In this document: positions 1 through 47,797 of the stretch, in pieces
Layout of the letters: every line of letters begins with the position of its first letter
How positions within the stretch are numbered: position 1 is the stretch's first letter
Origin: a virus
UHGV virus genome: UHGV-0177318
Length of the DNA stretch: 47,797 nucleotides
Reading direction: 5' to 3' (one strand)
Position numbers and translations under genes: made by a program
The notes under the pieces: model-generated
Database searches by the model: none
Seen by the model: only the letters and a program-made list of their open reading frames with translations
Told to the model about the DNA's origin: nothing

Positions 1-1182
1 TTCCTTAAATTCGGCGATAAAGAGACGCCATTCGGGTTCAAATGGACGCCGGGCGATCCTGCCAGCGTTATATATCTGTGTGAACACAATGCCTGCGTAA
101 TTAAACAGCAGGAGCTCGATTTTTCGCAGGCGCGGTACATCTGTGATGAAACCGGGATCTGGACGCGAGACGGACTTTGCTGGTTTTCATCATCGGGTGC
201 CGAAATTGATCCGCCTGACAGCGTAACCTTTCATATCTGGACGGCCTATAGCCCCTTCACAACCTGGGTGCAAATCGTCAAGGACTGGATCAAGACCAAA
301 GGGGACACGGGAAAGCGTAAGACGTTCGTCAACACAACGCTTGGTGAAACGTGGGAGCCTAAAATTGGTGAGCGTCCTGATGCTGAGGTGATGGCCGAAC
401 GTATTGAGCACTTCGGTGCCAGGGTGCCGGAGCGCGTGGCCTATCTTACTGCCGGTATTGACTCACAGCTTGACCGTTACGAAATGCGTGTCTGGGGCTG
501 GGGGCCTGGTGAGGAAAGCTGGCTTATCGACAAAATTATCATTATGGGGCGACATGATGATGAATCCACGCTTCTGAGGTTGGATGAGGCGATCAACAAA
601 ACCTATCCGAGGCCTAACGGTGTTGAGATGCTTATTTCCCGCATCTGCTGGGATATCGGTGGCATAGACCCAACGATTGTTTATAACCGCTCGAAAAAGC
701 ATGGTCTGTTTCGTGTCATCCCCGTTAAAGGCGCATCTGTCTACGGCAAGCCCGTGGCGAATATGCCTCGTAAGCGTAACAAGAACGGCGTTTATCTCAC
801 TGAGGTAGGAACAGACACCGCGAAAGAGCAAATTTATAACCGTTTCACGCTGGTGGCAGAAGGCGACGAACCGCTGGCGGGAGCGGTTCACTTCCCTAAT
901 AACCCTGAAATATATGATTTAGCTGAGGCTCAGCAGCTTACGGCTGAAGAGCAGGTTGAGAAGTGGGTAGACGGGAAGAAAAAAATCGTCTGGGACAGTA
1001 AAAAACGACGAAATGAGGCGCTTGACTGTTTTGTCTATGCACTTGCAGCTCTGCGGATAAGTATCTCCCGCTGGCAGCTGGATCTGGATTCTCTTCTGGC
1101 CAGCTTACGGGAAGAAGACACTGGCCGTAAAAATAATAAATCTCTGGCGGATTATGCCAGGGCATTAGCGGGAGATGAATAA
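1..1182 (+). CDS. A: Terminase large subunit (lambda gpA-like), C-terminal 393 aa; the 5' part is at the window end (47057..47797)
   Basis: Frame 1 is open from base 1 ([35 protein letters not shown]..) and runs into track ORF 268..1182. It is colinear with lambda gpA as I recall it ([64 protein letters not shown]). Both parts together give 640 aa, against 641 in lambda. Confidence 0.95.
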
Positions 1183-1388
1183 TGGCAACACAGGCTGAAC
1201 TGGATGCCGCGCGCGCAGCGTTACATGATCTGATGATGGGAAAACGGGTTGCGACGGTACAGAAAGACGGTCGAAGGGTGGAATTTACGGCGACGTCAGT
1301 CAGCGATCTGAAAAAGTACATCGCCGATCTAGAGTCACAGGTCGGTACCACTTCACGACGCCGCGGGCCGGCAAGGTTCTACGCATGA
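1182..1388 (+). CDS. W: Head-tail joining protein (lambda gpW-like)
   Basis: 68 aa. [43 protein letters not shown] is nearly identical to lambda gpW. The start overlaps the A stop (TAATG). Confidence 0.92.
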
Positions 1389-2974
1389 AAATTCCTTCTT
1401 TAGTTGGCCCCGACGGGAAAACCTCCCTGAGGGAATATGCAGGCTATCACGCCGGTGGCGGCGGATTCGGTGGGCAGCTAAATGCCTGGAATCCCCAGAG
1501 TGAAAGTGCCGACGCCGCACTTCTGCCGAACTTCGCCCGGGGGAATGCCCGTGCTGATGATCTGGTCCGTAACAATGGTTATGCGGCAAACGCCGTTCAG
1601 CTTCACCAGGATCACATCGTCGGGTCTTTTTTCAGACTGAGTTACTGCCCGAGCTGGCGTTATCTCGGCATTAAAGAAGAGGAAAGCCGAGCATTTGCCA
1701 GGGAGGTGGAGGCCGCCTGGTATGAATATGCGGAGGATGACTTTTGCGGGATTGATGCCGAGCGCAAGCGTACCTTTACGATGATGATCCGTGAAGGCGT
1801 TGCGACGCACGCATTTAACGGTGAACTGTGCGTCCAGCCCACCTGGGACAGTGATTCATCGCGACTTTTTCGCACGCAATTTAAAATGGTTAGTCCAAAA
1901 CGCGTGAGTAATCCCGGTAATACAGGTGACACGCGTAACTGTCGCGCGGGTGTCAAAATCAGTGATAGCGGCGCAGCGCTGGGGTACTACGTCAGTGAAG
2001 ACAGCTATCCTGGCTGGATGTCGCAAAAATGGACCTATATACCACGGGAACTGCCGGGCGGAAGGCCATCATTCATCCATATTTTTGAACCGCTTGAGGA
2101 TGGACAGACCCGCGGCGCAAACGTGTTTTACAGCGTGATGGAGCAGATGAAAATGCTCGACACCCTGCAAAATACTCAGCTCCAGAGCGCAATTGTAAAA
2201 GCTATGTATGCGGCGACAATCGAGAGCGAGCTTGATACCGATACGGCGATGGACTTTATCCTCGGCGCGGATAGTAAGCAGCAAAATAAGCTGACGGGCT
2301 GGCTTGGCGAAATGGCAGCATACTACGCTGCAGCGCCGGTTCGCCTCGGTGGCGCGAAAGTGCCTCATCTTATGCCGGGCGATTCCCTGAACCTTCAGTC
2401 AGCACAGGATACCGATAACGGTTATTCCACCTTTGAACAATCACTCCTGCGCTATATTTCGGCCGGTCTTGGTGTTTCGTATGAGCAGCTTTCCCGTAAC
2501 TACTCTCAGATGAGCTATTCGACGGCGCGCGCCAGCGCCAATGAATCCTGGGCGTTCTTTATGGGGCGTCGCAAGTTTGTCGCGGCCCGGCAAGCCTGCC
2601 AGATGTTCGTCTGCTGGCTCGAAGAGGCGATTGCGCGCCGGGTTGTCACGCTCCCGTCCAAAGCCAGGTTTAGCTTCCAGGAGGCGAGAACTGCCTGGGG
2701 TAACGCCAACTGGATTGGCTCGGGGCGCATGGCTATTGATGGGCTGAAGGAGGTGCAGGAGGCCGTGATGCTGATTGAGGCTGGTCTCAGCACATATGAG
2801 AAGGAGTGTGCCAAACGCGGAGATGACTATCAGGAGATATTTTCTCAGCAGGTACGTGAAACTATGGAGCGCCGGAGCGCGGGACTTAAACCTCCGGCAT
2901 GGGCGGCAGCTGCATTTGAATCTGGGCTGAAAAAATCAAATGAGGAGGTAAAAGATGACGCCAGAGCTGCGTAA
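1385..2974 (+). CDS. B: Portal protein (lambda gpB-like)
   Basis: 529 aa (lambda gpB 533 aa). Position after W, 4-nt overlap with W, and portal-family length. Confidence 0.9.
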
Positions 2975-4298
2975 TCTCCCGCATATTGCCAGCATGGCCT
3001 TCAATGAGCCGCTGATGCTTGAACCCGCCTACGCGCGGGTTTTCTTTTGCGCGCTGGCAGGCCAGCTGGGTATCACCCGACTGACTGATTCCGCTTCTGG
3101 CGTCTCGCTCGGCGCTGAACAAATTGCAGAGCCGCTGGCGCTGTTTGGCGATGACGAGGAAATGGGGCCCCGGCCAGCGCGGAGCTATCAGGTAACAAAC
3201 GGGATCGCGGTGCTGCCCGTTTCCGGGACGCTGGTCAGCAAAACCCGGTCACTGCAGCCTTATTCCGGTATGACGGGCTATAACGGGGTCATTGCCCGAC
3301 TGCAGCAGGCAATGAGTGATCCCGGCGTAGACGGTATTCTGCTGGATATGGACACGCCGGGCGGGATGGTGTCCGGGGCTTTCGATTGTGCCGACATTAT
3401 TGCCCGGATGCGGGATATCAAGCCCGTTTGGGCGCTGGCAAATGATATGAACTGCAGCGCAGGGCAGCTAATTGCCAGTTCTGCATCGCGACGGCTTGTC
3501 ACGCAAACGGCCAGAACCGGCTCCATCGGCGTCATGATGGCGCACAGTAATTATGGCGCTGCGCTGAAAACTAACGGCGTTGAGGTCACGCTGATTTACA
3601 GCGGCGATCATAAAGTCGACGGAAATCCCTACGAAAAACTACCAAAGGACGTTCGCGCTGATTTTCAGACGCGTATCGATGCCACTCGTCAGATGTTTGC
3701 CGAAAAGGTTTCCGCTTATACCGGAATGTCAGTGCAGGCCGTACTGGACACCGAAGCGGCCGTCTTCTCCGGCCAGGAGTCCGTGGATAACGGTCTGGCG
3801 GATGAACTTGTTAACAATACCGACGCGCTCAGCGTGATGCGTGAAGCACTCGACAGACGCAAAAAAACAACCACTGGAGGAACTATGCCATCACCTTCTG
3901 CATCTGCAGCGACCAATCAGCCAGCTGACCAGGCAGCAACACAGACGACTGCACCGGCTGAGCAGGTCACCACCGTTGACACAACAACTGCTGCCTTAAC
4001 GGCCCCGGCAGACCTCAGCGCTCAGGTATCGGCAGCCGTAGCTGCCGAGAATGGTCGCATCATGGGTATTCTGAACTGCGAAGAGGCAAAAGGTCGCGAA
4101 TCACAGGCCCGTGCGCTGGCCGAAACGCCGGGCATGACGGTCGAGAATGCACAGCGCATTCTGGCCGCGGCGCCGCAAAGCGCCCAGGCGCGTACCGATA
4201 CGGCGCTGGATCGCCTGATGGAAACCGCGCCAGGCGCTCTTTCAGCAGGGAATGCCTCTGCTGAAGCTGGCGACGATTTGTTAAACACCCCCGTTTAA
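2955..4298 (+). CDS. C: Head maturation protease / scaffold (lambda gpC with nested Nu3)
   Basis: 447 aa. The N-terminus [39 protein letters not shown] and the S49/ClpP-like core (LLDMDTPGGMV, NCSAGQL) match lambda gpC. The C-terminal part (AAENGRIMGILNCEEAKGRE...LLNTPV) corresponds to the in-frame nested scaffold Nu3, whose internal start I did not delimit. Confidence 0.92.
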   Translation: MTPELRNLPHIASMAFNEPLMLEPAYARVFFCALAGQLGITRLTDSASGVSLGAEQIAEPLALFGDDEEMGPRPARSYQVTNGIAVLPVSGTLVSKTRSLQPYSGMTGYNGVIARLQQAMSDPGVDGILLDMDTPGGMVSGAFDCADIIARMRDIKPVWALANDMNCSAGQLIASSASRRLVTQTARTGSIGVMMAHSNYGAALKTNGVEVTLIYSGDHKVDGNPYEKLPKDVRADFQTRIDATRQMFAEKVSAYTGMSVQAVLDTEAAVFSGQESVDNGLADELVNNTDALSVMREALDRRKKTTTGGTMPSPSASAATNQPADQAATQTTAPAEQVTTVDTTTAALTAPADLSAQVSAAVAAENGRIMGILNCEEAKGRESQARALAETPGMTVENAQRILAAAPQSAQARTDTALDRLMETAPGALSAGNASAEAGDDLLNTPV

Positions 4299-4307
4299 GA
4301 GGCTAAC

Positions 4308-4640
4308 ATGGCAATCACCGAAGTATTTACTCATACCCAGCCGCTCGGTAACAGCGATCCGGCACACACCGCGTATGCACCGGGCGAACTGACAGCATCC
4401 ACCCCGGCAATGACCCCGCTCATGCTCGATGTTACGTCCGGCAAGCTAACCGTCTGGGACGGCGAGCATGCAGGTGCAGCAACCGGCATTCTGGCGGTTA
4501 CCGCTGACCAGAGCAGTGCTGAACTGGCATTTTATAAATCCGGTTCTTTCCGCATCGAAGATGTGCTCTGGCCGTCTGCCGTTACCGACGAAAATATCAA
4601 GCGTAACGCGTTCGCCGGTACTGCGATCAGCATCGTTTAA
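4308..4640 (+). CDS. D: Head decoration protein (lambda gpD-like)
   Basis: 110 aa, the same length as gpD. Shared motifs: [37 protein letters not shown]. Confidence 0.93.
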
Positions 4641-4657
4641 TCACCCTCAACTTTCAT

Positions 4658-4682
4658 AAAAGCCGCTTATGCGGCTTTTTTT
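4658..4682 (+). terminator. Intrinsic terminator-like hairpin between D and E
   Basis: aaaaGCCGC-ttat-GCGGC followed by a T7 run. It overlaps the longest-ORF start at 4669, which supports the internal E start at 4696. Confidence 0.6.
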
Positions 4683-4695
4683 ACGGGAAAAATCT

Positions 4696-5721
4696 ATGTC
4701 AGTTTACACAACAGCCCAGCTTCTGGCGGTCAATGAGAAGAAATTCAAGTTCGATCCGCTCTTCCTGCGTATCTTCTTTCGCGAAACTTATCCCTTCAGT
4801 ACAGAAAAAGTCTACCTGTCGCAAATTCCGGGCATGGTCAATATGGCGCTGTACGTATCGCCGATTGTCTCCGGGAAAGTGATTCGTTCCCGTGGTGGCA
4901 GCACGTCGGAATTTACGCCGGGGTATGTGAAGCCAAAACACGAAGTGAATCCGCTGATGACCCTCCGCCGCCTGCCTGATGAAGATCCACAGAATCTGGC
5001 CGACCCTGCCTATCGCCGCCGACGCATCATTCTTCAGAACATGAAAGATGAAGAGCTTGCAATTGCGCAGGTAGAAGAAAAGCAGGCCGTTGCTGCAGTC
5101 CTCAGTGGTAAATACACCATGACCGGGGAAGCGTTTGAGCCGGTTGAAGTTGATATGGGACGCAGTGCCGGTAACAACATCACCCAGGCGGGTGCAGCTG
5201 CCTGGTCTTCTCGCGACAAAAAAACGTACGACCCGACCGATGATATTGAAGCGTACGCGCTTAACGCCAGCGGTGTGGTCAACATTATCGTCTTCGATCC
5301 AAAGGGCTGGGCGCTGTTCCGCTCCTTTGACGCGGTGAAGGAAAAGCTGGATACGCGTCGCGGTTCAAGCTCTGAGCTCGAAACCGCCGTAAAAGACCTG
5401 GGAATGGCCGTCTCATATAAGGGGATGTATGGCGACGTTGCCATCGTTGTGTACTCCGGTCAGTACATCGAGGATGACGTCAAAAAGAACTACCTGCCGG
5501 ATCTGACAATGGTGCTGGGAAATACCCAGGCGCGCGGTCTGCGTACCTATGGCTGCATTCTGGATGCAGATGCACAGCGCGAAGGCATTAATGCTTCAAC
5601 GCGCTATCCGAAAAACTGGGTGCAAACGGGCGACCCGGCTCGCGAGTTCACCATGATTCAGTCAGCTCCGCTGATGCTGCTGCCAGATCCGGACGCGTTC
5701 GTTTCAGTCAAGCTGGCATAA
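4696..5721 (+). CDS. E: Major capsid protein (lambda gpE-like)
   Basis: Starting at MSVYTTAQLLAVNEKKFKFDPLFLRIFFRETYPF gives 341 aa, the same as lambda gpE (MSMYTTAQLLAANEQKFKFDPLFLRLFFRESYPF). The track start at 4669 lies inside the D/E hairpin. Confidence 0.95.
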   Translation: MSVYTTAQLLAVNEKKFKFDPLFLRIFFRETYPFSTEKVYLSQIPGMVNMALYVSPIVSGKVIRSRGGSTSEFTPGYVKPKHEVNPLMTLRRLPDEDPQNLADPAYRRRRIILQNMKDEELAIAQVEEKQAVAAVLSGKYTMTGEAFEPVEVDMGRSAGNNITQAGAAAWSSRDKKTYDPTDDIEAYALNASGVVNIIVFDPKGWALFRSFDAVKEKLDTRRGSSSELETAVKDLGMAVSYKGMYGDVAIVVYSGQYIEDDVKKNYLPDLTMVLGNTQARGLRTYGCILDADAQREGINASTRYPKNWVQTGDPAREFTMIQSAPLMLLPDPDAFVSVKLA

Positions 5722-5766
5722 CTTTCCCCAGTGGCCCTGTTGGGCCACATTTCTGGAGTATTTCCC

Positions 5767-6180
5767 ATGACAGAAAAAGAAACCCTTATCGCCCGACTGA
5801 AAGAGCTGGGCGTAAAGCTTGATCGTGAGGTCAACGTCACAGGCACCATCCAGGAGCTTACGTTACGTATTTCTGAGCTCGAAGAGGAACTCGACGAAGA
5901 CGGAGAAGAGGGCGCTGAGGTGTCCGTTGCCAGCACTACTGCTATCAGCACCTCGGGCCAGCCCGGCCCAGAGAACACCTCTGGCTCTATTACCGAGAAT
6001 CCTGCGTCAAATGAGCCCGGCGAGCTGGTGGCGGTTGAGACACTGGTGACCTTGCACATTGATGCACTTCACGCCACACGCAACGAGTCCCTCTCTATTG
6101 TTGAGCCTGGTGTCGTTATTCGCGTGACCGACGCGGAGGCTACCGAACTGATTTCTCAGGGGCTGGCCCGGGAAGTCTGA
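5767..6180 (+). CDS. FI: DNA-packaging/head assembly protein (lambda gpFI-like)
   Basis: MTEKETLIARLKELG...LVTLHIDALHATRNE...GLAREV parallels lambda FI (MTKDELIARLRSLG...LVKLHTDALHATRDE...GLARMQ). The track start at 5731 is the 5' arm of a hairpin, GTGGCCC-tgtt-GGGCCAC (5731..5748). Confidence 0.85.
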   Translation: MTEKETLIARLKELGVKLDREVNVTGTIQELTLRISELEEELDEDGEEGAEVSVASTTAISTSGQPGPENTSGSITENPASNEPGELVAVETLVTLHIDALHATRNESLSIVEPGVVIRVTDAEATELISQGLAREV

Positions 6181-6191
6181 CAGGGGGCTTA

Positions 6192-6545
6192 ATGGCTGAT
6201 TTCGATAATCTTTTTGATGAAGCGATGGCGCGCGCGGATACCACTATACGTGGAGTGATGGGCGCAGAGGCAAGGATAACCTCTGGATCTTTATCCGGCG
6301 TCACGCTCCGCGGGGTCTTTGACGATCCAGAGAACATCGGTTTCGCAGAAGCGGGGATCAGAATTGACGGAACCAAGCCGACGTTTTTTGTGAACTCATC
6401 GGATGTAAGCGGGCTGGAACGTCTGGACACGCTGAAGGTAAACGGGCGTGAATTTTGGGTTGATCGCGTGGGCCCGGATGATTGCGGTTCCTGCCATGTA
6501 TGGCTGGGTAGTGGATCACCTCCCGGCGGATCGCGGCGTCGTTAA
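6192..6545 (+). CDS. FII: Head-tail connector protein (lambda gpFII-like)
   Basis: 117 aa. MADFDNLFDEAMARADTTIRG...RGVFDDPENI...FWVDRVGPDDCGSCHVWLG matches lambda FII. Confidence 0.93.
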   Translation: MADFDNLFDEAMARADTTIRGVMGAEARITSGSLSGVTLRGVFDDPENIGFAEAGIRIDGTKPTFFVNSSDVSGLERLDTLKVNGREFWVDRVGPDDCGSCHVWLGSGSPPGGSRRR

Positions 6546-6554
6546 GGAGCATTC

Positions 6555-7139
6555 ATGTCGATAAAAGGTCTTGAGCAGGCGATTGCTAACCTGAATAGCC
6601 TGGACAGAAATATGGTTCCCAATGCCAGCGCATGGGCTGTGAACCGGGTTGCTGCTAATGGCGTCTCGGTTGCCGTCCGAAGAGTGGCGAAAGAAACGGT
6701 AGCCGGTGATAACCGCGTTTCGGGGATACCTGTAAAGCTGGTCAGACAAAGGGTGAGAATCAACAAAGCCTCGGCGTCAGGGCACTCAGCGGCCCGAATT
6801 AAGGTTAACCGGGGCAACCTTCCCGCCATCAAACTCGGTGCCGCGCAGGTCAGGGCTACGAACCGAAAAGGCCCGCTGGTTCGAAAAAGTAGCGTGCTGA
6901 GAATTGGCCGTTATGTTTTTCGCGACGCCTTTATCCAGCGCCTGGCGAACGGCCGCTGGCACGTCATGAAGCGCATTGCAGGAAAAAGTCGTTATCCCAT
7001 CGACGTGGTCAAAATCCCATTGTCCGCGCCCCTCACTACTGCTTTCGAAGCAGAGAAGAAACGCATGCTTGAAGAGGAAATGCCAAAACAACTTGGCTAT
7101 GCCCTCAGGCAACAACTGAGGTTGCATCTGACACGATGA
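6555..7139 (+). CDS. Z: Tail completion protein (lambda gpZ-like)
   Basis: 194 aa. Motifs of lambda Z: MSIKGLEQAIANL, ARIKVNRGNLPAIKLG, NGRWHVMKRIAGKSRYPIDVVKIP, LGYALRQQLR. Confidence 0.9.
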   Translation: MSIKGLEQAIANLNSLDRNMVPNASAWAVNRVAANGVSVAVRRVAKETVAGDNRVSGIPVKLVRQRVRINKASASGHSAARIKVNRGNLPAIKLGAAQVRATNRKGPLVRKSSVLRIGRYVFRDAFIQRLANGRWHVMKRIAGKSRYPIDVVKIPLSAPLTTAFEAEKKRMLEEEMPKQLGYALRQQLRLHLTR

Positions 7140-7534
7140 AACACACTCTCATTCGCCAGAAAATTATTGATGTGCTTGAAGAGGCCATCGGGATCGACGT
7201 CATGTTTTTTGACGGGCGTCCGGCTGTCATTGAGGAGGAGGATTTTCCTGCCGTCGCGGTCTATCTGACCGATGCGGAGTATACCGGCGAAGAACTTGAT
7301 GCCGATATGTGGGCGGCAACGTTACATATCGAGGTCTTCCTGTCATCGCAGGTACCAGATTCCGAACTGGATGAATGGATGGAAAGCCATATCTATCCGG
7401 CCCTCGCTGATGTTCCCGGCCTCGATTCACTGTTAACGCTCATGGTTCCACAAGGCTTCGATTACCAGCGCGATGATGCGATGGGGCTGTGGACCTCCGC
7501 CGATATGAAATATTCAATCACTTACGAAATGTGA
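7136..7534 (+). CDS. U: Tail terminator protein (lambda gpU-like)
   Basis: 132 aa. [52 protein letters not shown] matches lambda U. Confidence 0.93.
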
Positions 7535-7541
7535 GGAAAAC

Positions 7542-8285
7542 ATGCCAACACCAAATCCACTTGCTCCTGTAAAAGGCGCCGGTACCACCCTCTGGCTTTA
7601 CACCGGAACGGGCAACGCTTTCGCTAACCCACTCTCTGATATCGACTGGAATCGCCTGGCGAAAATCAAAGAGCTGACGCCGGGCGAAATGACCGCCGAA
7701 TCGTATGACGACACTTACCTCGACGACGAGGATGCCGACTGGAACGCGACGGCCCAGGGGGCAAAATCTGCTGGCGATACCTCGTTCACCCTCGCCTGGA
7801 AGCCGGGCGAAGAAGGGCAAAAAGACCTGGTCGCATGGTTTATTGATGGCTCAGTACGCTATTACAAAATTAAATACCCGAACGGTACCGTCGACGTTTT
7901 CCGCGGCTGGTGCAGCAGTCTGGGTAAAGCCATTCCGGCAAAAGAGGTCATTACCCGTACAGCGAAAATCACCAATACCGGCAAGCCGGAGCTGGCTGAA
8001 GAAAGCGGGACCCCGAATATCCCCGTGACCGGCGTTACGCTCGATAAAGCCACGGCAAGCGTGGTCGTGGGCGCAACCACAACGCTCAATGTGACGGTTA
8101 ACCCTGCCAGTGCCTCAGATACCTCGTTCCGCGTGGCAACCTCCGACGGGGCAAAAGCAACGGTCACCGTTAGCGGCAACGCGATCACCGTCACCGGCGT
8201 GGCGGCAGGTACCGCTGACGTTATTGTTATGACCAGCGATGGTAATTTCGTAGCGGTCTGCAAAGTCACCGTAACTGCAGCGTAA
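7542..8285 (+). CDS. V: Major tail tube protein (lambda gpV-like) with C-terminal Ig-like (Big_2) domain
   Basis: 247 aa (gpV 246 aa). The C-terminal [41 protein letters not shown]...[18 protein letters not shown] is a Big_2-type repeat. Confidence 0.9.
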
Positions 8286-8295
8286 GGAAGGACGC

Positions 8296-8727
8296 ATGTT
8301 TCTGAAAAAAGAGAAGTTCACCTGGCAAACAGAATCCCTGACCATCTTCGAGCTGTCGGCGCTGCAGCGTATTGAGTACATCACGTTTATGGCCGCAGAG
8401 GAAAAGGCCGTCAGCGCTGACAGCGACGGCATCAGCGATCAGGAAATGACGGCCAGGCTGATTGGCTCAAATATTCGCTGCGGTGCGCGTTTGATCGCGA
8501 TGTCTTTGTGGCATAACGATCCGGCTGGCACGGATGTGGAGACGCTTTATCAGCAGGTGCTTAGCGGCTGGCCGCCGGAGGCGATCGGTAAAGCAGAAAT
8601 GGAAATAAAGCTGCTCTCCGGCATGCTCGTTCCGGTTGATGATGACAACGTTGCCGATCCGGATGCCTCCGCGGAGGCCGAAAGCGCTGAACCCGTTACG
8701 GCGGAAAAGCCCTTGCCAGCGAGCTGA
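8296..8727 (+). CDS. G: Tail assembly chaperone (lambda gpG-like)
   Basis: 143 aa (gpG 140 aa). It lies between V and H and has the acidic C-terminus typical of G. Confidence 0.85.
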   Translation: MFLKKEKFTWQTESLTIFELSALQRIEYITFMAAEEKAVSADSDGISDQEMTARLIGSNIRCGARLIAMSLWHNDPAGTDVETLYQQVLSGWPPEAIGKAEMEIKLLSGMLVPVDDDNVADPDASAEAESAEPVTAEKPLPAS

Positions 8728-9050
8728 AGTTTGTCCTGAATCTGGCGCGCGAGTTCGGGCGACCCGACTGGCGCGCCATGCTGGCTGGAATGACTTCCAG
8801 TGAGCTGGGCGACTGGCACCAGTTCTACCGGGAGCATTATTTTCAGGACGCGCAGCTCGATGCGCATTTCTCAGAGCTGCTTTATTCCATCTCCACTCTT
8901 TTCTTCCGCGACCCGGAACTTACCCCCGCACATTTCAGCCTGCTTTCTCCTTCGGATGTCGTCATCAGCGATGACGAGCCGGATGATGACACGCTGATGA
9001 CCGCAGCTGAGGGGATAACAGGAGGTATCCGATATGGCCCAGCAGATTAG
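8296..9050 (+). CDS. T: Tail assembly chaperone G-T fusion made by programmed -1 frameshift near 8703..8709
   Basis: The -1 frame is open from 8691 and reads ..[29 protein letters not shown]..., matching lambda T ([23 protein letters not shown]). That homology starts well upstream of the first ATG of track ORF 8778. The heptamer G GAA AAG (8703..8709) sits where lambda has G GGA AAG. Confidence 0.8.
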
Positions 9051-12000
9051 CGATCTGGTTATTAAGCTGGATGTTGACCGCGCAACCTTCAGCGAGCAGG
9101 TCGCCCGAATCAAAGGGCAACTGACAGGAATGGCGGATGAGTCTGATAAAGTTCAGGCGCGAATGCAGCGTGCTGCGGACCGTCAGAGCGCTGCACTAAA
9201 GAGCGTGGGCGACGCTGGCGCGGCGGCCGCCGCAGACATGAAAGCCCGTCAGTCAGCCGCAACGGAAGGGCTGACAAAAGACTGGCAGAACGTTTCCAGG
9301 TCCGTTGATGAAACTCATCGCCGCGTGACCGAACTTAACCAACGCATGCGTGAGAATGACGGACAGGCTGCAGCGCTTGCCCGCCGACAGGATGAACTGG
9401 CGGCATCATTTTTCCGCCAGATTGACGGCGTTCGCCAGCTCAATGGTGAAACACAGTCGCTTGCGAACGTGCAGGCGCGCTTTCGCGCAGCGAGGGCACA
9501 GGGCAACATAACCCAGCAGGATTATCTCGCCCTTATTTCCCGCACCACGGCCCGGCAAAAAGAACTGCAGATCGTGGAGGAAAAATCGGCCGCAGCGCGC
9601 ACGCGATTCCTCAGCCAGCTGAAGCAACAGGTTGCAGAGCAAAAGCTCTCCGGTACCGAGCTGCTGCGCATGAAGGCGGCGCAGGTCGGTGCCAGCGATG
9701 CGGCTGAAGTTTATATCCGCAAGCTTGAAGCTGCCAAAGTGGCCACGCACGGTCTGGGGCTGCAAAGTGCTGCTGCCCGGCAAGAGCTGGGGGTACTTAT
9801 CGGCGAGGTCATGCGCGGTAACTTCGGTGCGCTGCGCGGCTCCGGGATCACACTGGCGAACCGGGCAGGATGGATAGACCAGCTGCTGTCGCTGCGCGGG
9901 CTTGGGATCGCCGGCTTGGTTGGTGGGATTGCCGCGGCGGTATTCGGACTGGGTAAGGCCTGGTATGACGGCAGCAAAGAGTCTGAGGAATTTAACAGGC
10001 AGCTGATCCTGACCGGGAACTACGCGGGGAAAACGTCAGGGCAGCTGCAGGCGCTGGCGCGCTCGCTGGCAGGTAATGGCATCACGCAGCATGCCGCTGC
10101 AGGCGTGCTGGCGCAGGTCGTTGGCAGCGGCGCGTTCAGCGGGAATGACGTCAGCATGGTCAGCAATGTTGCCGCCAGGCTGCAGCAGGCTACCGGACAG
10201 GCCGTCGACGAAACCATAAATCAGTTTAAGCGCCTGAAGGATGATCCGGTTAACGCGGTCGCGACGCTCAACGATTCCCTTCATTTTCTGACAGCCACCC
10301 AGTATGAACAGATAGCTTCTGCTCAGGCGCTGGGGGATTCTCAGAAGGCCGCCGAGCTGGCCATGCGGGCATATTCCGACGCGGTCATTCAGCGCGCCGG
10401 TGCGGTCGAGGATAATCTCGGAACCCTCGAAAAAGCCTGGAACTGGGTGAAGAATGCCGCCTCCGGTGCGTGGGATGCGATGCTTGGCATAGGGCGTAAT
10501 CCTGACACCGCGATGAAGCGCCAGGACTCTTTTGCTGAATGGCAGGCAGCAGAGAAGGAGTACCGCGCGCTTTCCAGCAATCTTAAGGTCGACCCGGATT
10601 ATGCCGGTAACAACGTTCTGCAGAAAGCTGATGCGGAAAGGCTGAGAAACGCGCGCCAGCAGGTGGAGCTGAAAAAGCAGGCTTACGATCTTGCCGATCA
10701 GCAATACGCTCAGGAAGGGCTGGCAGCCGCGCGGGAAAAAATGCGGACAGACCAGCAGGCTCAGGCAATCCGCAACCAGCAGCAGTTTAACCAGCTGGTG
10801 GAGTCCGGCGCGACGGCGGCAGAAAAGCGGGCTTCAGCAGAGAAAAAGCTCAGTCAGCTTATTGAGAAAAACCGCCAGGATGCGAAAGACGGTGTCGCCA
10901 CGCTGTGGACTGAAAAGGACATTGCCGCGGCCCGCGCCGGGATTGAAAAGCAGTGGAAAGATCCAAAAACGCCGAAAGGCAAAAGCTACTCAACGCCCGC
11001 CGGGGACAAAGCAGAGGAAAAGGCGCAGGCCGAACTTCTCACCCTTCAGGCCCAGCTTAAAACGCTTGAGCAGCATACCAGCGTGAATGACGTCATAAGC
11101 AAACAGCGTCAGGATCTCTGGCAGACTGAAAATCAGTTCACCGTTCTGCAGGAGGCTGCAGGGCGTCGTCAGCTTACGGCGCAGGAAAAATCCCTGCTGG
11201 CGCACAAGGAAGAAACGCTCGAGTACAAGCGGCAGCTGGCCGATCTGGGCGATAAGGTTGCCAGCCAGCAAAAGCTCAACCAGCTGGCCGATCAGGCCGT
11301 GAAGTTTGAGCAGCAGCAAAAAGCGGCCAGGGCGGGTCTGCAGGCTCAGTCTGAGGGGGTATCCACCCGGGAAGCCGGGCGACAAACTACGCTGCAGCGT
11401 CTCAGCGAAAGCTATTCGTACAACCCTCAGGCGCAGCAAAAGGTTCTCGAAGAGCAAAGGGCGACGTTCGAGGCTGAAGATGCTCTGCGCGCAAACTGGC
11501 TGGCCGGTGCGAAACAGGGCTGGGCCGAATATCAGGATTCAGCGACAAACGTTTTCAGCTCTGTTCAGCAGATTTCGCAGGCTACGTTCAGCGGGCTGGC
11601 GGGCCAGCTTACCAGCCTGACGACAACCGGGAAGGCGAGCTTCAGGGACTTCACCAGCTCGATCCTTAAAATGATAGTGTCCGTTATCAACCAGCTGCTG
11701 GTGGCTTACACCATCCAGAGCGCAATGGGCTGGGTTAGCGGCGGGGCGAAAATCTCCTCTGCAGGTCAGTCATTCGCGGTCCCGTCATACCGGCCACAGG
11801 GTTTTGACGTGGGCGGTTTTACCGGGCACGGCGGCAAGTACGAGCCAGCCGGTATCGTTCACCGCGGGGAATTCGTCTTCACCAAAGAATCAACCAGCCG
11901 TATCGGCGTGGCTAATCTCTATCGCCTGATGCGCGGGTATGCCTCGGGTGGTCTGGTCGGCGGCGGTAGCGCAGCCGGTGCTGGCATGGGCGGGATCAGT

Positions 12001-12171
12001 GTTTATGCCCCAGTCAGCATCAGCCAGCAGGGGAGTGACGGGAGCATAAATCAGGCGAACGCCACGGGGACGGCGAAACAGCTGCAGGCGATTGTTCAGC
12101 AGACAATCACCGAGCGACTGAAAAAAGAAATGTCCGCAGGTGGCGTGCTTTATTCGAGGAGGACACAGTGA
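9034..12171 (+). CDS. H: Tail tape measure protein (lambda gpH-like)
   Basis: 1045 aa, long coiled-coil/Ala-Gln-rich. The C-terminal [28 protein letters not shown] is as in lambda H. Position between T and M. Confidence 0.92.
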
Positions 12172-12506
12172 CGGACACGTTTACCTGGCGCACGCGAAAA
12201 ACAGCGCAGGGTACTGAAACCGCCCGAACGCTGCAGGCCCAGTTCGGGGATGGCTACAAACAGATAGCGGGGATGGGGATCAACGACAAACAGGAAACGT
12301 GGAACCTGGACTGGACGGGCACCAGACAGGAGGCGGCTGCGCTGCGCGCTTTCCTGATGTCTCACGTTACTAAATCGTTCTGGTGGACCACTCCATGGGG
12401 TGAAAAAAAGCTGTTCAGAATGAAGGCCGATTCGTTCAGCGTTTCTTTCCCTACCGGGAAAAAAGCCACTGTGGCCTTCACTTTTGAACAGGCGTTCGCG
12501 CCCTGA
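12168..12506 (+). CDS. M: Minor tail protein (lambda gpM-like)
   Basis: 112 aa (gpM 109 aa). 4-nt overlap with H. Synteny. Confidence 0.88.
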
Positions 12507-12525
12507 TTTTCTCGACAAACACTGA

Positions 12526-12550
12526 AAGCTGCCTCCGGGCGGCTTTTTTT
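12526..12550 (+). terminator. Intrinsic terminator-like hairpin between M and L
   Basis: GCTGCC-tccg-GGCGGC (one G.U pair) followed by T7. The L SD (GGGGGGAG) follows at 12553. Confidence 0.55.
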
Positions 12551-12561
12551 ATGGGGGGAGT

Positions 12562-13299
12562 ATGAGTTTTACGGCAGACATCCAACAGCTTGAGCCCGGC
12601 AGCGTTATTCAGCTGATTGAGATCGACGGCACTGAATTCGGTATGGATCAGGTGCTGCGTTTTCATGCGCACAATATTCAGGAAGAGGGGTGGGCAGCCT
12701 TCGCCGCAGCAAATCTGCCCGCCATTATCTGGCAGGGAAACCAGTACGATCCCCATCCCTACGAACTGAAGGGGATGGAGTTATCGAGTACAGGTTCCCA
12801 GCCAACGCCCACGCTGTCCGTCGGGAACGTCGGAAACTATGTCACCGCGCTGTGTCTTGAATATGACGATATGGTCAGGGCTAAGGTCAAAATCCATACC
12901 ACGCTTTCGAAGTATCTCGATGCCGCCAACTGGAAAAACGGTAATCCGGGTGCCAGCCCGGCCGATGAGCGCGTACAGCTCTTTTACGTCAATGCTAAAA
13001 CCGCAGAGACGCGGGTAAAGGTTGATTTCGAGCTGTGTTCTCCTTTCGATATTCAGAGCCTGCAGCTGCCGACACGGCAGATTACGCCTGTCTGCACCTG
13101 GTGTATGCGGGGCTGGTACCGAAGCGGGACCGGATGCGATTACAACGGCACGAAATACTTTACCAAAGACGGTACGCCGACCGATGACCCGTCGAAAGAT
13201 GTTTGTGGCGGCCGCCGGCAGGATTGTCAGGATCGTCACGGCCCGGACGCGCCGCTGCCGTTCGGCGGTTTTCCGGCTGCAAACCTGCAGGGGAAATAA
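12562..13299 (+). CDS. L: Minor tail protein (lambda gpL-like)
   Basis: 245 aa. The C-terminal Cys cluster (CTWCMRGWYRSGTGCDY...CGGRRQDCQDRHG) is typical of the gpL Fe-S region. Synteny. Confidence 0.9.
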   Translation: MSFTADIQQLEPGSVIQLIEIDGTEFGMDQVLRFHAHNIQEEGWAAFAAANLPAIIWQGNQYDPHPYELKGMELSSTGSQPTPTLSVGNVGNYVTALCLEYDDMVRAKVKIHTTLSKYLDAANWKNGNPGASPADERVQLFYVNAKTAETRVKVDFELCSPFDIQSLQLPTRQITPVCTWCMRGWYRSGTGCDYNGTKYFTKDGTPTDDPSKDVCGGRRQDCQDRHGPDAPLPFGGFPAANLQGK

Positions 13300-13301
13300 A
13301 A

Positions 13302-14021
13302 ATGCGTGAAAAATTGCTGGATGCTATCCGTCAGCACGTCGCTGCTGAATACCCCAAAGAAGCCTGCGGCCTGATTGTTCAGTCAGGCCAGCAGCAAATC
13401 TATATTCCCTGCCGCAACATTGCCGATAAACCCGAGGAGACATTCACGCTCTCCCCGGAAGACCAGCTCGCTGCCCGCGCGCGCGGTGAGATCATCATGC
13501 TCATTCATTCACATCCGGATGTGGTTCGGCTGGTGCCCTCAGAGCTGGACCGGATCCAGTGCGACTGGTCGGGTATTGAGTGGGGGATCATGTCCTGGCC
13601 GGACGGGGACTTTTGTACGATCTCCCCGCGTGAAGACCGGGATTATGCCGGGCGGCAGTGGGTGCTGGGTTACGCGGACTGCTGGTCGTTAATCCGTGAA
13701 TATTATCTGCGCGAATACGGCATTGTTCTCGGGGACTATTCGGTACCTTACGAATGGTGGGAGAGCGGCAAGGAGCGGCTCTACGACGACAACTGGGAGC
13801 GCGAGGGATTCGTTGAGATTGCCGCCGGTGCAATGCAGCCCGGTGACATCATCATGATGAGTGTGCAGGCATCGGTGACTAATCACGCCGCGGTATATGT
13901 GGGTGACAACATCATTCTCCATCATCTGTTCGGGCATCTTTCTTCGCGAACGCCTTATGGAAAATATTATCGCGACAGAACGGTCCGGGTGGTCAGGCAT
14001 AAGGACCGAATGCATGGTTAA
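13302..14021 (+). CDS. K: Tail tip assembly protein (lambda gpK-like; JAB/MPN + NlpC/P60 domains)
   Basis: An internal start at MREKLLDAIRQHVAAEYPKEACG right after the L stop gives 239 aa. Motifs HSHP and DCWSL...NHAAVYVG match gpK. The track start at 13203 would overlap L by about 100 nt. Confidence 0.88.
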   Translation: MREKLLDAIRQHVAAEYPKEACGLIVQSGQQQIYIPCRNIADKPEETFTLSPEDQLAARARGEIIMLIHSHPDVVRLVPSELDRIQCDWSGIEWGIMSWPDGDFCTISPREDRDYAGRQWVLGYADCWSLIREYYLREYGIVLGDYSVPYEWWESGKERLYDDNWEREGFVEIAAGAMQPGDIIMMSVQASVTNHAAVYVGDNIILHHLFGHLSSRTPYGKYYRDRTVRVVRHKDRMHG

Positions 14022-14631
14022 GACGCTTATTCTCGAAGGGAAAATGGCTAAAAAATTCGGTAAACGCGTTCAGTTTGATGTTGCCGATCTGCGCGAAATG
14101 CTCAGGGCCATGTGTTCACAGGTTCCCGGATTCAAAAAATATATGTCGGAAGCTCATATGAAGGGGATCCGTTTCGCCTTTTTTAACGGTGACAACAATA
14201 TCGGGCTGGAAGAGTTTGATATGACCCGCGGTGGAAGCGTGTACCGGATCGTGCCCGTTTATGAGGGGGCCAAAAATTCAGGCGTCCTGCAGATAGTTGT
14301 CGGTGCCGTTGCGCTGGTCGCTGCATTCTTTACCGCCGGTGCGAGTATGGCAGCCTGGGGGGCTGCGATGAGTGCAACAGCCATCAGCGCCACGTCAATT
14401 TTGACCGGGGTCGGGGTGTCAATGATGCTGGGTGGCGTTGTCCAGATGCTTACGCCCCAGCCATCCTTCGGCGCGGGTAAATCCTCCAGCACGGACAACA
14501 CGCCTAACTACGCCTTCGGGGCGCCGGTTAATACCGTCGCTATGGGGCATCCAGTCCCCCTGGCCTATGGTCTGATCGAGGCAGGGGGAGCGATAGTCAG
14601 CGCCGGTATGTACTCGAGCGATCAGCAATAG
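14014..14631 (+). CDS. I: Tail tip assembly protein (lambda gpI-like)
   Basis: Start MVKTLILEGKMAKKFG overlaps the K stop (ATGGTTAA). GAKNSGVLQIVVGAVALVAAFFTAGASMAAWGAA...LGGVVQMLTP matches gpI (GAKSGGVFQIVLGAAAIAGSFFTAGATLAAWGAA). Confidence 0.88.
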   Translation: MVKTLILEGKMAKKFGKRVQFDVADLREMLRAMCSQVPGFKKYMSEAHMKGIRFAFFNGDNNIGLEEFDMTRGGSVYRIVPVYEGAKNSGVLQIVVGAVALVAAFFTAGASMAAWGAAMSATAISATSILTGVGVSMMLGGVVQMLTPQPSFGAGKSSSTDNTPNYAFGAPVNTVAMGHPVPLAYGLIEAGGAIVSAGMYSSDQQ

Positions 14632-14716
14632 TGAAATGCAACCTAATAAGATGAACGTTACATTGCGATCACCCTTGGTTATCATGTCCAAAAAGATGCC
14701 AATCAAGGAGATGAAA

Positions 14717-15193
14717 GTGAAAAAATACGGTTTGGTCTTATTAGGTGTGCTGTTTATTTCAGGTTGTGCCCCCCAAAATCAGAACAACAATTTACAAAAA
14801 CAATACGCTGACTTAGCAAAGTGTGAAGATAACATCACGATGCCAAAACAAATGCCGCAAAGTAAAAAGGAGTTTGCGGAGTTTTTATCCAAGGCTGCGC
14901 TTAGTGCCTCGGCAGATCAGTTTGTTACCCAGAAGCGTATAGAAATTCTGCAATTAGTTGGGTGGGATAATTCAGTAGCTGATGCAATAACGACATGTGG
15001 AGCTACCAGAAAGAGCAAGCTAAAAGATATTGGGTCGAATGTGTTTGAAACGATGAAAGCAAACACTAAAGATACAGAAGAGCGTCGCGCTCTTGTTGAG
15101 GCTTATAGTTCGTGGGAGGCTTATGTAACCAGCCAAACTCCGCTCGCAAAACAGGACTTTGACTCTAAAGTTAGCTATTACAAAAACATGTAA
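14717..15193 (+). CDS. Lipoprotein of unknown function (moron inserted between I and J)
   Basis: Signal peptide plus lipobox: (M)KKYGLVLLGVLFISG|C. SD AAGGAG (14705..14710) lies 6 nt before GTG 14717, whereas ATG 14711 abuts the SD. AT-richer than the flanks and has its own terminator. No lambda counterpart at this position. Confidence 0.75.
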   Translation: MKKYGLVLLGVLFISGCAPQNQNNNLQKQYADLAKCEDNITMPKQMPQSKKEFAEFLSKAALSASADQFVTQKRIEILQLVGWDNSVADAITTCGATRKSKLKDIGSNVFETMKANTKDTEERRALVEAYSSWEAYVTSQTPLAKQDFDSKVSYYKNM

Positions 15194-15221
15194 TAAAACG
15201 CCATCATTAATACTAACAATT

Positions 15222-15245
15222 AACCCAGCTCAGGCTGGGTTTTTT
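15222..15245 (+). terminator. Intrinsic terminator after the lipoprotein moron
   Basis: aaCCCAGC-tcag-GCTGGGtt followed by T5, ending 12 nt before the J start. Confidence 0.75.
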
Positions 15246-15257
15246 AATGGGGTAAAA

Positions 15258-18200
15258 ATGCAACTTCTCCATGGTGAAACCATCATTCAGGGTGCTAAAG
15301 GGGGCGGTGGGAGCGCGCATACTCCGGTTGAGCAACCTGACGATTTGCTGTCGGTCGCAAAATTAAAAATGCTCATTGCCGTTTCTGAGGGGGAAATACA
15401 GGGCGACCTGACCGCACAGAACATTTTTCTCAACGATACGCCGCTTGCAAACGACAGCGGGGAATACAACTTCAGCGGCGTGAAATGGGAATTCCGGAAG
15501 GGCACACAGGACCAGACCTATATTGCCGGGATGCCCCAGGTCGATAACGAGCTGGCGGTTGGCACAACTGTCACCACCACCGCGCCATGGACGCGCCAGT
15601 TTACCAACCTTTCCCTGGATGCCATCCGCATCAAGCTCAGCCTTCCGGTCCAGTATCTCTATAAAGATAACGGCGATATGGTGGGCACGGTCACCGAGTA
15701 TGCGATCGATTTATCAACGGATGGCGGCGCCTGGAAAACGGTTGTAAACGGCAAGTTTGACGGAAAGACCACGACGGAATATCAGCGTGACCACCGTATT
15801 GATCTGCCAAAATCCACGTCCGGCTGGTCTGTCAGGGTCAGGCGTATTACGGCTGATGCCAGCGGATCAAATTCGAAACTGGTTAACGCCTTCAAGGTGT
15901 TTTCGTATGCGGAAGTCATCGACAGCAAGCTTCGTTATCCTTTAACCGCGCTCCTGTATGTCGAAGTGGACAGCAGCCAGTTCAACGGCAGCGCGCCGAA
16001 AGTGACCTGTAAGATAAAAGGCAAGCTGATTAAGGTTCCGGATAATTACGATCCGATAACCCGAACCTATTCTGGTTCATGGTCCGGCGGGTTCAAAATG
16101 GCCTGGTCCAATAACCCTGCCTGGATCTTTTACGATCTGGTTCTGGATGAAATTTACGGCATGGGCACGCGCGTGGATGCGTACATGGTGGATAAGTGGG
16201 CGCTGTATTCAATTGCACAGTATTGCGACGAAATGGTTTCCGACGGCGCCGGTGGTACCGAACCGCGTTTCACCTGCAACGTTTTCATTCAGAGCCAGGA
16301 GGACGCCTGGCAGGTACTTAACGATCTCGCCGCGGTATTTCGTGGAATAACGTTCTGGGGCAACGATCAGATTTATGTCCAGGCAGACGTCCCGCAGGAC
16401 GATGTTGACTGGGTTTATAACGCCTCAAACGTTATCGATGGGCTGTTTACTTATGCGGGCGGCTCATACAAGAATCGCTACAGCTCCTGCCTCGTGTCCT
16501 GGTCCGATCCGCAGAACCATTACAGCGATACCGTTGAGGGAGTCTACGATTCAGAGCTTGTAGAGCGTTACGACGTCAGGCAAACGTCCCTGACCGCAAT
16601 CGGCTGCACCTCGCAAAGTGAAGCGCACCGGCGCGGTCGCTGGGTATTACTCTCCAATGCCAAAGACGGGACCGTATCGTTTGGGGTGGGGCTGGACGGC
16701 TATATTCCTCTGCCCGCTGAAATTATCGGTGTCGCCGATCCTTTCCGTTCCGGAAAGGAGAACGGGGGCCGCATAGTGGCGGTCAATGGCCGCCAGATTA
16801 CGCTGGATCGAGAAATAGATTACGCAGCGAAAGACCGGCTGGTGGTTAACCTGCCCGACGGAAAAGCCCAGACGCGGACAATCAGCGCGGTGAGCGCCGA
16901 TAAAATAACGGTGACGGTGGCTACGGCCTTCAGTCAGGCACCTGCCGCTGGTGCTGTCTGGGCGATAGACAGTGATAACCTCGCGATACAGTACTTCCGG
17001 GTCACTTCAATCGCGGCCAACGATGACAGCACAGGCGGTTTCACAATTACGGCCGTTCAGCACGATCCAAACAAATACCGTTACATCGATGACGGCGTTC
17101 GGATCGAGTCGCCCCCGATCACCGTCACGCCGATAAGCGTCCTGTCTGCGCCGAAGAATATCGTGGTGACTGAGAGCGATCATGTGTCTCAGGGTCTGAC
17201 GGTAGCAAGCCTTGACGTGTCATGGGACAAGGTTGAGGGCGCAATCCGGTACGTTGCCCAGTGGCGCAAGGATAACGGGGACTGGATCAACGTTCCGGTT
17301 ACCAGCGCGCAGGGGTTCTCGGTTCAGGGCATTTATTCAGGCAGCTATGATGTGCGCGTCCGGGCGCTGAATGCGCAGGATACGTCGTCACCATGGGGAT
17401 ACGCCGAAACAACGTACCTTTCCGGAAAAACGGGAAAACCGGGTACCCCGCTCAACTTCCTGGCGACCGAAGATGTGGTCTGGCATATCGATCTGACCTG
17501 GAAATTTCCGGATGGCTCAGGCGACACGGCCTATACAGAGATTCAGCGCGCCACAACCTCTGACTACGCCAATCCTGAACTGCTGGTCCTGGTGCCGTAC
17601 CCGGCTGCAGATTATCAGCATGGCCCCATGCCTGCTGGCGTTCGCCAGTGGTACCGCGCGCGCCTGATTGACCGTATCGGTAATGTCGGTGACTGGACCG
17701 ACTGGGTCATGGGCACGTCCTCGATAGATGTCAGCGAAATAACCAATGACATTCTGGAGGACATGAAAGATTCCGACACGTTCAAAGACCTGATCGAGAA
17801 CGCGGTGGACAGCAATGAAAAAGTTGCAGGCATGGCGGATGACATCAAAAAGCATGCCGACGAGCTGGAGCAGCAGGCGAAAGACATCCAGGAGAACGCT
17901 GACGGGCTGGCGCAGGCCGAAGTGAAGATAGACGAGATTTCAGTGTCGATGGACGGCATGACGGGAGGTGTGAAGAACTCGGCAATTGCGATAATCCAGG
18001 CCAACCTTGCTCAGGTGGCCACGCGTAAAACTCTGTCGGCATCGGTAGCCGGTAACAGCGCACAGCTGGACCGCATTGATGAGGTGATCGTCACTGACAG
18101 GGAGGCAACGGCACGCGCATTGCTGAGCCTGCAGACGAACGTCAACGGTAATACGGCATCCATCAACAGTCTGAGCCAGACGGTTTCGAATTATCAGCAG

Positions 18201-18722
18201 GCCACGGCGACGCAGATCAACGCCATCACTGCGACCATAAACGGTAATACGGCGGCGATAACAACAAACGCCCAGGCCATTGCGAACGTAAACGGCCAGC
18301 TCAGCGCGATGTACAACATCAAGGTTGGGGTAACGAGTAATGGCCAGTATTACGCCGCAGGCATGGGGATCGGGGTGGAGAATACGCCATTAGGGATGCA
18401 GTCGCAGGTTATCTTCCTGGCCGATCGTTTTGCCGTGACTACTGCAGCCGGTAACAGCGTGGCGTTGCCGTTTGTTATTCAGAACGGGCAGACGTTCATC
18501 AGGGCCAGCTTCATTCAGGACGGTACCATTGAGAACGCTAAAATCGGCAACTTTATTCAGTCCAATAACTATGTGGCTGGATCTGTAGGCTGGAAGCTTG
18601 ATAAGGGAGGAACGTTCGAAATTAACGGTGTGGGCGGAGGTGGAAGGATGCTGATATCGAGCACTCTCATTCAAATCTACGACAGCAATAACGTGCTGCG
18701 CGTCAGAATGGGGTTATGGTAA
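15258..18722 (+). CDS. J: Central tail fibre / host-specificity protein (lambda gpJ-like)
   Basis: Start MQLLHGETIIQGAKGGGGSAHTP; 1154 aa. Conserved J blocks: DKWALYSIAQYCDEMVSDGAGGTEPRFTCN, FTITAVQHDPNKY, SQFLV-like C-terminal region. The track start at 15159 runs through the upstream terminator. Confidence 0.92.
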   Translation: MQLLHGETIIQGAKGGGGSAHTPVEQPDDLLSVAKLKMLIAVSEGEIQGDLTAQNIFLNDTPLANDSGEYNFSGVKWEFRKGTQDQTYIAGMPQVDNELAVGTTVTTTAPWTRQFTNLSLDAIRIKLSLPVQYLYKDNGDMVGTVTEYAIDLSTDGGAWKTVVNGKFDGKTTTEYQRDHRIDLPKSTSGWSVRVRRITADASGSNSKLVNAFKVFSYAEVIDSKLRYPLTALLYVEVDSSQFNGSAPKVTCKIKGKLIKVPDNYDPITRTYSGSWSGGFKMAWSNNPAWIFYDLVLDEIYGMGTRVDAYMVDKWALYSIAQYCDEMVSDGAGGTEPRFTCNVFIQSQEDAWQVLNDLAAVFRGITFWGNDQIYVQADVPQDDVDWVYNASNVIDGLFTYAGGSYKNRYSSCLVSWSDPQNHYSDTVEGVYDSELVERYDVRQTSLTAIGCTSQSEAHRRGRWVLLSNAKDGTVSFGVGLDGYIPLPAEIIGVADPFRSGKENGGRIVAVNGRQITLDREIDYAAKDRLVVNLPDGKAQTRTISAVSADKITVTVATAFSQAPAAGAVWAIDSDNLAIQYFRVTSIAANDDSTGGFTITAVQHDPNKYRYIDDGVRIESPPITVTPISVLSAPKNIVVTESDHVSQGLTVASLDVSWDKVEGAIRYVAQWRKDNGDWINVPVTSAQGFSVQGIYSGSYDVRVRALNAQDTSSPWGYAETTYLSGKTGKPGTPLNFLATEDVVWHIDLTWKFPDGSGDTAYTEIQRATTSDYANPELLVLVPYPAADYQHGPMPAGVRQWYRARLIDRIGNVGDWTDWVMGTSSIDVSEITNDILEDMKDSDTFKDLIENAVDSNEKVAGMADDIKKHADELEQQAKDIQENADGLAQAEVKIDEISVSMDGMTGGVKNSAIAIIQANLAQVATRKTLSASVAGNSAQLDRIDEVIVTDREATARALLSLQTNVNGNTASINSLSQTVSNYQQATATQINAITATINGNTAAITTNAQAIANVNGQLSAMYNIKVGVTSNGQYYAAGMGIGVENTPLGMQSQVIFLADRFAVTTAAGNSVALPFVIQNGQTFIRASFIQDGTIENAKIGNFIQSNNYVAGSVGWKLDKGGTFEINGVGGGGRMLISSTLIQIYDSNNVLRVRMGLW

Positions 18723-19024
18723 TGCCACAGGGTTTACAGTGCTGGGACGGCGCCGGGCGTATTGCCGTTGATTTAAGTGATTACGCTATCCGGTATATTG
18801 GAAGCACTTCTGTAACATTTGCCGCGGGGGAAACGGCGAAAGACGTTTCCTTTTCCGGTGTAACGCAGGATGGATCATTTATATCAATCGTATCGGCGAG
18901 TTCGGCAGGAGTAATAAATGAATATTATTGCCGGGCTTTTAATGGTGGATTTACCGTTTTTTATTTACCGAGCGGCGGCAGTATTTCTATCACTCTCAAT
19001 ATGGAGGTTTATAACTTTCAATGA
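18716..19024 (+). CDS. Hypothetical protein downstream of J
   Basis: 102 aa, overlaps the J stop, same strand, translationally coupled to the next ORF. Its N-terminal motif GLQCWDGAGRIAVD is shared with that ORF. Confidence 0.6.
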   Translation: MVMPQGLQCWDGAGRIAVDLSDYAIRYIGSTSVTFAAGETAKDVSFSGVTQDGSFISIVSASSAGVINEYYCRAFNGGFTVFYLPSGGSISITLNMEVYNFQ

Positions 19025-19662
19025 GTGGATTCGAAGTTTATAACAGTGCTGGAAAATTGCTGGTTGATTCACAAAACAGATCAACACTTTTTTATGATCA
19101 GCGTGTGCTCGGCGCAGTGACTGACAAAGGACATTACCGTGTGGATAGTCCGTTCGGAAACGGAAGCACACTGGGCTTTACCCAGCCGCAGTTCTGGAAT
19201 GATGGGAATTTGCGTTGGCTGCAGCTGGATACTAATAAGTATGGCTTACCAGGCGCTGACCTTCTGGAAGACAATGCGGGCAGTATGATACGCACGTCCA
19301 GAAACGTTGGAATGCAAAGCGGATATCTGGATGTTTTCGACAGCGCGGGGAATCTTATCTGGAGCGCCGCCTCGGCATCGAAAATGCCGCGCGTGGTGGG
19401 CTTTTTCGACGTGCCGGCCAATTACGATCTACAGAACAATACCTTTGCGGTAAACCTGAGTTTTAACCCGTGGATTCTGGTTAACAACTGCCCTGGTAAC
19501 CTCAGTGACGACGGTACGGTTGTTGGTTATTCAGGAATCGTTCTCAAATGGACAGGCTCACAGCTGCAGGGGAGGTACATCACAAAAAATCAGCGCAACT
19601 GGAGCCAGACACTTCAGGGGCGAGGGCTACGAATTCCCATCGCTCAGTTTGTCGGAATTTGA
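19021..19662 (+). CDS. Hypothetical protein (tail-module associated)
   Basis: 213 aa, ATGA overlap with the previous ORF. The motif GFEVYNSAGKLLVD recurs internally as GYLDVFDSAGNLIW. Confidence 0.6.
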   Translation: MSGFEVYNSAGKLLVDSQNRSTLFYDQRVLGAVTDKGHYRVDSPFGNGSTLGFTQPQFWNDGNLRWLQLDTNKYGLPGADLLEDNAGSMIRTSRNVGMQSGYLDVFDSAGNLIWSAASASKMPRVVGFFDVPANYDLQNNTFAVNLSFNPWILVNNCPGNLSDDGTVVGYSGIVLKWTGSQLQGRYITKNQRNWSQTLQGRGLRIPIAQFVGI

Positions 19663-19989
19663 TACGGGCGGGACGCGGGGGTATTGAGTAGCGATCATGT
19701 TTTGCTTAACACCTTTTGCAGGTTCGAAGCGGTATACGACATCAAGCTTATCCGTTTTCTTATAACAGATGTTGCTGAGCCGCTTATTTATATGTCGGCT
19801 GAAAATGCCATTGCTGCTGTCTGAAATTACGTTAACTTCCCTCGTGGCACAGTCGATATTTACGTGAATATCTCCCCCCAGAGATAAGCGCGCCGCATCC
19901 ACCGGGTAATCCATTCTGAAGGCATAGTCTCTGTCTTTGTCGGCACAGCCAGCCGCCAGCAAAAGTGCCACGGCAAATAATCGTTTCAT
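19627..19989 (-). CDS. Lipoprotein of unknown function (reverse-oriented moron in tail module)
   Basis: MKRLFAVALLLAAG|C is a signal peptide plus lipobox. It is the opposite strand to the whole late operon. An AT-rich divergent intergenic region lies upstream (19990..20115). Confidence 0.7.
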   Translation of the reverse strand: MKRLFAVALLLAAGCADKDRDYAFRMDYPVDAARLSLGGDIHVNIDCATREVNVISDSSNGIFSRHINKRLSNICYKKTDKLDVVYRFEPAKGVKQNMIATQYPRVPPVSNSDKLSDGNS

Positions 19990-20115
19990 TTCTACATTCC
20001 TGTATCTGCGGGAATATCCATTTTATTTGAGTTTAAAAAATAGTCAGATTGATATGAGCGATCATTTTTACATTATTGATCGCTTTAAACGATCGTTATT
20101 ATCGTGAGGTAGTTC

Positions 20116-21435
20116 ATGCTTTATAACACTGGAACCATTGCTGTCAACGGAAATACCGCCACAGGGACGGGTACTAACTGGACGGCACCTGCCAGCCAGG
20201 TCCGCGCTGGCCAGACGATTATCGTCATGTCGAGCCCGGTTCAAATTTTCCAGATCTCAAGCGTGGACAGTTCCACCTCGATGACGGTTACACCTGCCGC
20301 CGCTCCGGCACTTAGCGGTCAGAAGTATGGAATCCTGGTGTCCGACAATATCTCTGTCGACGGACTGGCACAGGCCATGTCGCAGCTCATCAAAGAGTAT
20401 GACGAGAATATTGGCGCGTGGGAGACGTTCGCCACAACCTTAGCCAATCAGAGCATTACCGTAACCATTAACGGCACCCCTGTAACGATCCCCGGCATCG
20501 GCAAACTGGCGCAAAAAGGGAGTAACGGTGCGCTGGCTGTTGCTGACGGCGGCACTGGGGCCACGAAGGCAGAGGACGCTCGCACAAACATCGGTTTGGG
20601 AGACAGCGCCACCAAGAGTGTTGGGACGGTAACTGGTACCGTAGCTGCCGGCGATGATTCTCGCATCACTGGTGCCCTTCAAAAAACTGGCGGGAAACTT
20701 ACAGGACAACTGGATTTGGTAAGTGCACCGCTTGTGGCAGACGGTAACTCGGTTATTGTTGCAAATGGTGGTCTTGATGTTGATTTAGCAAAAGGACTAG
20801 CGTTAAGAGGAAGAGTGCAGCAGGGGGCGGGCAAAAACAATAATATACTTGTGGTATCTGGAGATGGTGATACAGGCGCGACGGGATATGTAGGTGCATT
20901 CCAGTATAACTGGTATACCGATGGCTGGATTACAGGGATTACCCGTGGTTCAGGAACTAACACGCTGACGTATTCGATTTACTATAACGGTGCATCTTAT
21001 GGTACAGGGGATAAACGATGGAGCTTCAATTATGATGGTTCCGCCACTTCTCAGGGGGCCTGGGTTAATGGTTCTGACGAGCGTCACAAGTCCAATATAA
21101 AGCCGGTGTCGACCCCACTAGCCGCCGTACTATCCATGCGTGGTGTCACGTATGACGTTCAGGATGGTGGTCGGGGTGTAGGACTTATTGCCCAGGATGT
21201 TGAAAATTGGTGTCCGGATGCCGTTAAGACATATGGAGATCGTGAATTCAGTGATGGCACTGTGATTGAGAATTTCAAATTTCTCGACACATCAGGCGTG
21301 TCTGCCGCATACCACACCGAAGCAATCAAAGAACTTTTTACCCTGGTGGAACTGGTACTTATCGATCCGGAAAAAGCACGTGATGTAATCAACGTGGTTA
21401 AAGAAGCCACTAAGCCTAGCCAGTCAGGTTTGTAA
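20116..21435 (+). CDS. Tail fibre protein with C-terminal intramolecular chaperone (peptidase S74) domain
   Basis: 439 aa. The N-terminus MLYNTGTIAVNGNTATGTGTNWTA is a fibre-type start. The C-terminal SDERHKSNIKP...LSMRGVTYD...GLIAQDVE...DTSGVSAAYHTEAIKEL is the S74 autoproteolytic chaperone signature. Confidence 0.85.
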   Translation: MLYNTGTIAVNGNTATGTGTNWTAPASQVRAGQTIIVMSSPVQIFQISSVDSSTSMTVTPAAAPALSGQKYGILVSDNISVDGLAQAMSQLIKEYDENIGAWETFATTLANQSITVTINGTPVTIPGIGKLAQKGSNGALAVADGGTGATKAEDARTNIGLGDSATKSVGTVTGTVAAGDDSRITGALQKTGGKLTGQLDLVSAPLVADGNSVIVANGGLDVDLAKGLALRGRVQQGAGKNNNILVVSGDGDTGATGYVGAFQYNWYTDGWITGITRGSGTNTLTYSIYYNGASYGTGDKRWSFNYDGSATSQGAWVNGSDERHKSNIKPVSTPLAAVLSMRGVTYDVQDGGRGVGLIAQDVENWCPDAVKTYGDREFSDGTVIENFKFLDTSGVSAAYHTEAIKELFTLVELVLIDPEKARDVINVVKEATKPSQSGL

Positions 21436-21637
21436 ACAATACTCAGGCATCTAACAAGTAAAACGCCGCCCATCGCATGCAAGAATTTGCGGCGGCTAAA
21501 ATCTGCTCATTAAGAGTTACTGCCATAAAATTTACAAAACTCATAATTCGAAACGACATAGAAACTTAGAAACGAAACGGCGAAGCTTTAAGCATTCATC
21601 ACAGACCCTCTGTCTTGCGTGCATACTCAAATGAAAC

Positions 21638-21657
21638 TACTGTATATAAAAACAGTG
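21638..21657 (+). promoter_or_regulatory. LexA (SOS) box upstream of umuDC
   Basis: TACTGTATATAAAAACAGTG. It has the CTGT-N8-ACAG core and differs by about one base from the E. coli umuDC box as I recall it. It lies 16 nt upstream of the umuD ATG. Confidence 0.85.
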
Positions 21658-21672
21658 TTTGAGGTATGCAAC

Positions 21673-22092
21673 ATGGAATTTATCAGGCCTGCAGAACTGC
21701 GAGAAATTATAGCTCTCCCGCTTTTCAGTGACTTAGTGCAGTGTGGTTTCCCAAGCCCAGCGGCTGATTACGTTGAACAGCGCATCGATCTCAATGAGTT
21801 ACTTGTTGCTCACCCGAGCTCAACGTATTTCGTCAAAGCCGCGGGCGATTCTATGATCGAAGCCGGGATCAGCGACGGTGATCTGCTGGTAGTGGACAGC
21901 TCCAGGACTGCTGAGCATGGTGACATTGTCATCGCTGCGGTGGAAGGGGAGTTCACTGTTAAACGCCTGCAGCTGCGCCCGAACGTGCAACTAAACCCTA
22001 TGAACAGCGCCTACAGTCCGATAGTTATTGGCTGCGAAGATACGCTGGACGTTTTCGGCGTCGTGACTTTCATCGTTAAATCGGCGAGCTGA
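21673..22092 (+). CDS. umuD: UmuD, translesion polymerase V accessory subunit (S24 self-cleaving)
   Basis: 139 aa from [44 protein letters not shown]...GDSM...VKRL, nearly colinear with E. coli UmuD (139 aa). Confidence 0.95.
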
Positions 22093-22094
22093 AC

Positions 22095-23363
22095 ATGTTC
22101 GCGCTCTGTGATGTGAATTCGTTCTACGCATCATGCGAGACGGTGTTTCGGCCTGATTTGAGGGGGCGCCCGGTTGTCGTTCTCTCGAATAATGATGGCT
22201 GCGTAATTGCGCGCAGCGCCGAGGCCAAAGCCGCCGGAATTACCATGGGTGAGCCTTTCTTCAAGCAAAAGGAGCTTTTCCGGCGCGCTGGCGTTGTTTG
22301 CTTCAGCAGCAATTACGAGCTGTACGCTGATATGTCGAACCGGGTAATGACGACGCTGGAAGAAATGAGCCCTCGCGTCGAAATATATAGCATCGATGAA
22401 GCTTTTTGCGACCTTACTGGTGTTCGAAACTGCCGGGACCTGACAGAGTTTGGCAAAGAGATCCGCGCGACGGTTCTGAAGCGTACGCACCTGACTGTCG
22501 GGATTGGCATCGCGAAAAGTAAGACCCTTGCAAAGCTGGCAAATCACGCCGCCAAAAAATGGCAGCGTCAGACGGGCGGAGTTGTTGATTTGTCCAATAT
22601 CGATCGCCAGCGTCGGTTGTTGGCTATTGTGCCTGTGGAGGACGTATGGGGCGTCGGCAGGCGCATCAGTAAGAAGCTGAACGCCATGGGCATCAAAACG
22701 GCTCTGGACCTCTCAGAACAAAGCACATGGATTATCCGTAAACACTTTAACGTGGTACTCGAGCGAACGGTCCGGGAGTTGCGCGGCGAGCCTTGTCTTG
22801 ATCTGGAGGAGTTTGCACCAGCTAAGCAGGAAATCGTCTGCAGTCGGTCATTCGGTGAACGCGTTACCGAATACGAACAGATGCGGCAGGCTATTTGCAG
22901 CTATGCGGCGCGTGGTGCTGAAAAGCTTCGCGGCGAACATCAGTATTGCCGTTTTATCTCTGCGTTCGTGAAGACGTCACCTTTTGCCCTGAACGAGCCG
23001 TATTACGGCAACAGCGCGTCAGTGAAGCTTCTCACCCCCACTCAGGATTCCCGCGACATCATCAACGCCGCGGTAAAGTGCCTGGACAAAATCTGGAAGG
23101 ATGGGCACCGCTATCAAAAGGCTGGAATTATGCTGGGAGATTTTTTCAGTCAAGGGGTGGCACAGCTGAACCTTTTCGATGAGCACGCGCCGCGCGCTGG
23201 AAGCGATAAGTTGATGGATGTGCTCGATCACTTGAACGCGAAAGAAGGGAAAGGAACACTCTTCTTTGCCGGGCAGGGCATTCAACAGCAGTGGCAGATG
23301 AAGCGGCAGTTGCTTTCACCCCGATATACTACTCGCATATCAGATTTATTAATTGTGAAGTAA
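22095..23363 (+). CDS. umuC: UmuC, Y-family DNA polymerase V catalytic subunit
   Basis: 422 aa. [41 protein letters not shown]..., the same length and N-terminus as E. coli UmuC. Confidence 0.95.
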
Positions 23364-23388
23364 AAAGGCTGCTTAACGCAGCCTTTTT
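23362..23388. terminator. Bidirectional intrinsic terminator between umuC and the convergent Zn-ribbon ORF
   Basis: AAAAAGGCTGC-ttaac-GCAGCCTTTTT, with A5/T5 flanks that serve both strands. Confidence 0.8.
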
Positions 23389-23394
23389 AGTTAA

Positions 23395-23544
23395 TTAAGC
23401 AGCTTTTTTCTCGCTGCATTTGCAATGAGGGATAACAAAAACTTTCGCCTTTTTAGGGCGGATGATTTTACCATCCTTCATTACATAGGGCGTGAAGGTT
23501 ACTTCACACGAATTCCCACATTTTGGACAATAGCCAGTTTTCAT
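23395..23544 (-). CDS. Small (49 aa) Zn-ribbon-like protein, probably LexA-regulated; absent from the ORF track
   Basis: MKTGYCPKCGNSCEVTFTPYVMKDGKIIRPKKAKVFVIPHCKCSEKKAA (CxxC...CxC). SD GGAG lies 8 nt upstream of the ATG, a CTGT-N8-ACAG box 26 nt upstream, and a terminator downstream. Confidence 0.55.
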   Translation of the reverse strand: MKTGYCPKCGNSCEVTFTPYVMKDGKIIRPKKAKVFVIPHCKCSEKKAA

Positions 23545-23569
23545 GTGAGATCTCCTATGTAAATGTACA

Positions 23570-23589
23570 GCCTGTAAATCTAAACAGAT
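23570..23589 (-). promoter_or_regulatory. LexA-like box upstream of the 49-aa ORF
   Basis: gcCTGTAAATCTAAACAGat. The core is perfect and the flanks are non-consensus. Confidence 0.55.
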
Positions 23590-23697
23590 TGCACCTTGTT
23601 AGGAGAACCACTATACTTTTAGCCGTCAAGCATTTTGTGTAGCGGTAGATTTCTCCATACACACCGAGTTATGCGTCAACATAGCTCGCCCCCTAAG

Positions 23698-23723
23698 AAG
23701 CCCTGCGTCAACAGGGCTTTTTT
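23698..23723. terminator. Terminator hairpin after the XRE/ImmA operon
   Basis: AAGCCCTG-cgtcaa-CAGGGCTT immediately after the ImmA stop, with a T6 run on the + side. Confidence 0.55.
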
Positions 23724-24205
23724 CAATAAAATTCAAAGCAAAGCTGTGCTGTTTGATAGCCCAATTTATCGAGCATCGTTTCTGCGAAAAGATCCGCCTG
23801 CCATTCAGAATCTTCATTTTGTTCCGGCATGGCATTCGCAAAGTGTAAGGCTGGCTTATGTTGTAGTAGCAAGTGCCCGAGCTCATGGAATATAACAAAT
23901 AACGCTGATCGTTCACCGCCACATGCCATTTCATAGATATGGTTTGGAACCCTGATAGTCAGTTTGTCAGGTTCACAGTGTCCAATCGTTAGACCCAGCG
24001 TTTCCTGAAACCATTCGTCATCATCCATTGGATCGAGGACAATATTCCATTGAGATAATGTTTCCAGCGCTACGTCAAATCTGCGCGGTCTACGCCGGTA
24101 TTTATACTTACTAGTAAATCCGAGTGCAAAGCAAGCATTTACAGCTATCGCTTTAATTTCCATTTCACTCAGAGGACGAACACGTGTACCGCGCATTAAA
24201 TGCAT
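23723..24205 (-). CDS. ImmA/IrrE-family zinc metallopeptidase (COG2856)
   Basis: 160 aa with HEXXH in VIFHELGHLLLQH. It lies immediately downstream of an XRE HTH gene, the canonical ImmR/ImmA-type pairing. Confidence 0.8.
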   Translation of the reverse strand: MHLMRGTRVRPLSEMEIKAIAVNACFALGFTSKYKYRRRPRRFDVALETLSQWNIVLDPMDDDEWFQETLGLTIGHCEPDKLTIRVPNHIYEMACGGERSALFVIFHELGHLLLQHKPALHFANAMPEQNEDSEWQADLFAETMLDKLGYQTAQLCFEFY

Positions 24206-24222
24206 AACAGTTTCCTAAGCAG

Positions 24223-24582
24223 TTATTTTTTGTTGATTTCTGCAAGTAATTCTGCAAATTTTTTTAATTCTTCATGGGTGAATTCCGATTTTGCAAAACC
24301 AGCAACAAGCATTTGTTGTTGCTTTGGTAAACCTTCAATAGGTACCAATTCATTCGCGATAGAAGCTAAAACATCGAGATCATCAATGTAATAACCTTGC
24401 GCTGCAAAAAGTTCATTGATTGCCGTTACCCATTTCTCTGGTATTTTTTTAGTCCCTGTTTCGAGCCCGCTTAGAAAAGCAGGTGTTGTTCCTAAAGCCT
24501 TTGCCATTGTAAGCAAAGTATAACCAGTATCGATCCGAGCTTTCCTTACGGCCTTTCCGAAATCAGTAAGAGCCATAGTCAT
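24223..24582 (-). CDS. XRE-family helix-turn-helix transcriptional regulator
   Basis: 119 aa. The N-terminal FGKAVRKARIDTGYTLLTMAKALGTTPAFLSGLETG is a Cro/CI-type HTH. Confidence 0.8.
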   Translation of the reverse strand: MTMALTDFGKAVRKARIDTGYTLLTMAKALGTTPAFLSGLETGTKKIPEKWVTAINELFAAQGYYIDDLDVLASIANELVPIEGLPKQQQMLVAGFAKSEFTHEELKKFAELLAEINKK

Positions 24583-24681
24583 ATCCTCAGTGCTTTCATT
24601 GTGGCTTACGCCAGATGTTCTAAATATACTCTAACCATAAAAAAAGTAAACTCATCAAGAAAAATAAATTAACCAAAAAGG

Positions 24682-25353
24682 TTAAGTTATTATTTCTATT
24701 AGATTTTTACCTTGATTTCTGGCGTTTCCAACCGCGCGTGTAACAGCGTGCCAGATAAACTTGTCGGCAGGCACTGCGCCGTCGGCTGCTATCTCTTCAG
24801 CTTCTTTCCCGCCTATATCCTGACGTATCCACTCGCGAGCCGCTTCCGGTGACAGAACCAGTGGCCGGCGATCGTGAATATCGACCAGACCTTTATCAGC
24901 TGCAGATGTCACGATGAGAAAACCTTCAGCTTCGTCTCCACGCTCAAATGGTGTGCTGCCGATAGCCGCCATAAATATTGGCTGGCCGTCGGCCCGGTGA
25001 ATGAAGTAGGGCTGTTTCTTGTCTGCTTCCTTCTTCCATTCGAACCAGCCATCCGCAAAGCAGATCGCCCGGCCATGTTGCCAGAGAGGCTTGAACATTC
25101 GGCTGGTGGCCGCCGTCTCGACGCGTGCGTTAATCAGTGGCGGTTTATCCCACCACTCGGGCGCGTAAGACCACAGGACTGGATCAAGATGCAGCTGCTC
25201 GTTGCGTTCGCTCAGGAGCAGCACCTTGGTACCGGGCGAGACGTTGTACCGGCCTATAGGTTCCGGGTCATACGCAATGTCACGATCGGCTTCATCGGCC
25301 AAGTATGCCAGATATTCTTCACGGGTTTGGGCTTGTGCAAAACGTCCACACAC
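24682..25353 (-). CDS. yedK: SOS-response-associated peptidase (SRAP/YedK-like abasic-site processing protein)
   Basis: 223 aa starting MCGRFAQAQTREEYLAYL (catalytic Cys2). It is colinear with E. coli YedK as I recall it (PLINARVETAATSRMFKPLWQHGRAICFADGWFEWKKE...). Confidence 0.9.
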   Translation of the reverse strand: MCGRFAQAQTREEYLAYLADEADRDIAYDPEPIGRYNVSPGTKVLLLSERNEQLHLDPVLWSYAPEWWDKPPLINARVETAATSRMFKPLWQHGRAICFADGWFEWKKEADKKQPYFIHRADGQPIFMAAIGSTPFERGDEAEGFLIVTSAADKGLVDIHDRRPLVLSPEAAREWIRQDIGGKEAEEIAADGAVPADKFIWHAVTRAVGNARNQGKNLIEIIT

Positions 25354-25533
25354 AGGAACCTCCAGTCAGTAAGACTGAAAGTATAGGGCAGGGAGAAAAA
25401 GTAGTGTGCGCTGGTTAAGTCCTACAAACGGATTCGCGCTGATTATGCTAATGAGGATGAAATGCGTAAAGCGATGCGTTGTGAAACTGGAAGGAGCTAC
25501 GCAAAGTTGCGACAATGCCAAAAGAGAAAGCTA

Positions 25534-25555
25534 AACCCGGTAGGGGATCCGGGTT
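25534..25555 (-). terminator. Hairpin downstream of dinI
   Basis: AACCCGG-N8-CCGGGTT, 24 nt after the dinI stop. The U-tract is weak. Confidence 0.4.
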
Positions 25556-25578
25556 CGCTGTGATGACAATATGGAAAT

Positions 25579-25818
25579 TCATTCATTAGTAAGCCACATA
25601 TCAGACTCTTCAAACATATCCTCCAGCATACGGTTCAACTTTTCACGGTCACTTTTGCTGGCATCACTATTCAATCCGTTAGCCTGCATAGGTTTCACCT
25701 TCACTTCAGCATCAGGGAATATGCTATGCACTCGCCTCGTCAGCTCAGCCAAAATAATTTCTCTGGCGCCATCCAAGCCCTGGACATTTCGCTTATCGTA
25801 AACCAACTCAACAAACAT
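25579..25818 (-). CDS. dinI: DinI-family DNA-damage-inducible protein
   Basis: 79 aa. The pattern ..LAELTRRVHSIFPDAEVKVKP...EKLNRMLEDMFEESDMWLTNE parallels E. coli DinI (ELSRRIQYAFPD...ILQETWESADDWFVSE). A LexA box lies upstream. Confidence 0.85.
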   Translation of the reverse strand: MFVELVYDKRNVQGLDGAREIILAELTRRVHSIFPDAEVKVKPMQANGLNSDASKSDREKLNRMLEDMFEESDMWLTNE

Positions 25819-25857
25819 AACAGTCTCCTTAATCTCTGTGAGAGGAAGCTATATTTT

Positions 25858-25877
25858 TACTGTAAATATATACAGTG
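25858..25877 (-). promoter_or_regulatory. LexA (SOS) box upstream of dinI
   Basis: TACTGTAAATATATACAGTG, 40 nt upstream of the dinI start codon. Confidence 0.85.
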
Positions 25878-25940
25878 TCAAGCGAGTGATACGATCTACA
25901 CGATGGGATTTTTCGTCCGGTTGAACAGAAATTACCGGTA

Positions 25941-25972
25941 GTTATTCCCCAGTTATTCCCCAATATTTCCCC
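25941..25972. repeat. Direct repeats next to the att core (candidate arm-type Int-binding sites)
   Basis: GTTATTCCCCA GTTATTCCCCA atATTTCCCC in tandem. A related GTTTTTCCCCA lies on the other side of the core at 26197..26207. Confidence 0.55.
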
Positions 25973-26029
25973 GTAAGAAAACTACCAATAAAAAAACCAG
26001 CCATAAGAGGCTGGTTTTCAATGTATTTT

Positions 26030-26075
26030 TGGTCGGCACGAGAGGATTTGAACCTCCGACCCCCGACACCCCATG
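26030..26075 (-). other. attP core: 46-nt 3' portion of tRNA-Pro(GGG) (proL-type), not a complete tRNA
   Basis: The reverse complement, CATGGGGTGTCGGGGGTCGGAGGTTCAAATCCTCTCGTGCCGACCA, matches the anticodon loop to CCA end of E. coli proL as I recall it. The sequence 5' of it diverges (no D-arm or acceptor 5' half). A tRNA-downstream terminator hairpin lies at about 25994..26016, and int is adjacent. Confidence 0.85.
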
Positions 26076-26129
26076 TCACTGCGTTAAAGCCGCTGCAACC
26101 CTTGTAAATACTGGTGCTACGGCATGTTT

Positions 26130-26149
26130 GACTGTATATGCAAACAGTG
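26130..26149. promoter_or_regulatory. LexA-like box in the attP arm between the core and int
   Basis: gACTGTATATGCAAACAGTg, with a perfect CTGT-N8-ACAG core. A TTGACT hexamer overlaps its left edge. Confidence 0.5.
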
Positions 26150-26211
26150 CATTTTTTGCAAAATCCGCACTATATACATCAATGAGTTACGGGTAGGTTT
26201 TTCCCCATACA

Positions 26212-27405
26212 TCACCCGGCTTTAAAGACAATTTCAGCATGAGGAACTTCTACCCATTCCACATGGTTCTGGGTATAAACTTTTGTCGATTTTGCATCAC
26301 TATGGGCCATCCTTGCCTGCGGATCGATACCTTGTCTTTCGAAAATATGAGCCGCCAGCGCTCTAATCTCGTGGAAAGTTGGCCTTTCTTTGATAGGTAA
26401 TTCTGCCGCTACACCTATCCGGTCCCGCAGCTCTGAAAATGCCCTGCTCAAATAATCAGGGGCCACCTGTGTTGGGTGGTTAACTTCCTTGCTTATCGGA
26501 TTGCTTCTCTTTTCCAGAAGCCGGTGAATAACATAAGGACTGGCCACATTGTCTCTGCTGTTGTCGATGATCTCTTTCAGGGCCCTGCCGATCGGAATAG
26601 CGACGTGTGAAGCCTCTTTGTGCTGCACTTTTTGCCGATGAATGTAAAGCGTTCCGAATATGCCAGCCTCCTCCTGATCGAACCATACACAGCCGCAAAC
26701 CCCTTCTTGAGGTTCCTTGATCGAGTACCGGATCCGGGAAACTTCCAGGCGCGCTTGCGTAGTTTGTATGGCAAGGTCCATTGCAGTCTTCAGCCAAGGT
26801 TCAGCAGCTGCATGTATGGCCAGGAACTGTTCCAAAGTAAGTCGCCGGCGGACCTTTTTATCGACACGCCGCATTTTTTTCCGTGTTGCAGGGTTATCCA
26901 TCATTAGCGATTCATCAACAGCATAAGAGAATAGCTTTTTCAGGAAGCTAACTTTTCGGTTCTGAACATTGGCCGACGATTCAGAATGGTAATTTCGTAT
27001 GTAGGCATTTACGTGCTCAAGCTCAATATCGCATGCGGGTATGTTATTAAAAAATTCTTTAACCCTGATGGCATCATTATTCCAATCGTCAAGTGTGCTT
27101 TTAGACGGCTGCTCATCTTTGATTGCTCTCTCCATAATGCGATCAACATGTTCAGAAAACGGGTGGGCTTCACCATTCAGCCCTCCCGATTCCCGAATTA
27201 ATGAATCTATCGATGGTGTATTTTCAGGGCGCATCCTCAGGTTATATTCTCGGGCGATGGCGATAGCCATTACTCGATCCGAACCGAGAGTTTTCTTTTT
27301 CCCAGTTATAAGCGTGAACTTATACACGCCACGATCTTTATCAAAAAAAAGATAATCAGGAAGGTGGCGGTATTCTTTTTTTCGTGGCCTTGCTGCCATG
27401 GTCAA
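26212..27405 (-). CDS. int: Tyrosine integrase
   Basis: 397 aa. C-terminal catalytic region TFHEIRALAAHIFERQG...AHSDAKSTKVYTQNH (H-x-x-R ... Y). Adjacent to attP and xis. Confidence 0.92.
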   Translation of the reverse strand: MTMAARPRKKEYRHLPDYLFFDKDRGVYKFTLITGKKKTLGSDRVMAIAIAREYNLRMRPENTPSIDSLIRESGGLNGEAHPFSEHVDRIMERAIKDEQPSKSTLDDWNNDAIRVKEFFNNIPACDIELEHVNAYIRNYHSESSANVQNRKVSFLKKLFSYAVDESLMMDNPATRKKMRRVDKKVRRRLTLEQFLAIHAAAEPWLKTAMDLAIQTTQARLEVSRIRYSIKEPQEGVCGCVWFDQEEAGIFGTLYIHRQKVQHKEASHVAIPIGRALKEIIDNSRDNVASPYVIHRLLEKRSNPISKEVNHPTQVAPDYLSRAFSELRDRIGVAAELPIKERPTFHEIRALAAHIFERQGIDPQARMAHSDAKSTKVYTQNHVEWVEVPHAEIVFKAG

Positions 27406-27611
27406 CCCTCAATTATTAACTGACGTACCGCCTGATTAACAATTGAGTCAACTCCCCACTTTTCGGTTTCATAGACAAAAACTGAACCATCTACAATCCT
27501 TCCCATGAGTAATCCGTTTTCGACCCAACGTTTAATTGTACGGTTGTCAGGAATGGAGTCTTTGGTAAATTCGCGCTTACTCCAGAGACTCGCTTTCATT
27601 AGCTTTGCCAT
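27402..27611 (-). CDS. xis: Excisionase
   Basis: 69 aa from MAKLMKASLWSKREFTKDSIPDNRTIKRWVENGLLMGRIVDGSVFVYE, a lambda Xis-like winged helix. Its stop overlaps the int start. An SD (AAGGA) precedes this ATG; the track start at 27695 overlaps the upstream gene. Confidence 0.75.
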   Translation of the reverse strand: MAKLMKASLWSKREFTKDSIPDNRTIKRWVENGLLMGRIVDGSVFVYETEKWGVDSIVNQAVRQLIIEG

Positions 27612-27655
27612 GGTTTCCTTCTCCATAAAGCCCGGCTGCACCCGGGCTGAGTGGT

Positions 27656-28228
27656 TTACTCGTTGGTGCTGGTGGCAGGGATAATTTTCTGCCAAATTGC
27701 TGACACATATTTTGCCTGATGGCGCGCATCAGCCAGGGCGTTGTGAACATCGCCAATGAAAGGCATGTCACGCTTCGGATCGAAACCAACACTGCGACCG
27801 AGGGTAACAATCGTGCGTACATCATGATCGTTCCAAAATTCCCAAGGGCATATGCGTCCGGCGCGTTCGTAAGCTCCGCGCAGAATCACATTGTCAAAGG
27901 TGGCCCCGTTACCCCAGACCTTCATGTATTTGAGATTATATGCATGCCGGTGAATGAAATGGCTAAGTTCCGACAGTGCATCAGTGATAGGCATCGCATC
28001 ATCAACACAAATAGCTGAGCGCGCTTCAGGGCTTTGTTTTAGCCACCAAAGAATTGTATCTCCATCCGGTACCGCGCCTTGAGCCATTGCGCTTTCAAGC
28101 GAGACGGCCGTGTAAAATTCTTGGCCAAGTTCACCTGTTTGGGGGTTAAAAAAGACGGCACCAATTGAGACGATCGGCGCGTTTGGCTTTTTCCCCATTG
28201 ATTCGAGGTCAATCATTAAATCGTTCAT
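27656..28228 (-). CDS. DEDD-family 3'-5' exonuclease
   Basis: 190 aa. MIDLESMG (Exo I D-x-E), WGNGATFDNVIL (Exo II), HNALADARHQA (Exo III, DEDDh). Confidence 0.75.
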   Translation of the reverse strand: MNDLMIDLESMGKKPNAPIVSIGAVFFNPQTGELGQEFYTAVSLESAMAQGAVPDGDTILWWLKQSPEARSAICVDDAMPITDALSELSHFIHRHAYNLKYMKVWGNGATFDNVILRGAYERAGRICPWEFWNDHDVRTIVTLGRSVGFDPKRDMPFIGDVHNALADARHQAKYVSAIWQKIIPATSTNE

Positions 28229-28230
28229 CG

Positions 28231-28407
28231 TTAGCTCTCAAATTTCCATGAATGGTTTATTACTTCAGTGGCATCGCCACGGCAGGGGTTATCTAATTTT
28301 TGTCCACCACACTGCCCGTACTCGACGTCTACCCAATCTGATATGTCGCTATCGGTAGCGTGATCCGGAACATCAATATCGATGGTTATGATGATTGTCT
28401 TAGGCAT
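28231..28407 (-). CDS. Hypothetical 58-aa protein (below the track cut-off)
   Basis: MPKTIIITIDIDVPDHATDSDISDWVDVEYGQCGGQKLDNPCRGDATEVINHSWKFES. The start overlaps the upstream stop (TGATG), and the stop lies 2 nt before the exonuclease start. Confidence 0.5.
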   Translation of the reverse strand: MPKTIIITIDIDVPDHATDSDISDWVDVEYGQCGGQKLDNPCRGDATEVINHSWKFES

Positions 28408-28646
28408 CAGGCATCATCCTCTTTATGGAAATTTACCCATTCAGTGTCCTCAGGTATTCCAGGGGATAGTAAAGGGTTTGTTGCAGCCAGCATTTCACCG
28501 GCTGCACCACTCCGCTGGATTCGGCGAAGCACTTCATAAATCTCGAACATCTCTATTCGTTCATCGCCTATGTCCAGCTCACAGGCCAACTTATGGCATT
28601 CACCGGCCAGCACCGCTACCTTCTGGAGGAATTCTGATTTAGTCAC
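28407..28646 (-). CDS. Hypothetical protein
   Basis: I prefer GTG 28646, preceded by AGGAGG with a 7-nt spacer and overlapping the upstream stop (GTGA). This gives 79 aa. The track start at 28694 overlaps the upstream gene by 52 nt. Confidence 0.55.
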   Translation of the reverse strand: MTKSEFLQKVAVLAGECHKLACELDIGDERIEMFEIYEVLRRIQRSGAAGEMLAATNPLLSPGIPEDTEWVNFHKEDDA

Positions 28647-29239
28647 AGCTTCACCTCCTGTTGTGGTGCTGCTGAGATCATCGCTGCCCAGCATAACTTG
28701 GCCCGATGCGCCGCTTGTTCGCAGCTACTCATTTTCTGATACGCCTCCCACACTTCAGATTTACTGAAGAATTCGTCTGGCTCCGACTCGAAGCCTTCGA
28801 TAACCATCTTCTCCGTCGGCACAATCGGTACCAGTTTCCAACCATCCGGAATCACCGGAGAGTTGCTGCAGCGCGAATCGGCATTTGAGGGCAAAGAATC
28901 TAATGCTGACGCGGGCTGCATGGTGCAGCGCGACTCGGTGTTTTCGGCACCCAGATGTATGGCGGTGCGGCAGGCGCTCCAGATTTTCTGTGCCAAAAAT
29001 TTATCCCCGATGTTATGCGCCAGAAGACTGACAATCTGACCAGCCAGACCTTTTGGCATTTCTTCTGGCAATACCGGCGTTGGCGGGGCGGTGTAAAGCA
29101 TCACTTGGCGGTGCGGATCAGCAAATTTATTGGCCTCACCACCAATAGCAAACAGATAGCCGCTGCCTCCATTCTTTACATCACGCAATTCATCCCCATC
29201 AGTCCACGCCACAGGCTCCACTTCAAGTGACGCCAGCAC
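28643..29239 (-). CDS. Hypothetical protein (possibly the 3' part of a frameshifted larger gene)
   Basis: 198 aa from a GTG start. The same frame is open and protein-like for 28 codons upstream with no start codon (see findings). Confidence 0.55.
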   Translation of the reverse strand: MLASLEVEPVAWTDGDELRDVKNGGSGYLFAIGGEANKFADPHRQVMLYTAPPTPVLPEEMPKGLAGQIVSLLAHNIGDKFLAQKIWSACRTAIHLGAENTESRCTMQPASALDSLPSNADSRCSNSPVIPDGWKLVPIVPTEKMVIEGFESEPDEFFSKSEVWEAYQKMSSCEQAAHRAKLCWAAMISAAPQQEVKL

Positions 29240-29356
29240 ACGCTTAGCCAGCCAGCATTTCTCTTCGTCACCGTATGGATGGCCGCTATTTCTTTGAGGC
29301 GGCCAGTGCTTATATCGCCGCCGTCAGCGCGAAAAGGTTTAGGTGTTGATGGGCAG

Positions 29357-29713
29357 TTAGTCATTCCAGGCCTCCAGCTCGTTCTGAATCTCTTCGTCTA
29401 TTTCGTCGTTGCTGGCCTCTTCATTGAGGTAGCTCAGTGCTTCTTTCCTGTACTGCTCACGACGGCTGCTGTCGTACCAAACTGAGAATTCTGGAGACCA
29501 GCCACGGTCATCGCCGTTTTCAGCAAAAAAATCATGCATTGCGTTGTTATAGGCCAGGCTCTCTACCATGCATTCAGCAGTTGTCAGGGCGCATTCACGG
29601 ATATAGCCGCGGAGATCGCGCTTATTCCACCACGGACTCACCTTCGAATCACAAAGGCCTTTGAACTCAACTTCCCAGCGGCGGATACAGCGTGCATTTA
29701 ATGATTTGCTCAT
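29357..29713 (-). CDS. Hypothetical protein
   Basis: 118 aa with an acidic C-terminus. ATGA coupling to the upstream ORF. Confidence 0.55.
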   Translation of the reverse strand: MSKSLNARCIRRWEVEFKGLCDSKVSPWWNKRDLRGYIRECALTTAECMVESLAYNNAMHDFFAENGDDRGWSPEFSVWYDSSRREQYRKEALSYLNEEASNDEIDEEIQNELEAWND

Positions 29714-29922
29714 GCTGCACCACCTTCGATCGGCTTTATACTGCTCAGAATCAAACGGCGTGATGTCAGCGGTGCGCCGCTTCGGCGGCCATCTTCTTTC
29801 CGGTAAGTTTCAGTGCGACCAACACACCAGGTCGTTGGAGTCTCGCGCAACTGCACGGTTTTCTCGCCATCTTTGGTGATGATGGTTCCGGTATGGGTTT
29901 TTATTTTCTGGTTTATTGCCAT
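29710..29922 (-). CDS. Hypothetical protein
   Basis: 70 aa. SD AAGGGG upstream. Tightly packed in the operon. Confidence 0.5.
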   Translation of the reverse strand: MAINQKIKTHTGTIITKDGEKTVQLRETPTTWCVGRTETYRKEDGRRSGAPLTSRRLILSSIKPIEGGAA

Positions 29923-29928
29923 TGTCGA

Positions 29929-30150
29929 TTACCCCTTACGCTGCTTTATCATGAGCTCTAAAACTTCCTGGCAACTGGCGCATGTTTTGCAGCCAGGCAT
30001 TGCAACCCGGCGCGCCTCAGGAATGTCCTCTTCGCATTCTGAACAGTGCTCTGCAGAGACTGCATTCTGATCAATACGGTGTTTTTGTATGGCCAGCTGC
30101 AGGCGGTGCTCTACCAGCTCGTTTGCCTGATCGATGATGTCTGAACTCAT
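29929..30150 (-). CDS. TraR/DksA-family C4 zinc-finger protein
   Basis: 73 aa with CSECEEDIPEARRVAMPGCKTCASC (CxxC-N17-CxxC). Confidence 0.8.
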   Translation of the reverse strand: MSSDIIDQANELVEHRLQLAIQKHRIDQNAVSAEHCSECEEDIPEARRVAMPGCKTCASCQEVLELMIKQRKG

Positions 30151-30650
30151 ACGGCACGCTCCTGGCGAAGTAACGCATCATGCAGTGCCATAGCACCCGC
30201 TTCACGGAGTGCTGCATCTTCATAACTGATGCCGTTCGAATCCATGATGCAGTCCCTATCGAGGCACTCCGAGCAATCGTTGAGGGCAGATTTGATAGCG
30301 TGGGCACGCACTTCATCCAGTACAGCGTCGGTCACATTGCCTGAATGGTCTGGGTCGGTGAACTCGATAAGGACTTCATTTCCTCTCTGAAGAAGTTCTT
30401 CATCAGATGCATAGGGGAGTTCATCAGCAGTATTAAGGTGCCCATGATTATACCCAGCTGAATAAACCTGCCCGGCAGCCCATCGCACCGCCTGAACTTC
30501 CGCAGCTAGCGCAGCTACCTGCTTCTCAGCGTTTGACAGTTGAAGGAGGAGTTCTTCAACTAACGTCACACGCATCACTACCTTCTGGCAGTCGTTGCGT
30601 TTAGCTCTGGCGATTGTGCCGCGCAGAGTCGCGTATTTGTAGGTGGTCAT
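30147..30650 (-). CDS. Hypothetical protein
   Basis: 167 aa, 4-nt overlaps on both sides. Confidence 0.55.
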   Translation of the reverse strand: MTTYKYATLRGTIARAKRNDCQKVVMRVTLVEELLLQLSNAEKQVAALAAEVQAVRWAAGQVYSAGYNHGHLNTADELPYASDEELLQRGNEVLIEFTDPDHSGNVTDAVLDEVRAHAIKSALNDCSECLDRDCIMDSNGISYEDAALREAGAMALHDALLRQERAV

Positions 30651-30835
30651 TGGACGGACTCCTGACGAAGATGGTTAATTTCGGCGTCAAGGCTCATTCG
30701 CTGGTCCATCGATTCCGTCAAGGCGGCAAATGTAACGTCCAGGCGAGTGGCTACCTCACGCATCAGAGAGGCTTCTGCTGGTGGCAGTTTCCCCGCCGCA
30801 GCATGGGCTGCGGCTACCAGTTCTTTTATCTTCAT
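30647..30835 (-). CDS. Hypothetical protein
   Basis: 62 aa from MKIKELV, whose ATG overlaps the HD-gene stop (ATGA). The track start at 30844 is 3 codons further upstream. Confidence 0.45.
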   Translation of the reverse strand: MKIKELVAAAHAAAGKLPPAEASLMREVATRLDVTFAALTESMDQRMSLDAEINHLRQESVQ

Positions 30836-31371
30836 GCGAGGCATGCGCGTGATTCCGTAAGCTCATTGAAACGGTTAATGAACAAGCCATATGCCTGGCC
30901 TGGGCGAAGAGGAACAATCTGGATAATGTCGCTGGCCGGAATACCTTCGAGGCAAGGCCAGAGTGAGCCGTCGTCGATATCCAGATCGCGGCGTTCCGTG
31001 GCAAGCATCACCAGATCGGCGTATTTCACTACCGCTGACATATCAGGGGTGATGCTGAATTTGGCCCGGATCAGCTGTTCTACCCGCTCTTCAATGCGAC
31101 GGTAATCTGGAAGCAATGCTTTCAGGGGGGCAGGGATGTCCTGGCAATAGGCTTCAGCTGCGTCATGCATCAGGGCTTCAAAGGCAAACTCTGGCGGCAC
31201 AATTTGGCTGCACAGTACCGAGTGCTGGGCCACGCTGTAAAATTCCGGCAGATGACCGCTGAAGCGGCAGATGTGGGAAAGTGCGGTCGCAATATCCTCG
31301 ATCTCTACGTCGTCAGTGGTTGAATTGAGGTAATCGAATTTCTTACCTGAAAGTGTCTGGATATAACTCAT
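30832..31371 (-). CDS. HD-domain phosphohydrolase (YfdR-like 5'-nucleotidase family)
   Basis: 179 aa. H...HD metal motif (VAQHSV...LMHDAAEAY). It sits next to a DUF2303/YfdQ-like gene, as in the E. coli CPS-53 prophage. Confidence 0.7.
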   Translation of the reverse strand: MSYIQTLSGKKFDYLNSTTDDVEIEDIATALSHICRFSGHLPEFYSVAQHSVLCSQIVPPEFAFEALMHDAAEAYCQDIPAPLKALLPDYRRIEERVEQLIRAKFSITPDMSAVVKYADLVMLATERRDLDIDDGSLWPCLEGIPASDIIQIVPLRPGQAYGLFINRFNELTESRACLA

Positions 31372-31506
31372 CGTATTTTCTTCTCCATATTTGGCAGCTG
31401 CACCTGCGCCAGTTTTTGGTTGTACGAATCCCTCGCCATTGGCGATTAATAAAGGGAATTACGCTTCAATAAATCCCCGCGGCGCCGGGGATTTAATGCA
31501 GAGAAA

Positions 31507-32337
31507 TTACGCTTTAAAGTTACCGATAAAGGTTTCAACCGGCTTGTCGGTGAACTTCTCGATCAGCAGGTCACGGAACTCGTTGGCGATAGCTTCTTCC
31601 TGGGCTTCCAGTTGAACGATGCGGAGTACAAACACCGGTTCACCGCTTTTAAGCAGGCTGTTACGCAGGCTAAAGCGGCGTTCGCCCAGGCCTTCATATG
31701 GCACGCATTTGAACTCGAAGGCGACAGGCATCACGTCTTTACTGCTGGCTTCAACGCTCTGCATCAGGGACTTTCTGCCGCCAAAATCTTCGTCTTCATG
31801 AGCTGCTTCCGAGACTTGTTTGATATTGACGCGACGAACGGCACCAGCTGCCTGCGCGATGGACAACACATTCCCGTCGGCATCAAATGCGCTCAGGAAG
31901 TCGGCCCAGTCCTCCAGCCATTCAGCAATTTCCTTCTGGCCCAGTCGATCGCCATTTACCTGAAGTAGGGCTCGGAATGGCGCTGTCTTTTTGAGGGTGA
32001 TAGATGCGACGTTATCAGCATGGCCAGGGTTAGCCAGAGTACCGATATTGAACACGGAGCGTGCGGTCATGTTGTCAGCATCGATAAAGCATCGCGCTGG
32101 TTCAGCTTCGTTGGCGTAGCCTGCTGCGTAACGCACAAAGTCAGGAATGCTGGTTGTAGTCATGGCACCGCGGAAACGAAAACGCTCAAACTCGAAACGC
32201 TCGAGGCTTTCTACGTGAACCCCTTCAGGAAGCAGGGCAGTCGGGCATGCCGTAACTTTTGCTGCATCCAGGTGGTAACCGGAAAGAACCAGGTCTTTCA
32301 CCTGCTGCAGGGCGTTGCCGTCTAAAATCTGGGACAT
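31507..32337 (-). CDS. DUF2303 (YfdQ-like) family protein
   Basis: 276 aa. The assignment rests on memory of the CPS-53 yfdP-yfdQ-yfdR block and on length and synteny. There is no catalytic motif to check. Confidence 0.5.
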   Translation of the reverse strand: MSQILDGNALQQVKDLVLSGYHLDAAKVTACPTALLPEGVHVESLERFEFERFRFRGAMTTTSIPDFVRYAAGYANEAEPARCFIDADNMTARSVFNIGTLANPGHADNVASITLKKTAPFRALLQVNGDRLGQKEIAEWLEDWADFLSAFDADGNVLSIAQAAGAVRRVNIKQVSEAAHEDEDFGGRKSLMQSVEASSKDVMPVAFEFKCVPYEGLGERRFSLRNSLLKSGEPVFVLRIVQLEAQEEAIANEFRDLLIEKFTDKPVETFIGNFKA

Positions 32338-32390
32338 AAAATTTCCTTAATATGTGATCAAATGGGTGTCAGTGATTTGTCTGCTGCGGA

Positions 32391-32762
32391 TCACTGTGCC
32401 GCTTTAAGCTTTCCGTCAACGCCGCCGTTGATCCCGAACAGCTGCCCCTGATCTTCCTGCAGTATGGTCAGCTTGCCGCCTTTGTTAACCCACATTGGTG
32501 TTTCGGTGGTGTCTTCTTCGGAGGCTTTACCGCGCGGGGTTGGGGTGACGTAGTTCAGCTTGTGCTTGATCTTGACGCGCTTCTCTTCGACGGAGTTACC
32601 CATACGCTCAATATCAAAGGTGAGGACTACTTTGCCTTTGGTACCGTTGTTCAGAACGCCAAGCGCGGTAGTGTTTAAAGCTGCCGCGATCTTGTTCATG
32701 AACACGCCGGCATCCAGTTCGCCCAGGAAATCGGGCACTACGGTCATGCGGTCACTACTCAT
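32391..32762 (-). CDS. Hypothetical protein, first ORF of the early-left operon
   Basis: 123 aa with an ATG start preceded by GAGAGGG. Confidence 0.55.
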   Translation of the reverse strand: MSSDRMTVVPDFLGELDAGVFMNKIAAALNTTALGVLNNGTKGKVVLTFDIERMGNSVEEKRVKIKHKLNYVTPTPRGKASEEDTTETPMWVNKGGKLTILQEDQGQLFGINGGVDGKLKAAQ

Positions 32763-32925
32763 GGTTTAACCCTCTCTGAGGCGGCTGCCACCGCCAGTGG
32801 AACTTCTCCATACACAACAGAAAAGGGCACCTGCGCTTCGGCTATGGTTAGGAGGTCCATTTCCATAGCGCCCGGGTGGATTGGGGAATGAGCCCGTCGC
32901 CCGGTGATGCCCTTGTCTCTTGTGT

Positions 32926-32953
32926 AAAAAAGGTGCCCACCGATGTGATGGGC
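32926..32953 (-). terminator. Intrinsic terminator inside the pL leader (second)
   Basis: Minus-strand RNA: GCCCAUC-acauc-GGUGGGC, then acc and U6. Confidence 0.7.
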
Positions 32954-33190
32954 AAAGACTACACACAGCAATGATTTTGTTGTGGCGGTGGTGCCTCCAC
33001 CTGCCGGGCCGGCCAGAACCGGCGACGCTACACCTCAAGAAACGTATTCATTTCAAAAGTTGAAATAAAAACTTGTTGGCCTCGTCACGTGCGCAGAGCC
33101 GCATTACCACAACTGGAAGCGCACTACTTCGGTAACAAACCTGCCCCCGCAGTGAAAGAGAGAAGGAGTGCGCTTTCACGTTGTGCCCTT

Positions 33191-33232
33191 AAAAAGCTGG
33201 CTGTCACCCTCAAGGGGAAAGTGAGCAGCCAG
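33191..33232 (-). terminator. Intrinsic terminator inside the pL leader (first)
   Basis: Minus-strand RNA: CUGGCUG...CAGCCAG (7-bp outer stem plus inner pairs), followed by c and U5. Confidence 0.6.
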
Positions 33233-33299
33233 AACAGGGATCACGTCTTATTGCTTTGGCCTGCTTTTAACCACATCAGGCGCGGTGGTTTGGTGTCGA

Positions 33300-33375
33300 C
33301 AGAAAAAAATCTAACTTAACTTAGTTTATTGGTCAAGTGAAAACATCAAACTAAACTTAGCTTGATGCTTAGAGG
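33300..33375 (-). promoter_or_regulatory. pL / OL region
   Basis: On the minus strand, -35 TTGACC (33336..33331), a 17-nt spacer, and -10 TAGATT (33313..33308). Operator-like elements share CTAAG/CTTAG and ATCTAAC with OR (33309..33315; 33347..33364, an 18-bp imperfect palindrome). Confidence 0.55.
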
Positions 33376-33390
33376 AAGAGCGGGAAGGGA

Positions 33391-34017
33391 TTAGAGTTCG
33401 TACTGAACGCCTTTAACTACGCCAATAATGAGGCAGTTACCATTGATCGGGATGTTGGGGTAGCGAGGATTTAGTGGGACTAAAAATTTTTGTGGGCCAT
33501 CAATGACCAGTTTTTTAACAGTCGCTTCGTTAGTGCCATCAATACGCGCAACAACAATCTTGCCATGAAGGGGTTCGGCATCTGGATCAACAATAACGGT
33601 TGCCCCTTCAGGGATTGTTGGGAGGCCATTTGGATTGGTCATTGAATCCCCTTTGACCTCTAAAGCGAACGAGCTATCCCCAATGCGTAGTGATGTTTCA
33701 ACCCATTTATCAACATCACTGAATAAATCAGCGGCCTTACATTCCGTAAACTGCCCAGCTTGAACCCAGGAAATCACGGGCACACGCCTCATTTTAGTTA
33801 TGAGGGTACCTTCAAATTCAGTGCCGTAAAGAATGTAATCTATTGATGTATTGAAGAATTTAGCCAGCTTAACCAGCGATTCTCCGTTTGGGATATTCAC
33901 ATCCTTTTCCCAATAACCCACCGCTACGTCACTAACCCCGCAGAACTTACCCAGTTCTTTTTGAGAGGTTTTTGTAACCCTGCGTAGGGCTTTAATGCGC
34001 TGACCAACCGTTTCCAT
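33391..34017 (-). CDS. cI: CI-type prophage repressor (XRE HTH + S24 LexA-like self-cleaving domain)
   Basis: 208 aa. HTH QKELGKFCGVSDVAVGYWEKD, Ala-Gly site in SWVQAGQF, Ser/Lys dyad GDSM ... VKKL. Divergent from cro. Confidence 0.9.
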   Translation of the reverse strand: METVGQRIKALRRVTKTSQKELGKFCGVSDVAVGYWEKDVNIPNGESLVKLAKFFNTSIDYILYGTEFEGTLITKMRRVPVISWVQAGQFTECKAADLFSDVDKWVETSLRIGDSSFALEVKGDSMTNPNGLPTIPEGATVIVDPDAEPLHGKIVVARIDGTNEATVKKLVIDGPQKFLVPLNPRYPNIPINGNCLIIGVVKGVQYEL

Positions 34018-34116
34018 GAAAGCACCAAATTTAAAAAAGACTAAGTAATCTTAGTTTTTATTGACCAAAGTTAGATTGGTTATTAATATCTAACCAAACT
34101 TAGCTAAGGAGGCTTC
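34018..34116. promoter_or_regulatory. OR / pR / pRM divergent control region
   Basis: Palindromes ACTAAGTAATCTTAGT (34040..34055), GTTAGAT-N11-ATCTAAC (34070..34094) and CTTAGCTAAG (34099..34108). Candidate pR: -35 TTGACC (34061..34066), 17 nt, -10 TAATAT (34084..34089). Confidence 0.6.
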
Positions 34117-34332
34117 ATGACAACCGACGAGATTGAACAACATTTCGGCAGCACTGAGAAAGTTGCCGAATTTTTTGGCATCACCAGTGAGGCCGTTTAC
34201 CAGTGGCGTAATCGCCCCGGACGCTTAATCCCTAAAGGACGAGCTGCTGAAGCTGCGTATCGAACTGCTGGTGAACTGGAATTCAACCCAGAACGTTATG
34301 GCAAGAATACATCGCCTAACGATCAGAAATAA
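34117..34332 (+). CDS. cro: Cro-type repressor (P22 Cro-like)
   Basis: 71 aa. IEQHFGSTEKVAEFFGITSEAVYQWRNR..IP parallels P22 Cro (VIDHFGTQRAVAKALGISDAAVSQWKEVIP). SD AAGGAGG. Confidence 0.8.
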   Translation: MTTDEIEQHFGSTEKVAEFFGITSEAVYQWRNRPGRLIPKGRAAEAAYRTAGELEFNPERYGKNTSPNDQK

Positions 34333-34354
34333 CCACAGAAGGGAGGACCTAGCC

Positions 34355-34903
34355 GTGGGTATAGAACCTGAATGGAAAGTAGATAAGCAGCCAGCCTGGC
34401 TGGTGGCCGCAATCAAAAAAACGATCACCGAGCTGCCTGGCGGATATTCAGAAGCTGCTGAGTGGTTGGGTGTGACCGAGAACGCGCTGTTTAACCGGCT
34501 GCGTACCGATGGTGATCAGATCTTCCCGCTCGGTTGGGCGATGGTGCTTCAGCGTGCTGGTGGTTCAAACCACATCGCGAACGCTATTGCACGTCACTCG
34601 AACGGTGTTTTTGTGCCATTGGCTGATGTTGAAGAGATTGAGAACGGCGATATCAACCAGCGTCTCATGGAGTCAGTTGAGTGGATCGGCAGGCATTCGC
34701 AATACGTTCGTAAAGCTACCGCTGACGGCGTTATTGATGCTCAGGAACGCGCCCAGATCGAAGAGAACAGCTATCAGGTGATGGCTAAGTGGCAGGAACA
34801 TTTGACGCTGCTTTTCCGTGTGTTTTGCGCGCCGGAAAAGAGTGACGCCCGCGAGTGTGCAGCTCCGGGCGTCGTGGCAGACAAATCTTGTATGGAGAAG
34901 TAA
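34355..34903 (+). CDS. CII-like regulatory protein (CP76/YmfL-like family, tentative)
   Basis: GTG 34355 is preceded by GGGAGG with an 8-nt spacer, right after the cro stop. 182 aa. Family call from memory of YSEAAEWLGVTENALFNRL-type HTH proteins at this position. Confidence 0.5.
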   Translation: MGIEPEWKVDKQPAWLVAAIKKTITELPGGYSEAAEWLGVTENALFNRLRTDGDQIFPLGWAMVLQRAGGSNHIANAIARHSNGVFVPLADVEEIENGDINQRLMESVEWIGRHSQYVRKATADGVIDAQERAQIEENSYQVMAKWQEHLTLLFRVFCAPEKSDARECAAPGVVADKSCMEK

Positions 34904-34908
34904 TCCGC

Positions 34909-35235
34909 ATGACCAGTTTAACGGCTTTTAACCGTTTACCGCAACTGAGGATGATCCCGGTACCGGGCGCTCCGTTGTTTCGGTATGAACGCAGAATAGC
35001 AAACCGCTGGGTGCCATGTAACCACAGTCGGGCGGTCGCAATTGTGGGGGTTTACTACAGGAAGGCGAAACGCTTATGCGCGAAGTTAACCGAAGGTTCA
35101 AAGACCACAGAGGGATCCCCGTTCGGGTTATCCGGTGGGAGCCAGAGACTCAACGAGTTATCTACCTGCGGGATGGTTATAACCACGAATGTTTCAGCCC
35201 GCTCGAACAATTCAAGCGCAAGTTTACAGAGTTAA
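34909..35235 (+). CDS. Hypothetical protein (3' half doubtful)
   Basis: 108 aa from MTSLTAFNRL. The C-terminal half has odd composition and is overlapped by a better-looking 59-aa ORF in another frame. Confidence 0.3.
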   Translation: MTSLTAFNRLPQLRMIPVPGAPLFRYERRIANRWVPCNHSRAVAIVGVYYRKAKRLCAKLTEGSKTTEGSPFGLSGGSQRLNELSTCGMVITTNVSARSNNSSASLQS

Positions 35236-35255
35236 AGGACGACCATGAGCACTAA
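35076..35255 (+). CDS. DUF4222-like small protein (59 aa; absent from track)
   Basis: MREVNRRFKDHRGIPVRVIRWEPETQRVIYLRDGYNHECFSPLEQFKRKFTELKDDHEH. The pattern RDHRG.xVxV....xRVIxxRDGY.H.C....F...F recalls DUF4222 proteins found between cII and the replication genes. Its end overlaps the next gene's start. Confidence 0.5.
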   Translation: MREVNRRFKDHRGIPVRVIRWEPETQRVIYLRDGYNHECFSPLEQFKRKFTELKDDHEH

Positions 35256-36108
35256 ATTAACGGGTTACGTTTGGGACGCTTGTGCCGCTTCTGGCATGAA
35301 GCTGTCCAGCGTTGCCATCATGGCGCGTCTGGCAGACTTCAGCAGTGATGAAGGGGTTAGCTGGCCTTCCATCGCTACCATCGCGCGCCAGATTGGTGCC
35401 GGTGAGAGCACGGTTCGAACAGCCATATCTCAACTGGAAAAAGACGGGTGGTTAACCCGCCAGCAGCGCCGTAAAGGCAACCGCAATGCATCGAACGTTT
35501 ACCAGCTCAATGTTGCGAAATTACAGGCTGCTGCCTTTTCTCACCTGTCAGATTCTGACGCATCAAAATCTGATGCCTCAAAAACCGACGCGTCAAAATC
35601 TGAGGCATCAAAAAACGATGAAAAAGACGGTTTTCACCCGTCAGAATCTGGGGGGGATCCGTCAGTAAATACAACTACTGATCCATCAGATAAAAAACAT
35701 TCTTGTCCGGTTGCTGCGCAACCCGACCCTGTGGTGGTTATCACCGATCAGGCGAAGCAGGTTTTATCACATCTGAACAAGACCACCGGATCACGGTATC
35801 AGGTCTGCAAATCGTCCTTGGAAAACATCCGGGCTCGCCTGGCTGACGGGTTTACGCCCGATGAGCTGCTGTTGGTGGTGGATTACAGCGTCGAGAAGTG
35901 GGGCGAAGATCTGAAAATGGCCGAATATCTGCGCCCAACAACGTTGTTTTTGCCATCTAAATTCCCAGGTTACCTGCAATCCGCAAATAAGTGGAACGCA
36001 GCAGGACGCCCAGAACGACAGTACTGGGGCTCAATTCGTAAGCATGATCCGATGAAATTTGGTGGGCCAGATAAAGCCATCCCAGCTGGCTTCAGGGGAG
36101 CGAAATGA
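35245..36108 (+). CDS. Replication initiator-like protein (N-terminal wHTH + phage conserved C-terminal domain), O-analogue
   Basis: 287 aa. N-terminal HTH (WPSIATIARQIGAGESTVRTAISQLEKDGWL), a central acidic/Ser repeat encoded by iterons, and a C-terminal DQAKQVLSHLNKTTGSRY...FTPDELLLVVDY domain seen in phage replication proteins. It occupies the lambda O position. Confidence 0.7.
   Translation: MSTKLTGYVWDACAASGMKLSSVAIMARLADFSSDEGVSWPSIATIARQIGAGESTVRTAISQLEKDGWLTRQQRRKGNRNASNVYQLNVAKLQAAAFSHLSDSDASKSDASKTDASKSEASKNDEKDGFHPSESGGDPSVNTTTDPSDKKHSCPVAAQPDPVVVITDQAKQVLSHLNKTTGSRYQVCKSSLENIRARLADGFTPDELLLVVDYSVEKWGEDLKMAEYLRPTTLFLPSKFPGYLQSANKWNAAGRPERQYWGSIRKHDPMKFGGPDKAIPAGFRGAK
35557..35616 (+). 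repeat. Four tandem 15-bp iterons inside the replication gene (candidate ori)
   Basis: GACGCATCAAAATCT / GATGCCTCAAAAACC / GACGCGTCAAAATCT / GAGGCATCAAAAAAC, translated as (S)DASK x4. This is analogous to the ori-lambda iterons inside O. Confidence 0.65.
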
Positions 36109-37004
36109 TGAGCATGAATGCTGATAACAAATATTGCCGCGCGCTGGCTGAACTGCGCTCAAAGCCAGCGCATGAATTGAAAGAAGTTGGCGATCAGTGG
36201 CGCACTCCGGATTTGTTGTTTTGGGGCATCAATTCGATATTTGGGCCGATGGTTCTGGATCTGTTTGCAGACGATAGCAATACTAAATGCCCTGCATGGT
36301 ACACCGCCGAAGATAACGCGCTGACGCAGGACTGGTCAGAGCGTCTGGCAGAACTCGGTGGCGCCGCGTTTGCAAATCCGCCATATAGCCGTTCTCAGTA
36401 CCATGAAAAGCAGGCCATCACTGGCATGACCCACATCATGAATCACACAATGGCGATGCGTGATAAAGGTGGTCGTTACATATACCTCGTGAAGTCAGCC
36501 ACAAGTGAAACATGGTGGCCGGAAGATGCCGATCACATCATGTTTATTCGTGGTCGTATTGGGTTCGATCTTCCTATTTGGTTTGTTCCCGCTGACGAGA
36601 AGCAGCAACCCACCAGCGCATTTTTTGCCGGGGCAATCGCTGTCTTCGACAAAACCTGGCGTGGTGAAAGCTTCAGCTATATCAATCGCACCGAACTGGA
36701 AGAAAAAGGGCGTGCAGCATTGTCATTGGCTCAATTCGCCGCGGCAAAAATGGCCCTTTCGTCGGTGCCGGAAAAAGCAATGCCTACTCCCATTGCAACG
36801 GCTGATGCAGAGTCGCGCATCTGGCCGCTGGAGGTTGGTCTGGTATTCAATCAGGTCAAGGGGGCGGATTCTCTGGGCGTGAACCAACAGAACAAGTTGA
36901 AGGCCAACATCAACCAACTCTGGCTGGAGCGTGTGCCTACCAGCGAAATAATTAGCGTGGCCGGTGGTCTGGTTAGCAGCATGCAGGGGGCCGTCAATGC
37001 GTGA
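36105..37004 (+). CDS. Phage Dam-family N6-adenine DNA methyltransferase
   Basis: 299 aa. WRTPDLLF near the N-terminus and catalytic FANPPYS. Confidence 0.8.
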   Translation: MMSMNADNKYCRALAELRSKPAHELKEVGDQWRTPDLLFWGINSIFGPMVLDLFADDSNTKCPAWYTAEDNALTQDWSERLAELGGAAFANPPYSRSQYHEKQAITGMTHIMNHTMAMRDKGGRYIYLVKSATSETWWPEDADHIMFIRGRIGFDLPIWFVPADEKQQPTSAFFAGAIAVFDKTWRGESFSYINRTELEEKGRAALSLAQFAAAKMALSSVPEKAMPTPIATADAESRIWPLEVGLVFNQVKGADSLGVNQQNKLKANINQLWLERVPTSEIISVAGGLVSSMQGAVNA

Positions 37005-38934
37005 AATCATCGTTGATAACTTTGCCGGTGGTGGCGGCGCGAGTACCGGCATTGAACTGGCCATCGGGCGTAGCGTGGATATCGCTATCAACCACGACGA
37101 AAACGCTATTGCGATGCATAAGACGAATCACCCGGACACGCTGCATTATTGCGAGTCGGTGTTTGACGTTGACCCAAGCGCAGCCACCAGCGGTAAACCT
37201 GTCGGTCTGGCCTGGTTTAGCCCTGACTGTCGCCACTTTTCCAAAGCGAAGGGCGCTAAGCCGGTTAAGAAAGAGATTCGCGGGCTGGCGTGGATTGTCC
37301 TGCGCTGGGCGCTGGCAGTACGTCCCCGCGTCATGATGCTGGAGAACGTCGAAGAATTTAAGACATGGGGACCGCTGCTGGATGAAGAATTACGCCCGGA
37401 TCCTGAGCGTGCAGGTGAAACATTCGAGGCATTTGTCGGCATGTTGTCGACTGGTATCGCGGCGAATCACCCAGCACTGGCTGAGGTTTGTGAATTTCTT
37501 GCCATTGAGCCGCACGGCCAGCAGGCGCAACAGCTGATCGCCGGGCTTGGCTATGAGGTCGATTATCGTGAGCTGCGCGCTTGTGACTACGGCGCGCCGA
37601 CGATCAGAAAGCGTTTCTTCATGGTCATGCGCTGTGACGGCCGCAAGATTCATTGGCCTGAAGCGACTCATGGGGATCCAAAATCACTGGAAGTACAAAG
37701 CGGCAAGCTGGCGCCATGGCGTACCGCGGCGGAGTGCATTGACTGGAATATCCCGGCCCGGTCCATCTTCGACCGCAAAAAGCCGCTGGCGGAAAATACG
37801 CTCAAACGTATCGCACGCGGCATCCAGCGCTTTGTTATCGAAAGCGCATCACCTTTCATCGTGAAGTGTAACCACACCACGACGAAAGGAGGTTATGACT
37901 GTTTCCGCGGGCAATCGTTGTTAGAGCCATTGCAGACCATCACTAAAAAGCATGGCTACGCGCTGGCCGTACCGCATCTTACTAAATTCCGCACCGGGGC
38001 CACCGGGCAGCCAGTGACCGAGCCAGTTCCAACTGTCACCGCTGGTACGTCGGCGCGCCCGGGCGGGAATGGGCATGCGCTTGGCGTAGTTGAGGCCGCC
38101 CTGACACCGTTCCTGGCTGGCAATGGCGGCAGTGAGTACCAGGCAAAGCCGCGCCCACTGGATAAACCCGCTCATACAATCCTCAAGCAGTCCCGCGCGT
38201 GCGTGGTTGCGCCGGTCATCGCCCGCCAGTTTGGCGCCAGTGTTGGGCATAGGGCTGACGAACCTAGCGCAACGATTACTGCAGGTGGTGGCGGTAAGTC
38301 GCAGCTGGTAACTCCAACACTGATCCAGATGGGGTACGGCGAACGCCCAGGGCAAGAACCGCGTGTTCTTCAACTGAATAACCCGCTCGGCACGGTCACT
38401 GCTGGTGGTAATAAGTTTGCAACGGTGAGCGCGTTCCTGGCGAAGCACTATGGTGGGAATTACACGGGGCCGGGTGTTGGTATGGATGAGCCTGCCCACT
38501 CAGTCACTACTGTTGATCATCACGCGGTAGTTGCGTCGCACCTGGTGAAGCTGCGCGGAACCTGCCGCGACGGTCAGACCATGGATACACCTATGCCGAC
38601 GATTACCGCTGGTGGCCAGCATGTTGGTGAGGTCCGGACATTCCTCGAAACCTACTGCGGTGATAGCGAGGATGAATGGCTGGTGACGATCGAGGGGGTT
38701 AAGTACCAGATCGTCGATATCGGAATGCGCATGCTGCAACCGCATGAGCTTTATAAGGCACAGGGCTTCCCTGACGGCTACGTTATCGATCAGGACTATC
38801 GCGGCAATCGTTACGCCAAAGACAAGCAGGTAGCGCGCTGCGGTAACGCAGTACCGCCGCCGTTCGCTCGTGCGCTGGTAGAAGCAAATCTTCCTGAATT
38901 ATGTGCAAATCAAAAGGCGGGTGCAGCCGCCTGA
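36997..38934 (+). CDS. DNA cytosine-5 methyltransferase with a very long repeat-containing target-recognition region
   Basis: The internal start MREIIVDNFAGGGGAS (motif I) overlaps the upstream stop (ATGCGTGA). Motifs: SPDCRHFSKAKG (IV), ENVEEF (VI), APTIRKRFF (VIII), QGFPDGY...GNAVPPP (IX/X). 645 aa. Confidence 0.88.
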   Translation: MREIIVDNFAGGGGASTGIELAIGRSVDIAINHDENAIAMHKTNHPDTLHYCESVFDVDPSAATSGKPVGLAWFSPDCRHFSKAKGAKPVKKEIRGLAWIVLRWALAVRPRVMMLENVEEFKTWGPLLDEELRPDPERAGETFEAFVGMLSTGIAANHPALAEVCEFLAIEPHGQQAQQLIAGLGYEVDYRELRACDYGAPTIRKRFFMVMRCDGRKIHWPEATHGDPKSLEVQSGKLAPWRTAAECIDWNIPARSIFDRKKPLAENTLKRIARGIQRFVIESASPFIVKCNHTTTKGGYDCFRGQSLLEPLQTITKKHGYALAVPHLTKFRTGATGQPVTEPVPTVTAGTSARPGGNGHALGVVEAALTPFLAGNGGSEYQAKPRPLDKPAHTILKQSRACVVAPVIARQFGASVGHRADEPSATITAGGGGKSQLVTPTLIQMGYGERPGQEPRVLQLNNPLGTVTAGGNKFATVSAFLAKHYGGNYTGPGVGMDEPAHSVTTVDHHAVVASHLVKLRGTCRDGQTMDTPMPTITAGGQHVGEVRTFLETYCGDSEDEWLVTIEGVKYQIVDIGMRMLQPHELYKAQGFPDGYVIDQDYRGNRYAKDKQVARCGNAVPPPFARALVEANLPELCANQKAGAAA

Positions 38935-38948
38935 TATGGAGAAATAGC

Positions 38949-39641
38949 ATGAATCAGTTAACCGCAAAGGGTGTTGTGACAATGTCCAGCCGTGAAATTG
39001 CCAGGCTGGTGCAGAGCAAACATGGTGATGTGAAGCGCTCAGCTGAGCGCCTTGCATCTGCTGGTATTTTAACCGCGCCGTTGGCGCACACCCCCTACAC
39101 ACACCCGCAAAACGGGCAAACATACGAGGAGTATTGGTTCAACAAACGTGATTCTCTGGTGATCGTCGCCCGGCTGTCGCCAGAATTTACCGCCGCTGTT
39201 GTCGATCGCTGGCAAGAGCTGGAGAACAGTCAGGCCGTAAGTGTCCCGCAAACATTGCCGGAGGCATTACGTCTCGCCGCGGATCTGGCCGAGCAGAGAG
39301 AACAACTGGCCCAGCAGTTAGCCGCTGCCGCGCCGAAAGTTGAGTTTGTCGATCGGTATTGTACTGCTAAAGGCTCAATGTCTTTCCGCCAGGTGGCAAA
39401 GCTGTTGCAGGCCAAAGAGACCGATTTCCGCTTGTTCCTCATTGAGAGCGGCATTTTGTACCGGCTCAGTGGAGTGCTGACACCGCGGCACCAGCACATT
39501 GCTGCCGGGCGGTTTGAAGTGAAAACTGGTACCACGAGCGAAACAAACTACGCCTTTAGCCAGGCACGTTTTACACCCAAAGGCATCGAGTGGATCGGCG
39601 GCCTGTGGACGGCACACATCGCTAAGGGGCATGCCGCGTGA
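38949..39641 (+). CDS. Antirepressor (Rha N-terminal domain + KilAC/ANT C-terminal domain)
   Basis: 230 aa from MNQLTAKGVVTMSSREIARLVQSKHGDVKRS...VDRWQELE (Rha-type), plus C-terminal FVDRYCTAKGSMSFRQVAKLL (KilAC). SD GGAG. Confidence 0.8.
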   Translation: MNQLTAKGVVTMSSREIARLVQSKHGDVKRSAERLASAGILTAPLAHTPYTHPQNGQTYEEYWFNKRDSLVIVARLSPEFTAAVVDRWQELENSQAVSVPQTLPEALRLAADLAEQREQLAQQLAAAAPKVEFVDRYCTAKGSMSFRQVAKLLQAKETDFRLFLIESGILYRLSGVLTPRHQHIAAGRFEVKTGTTSETNYAFSQARFTPKGIEWIGGLWTAHIAKGHAA

Positions 39642-40699
39642 GAGGACTGTTTACAGCCGAGACTGTTCCGCGCCTTGGCCTGGTAGTGTTAAAGCCGGGC
39701 AGCGAACTGATGTCTCTGTTTCAACAGGGGCGTGTGCTGGTGGAGCCTCAGCCAAAAAGCATGGCTGGGCTTCCGTCGGGCCTCGTCCCTGATGCCAGGC
39801 AGCCGCTGGCAGAAGATAAGTCCCTCGAGGAATTCTTCACCGACGAGAGAGTAATCCGTGCTGCAGGCGGTTTGACCGCGTTGGAATCCTGGTTAGAACG
39901 TAACGTGAAGGAATGCCAGTACCCGCACACTGATTATCACCATCATGAGCTGGTAACGATGCGACATCCCCCTGGATCAATGTTGCTCTGTTGGCATTGC
40001 GATAACCAGCTGCGCGAGCAAACCACCGCGGCGCTGGCAGAACTGGCCCGGCGTAATCTCATTAACTGGCTGATCAGTTCCATCCTGTCTTCGCTTGGCT
40101 ACAACAACGAGCGTGAACTATCCCTCGGTGAATTGTGCTGGTGGGCTGTTTATTCAGGCATTGCTGATGCAATCACGGAAAGGATGGCCCAGCTTGCGCT
40201 TCGATTACCGGATGAGCCGTTTTTATCCGTATATCGAGAAAGTGACATTGTGCCGATGCCCCCGGCAAAAAGCATTTTGCAGAAGAAGGTCACCCCTGCG
40301 GTCACGGCTGCGAAATTAAATCATGGAGCAAATCAGGAAGTAGCATATGAACTGCCAAAGGTTCTGGCTCTGCATGCGGATCCTGAATCCCCTGAATCAT
40401 TCATGTTGCGCCCAAAACACCGCAGGTGGGTGAATGAGGAATATACCCGGTGGGTTAAAACCCAGCCCTGTGAAGCTTGCCGGCGGCCAGCGGATGATCC
40501 ACACCATGTCATTGGTCACGGCATGGGCGGTACCGCCACTAAAGCCCACGATTTGTTTGTGATCCCTCTGTGCAGAGAGTGTCATGACAAATTACATGCT
40601 GATGTTGCAGCGTTCGAGAAAAAGCACGGTACCCAGCTGGAGCTGCTATTCCGGTTTATGAATCGAGCGCTGGCGATCGGCGTAATAACAAAAGCGTAA
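39638..40699 (+). CDS. DUF968-family protein (YdfU-like)
   Basis: 353 aa with a GTG start overlapping the upstream stop. The C-terminal Cys/His cluster CEACRRPADDPHHV...PLCRECHDKLH is typical of DUF968. It is followed by Q, as in the Qin prophage (ydfU-quuQ). Confidence 0.65.
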   Translation: MRGLFTAETVPRLGLVVLKPGSELMSLFQQGRVLVEPQPKSMAGLPSGLVPDARQPLAEDKSLEEFFTDERVIRAAGGLTALESWLERNVKECQYPHTDYHHHELVTMRHPPGSMLLCWHCDNQLREQTTAALAELARRNLINWLISSILSSLGYNNERELSLGELCWWAVYSGIADAITERMAQLALRLPDEPFLSVYRESDIVPMPPAKSILQKKVTPAVTAAKLNHGANQEVAYELPKVLALHADPESPESFMLRPKHRRWVNEEYTRWVKTQPCEACRRPADDPHHVIGHGMGGTATKAHDLFVIPLCRECHDKLHADVAAFEKKHGTQLELLFRFMNRALAIGVITKA

Positions 40700-40720
40700 T
40701 TGTATGGAGCGCTGAGCATA

Positions 40721-41413
40721 ATGAATTTACAAGAACTGGAATATACGCGGATTGAACTGCGCCGTGCGCTGGCGGATTTATCAGGATCGACAAAAGGGCA
40801 GCTGCAGGCGTTCAGTGAGCATCCACCAGCAGATAAGAATAAATACCCCCGGCACCATCCTGAAATCGTCATGGAGGGTGGGGAAGGTTGTGGATCGAAG
40901 GTTGTAAAAACTCTGGCCACTCCGCTTTATGTTCTTGAGACAAGGAGCCGTCGCCGACCTTTACCGCCTATTAAGGATGCGGAGTTCGCTTGTTCAGCAT
41001 GGCGTCGTTCGGTCAATGGTCTGGGGGAGCATTTGCAGGCATGGGTGCGGTACTGCTATGGGCATGACCTTGCTTTCCGGTACCAGAGGTTAATGTGCCA
41101 GCACGTATGGGAAGAGTTCCAGCGTCAGCATAGCGGCAAAAAAATCCAGGACCGTGTCACTAAAAAACTGGTTGGGCTTGTCTGGCTGGCGGCGCAAGAA
41201 GTTGCTGCCTCGCGTAATAACGATACCTATCAGGAGTATGCTGGTGCAGCTCTGGCGCGCATGGTCAGCGTTGAGCGTTCCACCTGGCTTAGAGTGTATT
41301 CAGGCCACTGGGCGGCTTTCAAAGCGTCGTTTGCTGAAATGGACAGCCAGGCACTAAGCGAAATTTTGTCACGGTACGAAGGGTACCAAGAACTGAAAGT
41401 GGCGGAAATGTGA
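40721..41413 (+). CDS. Q: Late-gene antiterminator Q (QuuQ/phage-82-type family)
   Basis: 230 aa. It lies directly upstream of a promoter plus a short-leader terminator and the lysis genes. Size and DUF968 synteny match Qin quuQ. There is no sequence motif I can verify by eye. Confidence 0.65.
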   Translation: MNLQELEYTRIELRRALADLSGSTKGQLQAFSEHPPADKNKYPRHHPEIVMEGGEGCGSKVVKTLATPLYVLETRSRRRPLPPIKDAEFACSAWRRSVNGLGEHLQAWVRYCYGHDLAFRYQRLMCQHVWEEFQRQHSGKKIQDRVTKKLVGLVWLAAQEVAASRNNDTYQEYAGAALARMVSVERSTWLRVYSGHWAAFKASFAEMDSQALSEILSRYEGYQELKVAEM

Positions 41414-41443
41414 GATAACTTTCACTAACTCCCTCAATTGGGC

Positions 41444-41500
41444 TTGCAAAATGCAACAAAATGAGCCATATTTGAAGCTAATTTGATATTTTGTCATAAT
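41444..41500 (+). promoter_or_regulatory. Late promoter pR' region (two overlapping candidate promoters / pause element)
   Basis: TTGCAA-17-CATATT (41444..41472) and TTGAAG-17-CATAAT (41472..41500). The second -10-like hexamer could be the sigma-dependent pause signal of the first promoter. Confidence 0.55.
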
Positions 41501-41509
41501 TATATCTTA

Positions 41510-41532
41510 CCTCGCCTCGGCGGGGTTTTTTT
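41510..41532 (+). terminator. tR'-like intrinsic terminator just downstream of pR'
   Basis: CCTCGC-ctcg-GCGGGG (one G.U pair) followed by T7. Confidence 0.8.
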
Positions 41533-41611
41533 ATGCCTTTTGTATCTAAAGCTTGATGCAAAAATGAACCAGAGTTATCTGTGTGTCACACGATAAAAAA
41601 GGGGAAAAGGC

Positions 41612-41803
41612 ATGCAAAATCAACCTTATATGACAGAAGAAGCAAAGGCGGTTTTTAACGAACTCAGCGCTTCACCAGCGACAGCTGGGGAAATTGCACA
41701 GAATACGCACCTAAGCCGAGAGAAATGCCAGCTCATCCTGACGCAGCTGGTTATGGCGGGGTTATCAGATTACCAGTTTGGATGTTACAAACGCCTCCAC
41801 TGA
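41612..41803 (+). CDS. Small putative winged-helix DNA-binding protein
   Basis: 63 aa. TAGEIAQNTHLSREKCQLILTQLVMAGL looks like an HTH recognition region. SD-like GGGGAAAAGG lies upstream. Confidence 0.45.
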   Translation: MQNQPYMTEEAKAVFNELSASPATAGEIAQNTHLSREKCQLILTQLVMAGLSDYQFGCYKRLH

Positions 41804-41953
41804 AGGGGGCATTCTGCTGTGGAAATGGGCGGCTGGTGGGTGTTGTAGCACCCAACCAGCCATTAGCTCATGCTTTCAGGTCACAAGCTAACCAAGGCCC
41901 ACTGCTTTAGCGCAAAAGCATAGTGAGCCTATCAGAGTTACGCTTACGGATCT

Positions 41954-43006
41954 ATGAAAAATACTGTAAATATAAACAGTGTTGAGCTTGTCAACGCTGA
42001 CTGCCTGCAATACCTCGCAACCCTCCCAGATAACACCATCGACCTTATTGTTACGGATCCGCCTTATTTTAAGGTGAAGCCGAACGGCTGGGATAATCAG
42101 TGGAATGGTGACGCCGACTATCTTCGCTGGCTTGATATGTGTCTTGCCCAGTTCTGGCGAGTGCTTAAGCCTGCCGGCAGCCTGTATTTGTTTTCAGGTC
42201 ACCGACTTGCATCCCATATTGAGATCATGATGCGTGAACGCTTCAACGTCATGAACCACATTATCTGGGCGAAGCCATCAGGGCGCTGGAACGGGTGTAA
42301 TAAAGAAAGCCTGCGCTCTTACTTTCCCGCGACGGAACGCATCCTTTTCGCTGAGCATTATCAGGGGCCATATAAGCCGAAAAGCGACGGATTTGCTGAG
42401 AAAAGCAACGAGGTCAAACAGCACGTCATGGCTCCGTTAATCACCTACTTTCGGGAAGCACGAGCCGAACTGGGGGTCACGTCCAGGCAAATAGCTGACG
42501 CCACCGGAAAGAAAAATATGGCGTCTCACTGGTTCGGTGCCAGTCAGTGGCAACTACCGAACGAGCAGGATTACGAAAAGCTGCAGGAATTGTTCACTCA
42601 GATCGCCATTGAGAAGCACCGCGCCTCTGAACTCAAAGCACCGCATCACCAGCTGGTGGCCACATGGCATTCGTTGAACCGGAAATACCTTGATCTGCTG
42701 GAAGAGTACAAATCTCTTCGGCGGCATTTCTCTGTGACAGTAGCCGTGCCCTATACAGACGTCTGGACACATAAACCCGTCCAGTTCTATCCAGGCAAAC
42801 ACCCGTGCGAAAAGCCCGCTGATATGTTGCGGCAAATCATCAACGCCAGCAGCAGGCCCGGCGATGTGGTAGCTGATTTCTTTATGGGCTCGGGATCAAC
42901 TGTTAAAGCAGCCATTGAACTGGGCCGCCAGGCTATCGGCGTAGAACTGGAAGAGGAACGTTTCAACCAGACGGTAAGTGAGGTAAGGCAGCTGGCAGGG
43001 GAATAA
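41954..43006 (+). CDS. Beta-class N6-adenine/N4-cytosine DNA methyltransferase (DPPY, N6_N4_Mtase family)
   Basis: 350 aa. NADCLQYLATLPDNTIDLIVTDPPYF (motif IV first), then the C-terminal HPCEKP and FFMGSGST (motif I). Confidence 0.88.
   Translation: MKNTVNINSVELVNADCLQYLATLPDNTIDLIVTDPPYFKVKPNGWDNQWNGDADYLRWLDMCLAQFWRVLKPAGSLYLFSGHRLASHIEIMMRERFNVMNHIIWAKPSGRWNGCNKESLRSYFPATERILFAEHYQGPYKPKSDGFAEKSNEVKQHVMAPLITYFREARAELGVTSRQIADATGKKNMASHWFGASQWQLPNEQDYEKLQELFTQIAIEKHRASELKAPHHQLVATWHSLNRKYLDLLEEYKSLRRHFSVTVAVPYTDVWTHKPVQFYPGKHPCEKPADMLRQIINASSRPGDVVADFFMGSGSTVKAAIELGRQAIGVELEEERFNQTVSEVRQLAGE
41962..41981 (+). promoter_or_regulatory. LexA (SOS) box overlapping codons 3-10 of the DPPY methyltransferase
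   Basis: TACTGTAAATATAAACAGTG, one base different from the dinI box at 25858. Confidence 0.75.
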
Positions 43007-43012
43007 AAGCTT

Positions 43013-43035
43013 GGGTCGCTATCGCGGCCCTTTTT
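43013..43035 (+). terminator. Intrinsic terminator after the DPPY methyltransferase
   Basis: GGGTCGC-tatc-GCGGCCC (one G.U pair) followed by T5. Confidence 0.7.
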
Positions 43036-43076
43036 ATTACCTCAACTGGACACCCGCAACGTAGCGAGGTGAGAGC

Positions 43077-43292
43077 ATGTATCGAATGGAAAAAATCACG
43101 ACGGGTATTGCATACGGCGCATCGGGAGGGGGGACCGGATACTGGTTGCTTCAGCTCCTCGATAAAGTCTCCCCATCTCAATGGGCGGCTATTGGTGTGC
43201 TCGGTAGCCTCATGTTTGGTTTGCTGACGTGGTTAACGAGTCTGTACTTCCAAATCAAAGCGGATCGCCGCAAAGCTGCGCGGGGTGAATGA
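43077..43292 (+). CDS. S: Class II holin (phage 21 S21-type pinholin) with dual-start motif
   Basis: 71 aa. [45 protein letters not shown]...[10 protein letters not shown] is nearly colinear with S21. Met1/Met4 form the dual start. Confidence 0.9.
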
Positions 43293-43828
43293 TGTCGAAC
43301 AAAGCAAAGCTCAGCGCAGCAGTGCTGGCGCTAATCGCGTCAGGGGCATCTGCGCCACTCATTTTCGACCAGTTCATCAGCGAGAAAGAAGGAAACGCGC
43401 TGGTGGCCGTTGTTGATCCTGGCGGGGTCTGGTCTCTATGTCACGGCGTGACCGTTATCGATGGCAGGCGTGTTGTTAAAGGCATGACGGCCACTGAGGA
43501 ACAATGCCGGAAGGTTAACGCTATTGAACGCGATAAGGCATTAGCCTGGGTTGATCGCAATATCAAAGTGCCTCTGACAGAGCCACAGAAGGTGGGTATC
43601 GCATCCTTCTGCCCGTATAACATCGGCCCCGGTAAATGCTTCCCATCGACCTTCTATAAGCGTATCAACGCAGGTGACCGCATCGGTGCATGCGAGGCAA
43701 TCCGCTGGTGGATTAAAGATGGTGGCCGTGATTGTCGTCTAACCAAAGGCCAGAAGAATGGCTGCTATGGTCAGGTTGAGCGACGGGACCAGGAAAGCGC
43801 GCTGGCGTGCTGGGGGTTAGACCAATGA
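43289..43828 (+). CDS. R: SAR endolysin (GH24 lysozyme, phage 21 R-type)
   Basis: 179 aa. N-terminal weakly hydrophobic SAR segment ([19 protein letters not shown]), then the catalytic E-x8-D-x5-(T/S)-like region [18 protein letters not shown]. Confidence 0.88.
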
Positions 43829-44340
43829 AAATTAATCCGGGTCTTTTAGGCGTTGTTGTTATTGCCGTCCTTTCGGTCGCTCTCGTTAAGAGTTGCTCCA
43901 ACGCCAGTAGTCTTCAGAGCGATATCGACGTTCTGCGAAGTGACAACTCTATGCAGGGGCAGGTGATCGCCACCCAGGCATTCAACTTCAATCGATTCAA
44001 TCAGGTTGCAGAACATGCCAACAGGCTTAACTCCCTGATCGACACTAGCACCGAAGAAACCGTAATCGAATACCGGGAGATACTCCGCCGTGAAAAAACC
44101 TGTGATCTGCCTGTTCCTGCTGACATTGCTGGTGGGCTGCTCGAATACGCGTACCGTTTACGTTCCAGCGCAATGCACGCCGATACCGACGGAACTGACG
44201 CAGCCGATGATAGTACCGCTGCCGCCCGTTCAATAACGTACTGCCAGGCTGTGCTCTGGATTAAGCCGTTGCTGGCCGTAATAGAGAAGGGCAACAATAA
44301 CTTCGCTGGCATTCGTCAAGTAGAACAGGAGCGACAATAG
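43825..44340 (+). CDS. Rz: i-spanin Rz
   Basis: Start [20 protein letters not shown] (N-terminal TM) overlaps the R stop (ATGA). 171 aa and coiled-coil rich. Confidence 0.85.
   Translation: MKINPGLLGVVVIAVLSVALVKSCSNASSLQSDIDVLRSDNSMQGQVIATQAFNFNRFNQVAEHANRLNSLIDTSTEETVIEYREILRREKTCDLPVPADIAGGLLEYAYRLRSSAMHADTDGTDAADDSTAAARSITYCQAVLWIKPLLAVIEKGNNNFAGIRQVEQERQ
44090..44236 (+). CDS. Rz1: o-spanin Rz1, embedded in the +1 frame of Rz (absent from track)
   Basis: GTG start. (M)KKPVICLFLLTLLVG|CSNTRTVYVPAQCTPIPTELTQPMIVPLPPVQ has a lipobox and a Pro-rich mature part. 48 aa, entirely inside Rz. Confidence 0.85.
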   Translation: MKKPVICLFLLTLLVGCSNTRTVYVPAQCTPIPTELTQPMIVPLPPVQ

Positions 44341-44496
44341 GTATGGGCAAATCCTAACGTGAAAATCTGCAGCAGCATTTCCATTATGTTTGGCTGTAAA
44401 TTATCTATCACCATAGGTTTCTTGCGTCATCAGGTAATAGACCGACCTCATAAAAAGAGGTAAATTATTACTTTACGTTGCGCTCAGGTAGACGAG

Positions 44497-45285
44497 ATGG
44501 AAGAACGTCATCACAGCTATATCCTTAAAACTATTGAAGAAATAGGAAGGGGTGGGTTCGGTTACGTTGAAAAAATTGAACTTTTCAATGTTAACGGTCA
44601 CAAATGCGGTGACTACGCCAAAAAGATTTTGGCGCAGGATCATGGGCTTAGCAAAGAGGACTTCAAAAGAAGATTCAAACGGGAAGTGGATTATCAGGCT
44701 AGGTGTACGCACTCGAATATAGCGCCTATATATCTACACAATCTTCAGGTTGATAGTCCTTGGTTTGTTATGGATCTCGCTGAAAGTGATTTAAGTACAG
44801 ATTTAGCCTCAGGCACGCTCGATAATGCAAGCAAAATGCATATTGCAGAAATGATCCTTTCAGGGGTACGTTTCATGCATACAGAGAAAACTAATGATCC
44901 AGGACGTAAGCCAGTATATTTACACCGTGATTTAAAGCCATCTAATATTCTTCGTTTTAAAGATGGAGTTTACAAAATTTCCGATTTTGGTTTAGTAAAA
45001 AATGCAGGAAAAGAAAGACCAGAATCTGAGCTTTTAACAAGAGTCGCTACAGCCATGGGAACGCTCAAATACATGGCTCCTGAGATAACAACAGCTGGGC
45101 ATTACTCAGAGCAAACTGACATTTTTGCTCTCGGAGTAGTTATTGATGATATGGGGTTTGATAACGTTAATGGTATTAGACAGTTAATCGATAAATGCAC
45201 CGCCTGGAGAGCTGCAAGCCGATACAAATCGGTTGATGATATGATGCAGGAACTGGCTGATATAAAAATAAGGAATGGGCTATGA
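44497..45285 (+). CDS. Hanks-type (eukaryotic-like) Ser/Thr protein kinase, bare catalytic domain
   Basis: 262 aa. IGRGGFGYV (G-loop), DYAKKIL (VAIK Lys), YLHRDLKPSNIL (catalytic loop), ISDFGLVK (DFG), GTLKYMAPE (APE). Confidence 0.9.
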   Translation: MEERHHSYILKTIEEIGRGGFGYVEKIELFNVNGHKCGDYAKKILAQDHGLSKEDFKRRFKREVDYQARCTHSNIAPIYLHNLQVDSPWFVMDLAESDLSTDLASGTLDNASKMHIAEMILSGVRFMHTEKTNDPGRKPVYLHRDLKPSNILRFKDGVYKISDFGLVKNAGKERPESELLTRVATAMGTLKYMAPEITTAGHYSEQTDIFALGVVIDDMGFDNVNGIRQLIDKCTAWRAASRYKSVDDMMQELADIKIRNGL

Positions 45286-46031
45286 TTACCCTACTTTCAA
45301 GTGGTCTTTTCTCTTACGCTAAAAGTTCTTCGCGTACTAATCAGGATTCTATTCTTGCTCCACAGTGCATCGATAATGGCTATTTGATTGCTGTCGCTGA
45401 TGGCGTTGGCTCGTACTTGGGCGCAGAACACGCTTCACAAACAGCAATTAAATATTTAGCGAACCTAATCAATGCTTCTTCTATCCAAGATCTTGATAGC
45501 CTCTTCGCCACAATAAAAGAAAAGATTTCTGCGTTATCTGACGCTGATGAATCCTATTTAGAAGCTGCAACGACGTTGACGTTTGCATATGTAAACAATC
45601 AAGGTTTGTACATTGGTCATGTTGGTGATTGTCGTTTGTATATTAAAAAAGATAATAAACTCAAACAACTAACGAAAGATCATACCCAACATCAAAAACT
45701 GTTGGATCAGAAGATTTTCAATAAAAAAGAACTTAAGGATATGGGGGGGAAAAACACCCTAACAACTGCGATTTCTAAAGTTATCCCATTGGAATTTCAA
45801 CAAACGTTTATTCCTGCGTCTGAAGTTTTCGAAGACAACGAAGAGGCCACTCTCTACATTCTTTCAGATGGAGCACACCACTTCTGGGATAAGAGACCAA
45901 GATTCTCAATCACTACTTTGAGCAATCCAAACTGTTTTGCAGCTAGCTTGCATAAACGAATTATTCGTAATGGGCCTATAGATGATTTTTCTTTGGTTGT
46001 AGCCAAGTTCAAGCGCAGCAGTGTTAACTAA
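45282..46031 (+). CDS. PP2C/PPM-family Ser/Thr phosphatase
   Basis: 249 aa. IAVADGVGSYLGAEHASQ, GHVGDCRLY, YILSDGAHHF. ATGA overlap with the kinase stop. Confidence 0.85.
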   Translation: MITLLSSGLFSYAKSSSRTNQDSILAPQCIDNGYLIAVADGVGSYLGAEHASQTAIKYLANLINASSIQDLDSLFATIKEKISALSDADESYLEAATTLTFAYVNNQGLYIGHVGDCRLYIKKDNKLKQLTKDHTQHQKLLDQKIFNKKELKDMGGKNTLTTAISKVIPLEFQQTFIPASEVFEDNEEATLYILSDGAHHFWDKRPRFSITTLSNPNCFAASLHKRIIRNGPIDDFSLVVAKFKRSSVN

Positions 46032-46146
46032 TGGTGTGGTTGAACTTGTAAGACTTACGGCTCAATAAAGGTTCGGGCATACGTAGTTCGTGTTGAACAT
46101 AAGGGCTGAAATTCTGATTACATAGTTGAACAAACTCCATACCAGG

Positions 46147-46175
46147 GCCACCAGCAATCACTGGTGGTTTTTTTT
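46147..46175 (+). terminator. Strong intrinsic terminator after the kinase/phosphatase cassette
   Basis: CCACCAG-caatca-CTGGTGG followed by T8. Confidence 0.85.
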
Positions 46176-46348
46176 GCGTATCGCACGCGCACATCAAGGA
46201 AAGTCTTTCAGTTGTGAGCCCGGGCAAACCGTTAACTTTCGGCGGTTTCGCCTTGCGATAGGCGCAATATGGGTTCAACAAAGAGCGCGTTGATGCTGTC
46301 CCGCAGAGCAGGGGCCGCGGGTCCTTTCCGGCTATCTGACATGTTACG

Positions 46349-46360
46349 GGGCGGCGACCT
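46349..46360 (+). other. cos: cosN cohesive-end sequence (within a lambda-like cosQ-cosN-cosB region, about 46320..46536)
   Basis: GGGCGGCGACCT is identical to the lambda 12-nt cohesive end. The flanks (gggtcctttccgg..gttacg | ..cgctatttatgaaaattttc) match the lambda right and left termini. Confidence 0.9.
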
Positions 46361-46536
46361 CGCAGGTTCTCGCTATTTATGAAAATTTTCAGGATTTTGC
46401 CTTTTCCGTTCTTCTTCTTGCTAAGTATCTGTCTTTACTGGGTATAACCCACCACAAGAAAGGAAGTGTTAAAGCCTGGTAGTAGTCATTTTACCCGGCA
46501 TGGTTTCCTTACCCTGTGTTTCGCCTGGAGTTCGTC

Positions 46537-47082
46537 ATGGAGGTCAATAAAAAACGCCTTTCAGAGATTTTTGGTGTCAGCATCCGCACGATCCAGAACT
46601 GGCAGGATCAGGGAATGCCAGTTGCGCGCGGTGGTGGAAAAGGGAATGAAGTGCTTTATGACTCTGCCGCCGTAATCGAATGGTATTCCGCCCGTGACGC
46701 AGCGATAGAAAACGAAAAGCTGCGCAAAGAGGTTGAACAGCTGAGAGTTGATTCAGAATCAGACCTTGTGCCTGGCACGATTGATTATGAGCGCCATAGG
46801 CTTACCCGAGCCCAGGCTGATGCTCAGGAACTAAAAAATGCAAAAGAGTCCGCTGAGGTGGTGGAGACCGCATTCTGCACGTTCGTGCTGTCGCGGATAG
46901 CCGGAGAAATTGCCAGTATCCTTGATGGAATACCTCTGTCGGTTCAGCGGCGCTTTCCGGAACTGGAAAATCGACATATTGATTTCCTCAAGAAGGACAT
47001 CATAAAAGCCATGAACAAAGCAGCTGCGCTGGATGAAATGATACCGGGGTTGCTGAGTGAATATATCGAACAGTCAGGTTAA
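46537..47082 (+). CDS. Nu1: Terminase small subunit (lambda Nu1-like)
   Basis: 181 aa from MEVNKKRLSEIFGVSIRTIQNWQDQGMPVARGGGKGNEVLYDSAAVIEWY, the same length as lambda Nu1 and near-identical to it. The track start at 46516 adds 7 non-homologous residues. Confidence 0.95.
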   Translation: MEVNKKRLSEIFGVSIRTIQNWQDQGMPVARGGGKGNEVLYDSAAVIEWYSARDAAIENEKLRKEVEQLRVDSESDLVPGTIDYERHRLTRAQADAQELKNAKESAEVVETAFCTFVLSRIAGEIASILDGIPLSVQRRFPELENRHIDFLKKDIIKAMNKAAALDEMIPGLLSEYIEQSG

Positions 47083-47797
47083 GGGGCTACAGCACTCCGC
47101 GCGCTCGGGGCTCCGTTCGTTGTACCGGCCAGAACCGCAAACGGCGGTTGAGTGGGCAGACGAAAATTATTACCTTCCAAAAGAGTCTGCTTATCAGGAA
47201 GGGCGCTGGGAAACGCTGCCGTTTCAGCGTGCGATAATGAATGCGATGGGTAATGACTATATCCGCGAGGTCAATGTCGTTAAGTCTGCCCGAGTAGGCT
47301 ATTCAAAAATGCTGCTCGGCGTGTATGCGTATTTCATCCAGCATAAACAACGTAACTCGCTTATCTGGTTACCTACCGACGGTGATGCAGAAAACTTCAT
47401 GAAATCCCATGTCGAACCGACAATCCGGGACATCCCCTCACTGCTGGCGCTGGCGCCCTGGTACGGTAAAAAGCACCGGGACAACACGTTGAGTATGAAA
47501 CGTTTCTCGAATGGGCGAGGTTTCTGGTGCCTCGGTGGTAAAGCTGCAAAAAACTACCGTGAAAAATCTGTTGATGTGGCGGGTTATGACGAGCTGGCGG
47601 CATTTGACGATGATATCGAGAAAGAGGGCTCTCCAACGTTCCTGGGGGATAAACGTATTGAAGGGTCGGTCTGGCCTAAATCGATACGAGGATCCACACC
47701 CAAAATTAAAGGGACATGCCAGATTGAACGTGCCGCCAAGGAGTCAGAGCATTTCTTGCGCTTCTATGTTCCCTGCCCACATTGTGGGGAGGAGCAG
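47057..47797 (+). CDS. A: Terminase large subunit (lambda gpA-like), N-terminal 247 codons; open at the window end and continues at base 1
   Basis: GTG start inside the Nu1 3' end, as in lambda: (M)NISNSQVKGLQHSARSGLRSLYRPEPQTAVEWADENYYLPKESAYQEGRWETLPFQRAIMNAMG...KSARVGYSKMLLG (Walker A region)...PCPHCGEEQ. It has no stop before the window end, so it is absent from the track. Confidence 0.95.
   Translation, partial: MNISNSQVKGLQHSARSGLRSLYRPEPQTAVEWADENYYLPKESAYQEGRWETLPFQRAIMNAMGNDYIREVNVVKSARVGYSKMLLGVYAYFIQHKQRNSLIWLPTDGDAENFMKSHVEPTIRDIPSLLALAPWYGKKHRDNTLSMKRFSNGRGFWCLGGKAAKNYREKSVDVAGYDELAAFDDDIEKEGSPTFLGDKRIEGSVWPKSIRGSTPKIKGTCQIERAAKESEHFLRFYVPCPHCGEEQ

Follow-up and report, generated by a model that had tools for sequence, protein, structure and literature searches.

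Comparative analysis identifies the lipoprotein gene between tail genes I and J of a phi80-like phage genome as phi80 morF, a slot-moving moron

What is a lipoprotein gene doing inside a lambdoid tail operon, wedged between genes I and J? The question is raised by UHGV-0177318, a viral genome of 47,797 nucleotides that was analyzed over its whole length (the window). This genome belongs to a phi80-like temperate lambdoid phage. Its collinearity with phi80 begins at the terminase gene and reaches approximately position 18,000; an integrase and a Q-like antiterminator are also encoded. The initial annotation had called the inserted gene a lipoprotein moron and had proposed that it is possibly matched to the receptor specificity of the adjacent J. 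The elements that it had read from the DNA are all present where it placed them, but the proposed match to J fails. The features on which our argument draws are as follows.

14014..14631, plus strand: tail assembly gene I (Pfam Lambda_tail_I; 97-100% identical to I in 67 relatives)
14632..15241, plus strand: morF moron cassette (DNA missing in MorF-less relatives; 93% nucleotide identity to phi80 morF)
14657..14662, plus strand: predicted sigma-70 -35 hexamer, GTTACA (from a consensus scan; overlaps the -35 of the phi80 depositors, which lies one base to the right)
14680..14685, plus strand: predicted -10 hexamer, TATCAT (17-nt spacer; transcription start predicted near 14692)
14705..14710, plus strand: Shine-Dalgarno sequence AAGGAG, read directly, 6 nt before GTG 14717
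14717..15193, plus strand: morF coding sequence, 158-aa prolipoprotein (GTG start, stop codon 15191-15193; phrog_8179, E = 8e-75)
15222..15245, plus strand: intrinsic terminator (8-bp stem AACCCAGC/GCTGGGTT, loop TCAG, T6 run)
15258..18722, plus strand: tail tip/host specificity gene J (Pfam FNIII-A_GpJ, Phage-tail_3 and Phage_Tail_Tip)
26215-27399, minus strand: integrase
40721-41410: Q-like antiterminator

As for the insert itself, I and J had been said to abut in lambda, which is approximately right, the lambda gap being 60 nt. The gap in the window is 626 nt, of which ~570 bp are extra DNA, and across relatives it measures 625-631 nt in loci with MorF vs. 53-54 nt in loci without. The base composition changes with it. 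The ORF has a GC content of 0.41 against 0.55 and 0.53 in the flanks, the profile along the window runs at 0.39-0.43 in the insert and 0.53-0.62 on either side, and all 57 MorF loci show the same contrast (0.37-0.49 vs. 0.52-0.57). Composition and gap length in relatives thus bear out the AT-richer insert of about 625 bp that had been reported. Its left junction is the stop codon of gene I (TAG, 14629-14631), straight after which the I-side similarity to the MorF-less phage mEp213 ends in an alignment, and its right junction is the T-run before J, 12 nt past which J begins with ATG 15258. The empty I-J gap of mEp213 (L013 1167-1207) has a hairpin of its own directly before J, with a UUCG tetraloop and a U-run (-16.2 kcal/mol, z = -2.0). 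A terminator-like structure therefore precedes J with or without the moron, whose right junction lies at that T-run.

Within the insert, the gene starts in the GTG region rather than at ATG 14636, which an automatic annotation had chosen, because all 160-aa homologs begin at the aligned Met. The depositors of phi80 used an in-frame ATG 6 nt upstream (14711 here), which leaves the mature protein unchanged. The match to PHROG 8179, a family that carries no assigned function, spans residues 1-158, i.e., the full length of the protein. The DNA of the region is 93-94% identical to that of phages phi80, Eeyore, and Flotzy, and the protein shares 95% of its residues (93% of its nucleotides) with phi80 MorF, which occupies the same I-J slot. 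In FN582354.1, a partial phi80 record, this element is labelled "MorF lipoprotein precursor; moron gene product" (CBH95072.1), and a -35, a -10, a transcription start, a signal peptide for signal peptidase II, an acylated Cys, and a rho-independent terminator are marked; the gene is named morF in the complete genome JX871397.1 (PHI80_20). These identities mark the window element as an ortholog of phi80 morF, a moron that had already been catalogued, and what is reported here is a rediscovery. The description "lipoprotein moron" was hence apt on both counts, but the existing phi80 annotation had been missed.

The phi80 copy itself departs from the family in one respect. In phi80 (L009, JX871397.1, 1186-1638), a premature TAA shortens the protein to 150 aa, which removes the family-invariant last nine residues, SKVSYYKNM. 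Among 22 loci of the I-J clade that were checked, phi80 alone is truncated at the C-terminal end. A separate metagenomic copy (L028 3362-3835) is a 67-aa morF pseudogene.

The protein has the features expected of an exported lipoprotein. Its N terminus reads MKKYGLVLLGVLFISG followed by C, with a positively charged n-region (MKK), a hydrophobic h-region (YGLVLLGVLF), and a lipobox (I-S-G-C) that fits the pattern [LVI][ASTVI][GAS]C; the signal peptide is coded by 14717-14764 and Cys17 by 14765-14767. The 158-aa lipoprotein with its Shine-Dalgarno sequence had been read correctly by the initial annotation. A lipobox is found in every aligned family member, and Cys17, Cys36, and Cys94 are each present in all of the sequences aligned (22/22), which suggests that Cys36 and Cys94 may form a periplasmic disulfide. 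According to the +2 rule of Lol sorting, lipoproteins go to the outer membrane unless Asp follows the acylated Cys. Since the +2 residue is Ala in the window MorF, the protein is predicted to be sorted to the outer membrane; Asp is at this position in no family member. The mature domain (142 aa) is all-alpha. An AlphaFold model built on the 22-sequence alignment (pLDDT 82, pTM 0.73) shows a disordered signal peptide and tether, and then helices at residues 22-34, 50-80, 85-116, 120-139, and 142-157.

Computed over hundreds of pairs, dN/dS amounts to 0.07 among members of the I-J clade, 0.09 among those of the H-M clade (see below), and 0.12 for comparisons between the two; such values indicate strong purifying selection on MorF. 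These values, together with the match to phrog_8179, reject a chance ORF. Conservation is strongest at residues 61-100 and 121-158, and the C-terminal 40 residues are nearly invariant across prophages of eight genera (Escherichia, Citrobacter, Enterobacter, Kluyvera, Leclercia, Atlantibacter, Pseudescherichia, and Salmonella). Searches for known relatives of MorF were negative throughout. No Pfam family, including Lambda_Bor, was found at E ≤ 0.1, nor any PADLOC family at the same cutoff; sequence-profile searches of NCBIfam and PDB gave no meaningful match; and Foldseek comparison of the model with viral models and with PDB gave none at E ≤ 0.001. A phasin match in NCBIfam (22 bits vs. a cutoff of 99.7) only reflects amphipathic helices and was discarded. 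MorF showed no homology to Cor, Llp, or Bor; its match to phrog_1119 (Cor) has an E value of 0.049 and is confined to signal-peptide residues 1-30. Similarity to Bor/Iss, to Lom, or to a virulence family was not detected either. A search of the accessible literature, to which the phi80 genome paper (J Bacteriol 2012) does not belong, returned no experimental work on MorF.

The promoter, which the initial annotation could not name with confidence, is placed at 14657-14685. A consensus scan alone is no better than chance here (2 sites found vs. 1.6 expected), and the promoter is convincing because of comparative evidence. The phi80 record has its -10 and transcription start at positions equivalent to those in the window, and MorF homologs from another slot of the tail operon, between genes H and M, hold the same promoter element equally far from the start codon at 56-64% protein identity. 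Between the I-J and H-M clades, identity is 100% in the -35 hexamer, 85% in the -10 hexamer, and 80% from the Shine-Dalgarno sequence to the start codon; it is 45% in the spacer (17 nt in 8/9 H-M sequences, 18 in L018), 22% in the 10 nt upstream of the -35, 22-33% in the flanks, and 44% in the signal-peptide codons. Positions T1, A2, A5, and T6 of the -10 are invariant in 16/16 aligned cassettes, including two outliers that are 43-45% identical (L008 in the H-M slot and L065 in a third slot between K and I). At the sequence level, such conservation identifies the hexamers as the footprint of a functional sigma-70 promoter belonging to the mobile unit. From this anatomy, we infer that the promoter would drive morF while the prophage is repressed.

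The clean terminator that had been noted 12 nt before J is confirmed by its fold energy (-14.5 kcal/mol, z = -4.0) and by shuffling, since none of 200 shuffles folded as well. Across all loci of the I-J slot, stem and T-run do not vary and the loop is TCAG or TCAT; a terminator is also annotated in the phi80 record. A scan with Rfam over 13500-16500 returned nothing real. The cassette thus combines extra DNA, deviant GC, a promoter of its own as judged from the comparative footprint, and a terminator of its own, which is a moron in the sense of Juhala and Hendrix.

The family to which it belongs is tiny. When 1.84 billion cluster representatives were searched exhaustively with an HMM, 27 MorF clusters were found, nearly all of 140-172 aa, while a word-indexed search found 45, of which those with an organism name are all from Enterobacteriaceae; ten of the more remote clusters were scanned and yielded no Pfam family above threshold. 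The cassette is present in 3/5,426 complete E. coli genomes, two of them from laboratory strains. At each of the 57 MorF loci examined, the gene occupies one of three slots of the tail-tip block and points in the same direction as the tail genes. The I-J slot holds the phi80-like clade (25 loci, ≥91% amino acid identity). The H-M slot, between the tape-measure gene H and M, holds about 31, in prophages of Citrobacter, Enterobacter, Kluyvera, and related genera. There, the distance from H to MorF is always ~50-100 nt, and 0.1-4.8 kb of variable cargo come after MorF. The K-I slot holds one. Comparison of these loci identifies a cassette that moves between slots yet stays in the tail-tip block, in a small family limited to Enterobacteriaceae. 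This repeated settling hints at some connection to the tail or to phage entry, although it could also reflect no more than the tolerance of a Q-antiterminated late operon for inserts that bear a terminator.

The H-M slot is a cargo hotspot in the Citrobacter, Enterobacter, and Kluyvera prophages, with MorF as the first gene after H and variable cargo between MorF and M in L016-L062. A SNIPE/T5orf172 nuclease gene lies there on the strand opposite to MorF in L004-L007 (8544-10157, minus strand), and other cargo ORFs look Arc-like or antirepressor-like from their sequence alone. In L008, a SocA_Panacea gene (10728-11171) lies between K and I. The window also carries other genes of interest. Downstream of the side tail fibre gene is a umuD/umuC-like pair (21619-23363, plus strand; 157 aa and 422 aa), at a site where relatives annotate a "UmuD-like protein," and this is probably another accessory module. 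By motif, an ORF with a HELGH metalloprotease signature beside an HTH-like ORF (23723-24582, minus strand) resembles an ImmA/IrrE-plus-repressor pair, and an ORF starting MCGRFAQ (24682-25353, minus strand) resembles SRAP/YedK.

The distribution of MorF among close relatives bears on whether the virion needs it. We compared 67 loci in which the I protein is ≥97% identical to that of the window. MorF is present in 16 and missing in 51 (76%), and the isolated, viable phages LLS, mEp213, and mEp043 also do without it. The core formed by H, M, L, K, and J is shared by phages with and without MorF, at median identities of 96-100%. There is no co-variation of MorF with variants of H, M, L, or K, both groups being 96-100% identical to the window; small but significant shifts (≤1%) in M, L, and the J N terminus are as expected from linkage around the insertion. 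Taken together, the empty sites, the viable phages without MorF, and the shared tail core identify MorF as an accessory gene and not a tail component.

Whether MorF is matched to J can be judged from the same 67 loci, in which we assigned J to classes from its last 110 aa. MorF is present in 3/14 loci of class A (like the window), 1/8 of class B (like phi80 and mEp213), and 8/22 of class C (a third type, about 63% identical), which amounts to no association (chi-square p = 0.36). Consistently, a single MorF clade (≥91% amino acid identity) adjoins J tips that are mutually 63-79% identical. The gene that co-varies with the J C terminus is a different one, found in the slot after J, gp22, and gp23 where phi80 has cor.

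19627-19989, minus strand: cor-slot lipoprotein gene (120 aa, N terminus MKRLFAVALLLAAG followed by C; phrog_25729, no assigned function)

All class A loci (14/14) carry this 120-aa lipoprotein, and Cor takes its place in every class B locus for which a cor-slot gene was detected (7/7; Fisher p = 9e-6). Among isolated phages, LLS, which shares the J tip of the window (96%), has the 120-aa lipoprotein and lacks MorF; phi80 combines a different J tip (78%) with both Cor and MorF. The proposal that MorF is matched to the receptor specificity of the adjacent J therefore finds no support, and the co-variation that had been suggested as a check points to the cor-slot gene. The tracking of J class, together with two sets of published data, makes this gene the candidate for J-matched exclusion in the window, rather than MorF: in the BASEL collection, receptor-specifying loci and cognate exclusion proteins are directly downstream of gpJ (PMC8594841), and in mEp phages, lipoproteins from the structural cluster were shown by experiment to give receptor-matched exclusion (PMC11893012). 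It is a good candidate for a receptor-matched analogue of Cor. The protein has no match in Pfam or PADLOC, and it has relatives (30-48% identical) in T1-like phages of Escherichia and Klebsiella; a literature search for the receptor of the BASEL phage that carries a homolog returned nothing. Upstream of the tip, the coiled-coil region of J (residues 851-1050) is mosaic independently of the tip. Identity to the window over residues 851-950 and 951-1050 is 99% and 99% in LLS, 79% and 63% in Flotzy, and 78% and 85% in Eeyore, and the last 100 residues of J in these three phages are 96-99% identical to those of the window.

What, then, might MorF do? By the rules of lipoprotein biogenesis, the precursor would be exported, diacylated at Cys17, and cut by signal peptidase II, after which Lol sorting would deliver it to the inner leaflet of the outer membrane. 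Tethered by a short disordered segment, a bundle of four to five helices would reside in the periplasm, where a Cys36-Cys94 disulfide probably staples it. Transcription would come from its own promoter in the prophage and from Q-antiterminated read-through during lytic growth. The broader proposal of the initial annotation, a factor that excludes phages or modifies the host surface, is plausible. Our preferred reading, which we put forward tentatively, is that MorF, expressed by the prophage, works in the envelope on a conserved component of the host and so blocks a step of phage entry. By binding such a component, it would protect the lysogen at entry, i.e., by superinfection exclusion, while masking of the receptor of the adjacent J would fall to the cor-slot lipoprotein. 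A conserved host partner appears more plausible than a fast-evolving phage partner because of the low dN/dS (0.07-0.12) and the near-invariant C-terminal 40 residues, and the link to entry is drawn because all 57 loci are in the tail-tip block, in three slots. There is a precedent in HK97 gp15, a moron product from a tail operon that excludes phages at injection (PMC3594210), and another in the structural-cluster lipoproteins of mEp phages, for which phage exclusion was demonstrated experimentally (PMC11893012). In addition, phi80/Lula lysogens resist T4 and impair P1, the responsible gene being unnamed in that paper (PMC2885432), although these phenotypes cannot simply be credited to MorF because the phi80 protein is without the invariant last nine residues. 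Exclusion factors are often under diversifying selection. MorF shows none, which speaks against an exclusion reading. A more specific version, which we consider doubtful, is that MorF founds a new class of exclusion lipoproteins that block siphophage entry after adsorption without masking a receptor, acting on the passage of the tail tip or tape measure through the periplasm or on a conserved host entry factor. This would explain both the three settlements in the tail-tip block and the independence from the J tip.

The readings that compete with an entry-blocking envelope factor differ in how they meet this evidence. One of them, rather unlikely but deserving attention, is that MorF serves lysogenic conversion as an outer-membrane lipoprotein that aids the host and is unrelated to phages, be it in serum resistance (as lambda Bor), envelope stress tolerance, adhesion, or permeability. 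Such a role would suit the classic-moron logic of a cassette with its own promoter and terminator, the purifying selection and cross-genus conservation, which fit a host-directed function, and the spread of the gene through the prophages of gut Enterobacteriaceae. Bor, too, is an outer-membrane lipoprotein of prophage origin, as cited in PMC3594210. However, a host-fitness role sits poorly with the lack of similarity to Bor/Iss, Lom, and virulence families and with the rarity of the gene, and it offers no obvious reason for its sole occurrence in the tail-tip block, in three slots. Another competing reading is a lytic-cycle function. MorF would then matter mainly when made in bulk by late read-through, for example to condition the envelope for lysis or release, or to save progeny from inactivation on debris. 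The gene is always co-oriented and embedded in the late tail operon, in three slots, hence necessarily transcribed late, and the window encodes a Q-like antiterminator. We regard this as improbable, since a conserved two-hexamer promoter would be needless for a purely late gene, LLS, mEp213, and mEp043 propagate without MorF, and the gene lies outside the lysis cassette.

Lower still in probability is the version raised by the initial annotation, a blocker of the Cor/Llp type that acts on the receptor recognized by the adjacent J and would thereby exclude homologous phages and spare progeny from adsorbing to debris. The gene does adjoin J, and T5 Llp, the Cor proteins of phi80, N15, and HK022, and the mEp Lpp proteins are precedents. 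Yet MorF is present independently of J class, with which the cor-slot gene co-varies exactly; phi80 already has Cor for FhuA; the distant MorF members lie between H and M, away from J; the sole match to the Cor family is to the signal peptide; and the cognate exclusion genes in BASEL are downstream of gpJ. Finally, we give hardly any credence to MorF being a structural or assembly component of the tail, which its position among tail-tip genes might suggest. As an exported lipoprotein, MorF would leave the cytoplasm, where tails are assembled, and the presence/absence pattern, with 76% of tail modules with a ≥97% identical I lacking MorF and a core of H, M, L, K, and J common to phages of both kinds, rules out such a role.

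The feature was thus already catalogued, and what our comparison adds is the evidence around it: the promoter footprint shared across clades, the delineation of a small slot-moving family, and the exclusion of the J-matched idea in favor of the cor-slot lipoprotein. If MorF is a periplasmic blocker of entry, it might explain unassigned resistance phenotypes of phi80-type lysogens. Since the phi80 copy is truncated, a full-length allele such as that of the window is preferable for functional tests. The two copies are orthologs that have the I-J slot, promoter, Shine-Dalgarno sequence, lipobox, and terminator in common, and they differ in that the window has the full-length 158-aa protein and, downstream, a J tip and a cor-slot gene of another class. 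The Tai tail-assembly-interference system, which has been studied in phi80, is unrelated and is encoded upstream of the packaging genes.

Among better-known systems, lambda Bor/Iss resembles MorF as a prophage moron that encodes an outer-membrane lipoprotein expressed in lysogens, but it has another genomic location and another predicted fold, and MorF has no match to Pfam Lambda_Bor. The Cor proteins of phi80, N15, HK022, and the mEp phages and the Llp protein of T5 are likewise phage lipoproteins encoded in or next to tail or host-recognition genes. Cor (~77 aa) and Llp are small, whereas MorF is larger, all-alpha, and without homology to them; Cor tracks the class of the J tip, which MorF does not, and both coexist in phi80. 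The third system is HK97 gp15, which is also the product of an autonomous moron in a lambdoid tail operon, is targeted to the envelope, is expressed by the prophage, and excludes phages by means other than receptor blocking (PMC3594210). It differs from MorF in being a small, YebO-like inner-membrane protein that is unrelated to MorF in sequence and whose gene sits between those for the tail chaperones and the tape measure, and exclusion is demonstrated for gp15 while it is a candidate function for MorF. If MorF does block entry from the periplasm, it would be an outer-membrane-anchored counterpart to HK97 gp15.

Follow-up and report, generated by a model that had tools for sequence, protein, structure and literature searches.

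The virus genome UHGV-0177318 (47,797 nt; the window in the following) contains on its minus strand a small open reading frame (ORF) of 49 codons between umuC and an XRE-ImmA operon, with a palindrome resembling a LexA-binding site just upstream of its start codon. This arrangement raises the question of whether the ORF is an SOS gene transcribed from its own LexA-repressed promoter, as a preliminary description of the locus had proposed, or whether its expression is controlled in a different manner. Our comparison of related loci points to the latter. We put the probability at roughly 0.55 that the ORF is the small-protein payload of a cassette which lacks a sense promoter and is controlled by a leader that hides the Shine-Dalgarno (SD) sequence and by an antisense RNA.

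Conservation of the small ORF and properties of its product

23395..23544, minus strand: small ORF with ATG start, 49 aa (MKTGYCPKCGNSCEVTFTPYVMKDGKIIRPKKAKVFVIPHCKCSEKKAA), from the ORF list and from reading of the sequence
23552..23555, minus strand: SD sequence GGAG of the small ORF (within AGGAGA), 7-nt spacer to the ATG

The minus-strand frame of the preliminary description was recovered with identical sequence, and the GGAG motif named there is present at a usable distance from the start codon. Judged by its pattern of substitutions, the 49-codon ORF is a genuine gene under strong purifying selection. Its 66 distinct nucleotide sequences encode 46 proteins, and the median dN/dS over 471 pairs is 0.093. 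The frame is intact in relatives, including a 93%-identical Klebsiella phage in which all three substitutions are synonymous. The cysteines of the encoded protein follow a CxxC...CxC pattern. In the alignment, residues C6, C9, C13 and C41 never vary, whereas a fifth cysteine is located at position 43 or 44. The protein, which measures 44–50 aa across relatives, is basic and hydrophilic (pI 9.5; GRAVY −0.35; 11 lysines plus arginines), its AlphaFold2 model is rich in beta structure (pLDDT 77.8), and it is probably zinc-binding.

Homologues share 60–98% identity with the protein. They were found in six genome loci of Enterobacter, Pantoea, Providencia, Rheinheimera and Pseudoalteromonas, in 80 IMG/VR loci anchored on the protein, and in about 20 short clusters among 1.84 billion representatives, numbers that exceed those of independent events because the related sequences are of common descent. 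A tblastn search of 50,697 phage records returned only two matches, both in Klebsiella prophage-derived records. An identical protein is encoded by Klebsiella phage MK416022 (QBP07755.1, labelled 'hypothetical protein'), and the NCBI entry for it ('MULTISPECIES: hypothetical protein [Enterobacteriaceae]') covers 433 contigs; the E. coli homologue has no RefSeq annotation. No Pfam, PHROG, PADLOC or NCBIfam family was assigned, the best hit being a sub-threshold match to zf_Tbcl_2, and in the searches made the protein displayed no sequence, family or solved-fold similarity to anything characterised.

Limits and genomic contexts of the cassette

23362..23388, both strands: bidirectional rho-independent terminator AAAAAGGCTGC-GTTAA-GCAGCCTTTTT, common to the small ORF (minus) and umuC (plus)
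23698..23719, both strands: hairpin hp1, AAGCCCUG-UUGACG-CAGGGCUU, with the top TGTTGACGCA at 23704-23713; left-hand end of the cassette
23723..24582, minus strand: upstream operon, consisting of an XRE-family helix-turn-helix (HTH) gene (24223-24582) and an ImmA/IrrE-type M78 metallopeptidase gene (23723-24205)

Based on the points at which similarity between different contexts begins and ends, we delimit in prophages a portable cassette of about 360 bp (window positions 23362-23722), with the small ORF as its payload. The right-hand end of the cassette is the ORF terminator, beyond which similarity stops. In the window this hairpin sits between the stop codons of the ORF (23395-23397) and of umuC (23361-23363), and since a run of A precedes it and a run of T follows it, it is the shared bidirectional terminator that had been described, even if a simple terminator scan of the window did not list it. 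Every related cassette has a terminator hairpin 10–35 nt past the ORF stop.

At the left-hand end, similarity starts at hp1, which begins 5 nt past the ImmA stop codon (23723-23725) and whose 3' flank is a U6 run on the plus strand and UUCUU on the minus strand. The upstream stop codon lies within 10 nt of the GC stem of hp1 in approximately 50 of 60 loci with a recognisable hp1 (in one of them it overlaps the stem by 4 nt), and this closeness is seen behind unrelated upstream genes; in about ten loci (L012 type) the stop codon is not adjacent. Across the loci compared, the cassette always opens with a terminator hairpin, and in almost every case this hairpin directly adjoins the stop codon of an upstream gene in the same orientation.

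Profile searches identified the upstream neighbours in the window as Peptidase_M78 (1.3e-6) and HTH_31/HTH_3 proteins, with weak matches to capH/capP, and a promoter scan placed a promoter-like site ahead of their operon at 24650..24623. The preliminary description had drawn attention to the neighbouring XRE gene. This linkage holds in all six genome loci found through the protein, where the order XRE-ImmA-small ORF is retained, and is not exclusive in the IMG/VR contigs, in which cassettes are positioned behind HicAB-type and cI operons as well as behind XRE-ImmA. The cassette is therefore not a dedicated third component of XRE-ImmA. Carriers include Stx-converting E. coli phages, Klebsiella and Enterobacter prophages, and contigs whose proteins are assigned by NCBI to Yersinia, Salmonella, Citrobacter and marine gammaproteobacteria. 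The Stx1 phages encode an unrelated protein of 44 aa in place of the putatively zinc-ribbon-like one. The cassette ORF is mostly unannotated or labelled 'hypothetical' in its carriers, and we found no description of the module in the literature. The E. coli version of the locus adjoins hokD.

A conserved RNA structure in the leader

23665..23688, minus strand: hairpin hp2, CGAGCUAUG-UUGACG-CAUAACUCG, with its 10-nt top TGTTGACGCA at 23672-23681
23653..23659, minus strand: UAUGGAG, an SD mimic (anti-anti-SD) which can pair with the anti-SD; outer part of P3
23607..23646, minus strand: inner helix of P3, ACCGCUACAC (23637-23646) with GUAUAGUGGU (23607-23616)
23602..23609, minus strand: anti-SD GGUUCUCC, nearly invariant across families
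23565..23594, minus strand: sense-RNA hairpin P4, GUGCA...UGUAC around a CUGU...ACAG stem, between anti-SD and SD

In the alignment of related leaders, the approximately 180 nt that separate the ORF from the upstream gene show a conserved fold with covarying pairs, which belongs to the strand of the ORF. In the proposed pairing 91.7% of the alignment cells are paired, and shifting the partners by 1–3 columns lowers this value to 47% or less; 15 pairs have changed on both sides, a level of covariation matched by none of 500 shuffles. G-U and U-G pairs are far more frequent than A-C and C-A (75 versus 5). Changes on both sides affect six of the eight pairs of helix 2 (hp2) and four of the six pairs of helix 5 (P4), and lineages without a LexA-like box retain P4 with other sequences, for example CGCAAAU...AUUUGCG. 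Helix 3 (columns 71-75/124-128), in which UAUGGAG faces the anti-SD, is paired in 100% of cases and varies only between G-U (25) and A-U (6). The inner helix of P3, which encloses a small hairpin with the loop UUGACG (23624-23629), varies at pair 86-120 (GC 13, GU 12, AU 10, AC 0) and, in a more diverse alignment, at pair 76-110 (GC 21, AU 14, GU 5), with AUAAC/GUUGU in the L104 type. Because the 3' strand of this helix lies inside the antisense promoter described below, the helix can exist only in the sense RNA.

In many folds, including the minimum-free-energy fold of the leader, GGUUCUCC pairs with the SD sequence; in the MANGICPKCG family, the anti-SD reads GGUUAACCUG and faces the SD region CAGGUAA. 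Duplexes between the two elements range from −7 to −14 kcal/mol, and own-family (−9.6) and cross-family (−8.9) combinations are indistinguishable. As both partners are nearly invariant, this pairing is beyond proof by covariation. The 10-nt tops of hp1 and hp2 are identical, a feature that is not accounted for by a simple cis-antisense model.

No Rfam match was obtained with 1 kb of sequence at E≤1, with the 191-nt element at E≤10 or with the whole window at gathering threshold; the C4, IsrK, istR, OrzO-P and Sok-type models gave none at gathering threshold either, their weak matches reflecting chance or terminators. Two further candidates were set aside. A leader peptide (35-aa ORF 23555..23662, start GTG-TAT-GGA) has its frame broken by 1–2-nt indels between families, and pairing of the hp1/hp2 loops with the loop of the ORF terminator, which works in the window (UGCGUUAA), fails in close relatives.

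A conserved predicted promoter on the opposite strand

23589..23617, plus strand: antisense σ70-type promoter, −35 TTGCAC (23589-23594), 17-nt spacer, −10 TATACT (23612-23617)
23624..23723, plus strand: cis-antisense RNA, predicted to span about 100 nt between the antisense promoter and the terminator hp1 with its U-run (23718-23723)

The antisense promoter, which points away from the small ORF, is by sequence comparison the most conserved feature of the cassette region. The pattern TTGnnn-17-TAnnnT was present on the antisense strand of 66 of 67 distinct protein-anchored loci and on the sense strand of none, with shuffles yielding about 4%. In an alignment of 42 sequences, the only invariant columns are one G, the ATG, the −35 TTG, and the T, A and final T of the −10 element. 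The −35 hexamer of the window matches the consensus at three of six positions, and our promoter scan of the window did not list this promoter. Its invariant bases could instead serve the sense RNA.

The ends of the antisense RNA were deduced from the positions of promoter and terminator. The predicted transcript folds into three stem-loops (−34.7 kcal/mol, z = −5.25) and would be complementary to the 5' two-thirds of the leader, not to the anti-SD. A model in which only the antisense RNA matters and the sense structure has no function was rejected in view of the one-sided G-U pairs and of the use of antisense-promoter bases by P3.

LexA-like boxes and the search for a sense promoter

23572..23587, both strands: LexA-like box 1, perfect CTGT-N8-ACAG core, CTGTTTAGATTTACAG on the minus and CTGTAAATCTAAACAG on the plus strand; 20-mer 23570-23589; also the tip of RNA hairpin P4
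23555..23570, both strands: degenerate second LexA-like box, CTGTACATTTACATAG on the minus strand, with ACAT for ACAG; 9.4 bits

The perfect core noted in the preliminary description is present, its 20-mer lying 26–45 nt upstream of the A of the ATG; the second box is 1 nt away from it and overlaps the SD sequence. The window contains five CTGT-N8-ACAG motifs where 0.53 are expected, and none of 100 shuffles reached five. For similarity to validated sites (TACTGTATATATATACAGTA), boxes were scored with a weight matrix of 21 E. coli LexA sites (range 12.7–26.7 bits, median 20.5). Box 1 reaches 12.6 bits, which places it at the bottom of the range of known sites; the other four boxes of the window score 18.9–25.5 bits and the best chance match 11.3. 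On its own, box 1 is barely above background. It gains support because relatives conserve a box at the same position: the SOS-like box recurs there in many enterobacterial relatives, with LexA-type sequences of 10–18 bits, some as tandem pairs with scores up to 16–18 bits. Perfect tandem second boxes score 16.4 bits in L008, 16.6 in L090, 14.0 in L085 and 13.3 in L011. In about ten families a LexA-like box is absent. Among lineages that keep the ORF, it is replaced by CCGT..ACGG in Pantoea and is missing in Rheinheimera, Pseudoalteromonas and others.

For the strand of the ORF, a promoter scan of the window found no σ70 promoter at the LexA-like box or farther upstream, and strict and relaxed scans of 66 related loci found none at a conserved position, by which we also discarded a sense promoter hidden in the leader. 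The cassette thus appears to have no sense promoter of its own.

Alternative explanations

The proposal of the preliminary description was that a LexA-repressed promoter at 23560-23600 drives an SOS-induced small regulator, such as an antirepressor of the Tum or Gifsy kind, or an SOS toxin. We regard this as unlikely. A perfect core with a degenerate second box alongside would fit such a promoter, as would the boxes of 13–18 bits in relatives, some of them tandem and overlapping the SD sequence, and the richness of the window in true SOS genes (umuDC, a dinI-like gene and SRAP); moreover, some tandem-box families carry a −10-like TATACA, TAAAAT or TATATA in the proximal box. However, neither the vicinity of the box in the window nor any position conserved across families offers a σ70-like promoter on the ORF strand, and in the commonest (E. 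coli-type) family a single box is followed by G/C-rich sequence without a −10 element. Where present, the box is fixed to the antisense −35, 1–2 nt away from it (1 nt upstream in the window), while its distance to the ATG varies from −34 to −47, and lineages devoid of the box retain both ORF and leader. What a true LexA promoter looks like is illustrated by the dinI-like gene of the window (TTGACA-box-TATAGC), and the 12.6 bits of box 1 fall well short of the other boxes. LexA input to the cassette in this window is weak at best. There is a somewhat better, if still doubtful, case for the box of the window being nothing but the palindromic stem of P4, with no useful LexA binding and a cassette that is SOS-independent here. 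Its score lies at the chance boundary, its centre lacks the alternating AT typical of LexA sites, and the second box has decayed in the window. Compensatory changes preserve P4 (CCGU..ACGG in Pantoea, CGCAAAU..AUUUGCG in Rheinheimera), and the hairpin tip (U)GGGUU is conserved even without CTG/CAG. Against a purely structural role, the exact CTGT-N8-ACAG spacing is retained in most enterobacterial families, and independent families possess, 1 nt away, an AT-rich canonical second box with no obvious role in RNA structure. Furthermore, LexA can bind cooperatively to two adjacent weak sites, as in colicin operators.

Two other readings concern the leader as a whole. It is very unlikely, in our estimate, that the leader is a processed same-strand immunity RNA of the P1 c4, P4 CI, N15 CA or Gifsy IsrK kind which acts through its repeated loops. 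The identical 10-nt tops of two hairpins, which change in concert between families and recall seqA/seqC of P4, the location of the structure on the sense strand and the small ORF downstream all agree with such a role; icd and orf45 are small ORFs that follow leader RNAs in c4/IsrK-kind systems. Yet the 191-nt element matched neither C4 nor IsrK nor any other Rfam family even at E≤10, the invariant antisense promoter would be left unexplained, and no complement of the repeated tops exists in the window or within several kilobases of any locus, for which reason we set a c4- or CI-like RNA aside. Least probable of all is conservation at the level of DNA, with the TGTTGACGCA repeats and the palindromes serving as operators for the XRE or another DNA-binding protein and the RNA structure arising as a by-product. 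Direct repeats about 30 bp apart, both of them flipped together between L071 and L072, and an HTH gene upstream would fit operators. By contrast, covariation of the hp2 stems over 8–9 bp with sequences unrelated between families, the strongly one-sided G-U pairs and a repeat spacing that ranges from 28 to 33 bp speak against them, as does the finding of one loop type behind unrelated upstream genes and of different loop types behind the same upstream genes.

Proposed mode of control

Taking into account the features above, we propose for the promoterless cassette with its SD-hiding leader that transcripts of the small ORF arise solely as read-through of the operon ahead of it, in the window XRE-ImmA. 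Read-through may be rare, as hp1 is also a fair terminator in the sense direction, and it would possibly be favoured by a ribosome on the adjacent stop codon which masks the 5' arm of hp1. In the read-through RNA, GGUUCUCC would either sequester the SD sequence (OFF) or be held by the upstream UAUGGAG/ACCGC strand (ON). The antisense promoter would yield an RNA of about 100 nt that ends at hp1. Since this RNA is complementary to the ON-state strand and not to the anti-SD, its pairing would free the anti-SD and shut translation off; it may also trigger cleavage of the leader. Given that LexA-like boxes lie 1–2 nt upstream of the antisense −35, LexA in box-bearing lineages would act on the antisense promoter or block the read-through polymerase rather than act on an ORF promoter.

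In its predicted architecture the cassette resembles a type I toxin-antitoxin locus or another small-protein locus under cis-antisense control, and silencing at several levels suggests that over-production of the protein does harm. Tentatively, one may go further and see in it an undescribed cassette family in which a zinc-ribbon-like mini-protein not of the membrane type, or the 44-aa protein in Stx1 phages, is silenced by three layers, namely a stop-abutting terminator, a bistable SD-sequestering leader and a cis-antisense RNA with twin identical loops, and in which the LexA boxes at the antisense promoter are an enterobacterial acquisition.

Comparison with known systems

Type I loci with SOS input combine a leader that hides the ribosome-binding site with an antisense RNA and LexA boxes, and in tisB, dinQ and symE the box overlaps the toxin promoter. 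Much of this is predicted here too: as in tisB/istR-1, dinQ/agrB, symE/symR and hokE, a small protein gene is preceded by a long structured leader which would conceal its ribosome-binding site, and a small RNA gene complementary to the leader is located on the opposite strand. LexA boxes in the control region and frequent location in prophages are further common traits, and the embedding of the antisense promoter in the leader is shared with symR. However, the scans detected no promoter dedicated to the sense RNA, so that the LexA box cannot work in the manner known from tisB, dinQ and symE. Unlike most type I toxins, which are hydrophobic membrane peptides, the cassette protein is hydrophilic, basic and cysteine-rich, and unlike in the SOS-input loci its predicted antisense RNA stays clear of SD and start codon. 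Among the Rfam type I antitoxin families, OrzO-P and istR matched below threshold and only at terminators. With hok/sok the cassette has in common an antisense promoter inside the mRNA leader, alternative long-range pairings predicted to set access to the SD sequence, and specificity-determining loops that differ between copies. It differs from hok/sok in that it has no mok-type coupling ORF, no evidence of 5'-3' fold-back and no sequence or family similarity, and its sense RNA appears to derive from the upstream operon.

The genes for 186 Tum, Gifsy GfoA/GfhA and N15 AntC carry a LexA box over their own promoter. Like them, the small ORF is a prophage-borne gene associated with a LexA box outside the main immunity region; unlike them, it has no detectable LexA-box promoter, and its product, much smaller than Tum, shows no detectable similarity to any PHROG or Pfam family. 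A structured prophage leader ahead of a small ORF is also seen in P1 c4-icd-ant, P4 CI, N15 CA and Gifsy-1 IsrK-orf45-anrP, with which the cassette shares translation gated by RNA pairing (predicted here) and repeated specificity sequences that differ between phages. Those RNAs, however, arise by processing of a same-strand transcript and base-pair in cis or in trans with repeats complementary to them, whereas the cassette has an antisense promoter and no complementary repeat.

Pairs of XRE and ImmA/IrrE (COG2856) proteins switch on downstream genes after DNA damage. The upstream neighbours of the cassette in the window, an XRE HTH protein and an M78 metallopeptidase with HExxH motif, correspond to ImmR/ImmA of ICEBs1, DdrO/IrrE, and CapH/CapP of CBASS systems. 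With its mere 160 aa, the ImmA protein of the window could hardly accommodate a sensor domain in addition to the peptidase core.

Implications

If the proposed model holds, the locus carries a general caution: a CTGT-N8-ACAG motif near a start codon need not indicate a LexA-controlled promoter. In this instance the palindrome doubles as an RNA hairpin, and what lies at a fixed distance from it is an antisense promoter. The twin loops, which evolve in concert, look like specificity determinants. Candidate targets of the small-ORF protein include the XRE/ImmA pair, SOS functions, cell division and translation. If the proposed control by leader and antisense RNA is correct, the cassette would represent a new RNA-controlled small-protein module in prophage biology, and a compact natural translational switch combined with an embedded antisense promoter. 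If the more tentative view of a family silenced by three layers also holds, it would amount to a new family, either of type I-like toxin-antitoxin systems or of regulatory RNAs, whose new structured RNA Rfam does not contain, and the cassette may time an activity directed at the host or the phage relative to prophage induction.

Results

All sequence features named in the preliminary description were found in the window: the 49-codon ORF, its GGAG, the perfect CTGT-N8-ACAG core and the hairpin separating the ORF from the umuC stop codon. They belong to a cassette of about 360 bp (23362–23722) with the following elements:

23698–23719, minus: hairpin hp1
23665–23688, minus: hairpin hp2
23653–23659, minus: UAUGGAG
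23637–23646, minus: ACCGCUACAC
between ACCGCUACAC and GUAUAGUGGUUCUCC, minus: small hairpin, loop UUGACG
23602–23616, minus: GUAUAGUGGUUCUCC
23589–23594 and 23612–23617, plus: putative antisense promoter pointing away from the ORF (-35 TTGCAC, 17-nt spacer, -10 TATACT)
23565–23594, minus: hairpin P4 with the LexA-like box at its tip, followed by the Shine-Dalgarno sequence (SD) and ATG
23572–23587: box 1, perfect CTGT-N8-ACAG core
23555–23570: box 2, degenerate CTGTACATTTACATAG, 1 nt from box 1, 9.4 bits
23552–23555, minus: SD GGAG, 7-nt spacer before ATG
23395–23544, minus: small ORF, ATG start, product MKTGYCPKCGNSCEVTFTPYVMKDGKIIRPKKAKVFVIPHCKCSEKKAA
23362–23388: terminator hairpin AAAAAGGCTGC-GTTAA-GCAGCCTTTTT between the stop codons of the small ORF and umuC

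Homologues of the small protein were found by protein searches at 60–98% identity with the frame intact, and the median pairwise dN/dS is 0.093 (49-aa set, from 66 distinct nucleotide versions encoding 46 proteins of 40–50 aa). Also found were six genome loci (Enterobacter wuhouensis, 100% identical; Pantoea; Providencia; two Rheinheimera; Pseudoalteromonas) and 80 IMG/VR loci recovered via the protein alone. The Klebsiella prophage record MK416022 is 93% identical across the region and carries the same 49-aa ORF, annotated as hypothetical protein, in which all three substitutions relative to the window are synonymous. NCBI lists the exact protein as 'MULTISPECIES: hypothetical protein [Enterobacteriaceae]' on 433 contigs. 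The E. coli homologue, which lacks annotation, is carried by about 56 of 5,426 complete genomes, where it maps to the nin region of lambdoid prophages, Stx2 prophages among them. The family is tiny, with some 20 short clusters in 1.84 billion representatives, and no Pfam, PHROG, PADLOC or NCBIfam model matched above threshold. The invariant residues are M1, G4, C6, K8, C9, C13, F17, G25, P39 and C41; position 43 or 44 holds another cysteine. With a pI of 9.5 and a GRAVY of -0.35, the protein is basic and hydrophilic. Judged by its sequence conservation, the small ORF is a real gene. The 48-aa NCBI homologue P0003 matches the window protein through residue 31 and then differs (…PKRRKFCYPSLQVQREKAA); it looks like a frameshifted, decaying copy.

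The 178-nt gap between the ImmA gene and the ORF is far better conserved than expected of intergenic DNA, and this leader is still recognisable where ImmA identity falls to 48%. A five-helix structure was tested on a 35-sequence alignment, with shuffles and with partners slid by 1–3 columns as controls. Paired cells amounted to 91.7% as compared with 34–47% in the slid controls, pairs changed on both sides numbered 15 versus 5–10, and none of 500 shuffles matched the observed covariation. Compensatory changes affected six of the eight pairs of hp2. G-U/U-G pairs outnumbered A-C/C-A pairs by 75 to 5; one pair of the long-range helix was GC in 13, GU in 12, AU in 10 and AC in 0 cases, and GC in 21, AU in 14 and GU in 5 in a more diverse alignment. 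On these alignments, the folded structure is that of the ORF strand. One partner available to the nearly invariant anti-SD strand GGUUCUCC is UAUGGAG (helix P3; pairing is 100% in the 35-sequence alignment). The predicted alternative partner of the anti-SD in the window is the SD region (UCUCCUA with UAGGAGA), and corresponding pairings are predicted in Pantoea (GGUUCUCC with GGAGAACU) and in another family (GGUUAACCUG with CAGGUAA). Covariation cannot prove the anti-SD:SD pairing because both partners are almost invariant. Minimum-free-energy folds adopt the P3 side in some family members and the SD-pairing side in others, as expected for a two-state switch. The leader element matched no Rfam family; identity with c4, CI or IsrK-type RNAs was considered and rejected.

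Among 67 distinct upstream regions gathered by protein anchor only, 66 had the motif TTGnnn-17-TAnnnT on the antisense strand. It never occurred on the sense strand, and its frequency in shuffled sequences was about 4%. The sole exception is the first tandem copy in Providencia rustigianii locus L004 (4504–5129), where the whole cassette, i.e., twin hairpins, leader, LexA box and small ORF, is duplicated. Even families with otherwise unalignable leaders keep the motif (L077, TTGATT-17-TATACT; L089, TTGATA-17-TAGTAT; L116, TTGCAG-17-TACAAT). In a 42-sequence alignment of the leader (roughly 150 nt), invariance is confined to a single G, the ATG, the -35 TTG and three bases of the -10 element (T, A and the final T). 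These -35 and -10 bases are the positions most important to sigma-70 promoters. No conserved sense-strand promoter was found within 330 nt upstream of the ORF. The predicted antisense transcript starts near 23622–23625 and ends at hp1, followed by U6 (23718–23723). This RNA of about 100 nt is predicted to form three stem-loops (z = -5.25) and is complementary to hp1, hp2, UAUGGAG and ACCGCUACAC; the anti-SD, situated in the promoter spacer, has no complementarity to it.

Genes for an XRE-family HTH protein and an ImmA/IrrE M78 peptidase precede the small ORF in all six genome loci. On IMG/VR contigs, leader and ORF were also found behind a HicA-HicB-orf146 operon, a three-gene operon of unknown function, or a 160–190-aa protein family of unknown function. 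Thus, the cassette is not tied to its XRE/ImmA neighbours. The 160–190-aa family, directly upstream in several contexts (L008, L078, L081, L120), shares the C-terminal motif IPIPLR..L.V.I..LP.DLT..EA.RIS and has no significant Pfam match. In an E. coli Stx2 prophage nin region (L065, CP027371, 5115–6720), hokD is the immediate upstream neighbour of the HTH-ImmA-cassette unit, and RefSeq annotation is absent from the 430 bp containing leader and small ORF. Stx1 phages carry the leader behind cI-DUF3024-orf177 and ahead of an unrelated 44-aa ORF (MAHDVNRDNF...); in L008, L016 and Stx1 phage MG986485 (10216–10816) this ORF, MAHDVNRDNFIYEHDKPVYVRSYCRIRFGELEHVRQHFRSYPSC, follows leader, antisense promoter and tandem LexA boxes. 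It is annotated as hypothetical by NCBI in Shigella, Salmonella, Klebsiella and Citrobacter. Because the leader also precedes this unrelated ORF, the RNA part behaves as a swappable control module. Similarity across contexts is limited exactly by an A-run plus the GC-rich hp1 on the left, and on the right by a strong terminator 10–35 nt past the small ORF. The cassette always has the orientation of the upstream gene, whose stop codon lies at most 10 nt from the hp1 GC stem in about 50 of 60 loci with recognisable hp1, usually at 1–5 nt (5 nt in the window).

In 37 of 66 distinct loci, the 10-nt tops of hairpins hp1 and hp2 are identical. The shared top is TGTTGACGCA in the window and TGCGCTAACA, TGCTCTAACA, TGTTGGCACA, CTGAGAA or others in other families. 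Between the close IMG/VR relatives L071 and L072 both tops are reverse-complemented (TGCGTCAACA and TGTTGACGCA), so that the two loops appear to have been inverted together. Shared tops and the joint flip indicate that the loops evolve in concert. Loop type does not correlate with the small protein or with the upstream genes, and nothing complementary to the tops was found nearby.

CTGT-N8-ACAG occurs five times in the window, as compared with 0.53 expected. Scored by a weight matrix derived from E. coli LexA sites, box 1 reaches 12.6 bits, the other four sites 18.9–25.5 and the best chance match in the window 11.3. The XRE-ImmA-cassette unit sits in the middle of an SOS-related cargo cluster at the prophage end (21619–25875):

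box at 21640: umuD and umuC
24682–25353: SRAP/YedK-like gene
25579–25818: dinI-like gene, promoter TTGACA-(box at 25860)-TATAGC

Two further boxes lie elsewhere. One (TACTGTAAATATAAACAGTG, 41964–41979, 23.8 bits) is located within the first codons of, not upstream of, a plus-strand ORF (41954–43006; 350 aa, DNA methyltransferase-like, MKNTVNINSV...). The other (26132–26147, 18.9 bits) is located between the 3' end of the integrase gene (26212–27405, minus) and a tRNA-3'-end-like sequence on the minus strand (GGTTCAAATCC...GCCGACCA, about 26025–26075). Since ARAGORN calls no tRNA there, the latter is probably an attachment-site remnant.

Boxes at the position of box 1 in relatives score 10–18 bits. 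In several independent families an additional AT-rich box lies 1 nt away and overlaps the SD (L008, 16.4; L090, 16.6; L085, 14.0; L011, 13.3 bits), a tandem pattern that speaks for selection for LexA binding in the lineages concerned. Hairpin P4 is retained throughout, also where the LexA core is destroyed, as in Pantoea (CCGT...ACGG); no LexA-like site is present in Rheinheimera, Pseudoalteromonas and several further families. Where present, the box is placed 1–2 nt from the antisense -35, and its position with respect to the start codon ranges between -34 and -47. This arrangement differs from the classical LexA geometry of the dinI-like promoter, with the box between TTGACA and TATAGC; hence box 1 does not control a promoter of the small ORF. 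The ORF had been credited with its own SOS-like box. The perfect core is indeed there, but it is weak in the window, absent from several lineages and not associated with an ORF promoter.

Discussion

The region carries a conserved cassette, and expression of its small protein gene would be controlled by the folded leader together with a predicted antisense RNA. Comparative sequence analysis is the basis of all statements made here at the RNA level. We propose that sense RNA arises only via read-through from the upstream operon. Given the size of the ribosome footprint and the effect of ribosomes on nearby intrinsic terminators, a ribosome terminating 1–5 nt ahead of hp1 would cover the hp1 5' arm and so couple read-through to upstream-gene translation. 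Such coupling would explain why the cassette abuts the stop codon behind unrelated genes. The leader would then toggle between P3, with the SD free, and the anti-SD:SD helix, with the SD blocked; by sequestering the P3 5' strand, the antisense RNA would push it to the blocked state in the manner of an RNA antitoxin. As a cis-antisense RNA is complementary by construction, the identity of the twin loops needs a further reason, and bivalent or cross-register kissing of sense and antisense hairpins is our speculation.

The preliminary description had suggested a possible damage-induced small regulator or inhibitor, citing LexA-controlled small phage proteins such as 186 Tum and the Gifsy antirepressors. 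While its observations were confirmed, this interpretation is only partly supported, and the likeness is confined to a small, prophage-borne protein with a LexA box nearby. Provided that the site is functional, LexA beside the antisense -35 may act as a repressor of the antisense RNA (probability about 0.45), and SOS would then reduce small-protein output. With somewhat lower probability, the window site may be too weak to matter; slightly less probable again is that LexA acts as a roadblock to read-through polymerase, whereby SOS would raise production as for tisB. XRE/ImmA, whose resemblance to CapH/CapP is weak, may make the upstream operon damage-responsive.

In functional layout the cassette is similar to type I toxin-antitoxin loci: its predicted embedded antisense promoter and SD-hiding leader are reminiscent of hok/sok and symE/symR, and its putative LexA input is reminiscent of tisB, dinQ and symE. 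Unlike these loci, it has no sense promoter of its own, its LexA site is not placed over a toxin promoter, its protein is hydrophilic and its RNA matches no RNA family. No description of such a module was found in the literature searched, and we consider the cassette to be previously undescribed. The presence of several predicted silencing layers ahead of a gene of only 49 codons suggests that its product is harmful in excess.

Follow-up and report, generated by a model that had tools for sequence, protein, structure and literature searches.

What does a second XRE-type repressor, followed directly by an ImmA/IrrE-family metallopeptidase, do in a phage that already has a lysogeny repressor? 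The window analyzed here is the whole 47,797-nucleotide sequence of virus genome UHGV-0177318. Here, region 33391-34903 encodes a CI-like HTH+S24 repressor together with a CII-like protein; the repressor gene itself (33391..34017) is about 9 kb from the pair, which sits outside the immunity region, as the initial annotation had stated. Drawing on a comparison set of 150 related loci, our analysis indicates that the pair makes up two of the three genes in a mobile prophage cassette, the other parts of which include a folded, conserved leader RNA and a mini-gene. The order of its parts is operator/promoter, XRE gene, M78 gene, leader RNA, mini-gene and terminator (Table 1); the third gene and the conserved structured RNA had been missed by the initial annotation.

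Table 1. Features of the cassette, in order of transcription (window coordinates)
Feature	Position	Strand	Remarks
Operator, perfect inverted repeat TTAACC-N5-GGTTAA	24669..24685		predicted XRE binding site; overlaps yedK stop codon
Candidate sigma-70 promoter TTTACT-16-TATATT	24623..24650	-	from scan; half-site-like GGTTTAC over its -35
XRE-family HTH protein gene	24223..24576	-	117 aa; alternative start 24582
M78 (ImmA/IrrE, COG2856) zinc metallopeptidase gene	23723..24205	-	160 aa, single-domain; Pfam, alignment, AF2, Foldseek
Structured leader RNA	23545..23722	-	predicted from alignments A3 and A4, RNAalifold, covariance model R1
Leader helix H1	23698-23719	-	predicted; conserved hairpin at M78 stop
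Leader helix H2	23665-23688	-	predicted, RNAalifold
Leader helix H3	23602-23656	-	predicted, RNAalifold
Anti-SD UUCUCCU	23601-23607	-	in leader RNA
Leader helix H4	23572-23587	-	predicted; coincides with LexA-type palindrome
Perfect LexA-type palindrome CTGTAAATCTAAACAG	23572..23587		coincides with leader helix H4
Second LexA-like box, imperfect (1 mismatch)	23555..23570		adjoins the first, touches SD; only in the window's own clade
SD AGGAGA	23551-23556	-	in leader RNA; mini-gene ribosome-binding site
Mini-protein gene, third cassette gene	23395..23544	-	basic and beta-rich, 49 aa; Cys clasp CxxC...CxC
Bidirectional intrinsic terminator, GGCTGC-N5-GCAGCC plus T-run	23358..23392		ends the cassette; on the other strand ends umuC

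Both open reading frames of the pair are present on the minus strand where they had been noted (24223..24582, 119 aa; 23723..24205, 160 aa with the motif FHELGH), and HMM searches of the two proteins bore out their assignment to the XRE and M78 families. With Pfam, the 160-aa protein scores 28.7 bits against a cut-off of 22 for Peptidase_M78 (PF06114), and the XRE protein matches HTH_31, HTH_3 and HTH_19 at E-values of 1e-4 to 2e-3, under the family cut-offs; in PDB, its profile matches the HTH regulator ClgR (E 1e-6) and 9sf2_A, a 129-aa chain named 'transcriptional regulator' (E 8e-5). The start of the XRE gene is most likely at 24576, giving 117 rather than 119 aa, because the homologues are 117 aa long and begin with MALT..., and because a GAGGA Shine-Dalgarno sequence lies 7 nt before the second ATG. 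Residues 6-58 form the HTH and residues 60-117 (~55 aa) a conserved domain at the C-terminus, a putative oligomerisation or cleavage domain by analogy with other repressor-M78 switches.

For the peptidase, H107-E108-x-x-H111 and a downstream acidic cluster of E131/D132/E134, as expected for the further zinc ligand of the M78 family, are invariant in an alignment of 22 homologues. Its AF2 model (pLDDT 86.5) is one compact domain for which Foldseek returns the PprI/IrrE peptidase domains as best matches (8sln_A, 3dte; probability 1.0, TMq 0.49), and the GAF and HTH sensor domains, by which CapP and IrrE detect ssDNA, are absent from the 160-aa protein. An identical peptidase is already in NCBI under the name 'ImmA/IrrE family metallo-endopeptidase'. 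The M78 gene immediately follows the XRE gene in 146/150 related loci, with a gap of ~18 nt across them; this pairing is far beyond chance and bears out the earlier operon reading.

The inverted repeat upstream, suggested before as the operator of the XRE protein, proved to be conserved by phylogenetic footprinting, albeit at 24669..24685 and not at 24671..24687. That is, TTwACC-N5-GGTTrA is found with at least 11 of its 12 positions in 94/120 distinct upstream regions, compared to 5/626 background windows. In most related loci, the right arm and the -35 hexamer overlap, and the window contains a single good copy, at the cassette's own promoter. Phylogenetic footprinting thus marks the palindrome as a conserved operator, and we predict it to be the target of the XRE protein. 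The promoter proposed earlier, TTTACT-16-TATATT, was detected by our scan as well, but such matches are no commoner than in shuffled sequence (5 versus 5.2 expected); we credit the candidate because the same -35/-10 arrangement is kept in related loci (L006, L007 and L013) and not because of its score. A LexA-box scan of the window found no such box upstream of the xre gene.

Downstream of the peptidase, nearly all loci encode a basic, beta-rich mini-protein of 31-50 aa after a structured spacer of 155-245 nt; the small ORF lies 170-250 nt past the M78 gene, at a median distance of 183 nt. In the window, this is the reading frame that had been listed as the 'Zn-ribbon ORF'. By its substitution pattern (synonymous/nonsynonymous 0.57 in frame versus 0.08-0.09 out of frame), the mini-ORF is a coding gene under purifying selection. 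It is almost never annotated, and was left out of the annotation of a RefSeq E. coli prophage. The mini-protein belongs to no family in Pfam, NCBIfam, PHROGs or PADLOC and has no significant match in PDB; for its AF2 model (pLDDT 77.8), no recognisable fold relatives were found. A search for domain fusions yielded none, the large apparent matches being repetitive giant proteins. The strong terminator of the unit lies downstream of the small ORF and not at H1, and the E. coli prophage L151 has an equivalent strong terminator after its small ORF.

The spacer between peptidase and mini-gene begins with a hairpin (23698..23719) that had been taken for a terminator. This hairpin is real and conserved: 78% of cassettes have a stable H1-type hairpin at the M78 stop, versus 9% of controls. 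However, it looks like a leaky attenuator, because just 2-4 U follow it on the sense strand, and it constitutes the first helix of the leader. The predicted leader pairs are paired in 90.9% of cases as opposed to 32-47% for slid partners, and 21 of them show compensatory change (0/500 shuffles). Covariance model R1 assigns 122 bits to the leader of the window, whose MFE has a z-score of -3.3. The window leader matched no Rfam family at E-values up to 5, and the spacers of 12 loci gave no match at the gathering threshold.

In the window and in 36/46 leaders, the MFE fold pairs the anti-SD with the Shine-Dalgarno sequence, and the two leader states are 2.3 +/- 2.8 kcal/mol apart, a difference within the error of the method. 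Folding models suggest that the spacer RNA can either hide or expose the ribosome-binding site of the mini-gene. The alternative, 'OFF' hairpin was judged per sequence, and by energy only, because its register differs between subgroups; one column-wise structure was dropped. Note that the complementarity of anti-SD and SD is in part a consequence of what the SD sequence is.

Several further properties of the leader were inspected. Extension of model R1 to the loci of Vibrio, Pasteurellaceae, Pseudomonas and Burkholderiales failed, these clades having structured leaders of their own. A possible short uORF within the leader (ATGGAG...) was ruled out, as indels break its frame between loci. The tips of H1 and H2 are the same within one locus and differ between loci; we found no cis target complementary to the shared tips, and a comparison of loci L002 and L115 showed no tip sequence co-varying with the mini-protein. 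Neither a scan nor inspection by eye found a sigma-70 promoter for the small ORF within the spacer. In Providencia, leader and small ORF are duplicated as a block.

The cassette travels widely. Its XRE protein and operator hardly differ across >100 phages of many genera, and its location varies between Mu-like, lambdoid and other phages, with no flanking gene family present in more than 16/120 cassettes. We counted 66 matches to the subfamily among 185,579 species-representative genomes and 112 in IMG/VR, and found it in ~1% of complete E. coli genomes, STEC prophages included. A search of the openly accessible literature retrieved no paper on these accessions or on the three-part arrangement.

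How might these parts work together? The reading we favor, with a probability of roughly 45%, is a self-contained repressor-protease switch with a riboregulated mini-protein as its output. In the lysogen, an XRE dimer would occupy the single operator and keep the operon low, while the leaky H1 and the UUCUCC:Shine-Dalgarno fold would keep the mini-protein almost silent. Upon a signal, the M78 peptidase would cut the conserved C-terminal domain of the XRE protein, as ImmA, IrrE and CapP cut their repressors, so that the promoter opens and read-through increases. The leader would then take its alternative fold (H3, GGAG:CUCC), the ribosome-binding site would be freed, and the mini-protein made. 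As the output, or effector, of the switch, the mini-protein could serve in exclusion or abortive infection, in growth arrest, or in host or phage regulation. The comparison establishes the layout of the cassette, its conservation and mobility, the conserved operator, the leader structure and the coding nature of the mini-ORF, whereas we infer cleavage, repression, read-through and the effector role alike; the label 'effector' is a purely positional argument, because the mini-protein lacks recognisable fold relatives. The mini-protein is probably what the pair switches on. Of the earlier proposal that the pair is a sub-switch for neighboring cargo, the part that named the 'Zn-ribbon ORF' as a possible target thus stands, whereas yedK and the SOS cargo drop out, these neighbors being unconserved and the operator single.

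A bolder version of the favored switch, which we put forward as tentative and on balance doubtful, is that the cassette represents an undescribed phage-borne class of sensor-effector system. Here, a hyper-conserved XRE repressor, together with a minimal M78 peptidase, would gate a riboregulated mini-protein (~40-50 aa) of a new family; the leader, its twin tips being recognized by a co-evolving partner, would represent a new type of cis-regulatory RNA, and the mini-protein would be an exclusion or abortive-infection effector or else a new lysogeny regulator. The mini-protein family in this version comes in Zn-clasped and Cys-free forms.

Parts of the cassette resemble known systems. As in the ImmR/ImmA modules of Bacillus subtilis (ICEBs1, phi105), an XRE-HTH gene is followed by the gene of a small single-domain M78 protein in an autoregulated operon on a mobile element, and the peptidases are similar in size (ImmA has ~169 aa) and lack a GAF domain. 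In contrast, ImmR is the master repressor of excision and transfer genes, whereas this phage has a separate CI-type S24 repressor and a single XRE operator, located at the promoter of the cassette; here, moreover, a leader RNA and a mini-gene follow the peptidase, and the hosts are Proteobacteria. The best sequence matches in PADLOC and PDB, though weak ones, are to CapH/CapP of CBASS and other defence operons (capP 1e-4 and capH 2e-4 in PADLOC; 7t5t in PDB, E 0.07). In these, an M78 peptidase cleaves a repressor made of an HTH and a C-terminal domain, thereby switching on an adjacent, potentially harmful output, and the operator likewise overlaps the -35 or sits just 5' of it. However, CapP is a 291-aa protein that senses ssDNA through a GAF domain and a cysteine-switch loop, both missing here. 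Also, capH/capP lie upstream of the defence operon they regulate, diverge from it and share its promoter, whereas our cassette has no conserved divergent neighbor (in the window, the gene upstream is yedK, on the same strand) and its presumed output is one protein of ~40-50 aa, encoded co-directionally and preceded by a leaky hairpin plus a structured leader.

IrrE (PprI) of Deinococcus offers the closest peptidase fold, and its partner DdrO, like CapH, shares the layout of HTH plus C-terminal domain with the XRE protein. Yet IrrE carries extra HTH and GAF domains, and DdrO runs a chromosomal repair regulon through many operators, with no mobile cassette. Finally, Xre-COG2856 toxin-antitoxin modules and RmrA of Rosmer combine the same two domain families, as neighbors or, in RmrA, fused. 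The genes are separate here, the PADLOC matches to RmrA are weak (7e-4 to 0.04) and no RmrT-like gene is nearby; the third gene and the leader RNA likewise set the cassette apart, and its conservation is the reverse of that in typical toxin-antitoxin pairs.

This last resemblance leads to the strongest competitor of the favored switch, namely, that the cassette is a type II toxin-antitoxin-like module in which the M78 protein is the toxin (or an abortive-infection protease like Lit), the XRE protein its autoregulating antitoxin, and the mini-protein an accessory. We consider it unlikely. Xre-COG2856 pairs have been predicted as toxin-antitoxin systems (PMC2701414) and one such pair has been studied as such in Brucella (PMC10538038). 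One source names the homologue P0051 a 'Toxin-antitoxin system', and our searches gave weak hits to Lit and spr1629-type antitoxins. An autoregulated HTH gene in first place, an enzyme in second and a palindromic operator at the promoter would also suit such an operon. However, the similarity to Lit is restricted to the HEXXH region (residues 103-145), the putative antitoxin is better conserved than the putative toxin in 112/113 cassettes, which is unusual for toxin-antitoxin pairs, and the conserved leader and third gene are left unexplained. The defence or toxin-antitoxin reading of the pair in the initial annotation may hold, but the PADLOC matches to capP, capH and RmrA given above are weak.

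The LexA-type palindrome in the leader raises another alternative, in which the mini-protein is the input rather than the output of the switch: the SOS response would induce it via one or both LexA boxes, and it would activate the sensor-less peptidase, which then cuts the XRE protein, making the cassette a LexA-triggered amplifier. In keeping with this, one perfect and one imperfect box lie directly 5' of the small ORF, CTGT-N8-ACAG occurs in 37/46 leaders of type 1 (the enteric type) and never covaries within the enterics, the peptidase has no sensor domain, and umuD and dinI of the window each have a bona fide LexA box. But the palindrome is also helix H4, and both the compensatory CCGT..ACGG of the Pantoea leader and the different stem at the H4 position in Rheinheimera abolish the LexA site; cassettes of other clades lack the palindrome altogether. 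In addition, a scan found no promoter in the spacer that LexA could repress, including none overlapping the palindrome, and the cassette's only output would be itself. We regard this alternative as quite improbable. The palindrome in 37/46 leaders nevertheless counts against the favored switch, as it might mean that the small gene is under separate SOS control and acts upstream, not downstream, of the peptidase.

Far less probable than either is a damage-responsive sub-switch for the neighboring SOS cargo, that is, yedK, umuDC and dinI. While the cassette of the window does sit among these genes, and its operator overlaps the yedK stop codon, few related cassettes co-occur with them (umuD 13/146, umuC 8/146, SRAP 9/146, dinI 4/146). 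Moreover, umuD and dinI have LexA boxes of their own, yedK lies upstream of the operator and is served by another promoter, and only one good operator occurs in the phage; the comparative data thus largely refute this reading. Equally remote is a relic of another element's immunity module conferring heteroimmunity, in favor of which the layout resembles that of XRE and ImmA genes in the immunity modules of ICEBs1 and phi105. Against it, XRE protein and operator are conserved over >100 phages and many genera, none of the three genes is broken and all are under selection, and the cassette varies in position and never lies beside lytic or early operons. In addition, the peptidase is less conserved than the XRE protein in 112/113 cassettes, the opposite of what holds for immunity determinants.

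XRE plus ImmA/IrrE pairs have been annotated by the thousands and are usually dismissed as 'second repressors' or putative toxin-antitoxin pairs. Our comparison indicates that one large and widespread XRE plus M78 subfamily has a fixed hidden partner, consisting of an RNA outside Rfam and a mini-protein gene that gene callers miss, which adds one operator motif, one RNA family and one small-protein family to what can be annotated. If the mini-protein is indeed the output, the cassette would provide a compact model for the triggering of M78 peptidases that lack a sensor domain, and it might add a new small effector to those of phages.

The two minus-strand ORFs that the initial annotation had read as an XRE repressor and an ImmA/IrrE metalloprotease lie exactly where it had placed them, 17 nt apart. 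In a profile search of both proteins, the peptidase was recognized as Peptidase_M78 (IrrE/ImmA, PF06114; 28.7 bits, cut-off 22 bits); the XRE protein matched HTH_31, HTH_3 and HTH_19 solely below the family cut-offs, and a profile built from its homologues matched HTH regulators in the PDB (ClgR, E 1e-6). Because these homologues are 117 aa long and begin MALT..., and because a GAGGA precedes the second ATG of the ORF by 7 nt, translation most likely starts at 24576. There is nothing unusual about the gene pair as such, which is annotated already: NCBI has an identical peptidase ('MULTISPECIES: ImmA/IrrE family metallo-endopeptidase [Enterobacteriaceae]'), and an Enterobacter wuhouensis contig matches the window's XRE protein at 100% throughout. 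As had also been claimed, this HTH/protease set is a second one and lies outside the immunity region, where a separate CI-type repressor sits beside a CII-like gene.

Features of the cassette and of related sites in the window
Feature	Coordinates	Strand	Remarks
XRE-HTH ORF	24223..24582	minus	119 aa as first read
M78 peptidase ORF	23723..24205	minus	160 aa, FHELGH
Mini-protein gene	23395..23544	minus	49 aa; conserved downstream of M78 gene, same strand
Candidate operator TTAACC-N5-GGTTAA	24669..24685		inverted repeat, overlaps yedK stop codon
SRAP/yedK gene	24682-25353		stop codon inside predicted XRE operator
SRAP/yedK candidate promoter TTTACG-17-CATAAT	25442-25470
Predicted leader helix H1	23698-23719
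Predicted leader helix H2	23665-23688
Predicted leader helix H3	23602-23656
Perfect LexA box	23572-23587		before small ORF; coincides exactly with leader helix H4
Imperfect LexA box	23555-23570		adjoins perfect box, before small ORF
Strong cassette terminator	23358..23392		3' of small ORF; single hairpin with T-runs on both strands, bidirectional for the convergent umuC and mini-protein genes
Perfect LexA box (CTGTATATGCAAACAG)	26132-26147		between dinI terminator (25992-26019) and 3' end of integrase gene; no obvious gene to control; may lie near attP
Perfect LexA box (CTGTAAATATAAACAG)	41964-41979		within first codons of DNA methylase ORF (41954-43006, PF01555)
CI-type HTH + S24 master repressor of the phage	33391..34017		adjoins CII-like gene

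The comparison set consisted of 150 related loci, drawn from 4 annotated phages, 66 species-representative genomes and 80 of the 112 IMG/VR hits; in 146 of them the M78 gene immediately follows the XRE gene. The repeat TTAACC-N5-GGTTAA, initially reported 2 nt away from its actual position, is present and gains strength as the candidate XRE operator: a TTwACC-N5-GGTTrA palindrome lies 60-150 nt 5' of the XRE start from Enterobacter through Vibrio, Pasteurella, Caballeronia and Variovorax, scoring at least 11/12 in 94 of 120 distinct upstream regions as against 5 of 626 background windows. At most loci its right arm overlaps the -35 hexamer (GGTTGAAT), 16-18 nt ahead of a TAnAnT -10; the promoter of the window's clade, TTTACT-16-TATATT, stands 18 nt downstream of the palindrome and bears a half-site-like GGTTTAC. 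Pseudomonas loci have a different palindrome, and their XRE protein is merely ~46-53% identical. Since no second good operator copy was found in the window, the XRE protein appears to regulate solely its own operon in this phage.

The third gene of the cassette is the small ORF previously noted as a Zn-ribbon ORF, a median of 183 nt from the M78 stop. Its product was detected by tblastn in 82 loci, and nearly all others hold a basic ORF of 31-50 aa in the same position. Enterics, Vibrio and Pasteurellaceae have versions with cysteines, Pseudomonas (MTYTDERGTFILRWSRRLKNGHIQRAVGKPFKIYIK) and Burkholderiales (...VIYRMTITVKGRVIRRPDGRPFRIVLR) versions without; both share an aligned core of strand, K-N-G-K turn, strand, K-x-G-K loop and strand. 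Across 51 distinct gap-free sequences, diversity is 0.56 at codon position 3 versus 0.31-0.32 at positions 1 and 2, and the synonymous/non-synonymous measure of codon differences is 0.57 in frame versus 0.08-0.09 in the other frames, a coding signature that marks the mini-ORF as a real gene. The mini-protein had no match in Pfam, NCBIfam, PHROGs or PADLOC, and 5.8 billion proteins yielded only 7 clusters of it, 1.84 billion some 20 small standalone representatives; in an E. coli prophage (L151), RefSeq calls the XRE and ImmA/IrrE genes and passes over the leader and the 49-aa ORF, both of which are present. Its AF2 model (pLDDT 77.8) is chiefly beta strand, with no significant structural neighbours, and the family profile found nothing among PDB sequences.

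Some betaproteobacterial loci carry a different small-ORF type (..VHVRAY.R.R.G..E.VC.HCRS.P..; L039-L041, L044-L046, L052, L057-L061, L065, L066, also L055, L067 and L069), which replaces or accompanies the mini-gene. At three loci it comes after a mini-gene of the KNGK type; the small gene in third position may thus be exchangeable. In Providencia rustigianii (L008, 6860-7520), leader and small ORF are duplicated in tandem as a unit (hairpin tips at +10/+38 and +357/+385 from the M78 stop, LexA-like palindromes at +129 and +476), which suggests that the two form a sub-module.

The spacers of 68/146 loci belong to one sequence family (50 distinct sequences from enterics, Rheinheimera and others). 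When a four-helix structure was scored on 46 distinct sequences, 90.9% of cells were paired, 21 pairs had changed on both sides and the covariation score was 0.245, compared with 32-47%, 7-12 and 0.05-0.08 for slid-partner controls; none of 500 shuffles attained the observed values. G·U pairs are frequent on the coding strand (e.g. GU:29 at one invariant position), which places the structure on the sense transcript. The leader covariance model gives the window 122 bits (23562..23724) and the E. coli prophage 159 bits, and no Rfam family matches the leader. Loci of other clades are missed by this model; they have leaders of their own, 155-245 nt long, whose first element is a hairpin at the M78 stop and whose helices bear compensatory changes (19/20 pairs in the Pseudomonas group).

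The terminator hairpin that the initial annotation gave the pair corresponds to H1, just after the peptidase gene, which is indeed stable (78% of cassettes versus 9% of control windows), but just 2-4 U follow it and the strong terminator lies beyond the small ORF. No promoter was found in the spacer; most simply, a single transcription unit would run through an internal stop that leaks. The tips of H1 and H2 (23665-23719, minus strand, in leader alignment A4), that is closing pairs plus loop, a 10-nt TG-N6-CA, are identical within the locus in 28/46 distinct leaders even though the stems differ, sharing a mean of 8.2 nt within loci versus 3.2 nt in the between-locus control. At least 8 variants exist between loci, some being exact reverse complements (TGTTGACGCA versus TGCGTCAACA). 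This pattern points to a partner that would read both tips, or to hairpin-driven copying; a search for a complementary cis site gave none.

In the outer part of H3, an invariant GGAG (23653-23656) pairs with an invariant CUCC (23602-23605); the inner part covaries (AU:19, GC:18, GU:7 at one pair). In the window's MFE fold (z = -3.3), UUCUCCU (23601-23607) pairs with the small ORF's Shine-Dalgarno AGGAGA (23551-23556) and GGAG is held in a local hairpin, and the anti-SD is paired downstream in the MFE folds of 36/46 leaders. The two constrained states differ by 2.3 +/- 2.8 kcal/mol, within method error, and 78% of leaders versus 27% of controls can form an anti-SD:SD duplex of 5 bp or more, a complementarity partly inherent to SD sequences. 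Such folds fit a bistable leader that would hide or expose the small ORF's ribosome-binding site.

The LexA-type box at H4 (CTGT-N8-ACAG) recurs in 37/46 leaders, without covariation within enterics. In Pantoea the box reads CCGT...ACGG, both arms having changed in a compensatory way that preserves the stem but not the LexA site, and Rheinheimera has another stem in its place. No promoter overlapping the box was found; the box may be under a dual constraint, or may act as a roadblock. Perfect boxes lie upstream of umuD and dinI in the window, and none precedes xre or yedK, the latter by name an 'SOS response-associated peptidase'.

Among other accounts of the cassette, a TA-like or Lit-like system with the peptidase itself as the harmful component is rather unlikely: XRE exceeds the peptidase in conservation in 112/113 cassettes (median identity to the window 63% versus 44%), unlike typical antitoxins. 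That the SOS response induces the mini-protein, which then activates the peptidase, we also consider unlikely. Immunity repressors do not show this conservation pattern either, and an immunity relic, as once suggested, is very improbable. Control of neighbouring SOS cargo such as yedK hardly survives, as umuD, umuC, SRAP and dinI lie near only 13, 8, 9 and 4 related loci and, with all flanking ORFs clustered, the commonest family occurs in at most 16/120 distinct cassettes.

The cassette follows Mor in a Pasteurella Mu-like phage and adjoins int in Pseudomonas phage H66. A Klebsiella phage has it close to SppA and dinI, and the E. coli O113:H21 FWSEC0010 prophage (L151, 3060-4740) has it in the Nin region, directly beside the type I toxin gene hokD. 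Because neighbours vary and no flanking family is widely shared, the cassette is an autonomous mobile unit, or 'moron', to which the window's SOS island is incidental. Of 5426 complete E. coli genomes, 54 (~1%) contain a related cassette. One IMG/VR contig (L118) has a type II hammerhead ribozyme (3259-3332; 63.8 bits) some 1.7 kb 5' of its cassette, and Klebsiella phage ST13-OXA48phi12.4 carries an STnc100 sRNA (L002, 9565-9768; 82 bits).

In size, the peptidase is similar to ImmA of ICEBs1 (~169 aa). Homologues all keep HEXXH and the acidic cluster downstream of it, and the AF2 model (pLDDT 86.5), one compact domain, best matches PprI/IrrE peptidase domains (probability 1.0, TMq 0.49); the nearest solved protein by sequence is CapP (E 0.07). 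In CapP and IrrE, the groove that senses ssDNA lies where the peptidase meets a C-terminal GAF domain (PMC13228613), a domain that the window's peptidase lacks, and ImmA responds via RecA or RapI according to the CapH/CapP paper.

We found no account in the searchable literature of a fixed three-part cassette with a conserved operator, an Rfam-absent leader RNA and an unannotated mini-protein family. At the level of sequence, the comparisons establish its anatomy, conservation, operator motif and RNA structure, and that the mini-ORF is under selection as a coding gene. As to function, our preferred reading is tentative (probability roughly 0.45, with what the alternatives leave falling to something else): the cassette would be a repressor-peptidase switch, complete in itself and of the same kind as ImmR/ImmA, DdrO/IrrE and CapH/CapP, in which the XRE protein would repress the operon, the M78 peptidase would cleave XRE, transcription would read through the leaky internal stop and the leader's SD switch would govern translation of the output, a riboregulated mini-protein that may act as the effector.

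Follow-up and report, generated by a model that had tools for sequence, protein, structure and literature searches.

The early-left leader of an N-less lambdoid phage as a mosaic of structured RNA modules, including a homologue of the 3' half of RprA

What occupies the approximately 540 nt between the early-left promoter and its first gene, yfdP, in a lambdoid phage without an N gene, and what might such a leader do? The question is raised by UHGV virus genome UHGV-0177318, analyzed here as a stretch of 47,797 nt (the window) from a phage approximately 96% identical to phage LLS. In the initial annotation, the interval was described as an ORF-free, structured leader that might contain a put-like antiterminator or give rise to a stable noncoding RNA. 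Pfam searches identify cI (34017..33391, Peptidase_S24 and HTH) and Cro (34117..34332), and a consensus scan detects a pL-like promoter, the sole such site between cI and yfdP, on the downstream side of the cI stop codon at a distance of 55 nt, with a predicted transcription start at ~33301-33299. This promoter has a twin in pR (TTGACC-17-TAATAT, 34061-34089). The 14-bp operator motif that occurs twice at pL, where the copy at 33311-33324 overlaps the -10 element, is also found two to three times at OR (34041-34054, 34090-34103). The consensus scan and the repetition of the motif at pL and OR bear out the operator-flanked minus-strand promoter that had been proposed. The features of the promoter and the leader, in the order of transcription, are as follows.

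33311..33360, strand not assigned: two OL operator copies (33311-33324 and 33346-33360) with the 14-bp motif CTAAC/GTNAAYCTTAG; repeat family D1, inverted pairs I1 and I4
33308..33336, minus strand: pL-like sigma-70 promoter from the consensus scan; -35 TTGACC (33336-33331), 17-nt spacer, -10 TAGATT (33313-33308)
33259..33290, minus strand: module PK, a 5' hairpin with a possible H-type pseudoknot; S1 AACCAC (33290-33285) with GUGGUU (33274-33269), S2 GCCUG (33281-33277) with CAGGC (33263-33259), linking loop A-rich
33191..33232, minus strand: terminator T1, hairpin CUGGCUG.CUCAC...GUGAC.AGCCAG followed by C and U5; -21.4 kcal/mol, z = -2.8
33115..33177, minus strand: module H, hairpin GAAAGCGCACU...AGUGCGCUUCC, conserved at its base and variable inside; -25.6 kcal/mol, z = -2.5
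32979..33113, minus strand: degenerate tRNA-like domain (working name Cup-C), closing stem GUUGUGG (33113-33107) with CCACAAC (32985-32979)
32926..32972, minus strand: module R, homologue of the RprA 3' half; core/seed AUUGCUGUGUGUAGUCUUUGCCC (32972-32950), hairpin 32954-32934, CC, U6 (32931-32926)
32812..32925, minus strand: domain D, a three-way junction beginning immediately after the U-run; closing helix 32925-32906 with 32831-32812; -68.7 kcal/mol, z = -4.55
32763..32795, minus strand: region with the small conserved hairpin GGCGGUGGCAGCCGCC (32795-32780)

Over the ~540 nt from pL to the yfdP start codon (32762), there is no conserved ORF. No ATG-started sense ORF of at least 20 amino acids is present in the leader, and the longest open frame (90 codons, TTG start) reaches at least 60 codons in only 7 of 62 homologous leaders, with the other two frames equally good; indels between homologues are not multiples of three. 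The claim that the leader is ORF-free is therefore upheld, and a conserved small-protein signal, named at the outset as an observation that would speak against it, was looked for in the 62 homologous leaders, where the frame is not kept. Folding of the whole leader gives -215 kcal/mol compared with -183 +/- 6 kcal/mol for shuffled sequences (z = -5.05, none of 100 shuffles as good), in agreement with its description as highly structured, and the perfect stems listed initially are all present: AAGCGCACU/AGUGCGCUU (33175-33117), GCUAUGG/CCAUAGC within domain D, and GGCGG/CCGCC (32795-32780). The term GC-rich is appropriate relative to the immunity region (36-45% GC, against 54.3% in the leader), but with 52% GC in the window it is only a relative one. 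The pL-yfdP interval is a noncoding modular leader RNA and not one single riboregulator. Six modules can be distinguished (PK, T1, H, the degenerate tRNA-like domain, R and domain D), and each is also found, differently ordered and combined, in early-left leaders of many lambdoid prophages throughout the Enterobacterales. Long ORF-free leaders are the rule in a set of yfdP-anchored leaders from 65 species, which was gathered without reference to module R. The RprA homology, the tRNA-like domain, a covariation-supported 5'UTR domain and the mosaic of modules common to many phages (vide infra) are observations that go beyond the initial annotation.

The absence of N and nut was also confirmed. 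No boxA-like site is present on the transcribed strand of the leader, with window-wide matches below chance, and Pfam detects no N-like gene; the first gene, yfdP, has neither a Pfam family nor an arginine-rich N terminus. The authors who described LLS likewise report no N-like gene, and guessed at a put-like mechanism (PMC12315714). A covariance model of put was built from HK022 putL, HK022 putR and HK639 putL, with the two-stem consensus GAACGGCGCG...GUCGG...GGCGGG.UCAGGA.GA.CGGCAAU extending over ~70 nt. In 21 related loci, this model finds put RNAs scoring 46-76 bits, followed directly by the same RprA-like terminator. Its best scores in the window, 11.7 and 11.2 bits (E = 2.7-3.5), are at 36715 and 29745, outside the leader, and membership of the leader in the HK022-type put family is thereby ruled out. 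Similarly, put is found in none of the 65 yfdP-type leaders, all of which are long, terminator-bearing and without an N gene. Of the put-like antiterminator envisaged initially, only the functional idea survives, solely as a positional argument for PK, since the put position, directly after pL and before the terminators, is occupied in the window by PK (33290-33259), a location that would not by itself make PK a put RNA. Homology between phages of different immunity begins exactly at this module. Its pairing is preserved at 90% in ~20 sequence variants, as compared with 28-42% when the partners are slid, and compensatory change is seen at only two to three pairs (GCCGGG/CCCGGC, GCCGGA/UCCGGC, GCCUGA/UCAGGC). 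This covariation is not significant (38-103 of 500 shuffles are as good), and is too weak for a pseudoknot to be claimed.

Both of the intrinsic terminators proposed for the leader were recovered, the second by a terminator scan and the first by folding. An interior C.C mismatch explains why the scan missed T1. Set against related loci, T1 is inserted between PK and H; elsewhere, PK continues directly into H (CAGGCACACAACAUGAAAGC). In the R terminator, an 8-bp hairpin (32954..32934, 5 GC) closes a 5-nt loop and precedes CC and U6. Neither terminator is of ideal geometry, as one or two C residues separate stem and U-run. In R, this spacer is 1-2 nt long in 50 of 52 PK-type loci and absent (0 nt) in 21 of 21 put loci, although the loci are not phylogenetically independent. 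There is no terminator between the cI stop codon and T1, so T1 would be the first stop for cI transcripts, and no further strong terminator occurs in the left operon, from yfdP onwards, before the one after int, so a dedicated antiterminator would not be strictly needed. The consensus scan found no promoter of its own for R in the phage, and an A/U-rich stretch 5' of R that was considered for this role was rejected, as it is a covarying hairpin. Because R lies behind T1 and has no promoter of its own, its output would depend on read-through of T1, and because it is located inside a 5' leader, termination at R would also control the downstream genes.

Module R, which corresponds to the second terminator of the initial annotation, is a homologue of the 3' half of RprA, an Hfq-dependent sRNA. 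The Rfam scan that had been suggested as a check returned no match at gathering thresholds over the whole window, and Rfam contains no family for put, PK, H or D; it did return a sub-threshold match of R to RprA (RF00034; 42.2 bits, E = 0.0012, gathering score 70), spanning model positions 1-108, with the 3' 50 nt near-identical. R and published RprA have an exact block of 26 nt in common (AUUGCUGUGUGUAGUCUUUGCCCAUC), followed by a GC hairpin and oligo-U, this stretch being the best conserved in the RprA family consensus. R thus shows the RprA arrangement of a conserved single-stranded core followed by an intrinsic terminator (26-nt block, 8-bp hairpin, U6). In a blastn search, R aligned to rprA as annotated in 5424 of 5426 E. 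coli genomes, and ~576 extra matches in E. coli genomes are prophage copies. In the Rfam alignment, the window copy has neither the 5' nor the second stem-loop of RprA, nor its rpoS-pairing stretch (CCCCUGAGUGAAACAACGAA), and shows a 44-nt unrelated insertion. Since the rpoS-pairing region and the 5' stem-loop are missing, R in the window cannot reproduce the best-known function of RprA; CCCCUGA is kept in some other phage copies of R. No published description of a phage RprA-like RNA was found in the literature. The Pas/STnc100 sRNAs, considered as possible relatives of R, are located in the late region and are unrelated, and there is no sign that chromosomal rprA is a prophage remnant, with H and D absent after the rprA locus.

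The distribution of R is broad, and its conservation is uneven. The 23-mer core is found exactly in more than 120 IMG/VR contigs, with unrelated sequence upstream. Within it, a 14-nt seed is invariant in 142 loci and is followed by 47 distinct hairpins, all of which fold and all of which precede at least five U residues. Invariance of the seed combined with a hairpin that is free to vary in 47 versions is more than a terminator needs, and is the signature of a sequence-specific partner. Among the 65 yfdP-anchored leaders, 16 keep UGCUGUGUGUAGUC with quite different terminator stems. Core and terminator are also present in jumbo Erwinia phages and in Ea9-2, a virulent N4-like phage of Erwinia in which they directly follow the stop codon of thymidylate synthase; R lies 2-24 nt past the end of an ORF in Ea9-2 and in four other loci (L012, L024, L029 and L032). 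In compact relatives, promoter, PK, R and terminator form a ~105-nt unit that scores 52 bits when aligned along the full RprA model (range among compact loci, 52-56 bits), whereas leaders of the put phages run from pL through putL, (small ORF), R and H to the genes. In Yersinia, the phage seed has the variant form AUUGCUGUGCUGUGUCUUU. A search for antisense matches to the seed inside the phage with three or fewer mismatches found none, and the best duplexes within the phage (-20.3 to -20.6 kcal/mol) are no stronger than those that shuffled seeds form (mean -20.9), so no target beyond chance was detected there. The idea of a stable noncoding RNA gains support from these comparisons, which place the second terminator within an RprA 3'-half homologue whose seed is conserved across many phages. 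An attenuator that gates the left operon, another of the initial proposals, would be consistent with the observations.

Two further modules lie between T1 and R. Module H recurs in dozens of loci, either 6-13 nt past a terminator U-run (T1 or R) or directly after PK, with stem variants including ACGCAUU/AGUGCGU, GCCGAUC/GGUCGGU and GUGCAUU/AGUGCAC; the regular-expression search for these variants is noisy, and only a handful of true variants are usable. The domain at 33113-32979 is tRNA-derived or tRNA-like, but is not a tRNA. A hairpin at the T-arm position, GGC(A)GGUGG-AGGCA-CCACCGCC (33005-32984), adjoins its closing stem, and both this hairpin and the closing stem (8 bp) persist across 12 aligned homologues, with three compensatory pairs. 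In the Yersinia and Proteus leaders L157 and L180, the corresponding element, which directly precedes the seed, passes the Rfam tRNA threshold (40.3 and 35.9 bits, gathering score 29), and the minihelix architecture is kept through to the window copy. The window domain itself has no tRNA (RF00005) match in Rfam at E values up to 10, and with ARAGORN neither the window nor SopranoGao, nor the module position in 30 related loci, gave a tRNA or tmRNA. The tRNA-like module is also present in Klebsiella Lastavirus phages.

Domain D is supported by covariation. In 25 leaders of many genera, 89.8% of cells are paired, compared with 40-53% when partners are slid, and 14 pairs are changed on both sides, with none of 500 shuffles as good. 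The comparison of homologous leaders that had been recommended as a check thus supports D. The tip of one arm, GGGCUCAUUCCCC (32895-32883), resembles the anticodon stem-loop of initiator tRNA (verified against the tRNA-fMet sequence); the other arm is a variable hairpin. In 28 of the 65 yfdP-anchored leaders, the loop motif GG(C/U)UCAUNNCC of D is present, and D is found in prophages of ~45% of complete E. coli genomes. Downstream of D, the small hairpin is 98% paired, with compensatory change at two pairs, and is followed by a Shine-Dalgarno sequence (GAGAGGG, 32776-32770), a spacer and the yfdP start codon, as located by the ORF list and the LLS annotation.

RprA connects envelope stress, RpoS, curli and biofilm formation and, in Salmonella, conjugation. 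Papenfort and co-workers are said to have found in 2015, in connection with ricI, that the short form of RprA is active. The reading preferred here, to which we give an approximately even chance, is that pL transcripts ending at leaky terminators may yield an RprA-like Hfq-type sRNA, and that read-through would produce the early-left mRNA. After loss of the repressor, RNA polymerase starting at pL would meet two imperfect terminators, T1 and R, and a share of transcripts would stop at one or the other. Those ending at R may be trimmed to an RNA of ~50 nt starting near AUUGCUG, possibly by RNase E at the A/U-rich junction just 5' of this motif. The preferred substrates of RNase E are single-stranded, rich in A/U and have U at +2 (PMC6202311). 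RNase P might act on the upstream tRNA-like minihelix, which is speculative because the window copy is degenerate and has no tRNA match. The resulting RNA would be built like an Hfq-binding sRNA, with a seed, a U-rich stretch, a hairpin and 3' oligo-U, and could pair with host targets of the conserved RprA core, through which the phage would gain a handle on part of the RprA regulon (envelope stress, biofilm). Polymerases that read through would make the yfdP...xis-int mRNA, with the structured domain D at its 5' end, perhaps as a processing or translation-control element. A more far-reaching version is tentative and on balance doubtful. It would have a portable, seed-bearing RprA 3' half in lambdoid, N4-like and jumbo phages, released by termination and tRNA-like-guided processing, hijack the RprA regulon, with the leader of N-less, put-less phages also containing a new PK antiterminator class and, in D, an initiator-tRNA anticodon-arm decoy.

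Other explanations for the leader must be weighed against this reading. PK, alone or with H, could be a new protein-independent antiterminator RNA, analogous to put but unrelated in sequence, which would allow polymerase from pL to pass T1 and R; both would then be efficient terminators, and the operon would depend on PK. PK occupies the putL position, ~10-25 nt past the predicted start, in at least five immunity types, interphage homology starts exactly there, and relatives with the same downstream R-H arrangement use genuine put at that point, PK and put not occurring before the same R with one exception (L046). The 65 yfdP-type leaders have no put and yet are long and terminator-bearing without N, the pairing is kept with a few compensatory variants, and the LLS authors' own guess is in the same direction. 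However, PK has no sequence or structure similarity to put, is only ~32 nt long as opposed to ~70 nt with two long stems, and lacks significant covariation, and in compact loci it is the 5' stem-loop of the 105-nt RprA-like unit, where the 5' structure of an sRNA would fit equally well. Both window terminators are also weakened in geometry, no downstream terminators need processive modification, and a cis-acting element would also antiterminate pRM-cI read-through in lysogens. This explanation is considered rather unlikely.

It is improbable, to a similar degree, that the leader is a mere attenuator or insulator, in which T1 ends the pRM-cI transcript in lysogens, T1 and R damp pL, and the likeness to RprA reflects a shared, well-working terminator cassette with no role in trans. 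T1 is the first stop for cI transcripts, R forms the 3' end of protein genes in several phages (the four loci named above and Ea9-2), and the seed has no target inside the phage beyond chance, but a terminator needs just a hairpin and a U-run, and here 47 hairpins are accompanied by an invariant 14-23 nt upstream. That invariance spans unrelated contexts, genera and phage lifestyles, and coincides with the most conserved part of the RprA consensus. That the leader is nonfunctional debris, made up of decayed tRNA genes and recombination scars of mosaic exchange, seems very unlikely. Module order does vary between phages, the window tRNA-like copy no longer scores as a tRNA, and T1 has the appearance of an insertion; against this, each module is conserved across genera, compensatory changes occur in D and in the closing and T-position stems of the tRNA-like domain, the leader folds far better than shuffles, and long ORF-free leaders are the rule in 65 species. 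Small proteins encoded in the region would account for the sense-strand ORFs of 43-90 codons and for the hypothetical proteins, four to five of them, that annotators of phages Flotzy and Eeyore placed within the matching region, but these ORFs start with TTG or GTG, with neither an ATG start nor a Shine-Dalgarno sequence, and substitutions track base-pairing and not codons. With the frame not conserved in homologous leaders, this interpretation was rejected, and is hardly credible.

If R is expressed and active, as in the preferred reading, temperate and virulent phages would have in common a phage-borne homologue of a core-genome sRNA seed. This would point towards a general phage strategy of borrowing a host post-transcriptional switch, and would bear on the origin of rprA. 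The analysis also identifies the first early-left terminator of a large group of N-less lambdoid phages, including genuine put phages, which provides the put field with natural terminator targets. Another read-through mechanism can be sought in the put-less relatives, among them LLS, which can be cultured on K-12. Finally, the leader yields conserved structured RNAs without an Rfam family (PK, H and D).

The leader can be compared with several known systems. The 26-nt identity, hairpin and oligo-U have the same order and spacing as at the 3' end of RprA, but R would be transcribed from a repressor-controlled phage promoter within an mRNA leader, whereas rprA has an Rcs-regulated chromosomal promoter, and R is flanked by the tRNA-like domain, H and D, which the rprA locus lacks. 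The cis-acting, factor-independent put RNAs of HK022 and HK639, whose read-through of terminators depends on the beta-prime zinc-binding domain of RNA polymerase, provide a second parallel, as these are also N-less lambdoid phages with a structured RNA a few bases past pL and terminators beyond it, and genuine put phages carry the same R-H module downstream. Unlike put, the window PK is half the size, may be a pseudoknot instead of two long stems, and has no match to the put model. In lambda, an operator-controlled pL is followed by a long structured untranslated leader, early-left terminators, and a long helix (an RNase III site) before the ribosome-binding site of the first gene. The window resembles this pL-nutL-N arrangement in its operator-controlled pL, long leader, terminators and the long helix near the ribosome-binding site (domain D), and by analogy one might conjecture that RNase III cleaves D; it differs in the absence of an N gene, boxA and boxB, and in that its ~540-nt leader contains an sRNA-like unit.

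A further group of parallels is found among tRNA-linked and 3'UTR-derived Hfq sRNAs. Like 3'ETS-leuZ, CpxQ and SroC, the R seed and terminator lie in the 3' trailer of a tRNA-like element and, elsewhere, directly after a stop codon, positions that suggest release by processing and not from a dedicated promoter. Unlike in those systems, the upstream element in the window is a decayed minihelix and not a functional tRNA. The prophage-encoded Hfq sRNAs and anti-sRNAs AgvB, AsxR, StxS, DicF and Pas are short, end in terminators, occupy conserved lambdoid positions and interfere with host post-transcriptional networks (PMC4104026, PMC7547250 and the Pas preprint). However, they are encoded in the late (PR'/Q) region or the dicB operon, whereas R is located in the early-left leader. 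None of them is homologous to the seed of a core sRNA itself; AgvB mimics a target, whereas R is the host sRNA sequence in the same sense, and R, unlike these RNAs, occurs in virulent phages as well.

Every element listed in the initial annotation was found in the window. The early-left promoter pL (TTGACC-17-TAGATT) lies at 33336..33308, with a 14-bp operator motif present twice at pL and two to three more times at OR. Terminator 1 (T1; 33232..33191, -21.4 kcal/mol, z = -2.8) is followed by C and U5, and terminator 2 (32954..32934) by U6. Against dinucleotide shuffles, the predicted fold of the whole leader is better by 5 standard deviations, and boxA was not found on its transcribed strand. 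No conserved ORF and no ATG-started sense ORF of at least 20 aa is present; of 62 homologous leaders, only 7 keep a 90-codon TTG-started frame open over 60 codons or more. The leader is GC-rich in a relative sense only, at 54% against 52% in the window.

The lambdoid window phage is ~96% identical across the leader region to Escherichia phage LLS (PQ299149), whose growth is supported by E. coli K-12. The minus-strand order is cI, leader, yfdP, yfdQ (DUF2303), a yfdR-like gene, several more genes, xis and int; the rightward genes are cro (P22_Cro) and a CP76-type cII. The principal features are:

34017..33391, minus strand: cI (Peptidase_S24 and HTH)
33290-33259, minus strand: PK, where homology between phages of different immunity begins exactly
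33177-33115, minus strand: H, a conserved base (GAAAGCGCA...UGCGCUYCC) with a variable interior
33113-32979, minus strand: tRNA-like domain, a closing stem and a T-position hairpin
32925-32812, minus strand: D, a three-way junction whose first base directly follows the U-run of terminator 2
32762..32391, minus strand: yfdP, the first gene after the leader

An antiterminator of the put type, the main idea of the initial annotation, had been voiced before as speculation: LLS lacks an N homologue, and its authors guessed at a put-like mechanism (PMC12315714). A covariance model was built from an alignment of HK022 putL, HK022 putR and the annotated HK639 putL. The model works, since 21 of 189 related loci reach 46-76 bits with it, but in the window it gave no match, the best score being 11-12 bits outside the leader; by this test the leader does not belong to the put family. 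In the put loci a sigma-70 promoter is followed by put, sometimes by a tRNA-like element and a small ORF, and then by the window's terminator-2 module. In genuine put phages this terminator, second in the window, is naturally the first one of the early-left unit. The 21 matching loci (L009, L012, L021, L024, L029, L030, L034, L037, L042, L044, L046, L069, L070, L072, L087, L091, L092, L096, L103, L108 and L113) are all uncultivated viral contigs, with the match directly 3' of the sigma-70 promoter, and by sequence look like new put family members.

A permissive Rfam scan gave one notable match, to the host sRNA RprA, at 33061..32925 (42.2 bits, E = 0.0012; gathering score 70), in which the 3' 50 nt are near-identical to the family consensus. 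An exact 26-mer, AUUGCUGUGUGUAGUCUUUGCCCAUC (32972..32947), is shared with the published E. coli RprA sequence (PMC5606850), and in both it is followed by a hairpin and a U-run. When complete E. coli genomes are searched by blastn with this stretch, module R, the annotated rprA gene is matched in 5424 of 5426, and ~576 additional places are prophage copies. The RprA 5' half is absent from the window copy, and with it the rpoS-pairing stretch. On homology, the second terminator is the RprA 3' half, and the leader element only a partial RprA homologue. The best RprA score among phage copies is 56 bits, in a locus (L011, ~7000..7500, oriented on the core) where at least six GGGAAAGACCG-like repeats flank the RprA-like unit and a canonical T-loop (CCGGUUCGAUUCCGG) lies just 5' of the seed. 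At the very end of another contig (L079, 9444..9652), two inverted RprA-like cores surround a D-like helix; the arrangement is a true palindrome or else an artefact of assembly. A literature search of incomplete coverage returned no published description of a phage RprA-like module, and an earlier one may exist.

The single-stranded 5' part of module R is its most constant portion. A 14-nt seed, UGCUGUGUGUAGUC, occurs in 142 of all loci compared, followed by 47 different hairpin sequences, all of which fold and precede at least five U. Such an invariant single strand beside a variable hairpin is the pattern expected for a base-pairing sRNA seed, not for a mere terminator. Among the matches listed, more than 120 IMG/VR contigs carry an exact 23-mer core, which is preceded by many unrelated sequences and in none by a genuine rprA 5' half. 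To avoid circularity, leaders were also collected from 65 species with the YfdP protein as anchor (Enterobacter, Mixta, Citrobacter, Klebsiella, Erwinia, Serratia, Yersinia, Proteus and others). A long ORF-free gap between a cI-like gene and yfdP is the rule among them; 16 have the intact seed with quite different terminator stems, and others have variant seeds at the same position. The core and terminator also occur in virulent N4-like Erwinia phages, jumbo Erwinia phages and Cronobacter phiES15. In the strictly virulent, N4-like Erwinia phage Ea9-2 (L194, 700..745) they lie directly 3' of the thymidylate synthase stop codon, and the annotated 'hypothetical protein' Ea92_47A begins right after them; the pEa_SNUABM jumbo phages (~204 kb) have similar core matches.

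Next to the seed, on its 3' side, many genera have a long terminator hairpin (GGCGG...CCGCC and U5; L133, L139, L143, L149, L159, L161, L163, L172, L178, L185), located ~200-300 nt 5' of yfdP. This hairpin is a conserved RNA motif; its strongly conserved interior, CUUCAAC..AACACCAGGAG..GAAGAUAAUGUUCUG, resembles in some copies a Shine-Dalgarno sequence and a 10-codon ORF, with the AUG lost in Providencia.

Domain D is strongly backed by covariation, with 14 doubly changed pairs, 89.8% pairing against 40-53% when partners are slid, and no equally good result among 500 shuffles. A 62-nt piece of it (32869..32930) matches prophages in ~2460 of 5426 complete E. coli genomes, always between a LexA-family repressor gene and yfdP and annotated as 'none' or hypothetical protein, and it is by these matches a very common unannotated RNA element. 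The tip of one arm (32895..32883, minus strand) reads GGGCUCAUUCCCC; most relatives (L128-L187) have CGGGCUCAUAACCC, which matches the anticodon stem-loop of the E. coli initiator tRNA-fMet over 14 nt, and 28 of the 65 yfdP-anchored leaders keep this fMet-like arm, with three G-C pairs and the loop CUCAUAA. It is pure speculation that the arm could be a mimic or decoy for a recogniser of the initiator anticodon arm (the 30S P site with IF3, MetRS or VapC-type anticodon nucleases).

The number of loci sharing parts of the leader changes stepwise in local blastn, and motif maps show widely differing module orders, so the leader is a mosaic. T1 is an insertion relative to loci in which PK abuts H; as the stretch from the cI stop codon to pL has no terminator, T1 may also be the first possible stop of pRM-cI transcripts. 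H, always just 3' of a terminator or PK, has a few compensatory variants. In 12 homologues of the tRNA-like domain the closing stem (8 bp) and the T-position hairpin beside it are kept, with compensatory changes; the window's copy is degenerate, and positional equivalents from Yersinia and Proteus, immediately 5' of the seed, pass the Rfam tRNA threshold. The module recurs near the genome end of virulent Klebsiella Lastavirus phages (SopranoGao, L127, 150..700 minus; also ZX1, LASTA and SJM3) as 2-3 tandem copies (GUUGUGGU...CACCACAAC), beside further tRNA-looking sequence in an unannotated stretch; ARAGORN called no tRNA among these copies or their tRNA-looking neighbours. A Buttiauxella prophage copy (L137, 2322..2437) matches Rfam STnc100, a prophage-associated sRNA family recently linked to PasD, at a sub-threshold 34.7 bits (gathering score 47), which hints at kinship between STnc100/PasD and the tRNA-like modules.

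The alternative of most interest is a possible new cis-antiterminator in PK. The case for it consists of the position of PK and of a distribution complementary to that of put. PK is predicted to be able to form an H-type pseudoknot, with 90% pairing against 28-42% when partners are slid; covariation is seen in only 2-3 pairs, and shuffles often do as well. In compact relatives a promoter-PK-R-terminator unit of ~105 nt matches the RprA model over its full length (52 bits), and PK may therefore be no more than the 5' stem-loop of an RprA-like sRNA. This compact version (L028, L045, L104, L111 and L046, ~-120 to +300 around the RprA-like core) has a divergent promoter region in which CTGTAGGGGT boxes are repeated. 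PK, R and H follow, and after them come a 60-aa membrane ORF and an ORF of ~300 aa without a Pfam family. The product of the divergent gene is a coiled-coil and zinc-ribbon-like protein of 174-190 aa, also without a Pfam family. A pure attenuator or insulator would account for the terminators but leaves the invariant seed unexplained. A coding reading is contradicted by the rarely kept open frame and by the covariation in D, and a reading as debris by the compensatory changes in D and the tRNA-like domain.

From these patterns we infer how the leader RNA may be expressed and function. Transcripts from pL would stop partially at T1 and R, those reading through becoming the early-left mRNA. The spacer between the R stem and its U-run is 1-2 nt in 50 of 52 PK-type loci against 0 nt in 21 of 21 put loci (phylogenetically non-independent counts), and no further strong terminator was found from yfdP to the terminator after int; together these favour leakiness over obligatory antitermination. 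The R-terminated RNA would be cut back to ~50 nt, with its 5' end at or just 5' of AUUGCUG. Both the RprA homology and the homology between phage contexts begin at an A/U-rich junction with U at +2, which fits the preference of RNase E (PMC6202311). The upstream tRNA-like minihelix could plausibly guide RNase P and RNase E. The trimmed product would have the layout of an Hfq-binding sRNA and may act on host targets of the conserved RprA core, as a search within the phage found no seed targets beyond chance. The earlier interpretation is thus partly supported: its put component fails for want of a model match in the window, and its stable non-coding RNA is supported by the RprA 3'-half homology and the conserved seed. 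Compared with known systems, the leader element falls, on the model search, outside the put family and is best filed as a putative phage-encoded sRNA of the Hfq type, lying within an early leader under terminator control.

Follow-up and report, generated by a model that had tools for sequence, protein, structure and literature searches.

Introduction

To our knowledge, multispecificity through tandem target recognition domains (TRDs) is known only from a handful of Bacillus phage DNA methyltransferases, with two to four specificities. The enzymes of this group (M.SPRI, M.Phi3TI, M.Rho11sI, M.H2I and M.SPBetaI, and also M.BceSV and M.BssHII/phiBssHII) are phage-encoded orphan C5 cytosine methyltransferases, in which TRDs lying one directly after another enlarge the variable region between motifs VIII and IX, the last of these modules abutting motif IX. 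In the SPR, phi3T, rho11s and H2 enzymes, a single core, (S)PT[IL]T or EPAFTV, is found in every TRD block, with a loop and then a hydrophobic strand behind it, and the order of modules is conserved between enzymes. On the other hand, the monospecific M.HhaI and M.HaeIII, for which complexes have been solved, possess one TRD of about 80-100 aa. In this TRD, a glycine-rich recognition loop comes after a T-L or T-V element, as in the strings ITLSAYGGG of HhaI and EPAFTVQASG of HaeIII.

Here we describe a 645-aa prophage C5 methyltransferase encoded in a viral genome (UHGV virus genome UHGV-0177318), of which the whole stretch of 47,797 nucleotides is referred to as the window. As in the Bacillus enzymes, the protein is phage-borne and orphan, its VIII-IX region is enlarged by contiguous modules with one T-[LIV] core each, followed by loop and hydrophobic strand, and module order is largely conserved across its family, whose terminal unit aligns with the last Bacillus module. 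It differs, however, in the lineage of the catalytic core, in the regularity of the modules, which form a repeat of ~33 aa with the shared connector G-x3-G-x3-[DE]-x-P, and in their number, which is seven here and up to 12 in the family compared to two to four cores in Bacillus enzymes. Members of the family have their hosts among Proteobacteria, Myxococcus and cyanobacteria instead of Bacillus. With M.HhaI and M.HaeIII it has the catalytic fold and motif order in common, but seven units stand in place of their single TRD; heads such as T-I-T-A-G-G-G-G and P-A-H-S-V-T-T resemble the TRD elements mentioned above. The closest solved structure, which is also the best PDB sequence match for the core, is 3g7u, a putative DNA modification methyltransferase of the E. 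coli prophage CP-933R. This protein is prophage-borne too. It is 376 aa long, its one variable region is of the ordinary kind and lacks a repeat array, and only ~260 columns align.

The gene and its neighborhood

The C5 gene is located in the delayed-early (replication/nin) region and is directly coupled to a gene for a Dam-type adenine methyltransferase:

36105..37004, + strand: upstream phage Dam-type N6-adenine methyltransferase gene (PF05869, 8.7e-45; TIGR01712 equivalog, 206 bits)
36997..38934, + strand: orphan C5 DNA cytosine methyltransferase gene, 645 aa (from the list of open reading frames)

The start ATG of the C5 gene at 36997 and the stop codon before it overlap, and the two genes share 8 nt at their junction (ATGCGTGA). 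Neighbors of the C5 gene are a replication protein, the Dam-type methyltransferase, Ant, DUF968 and Q, and neither a nuclease gene nor a cognate restriction gene adjoins it. Annotated methyltransferase genes in the Escherichia phages Flotzy and Eeyore match it at 98-99% identity. From these neighbors and the near-identical genes in sequenced phages, the gene is a phage-borne orphan. The protein matches PF00145 with 74 bits (Pfam cut-off 22) as well as PHROG 23072 and 116, both annotated as DNA methyltransferase. TIGR00675 reaches only 53 bits, below its cut-off of 100.65, because the array described below breaks up the match.

Catalytic core

Motifs I, IV, VI, VIII, IX and X of C5 methyltransferases are all present in the canonical order, and their key residues are invariant in 115 family members:

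37015..37038, + strand: motif I, DNFAGGGG, aa 7-14, AdoMet binding, FxGxG type (from the translation; G11, G13 and G14 invariant)
37219..37242, + strand: motif IV, SPDCRHFS, with catalytic Cys78 (SPDC being aa 75-78; from the translation; P76 and C78 invariant)
37342..37350, + strand: motif VI, ENV, aa 116-118 (invariant)
37594..37620, + strand: motif VIII, APTIRKRFF, aa 200-208, with TIRKR at 202-206 (T202, R204 and R206 invariant)
37621..37923, + strand: conserved non-repeat segment between motif VIII and the array, aa 209-309 (pLDDT ~90 to about residue 285; many columns nearly invariant)
38842..38862, + strand: motif X, GNAVPPP, aa 616-622 (from the translation; N617 invariant)

Motif IX is QGFPDGY at aa 589-595 of the translation, invariant across the same 115 relatives, and motif VIII aligns with the QxRxR region of 3g7u. 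The core was predicted by AlphaFold at pLDDT above 90, and a Foldseek search of the model against the PDB returned 3g7u, DNMT1, M.HaeIII and M.HhaI at E-values of 1e-8 to 1e-12, with no part of the model matched beyond the catalytic core (~260 columns). The catalytic motifs are intact, and the 645-aa protein is a C5 cytosine methyltransferase. The segment of aa 209-309 holds PWRTAAECIDW and a long helix at aa 266-281. An earlier note on this DNA had put about 250 aa between motifs VIII and IX; the distance is in fact ~380 aa, ~100 of which belong to this non-repeat segment.

A seven-unit array between motifs VIII and IX

The array proper consists of seven units that fill residues 310-557 (~248 aa). 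The units follow the consensus [DE]-x-P-x-x-T-[IV]-T, loop, hydrophobic strand, G-x3-G, and are 30-41 aa in length, ~33 aa each. Each is laid out as a head, P-x-x-T-[IV]-T with a variable loop of 4-15 residues, then two short hydrophobic strands and a glycine-rich connector. Bit scores below are those of an independent unit HMM, and labels beginning with H denote head (loop) families:

37924..38013, + strand: unit 1, aa 310-339, head PLQTITKKHGYALA (H11), tail VPHLTKFRTGATGQP; 35 bits
38014..38136, + strand: unit 2, aa 340-380, long-loop head PVPTVTAGTSARPGGNGHALGVV (H13, 20 members); 15 bits
38158..38250, + strand: unit 3, aa 388-418, head PAHTILKQSRACVV (rare family H37), tail APVIARQFGASVGH; 20 bits
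38254..38358, + strand: unit 4, aa 420-454, head PSATITAGGGGKSQLV (H7), tail TPTLIQMGYGERPGQE; 38 bits
38374..38472, + strand: unit 5, aa 460-492, head PLGTVTAGGNKFATV (H14), tail SAFLAKHYGGNYTGP; 39 bits
38482..38577, + strand: unit 6, aa 496-527, head PAHSVTTVDHHAVV (H1, the largest family), tail ASHLVKLRGTCRDGQ; 45 bits
38581..38667, + strand: unit 7, aa 529-557, head PMPTITAGGQHVGEV (H2), near-constant and closing arrays across the family; 25 bits
38668..38781, + strand: remnant of the terminal unit of the family (…DEWLVTIEGVKYQIVDIGMRML) fused to motif IX (QPHELYKAQGFPDGY), from comparison with family representatives

The seven repeat strings that the earlier note had quoted were all recovered, at aa 310-328, 342-373, 390-413, 422-448, 462-486, 498-521 and 531-555 (nt 37924-38661), and the T-[IV] signature that it had ascribed to each of them holds for all seven units, every one of which carries P-x-x-[TS]-[IV]-[TL]. 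That the repeats are real is confirmed statistically in two ways. Self-comparison of aa 300-560 gave 76 off-diagonal 12-residue windows scoring at least 22 in BLOSUM62, compared to a mean of 5.3 +/- 3.9 and a maximum of 21 in 300 shuffles. Furthermore, an HMM built from 962 units of proteins no more than ~60% identical to the query, with the query and its close relatives excluded, found exactly seven units of 15-45 bits in the query, with the fifth delimited at aa 460-491, and never exceeded 2.9 bits on 200 shuffled arrays.

Pairwise identity among the seven units is 16-38%, and recurrence at the DNA level is limited to the codons of P-x-x-T-[IV]-T-A-G-G. Recent duplication of units was considered and rejected on these grounds. 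Every unit has counterparts that are 60-90% identical in proteins only ~50% identical overall. The units are thus old, and no two of them are alike.

The terminal unit has the head P-x-x-T-x-T-x-KDR in 88 of 135 family representatives. Of the close homologues, only 2 out of 121 possess this head, and the query protein lacks it; the homologue P0084 retains an intact terminal unit (TTNDRFGLV).

Family and distribution

At E<1e-30 the family comprises 2,589 clusters (50% identity), with 1-12 units per protein. It is found in phages of Pseudomonas (among them F116), Vibrio, Pectobacterium, Myxococcus and enterobacteria, and 109 phage records contain it, F116, ZF40 and Mx4 included. The F116 enzyme has nine units and is flanked by two adenine methyltransferase genes, while the enzymes of ZF40 and Mx4 have eight and six units, respectively. 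Neither a description of such arrays outside Bacillus nor methylation data for any family member was found in the literature searched.

Modular evolution of the units

Clustering of units from across the family yielded 64 head families, and heads are recombined with many tail families. Among homologues at least 78% identical, unit number ranges from six to nine, and insertions and deletions comprise exactly one unit, in register, so that single loops are removed, added or replaced. Even at identities above 90%, proteins are seen that differ by a complete unit or that have different loops at the same place. For example, the loop of unit 3 is precisely deleted in the close homologue P0026, that of unit 4 in P0079, and that of unit 5 in P0037, P0067 and P0072, while in P0017 the head of unit 5 is replaced by an H3-type head, PLGTVVAGGSKHAVV. 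The site of unit 6 is where close homologues bear extra inserted units. Relative to the query enzyme, P0002 has an extra PLQTLTTKADSAMV unit and P0036 an extra PAHTVTTGNHHAVV unit.

Heads of the same family rarely occur together. Only 20 same-family pairs within one protein were counted, compared to 80 +/- 8.6 when heads are assorted at random, with 54 as the lowest count in 2000 shuffles, i.e., the same loop family is found twice in one protein four times more rarely than by chance. In addition, array units are 90-99% conserved among 120 close homologues, compared to 87% for the catalytic core, which shows that the array is not a spacer. Within units, conservation reaches 90% or more at P, T and G, and not at core hydrophobics. 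Taken together, the units behave as evolutionary modules, which are gained, lost and swapped singly among near-identical proteins, are non-redundant within a protein and are constrained more strongly than the catalytic core.

Head families show preferred positions in the array, and their order is largely colinear, with a majority-order fraction of 0.846 compared to 0.617 for random order; ~15% of order relations are violated across the family. The H2 family of the last unit accounts for 72 of the 739 clustered units at a mean relative position of 0.97. Likewise, the full-unit cluster type 1, which contains unit 7, was found in 85 of 151 proteins, 83 of which have it at the end of the array. 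The block of unit types 3->2, corresponding to units 4 and 5 here, occurs 34 times compared to 3.6 expected. Free shuffling of cassettes was therefore rejected as stated, since order is mostly colinear, and an ordered super-array with presence or absence of units and some rearrangement is a fairer description. Given the near-constant H2 and the colinear order, not all seven units look like free cassettes. The idea that two-unit modules are the true TRDs, after the recurrent pairs 3->2, 5->8 and 10->1, is weakened by fusions of a loop to the next tail in natural variants and by the free recombination of heads and tails.

Likeness to known target-recognizing domains

Several comparisons relate the units to the TRDs of Bacillus phage enzymes. 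Unit-type HMMs matched these enzymes mostly at the TRD cores, where all matches of lowest E-value were found (per-sequence E 7e-4 to 0.07). The generic unit HMM also fell mostly on TRD cores, at E 0.1-2, which is not significant. The best BLASTP match of the query to M.SPRI pairs unit 6 with the last SPR TRD (EPAFTVNTIDRHGVAVG) at E 0.009, and the terminal unit of P0084 together with motif IX aligns with the last TRD and motif IX of SPR at E 2e-4. E. coli Dcm, an enzyme of one specificity that served as a negative control, gave no unit-HMM match. Similarity of the units to Bacillus TRDs, as far as these alignments tell, is at the motif level only, with pairwise E-values of 1e-2 to 1e-4. Experimentally delimited Bacillus TRDs have a size at or above that of the units described here.

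BLASTP of the query against M.SPRI gave no more than short local matches, one at motif VIII (E 0.04) and one at the unit already mentioned. The architecture is therefore analogous or very distantly related, and the query lies outside the M.SPRI family. Profiles of 126 diverse units and of 63 H1-type units, searched against PDB sequences, retrieved no C5 methyltransferase TRD, neither that of HhaI nor that of HaeIII, and returned only chance matches at E 0.25-0.36.

Structure prediction was of limited help. With a diverse alignment of 115 sequences, AlphaFold2 modeled the array at pLDDT 30-60 with short strands only, and with an alignment of 133 sequences from close homologues at pLDDT 22-35 with no secondary structure. 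A regular and confident repeat fold of the solenoid or propeller type was thus seen in neither of the two models, although a failed prediction is weak evidence. A fragment-based, unit-wise MAFFT alignment placed fragments of the terminal unit on unit 2 instead of unit 7, and for this reason it was not used for prediction.

What the array may do

The comparisons above show a real, modular array that is non-redundant, strongly conserved and similar to TRD cores. They favor a tandem array of target-recognizing modules, and the possible multispecificity raised in the earlier note is supported in part. The explanation that we favor, at a probability of roughly 0.55, is that the enzyme is an orphan phage C5 methyltransferase whose VIII-IX region has been expanded into seven different mini target-recognizing modules, and that it is putatively multispecific. 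One catalytic core would serve all modules, and at a given site the module with the loop that suits the major groove would dock beside the flipped cytosine, in the manner of the single TRD in M.HhaI or M.HaeIII, so that several unrelated short sequences would be methylated by one enzyme. Phage DNA made during lytic growth could in this way be protected in advance against several Type II restriction systems of future hosts, and the repertoire could be changed by in-register recombination in the conserved strand after each loop, with one loop added, removed or swapped. It is an inference that the modules are readers of DNA, with more than one of them active, and that the enzyme works against restriction. 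Scaffolding instead of independent reading may be the function of the last unit (H2) and perhaps of some others, and two to five specificities are more likely than seven. Against the tandem-reader model stand the loss, in this lineage, of the canonical terminal unit's head beside motif IX, and the need for seven modules to reach one catalytic cleft. Furthermore, many E. coli strains attack DNA heavily marked with 5mC by means of McrBC, McrA and Mrr, which would be a cost for a phage with such an enzyme.

Colinear order and near-constant units are also what a position-specific structural repeat domain would look like. The enzyme would then have a single specificity, read by one unit or by the motif IX remnant, and all seven units would jointly make up an open-ended, beta-rich domain, for example a stack of hairpins, that could be a non-specific DNA clamp or tracker, a spacer or a partner binder. 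The preferred positions and the conserved order of heads (0.846 compared to 0.617) are as expected with positional orthology, as is the depletion of duplicate families; the near-constant H2 at the array end and the 3->2 block (34 compared to 3.6) point the same way, and no unit profile matches a solved TRD. Nevertheless, it is hard to square one cooperatively folded domain with proteins above 90% identity that differ by a whole unit or loop, in arrays of 1-12 units. The conservation of P, T and G instead of core hydrophobics, with the threonine in a TRD-typical T-[IVL] context, also speaks against it, as do the violated ~15% of order relations and the failure of AlphaFold, which is usually able to recognize regular solenoids, to yield a confident repeat fold. 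We regard this account as unlikely, but as more probable than the two that follow.

Alternatively, the loops would each make weak contacts, giving a relaxed or very short specificity with highly degenerate context and near-global 5mC. Orphan methyltransferases of very low specificity are known from phages and prophages, M.EcoGII and Mom being the examples given in a review, and they serve as precedents; a second methyltransferase gene adjoins the one studied here, and three lie side by side in F116, suggesting heavy overall marking. However, the existence of 64 discrete and conserved head families, non-redundant within proteins, suggests a separate selected function for each loop, something for which a degenerate reader would have no use, and no near-nonspecific C5 enzyme of such a build was found in the literature searched. 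Relaxed specificity is improbable in our estimate. Just as little weight is given to an array made mostly of relics, with one or two units active and the rest kept as silent "pseudo-TRDs" that provide raw material for recombination. Pseudo-domains have reportedly been described for some Bacillus phage enzymes; the rho11s and H2 enzymes hold four T-[LI] cores each, above their number of reported specificities, and the head of the terminal unit has already decayed in the query lineage. But silent relics should drift, whereas every unit is 90-99% conserved among 120 close homologues, above the catalytic domain, and has conserved counterparts in distant proteins.

Implications

If the arrays work like the tandem TRDs of Bacillus phages, the strategy would be widespread (2,589 clusters) and on a far larger scale per enzyme. 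A bolder version of multispecific reading, which we hold to be rather doubtful, would make this an undescribed and very large family of "hyper-multispecific" cytosine methyltransferases in phages of Proteobacteria and other non-Bacillus hosts, drawing on a combinatorial library of at least 60 mini-TRDs of ~33 aa, exchangeable through in-register recombination, up to 12 per enzyme and each with its own target, so that the query would methylate five or more different motifs. In that case, the query would methylate more motifs than any characterized DNA methyltransferase, and the loop families would amount to a readable peptide-to-DNA code. The natural one-unit variants make the multispecificity hypothesis directly testable with few clones. 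Should it prove true, methyltransferase engineering would gain a natural library of DNA-reading cassettes that are very small and portable, some of the unexplained 5mC motifs of methylomes and metagenomes would stem from these enzymes, and the arrays would represent a major overlooked route by which temperate phages escape restriction.

The methyltransferase gene and its neighbours

The window is that of a lambdoid phage, in which the C5 methyltransferase gene is accompanied by genes for a replication-initiation protein, a Dam-type N6-adenine methyltransferase, an Ant/KilAC antirepressor, a DUF968 protein and antiterminator Q.

36105-37004, + strand: Dam-type N6-adenine methyltransferase gene (PF05869, TIGR01712)
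36964-38934, + strand: open reading frame of the C5 methyltransferase
38901-39641: ant-like gene, downstream of the C5 gene and overlapping its end by 34 nt
39638-40699: gene for the DUF968 protein, downstream of the ant-like gene
40700-41413: gene for the Q-type antiterminator, likewise downstream of the ant-like gene

Because the DUF968 and Q genes follow the ant-like gene, the methyltransferase pair can be assigned to the lambdoid phage's replication/nin region, and given these neighbours, and no nuclease gene adjoining the C5 gene among them in the window, the C5 enzyme is an orphan of the delayed-early region. Translation probably begins at the ATG at 36997, with a G-rich stretch a few bases before it in the junction sequence; the resulting 645-aa product (the query hereafter) agrees with the length given in the earlier note. 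In ATGCGTGA the stop codon of the Dam-type gene overlaps this ATG, the two genes sharing 8 nt (36997-37004), which suggests that the two methyltransferases are translationally coupled.

The methyltransferase and ant region (window 37001-40000) has a G+C content of 0.56-0.58, against 0.50-0.53 upstream and 0.48-0.52 downstream, consistent with a horizontally exchanged module. Escherichia phage Flotzy (L001:4674-6008) has a C5 gene of 98.6% identity, but upstream of it, in place of the Dam-type methyltransferase, a protein of 444 aa with the annotation PAPS reductase, so the position preceding the C5 gene is itself mosaic.

By its sequence, the query is a C5 DNA cytosine methyltransferase. It matches Pfam PF00145 with 74 bits (cut-off 22) and PHROG families 23072 and 116, and its nearest solved relative is 3g7u, the enzyme of prophage CP-933R. 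The protein has motifs I (DNFAGGGG), IV (SPDC, Cys78), VI (ENV), VIII (TIRKR), IX (QGFPDGY) and X (GNAVPPP), all of them on columns invariant among 115 relatives. In Escherichia phages Flotzy and Eeyore, genes annotated "DNA methyltransferase" are 98-99% identical to the query gene, and of 5,426 complete genomes of E. coli just 13 carry this allele.

An array of seven diverged units

Seven tandem repeats had been read in the earlier note between motifs VIII and IX, and the array is confirmed: every quoted repeat string is present in the translation, a dot-plot gives 76 high-scoring off-diagonal windows at aa 300-560 (shuffles 5.3 +/- 3.9, maximum 21), and an independent unit HMM detects exactly seven units at 15-45 bits. 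This HMM was trained on 962 units from proteins at most about 60% identical, excluding the query and all its close relatives, and never exceeded 2.9 bits on 200 shuffled arrays. The distance between the two motifs, put at about 250 aa, is actually about 380 aa; the first 100 or so residues after motif VIII form a conserved non-repeat segment, confident in the structure model to about residue 285. At 33 aa, the consensus unit for the family reads LDEPLPTVTAGGNHHALVAAFLAKYYGGRDGQE. Recent copying of the units is ruled out, since they are only 16-38% identical to one another and DNA-level recurrence among them is limited to the PxxT[IV]TAGG codons.

Units as evolving modules

Each of the seven units recurs at 60-90% identity in proteins whose overall identity is about 50%. 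Splitting each unit into a head (PxxTxT, loop and first strand) and a tail (second strand and G-rich connector) gave 64 head and 119 tail families on clustering, whose pairing is almost free except in the near-constant last unit (H2 with T1) and in H3 with T2. The query's heads belong to seven different families, in the order H11, H13, H37, H7, H14, H1 and H2, and repeats of one head family within a protein are depleted across 151 proteins (20 observed; 80 +/- 8.6 expected under random assortment, minimum 54 in 2000 shuffles).

Among 120 homologues 78-99% identical to the query, lengths step from 605 to 695 aa with 6-9 motifs.

Single-unit variants in the alignment of close homologues (P-handles denote homologous proteins)
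P0026: exactly loop 3 absent
P0079: loop 4 absent
P0037, P0067, P0072: loop 5 absent
P0002 and others: extra 35-aa unit PLQTLTTKADSAMV within unit 6
P0036, P0043: a different extra unit, PAHTVTTGNHHAVV
P0017: head of unit 5 swapped for that of another family

These variants, whose junctions are all in register and fall within the hydrophobic strand that follows the loop, are natural counterparts of the repeat-deletion experiment proposed earlier. P0017, P0036, P0043 and P0048 also carry a 17-aa non-repeat insertion (e.g., HFAVDGYDEQRAQQALE) inside unit 7, between loop and tail, aligning to about 38640-38650 of the window. Over the 120 homologues the array units are 90-99% identical to the query; the catalytic domain reaches 87% and the C-terminus 82%, so the array is not a drifting linker.

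Head families have favoured positions, and when two of them co-occur their order agrees in 85% of cases (62% expected at random). The block of unit type 3 followed by type 2, units 4-5 in the query, was seen 34 times against 3.6 expected; of the 85 proteins carrying the type that includes unit 7, 83 end their array with it. Free shuffling of units was rejected, an ordered super-array with presence/absence variation fitting these data better.

Family size and spread

HMMER against 1.84 billion representatives returned 8,619 relatives, 2,589 of them with E<1e-30; the best 150 are 403 to 1,113 aa long with 1 to 12 units (mode 6-7). The longest members (P0131, P0189, P0209, P0198, P0221 and P0215; 938-1,113 aa) contain an intein (Hint domain) at about residues 78-98, at or beside catalytic motif IV (SPDC); in half of them (P0189, P0209, P0198) it comes with a LAGLIDADG homing endonuclease. 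Array-only tblastn matched 109 phage records, mainly of Pseudomonas, Vibrio, Aeromonas, Rhizobium, Ralstonia and Burkholderia phages. Classic phages are represented: F116 gp10 of a Pseudomonas phage (L007:1-3377; 9 units) lies between two annotated DNA adenine methyltransferase genes in a three-gene methyltransferase cluster, ZF40 gp21 (8 units) is preceded by a "putative methylase", and Mx4 p21 has 6 units. The unit HMM found no unit in E. coli Dcm, an enzyme of one specificity. An unexpected tblastn match to the array, in a family otherwise seen in Gram-negative hosts, lies in KY197768.1, labelled Bacillus phage phi105 (29317-29757; 38% identity, 95% coverage; no annotated feature there).

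Likeness to Bacillus-phage target-recognising domains

In the original SPR, rho11s, H2 and phi3T genes, each variable-region block contains a single core, (S)PT[IL]T, HTLS or EPAFTV, after which come a short loop and then a hydrophobic strand. The four enzymes have GGCC specificity in common, and the block they all share (...EPAFTVNTIDRHGVA[IV]GEYPKY), adjoining motif IX, is therefore the GGCC domain. The query's best BLASTP match to M.SPRI, the SPR enzyme, pairs unit 6 with the last target-recognising domain (EPAHSVTTVDHHAVVASHLVKLR against EPAFTVNTIDRHGVAVGEYPKYR, E 0.009). In most family members the array closes with EPLxTVTTKDRxGLVTVxGxxYxIVDIGMRML, and the terminal unit of the homologue P0084 together with motif IX aligns to that same domain of SPR, next to motif IX (E 2e-4). 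The head of this terminal unit is retained in 88 of 135 representatives, yet in only 2 of 121 close homologues, indicating that the query's lineage has lost it. Unit-type HMMs match the Bacillus enzymes weakly, mostly at the cores of the target-recognising domains (TRDs), and in the PDB unit profiles brought up neither the HhaI nor the HaeIII TRD. Homology of the units to real TRDs is thus plausible and positionally consistent, but statistically not secure.

The literature searched describes tandem-TRD multispecific C5 enzymes from Bacillus phages and prophages only (SPR, phi3T, rho11s, H2, SPbeta, BssHII and M.BceSV, the last targeting GGCC, GCNGC, CCGG and GGNCC), and comparable arrays in phages of Gram-negative hosts were not found in it. 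The query has its logic in common with these enzymes while its lineage differs, and its family is set apart by the regularity of its 33-aa unit, by far higher unit numbers and by its very broad occurrence.

One specificity or several

The main rival reading, an enzyme of single specificity whose array is a structural repeat domain, is less likely than the multispecific one. A position-specific structural repeat predicts similar order and position statistics, including the depletion of duplicate head families. Conserved order does not decide between the readings, because the Bacillus multispecific enzymes conserve module order too. AlphaFold2 with a diverse alignment modelled the core at pLDDT >90 and the array at 30-60, where each unit shows a short strand or two; with a cleaner close-homologue alignment the array fell to 22-35 and secondary structure was absent. 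A fragment-based unit-wise alignment, misregistered by MAFFT, was excluded from prediction, and Foldseek matches were confined to the catalytic core. That neither model gives the array a regular fold with confidence speaks mildly against a solenoid and would fit flexible beads ordering only on DNA.

The earlier interpretation, a possibly multispecific enzyme or one with a repeat-built DNA-reading module, is supported in part. The analysis shows a phage-borne orphan C5 methyltransferase in which seven distinct, individually conserved, TRD-core-like modules, evolving one module at a time, make up the variable region. With a probability of roughly 0.55, several of these would be alternative DNA readers, two to five specificities being more likely than seven, and the enzyme would then be a multispecific methyltransferase serving in anti-restriction.
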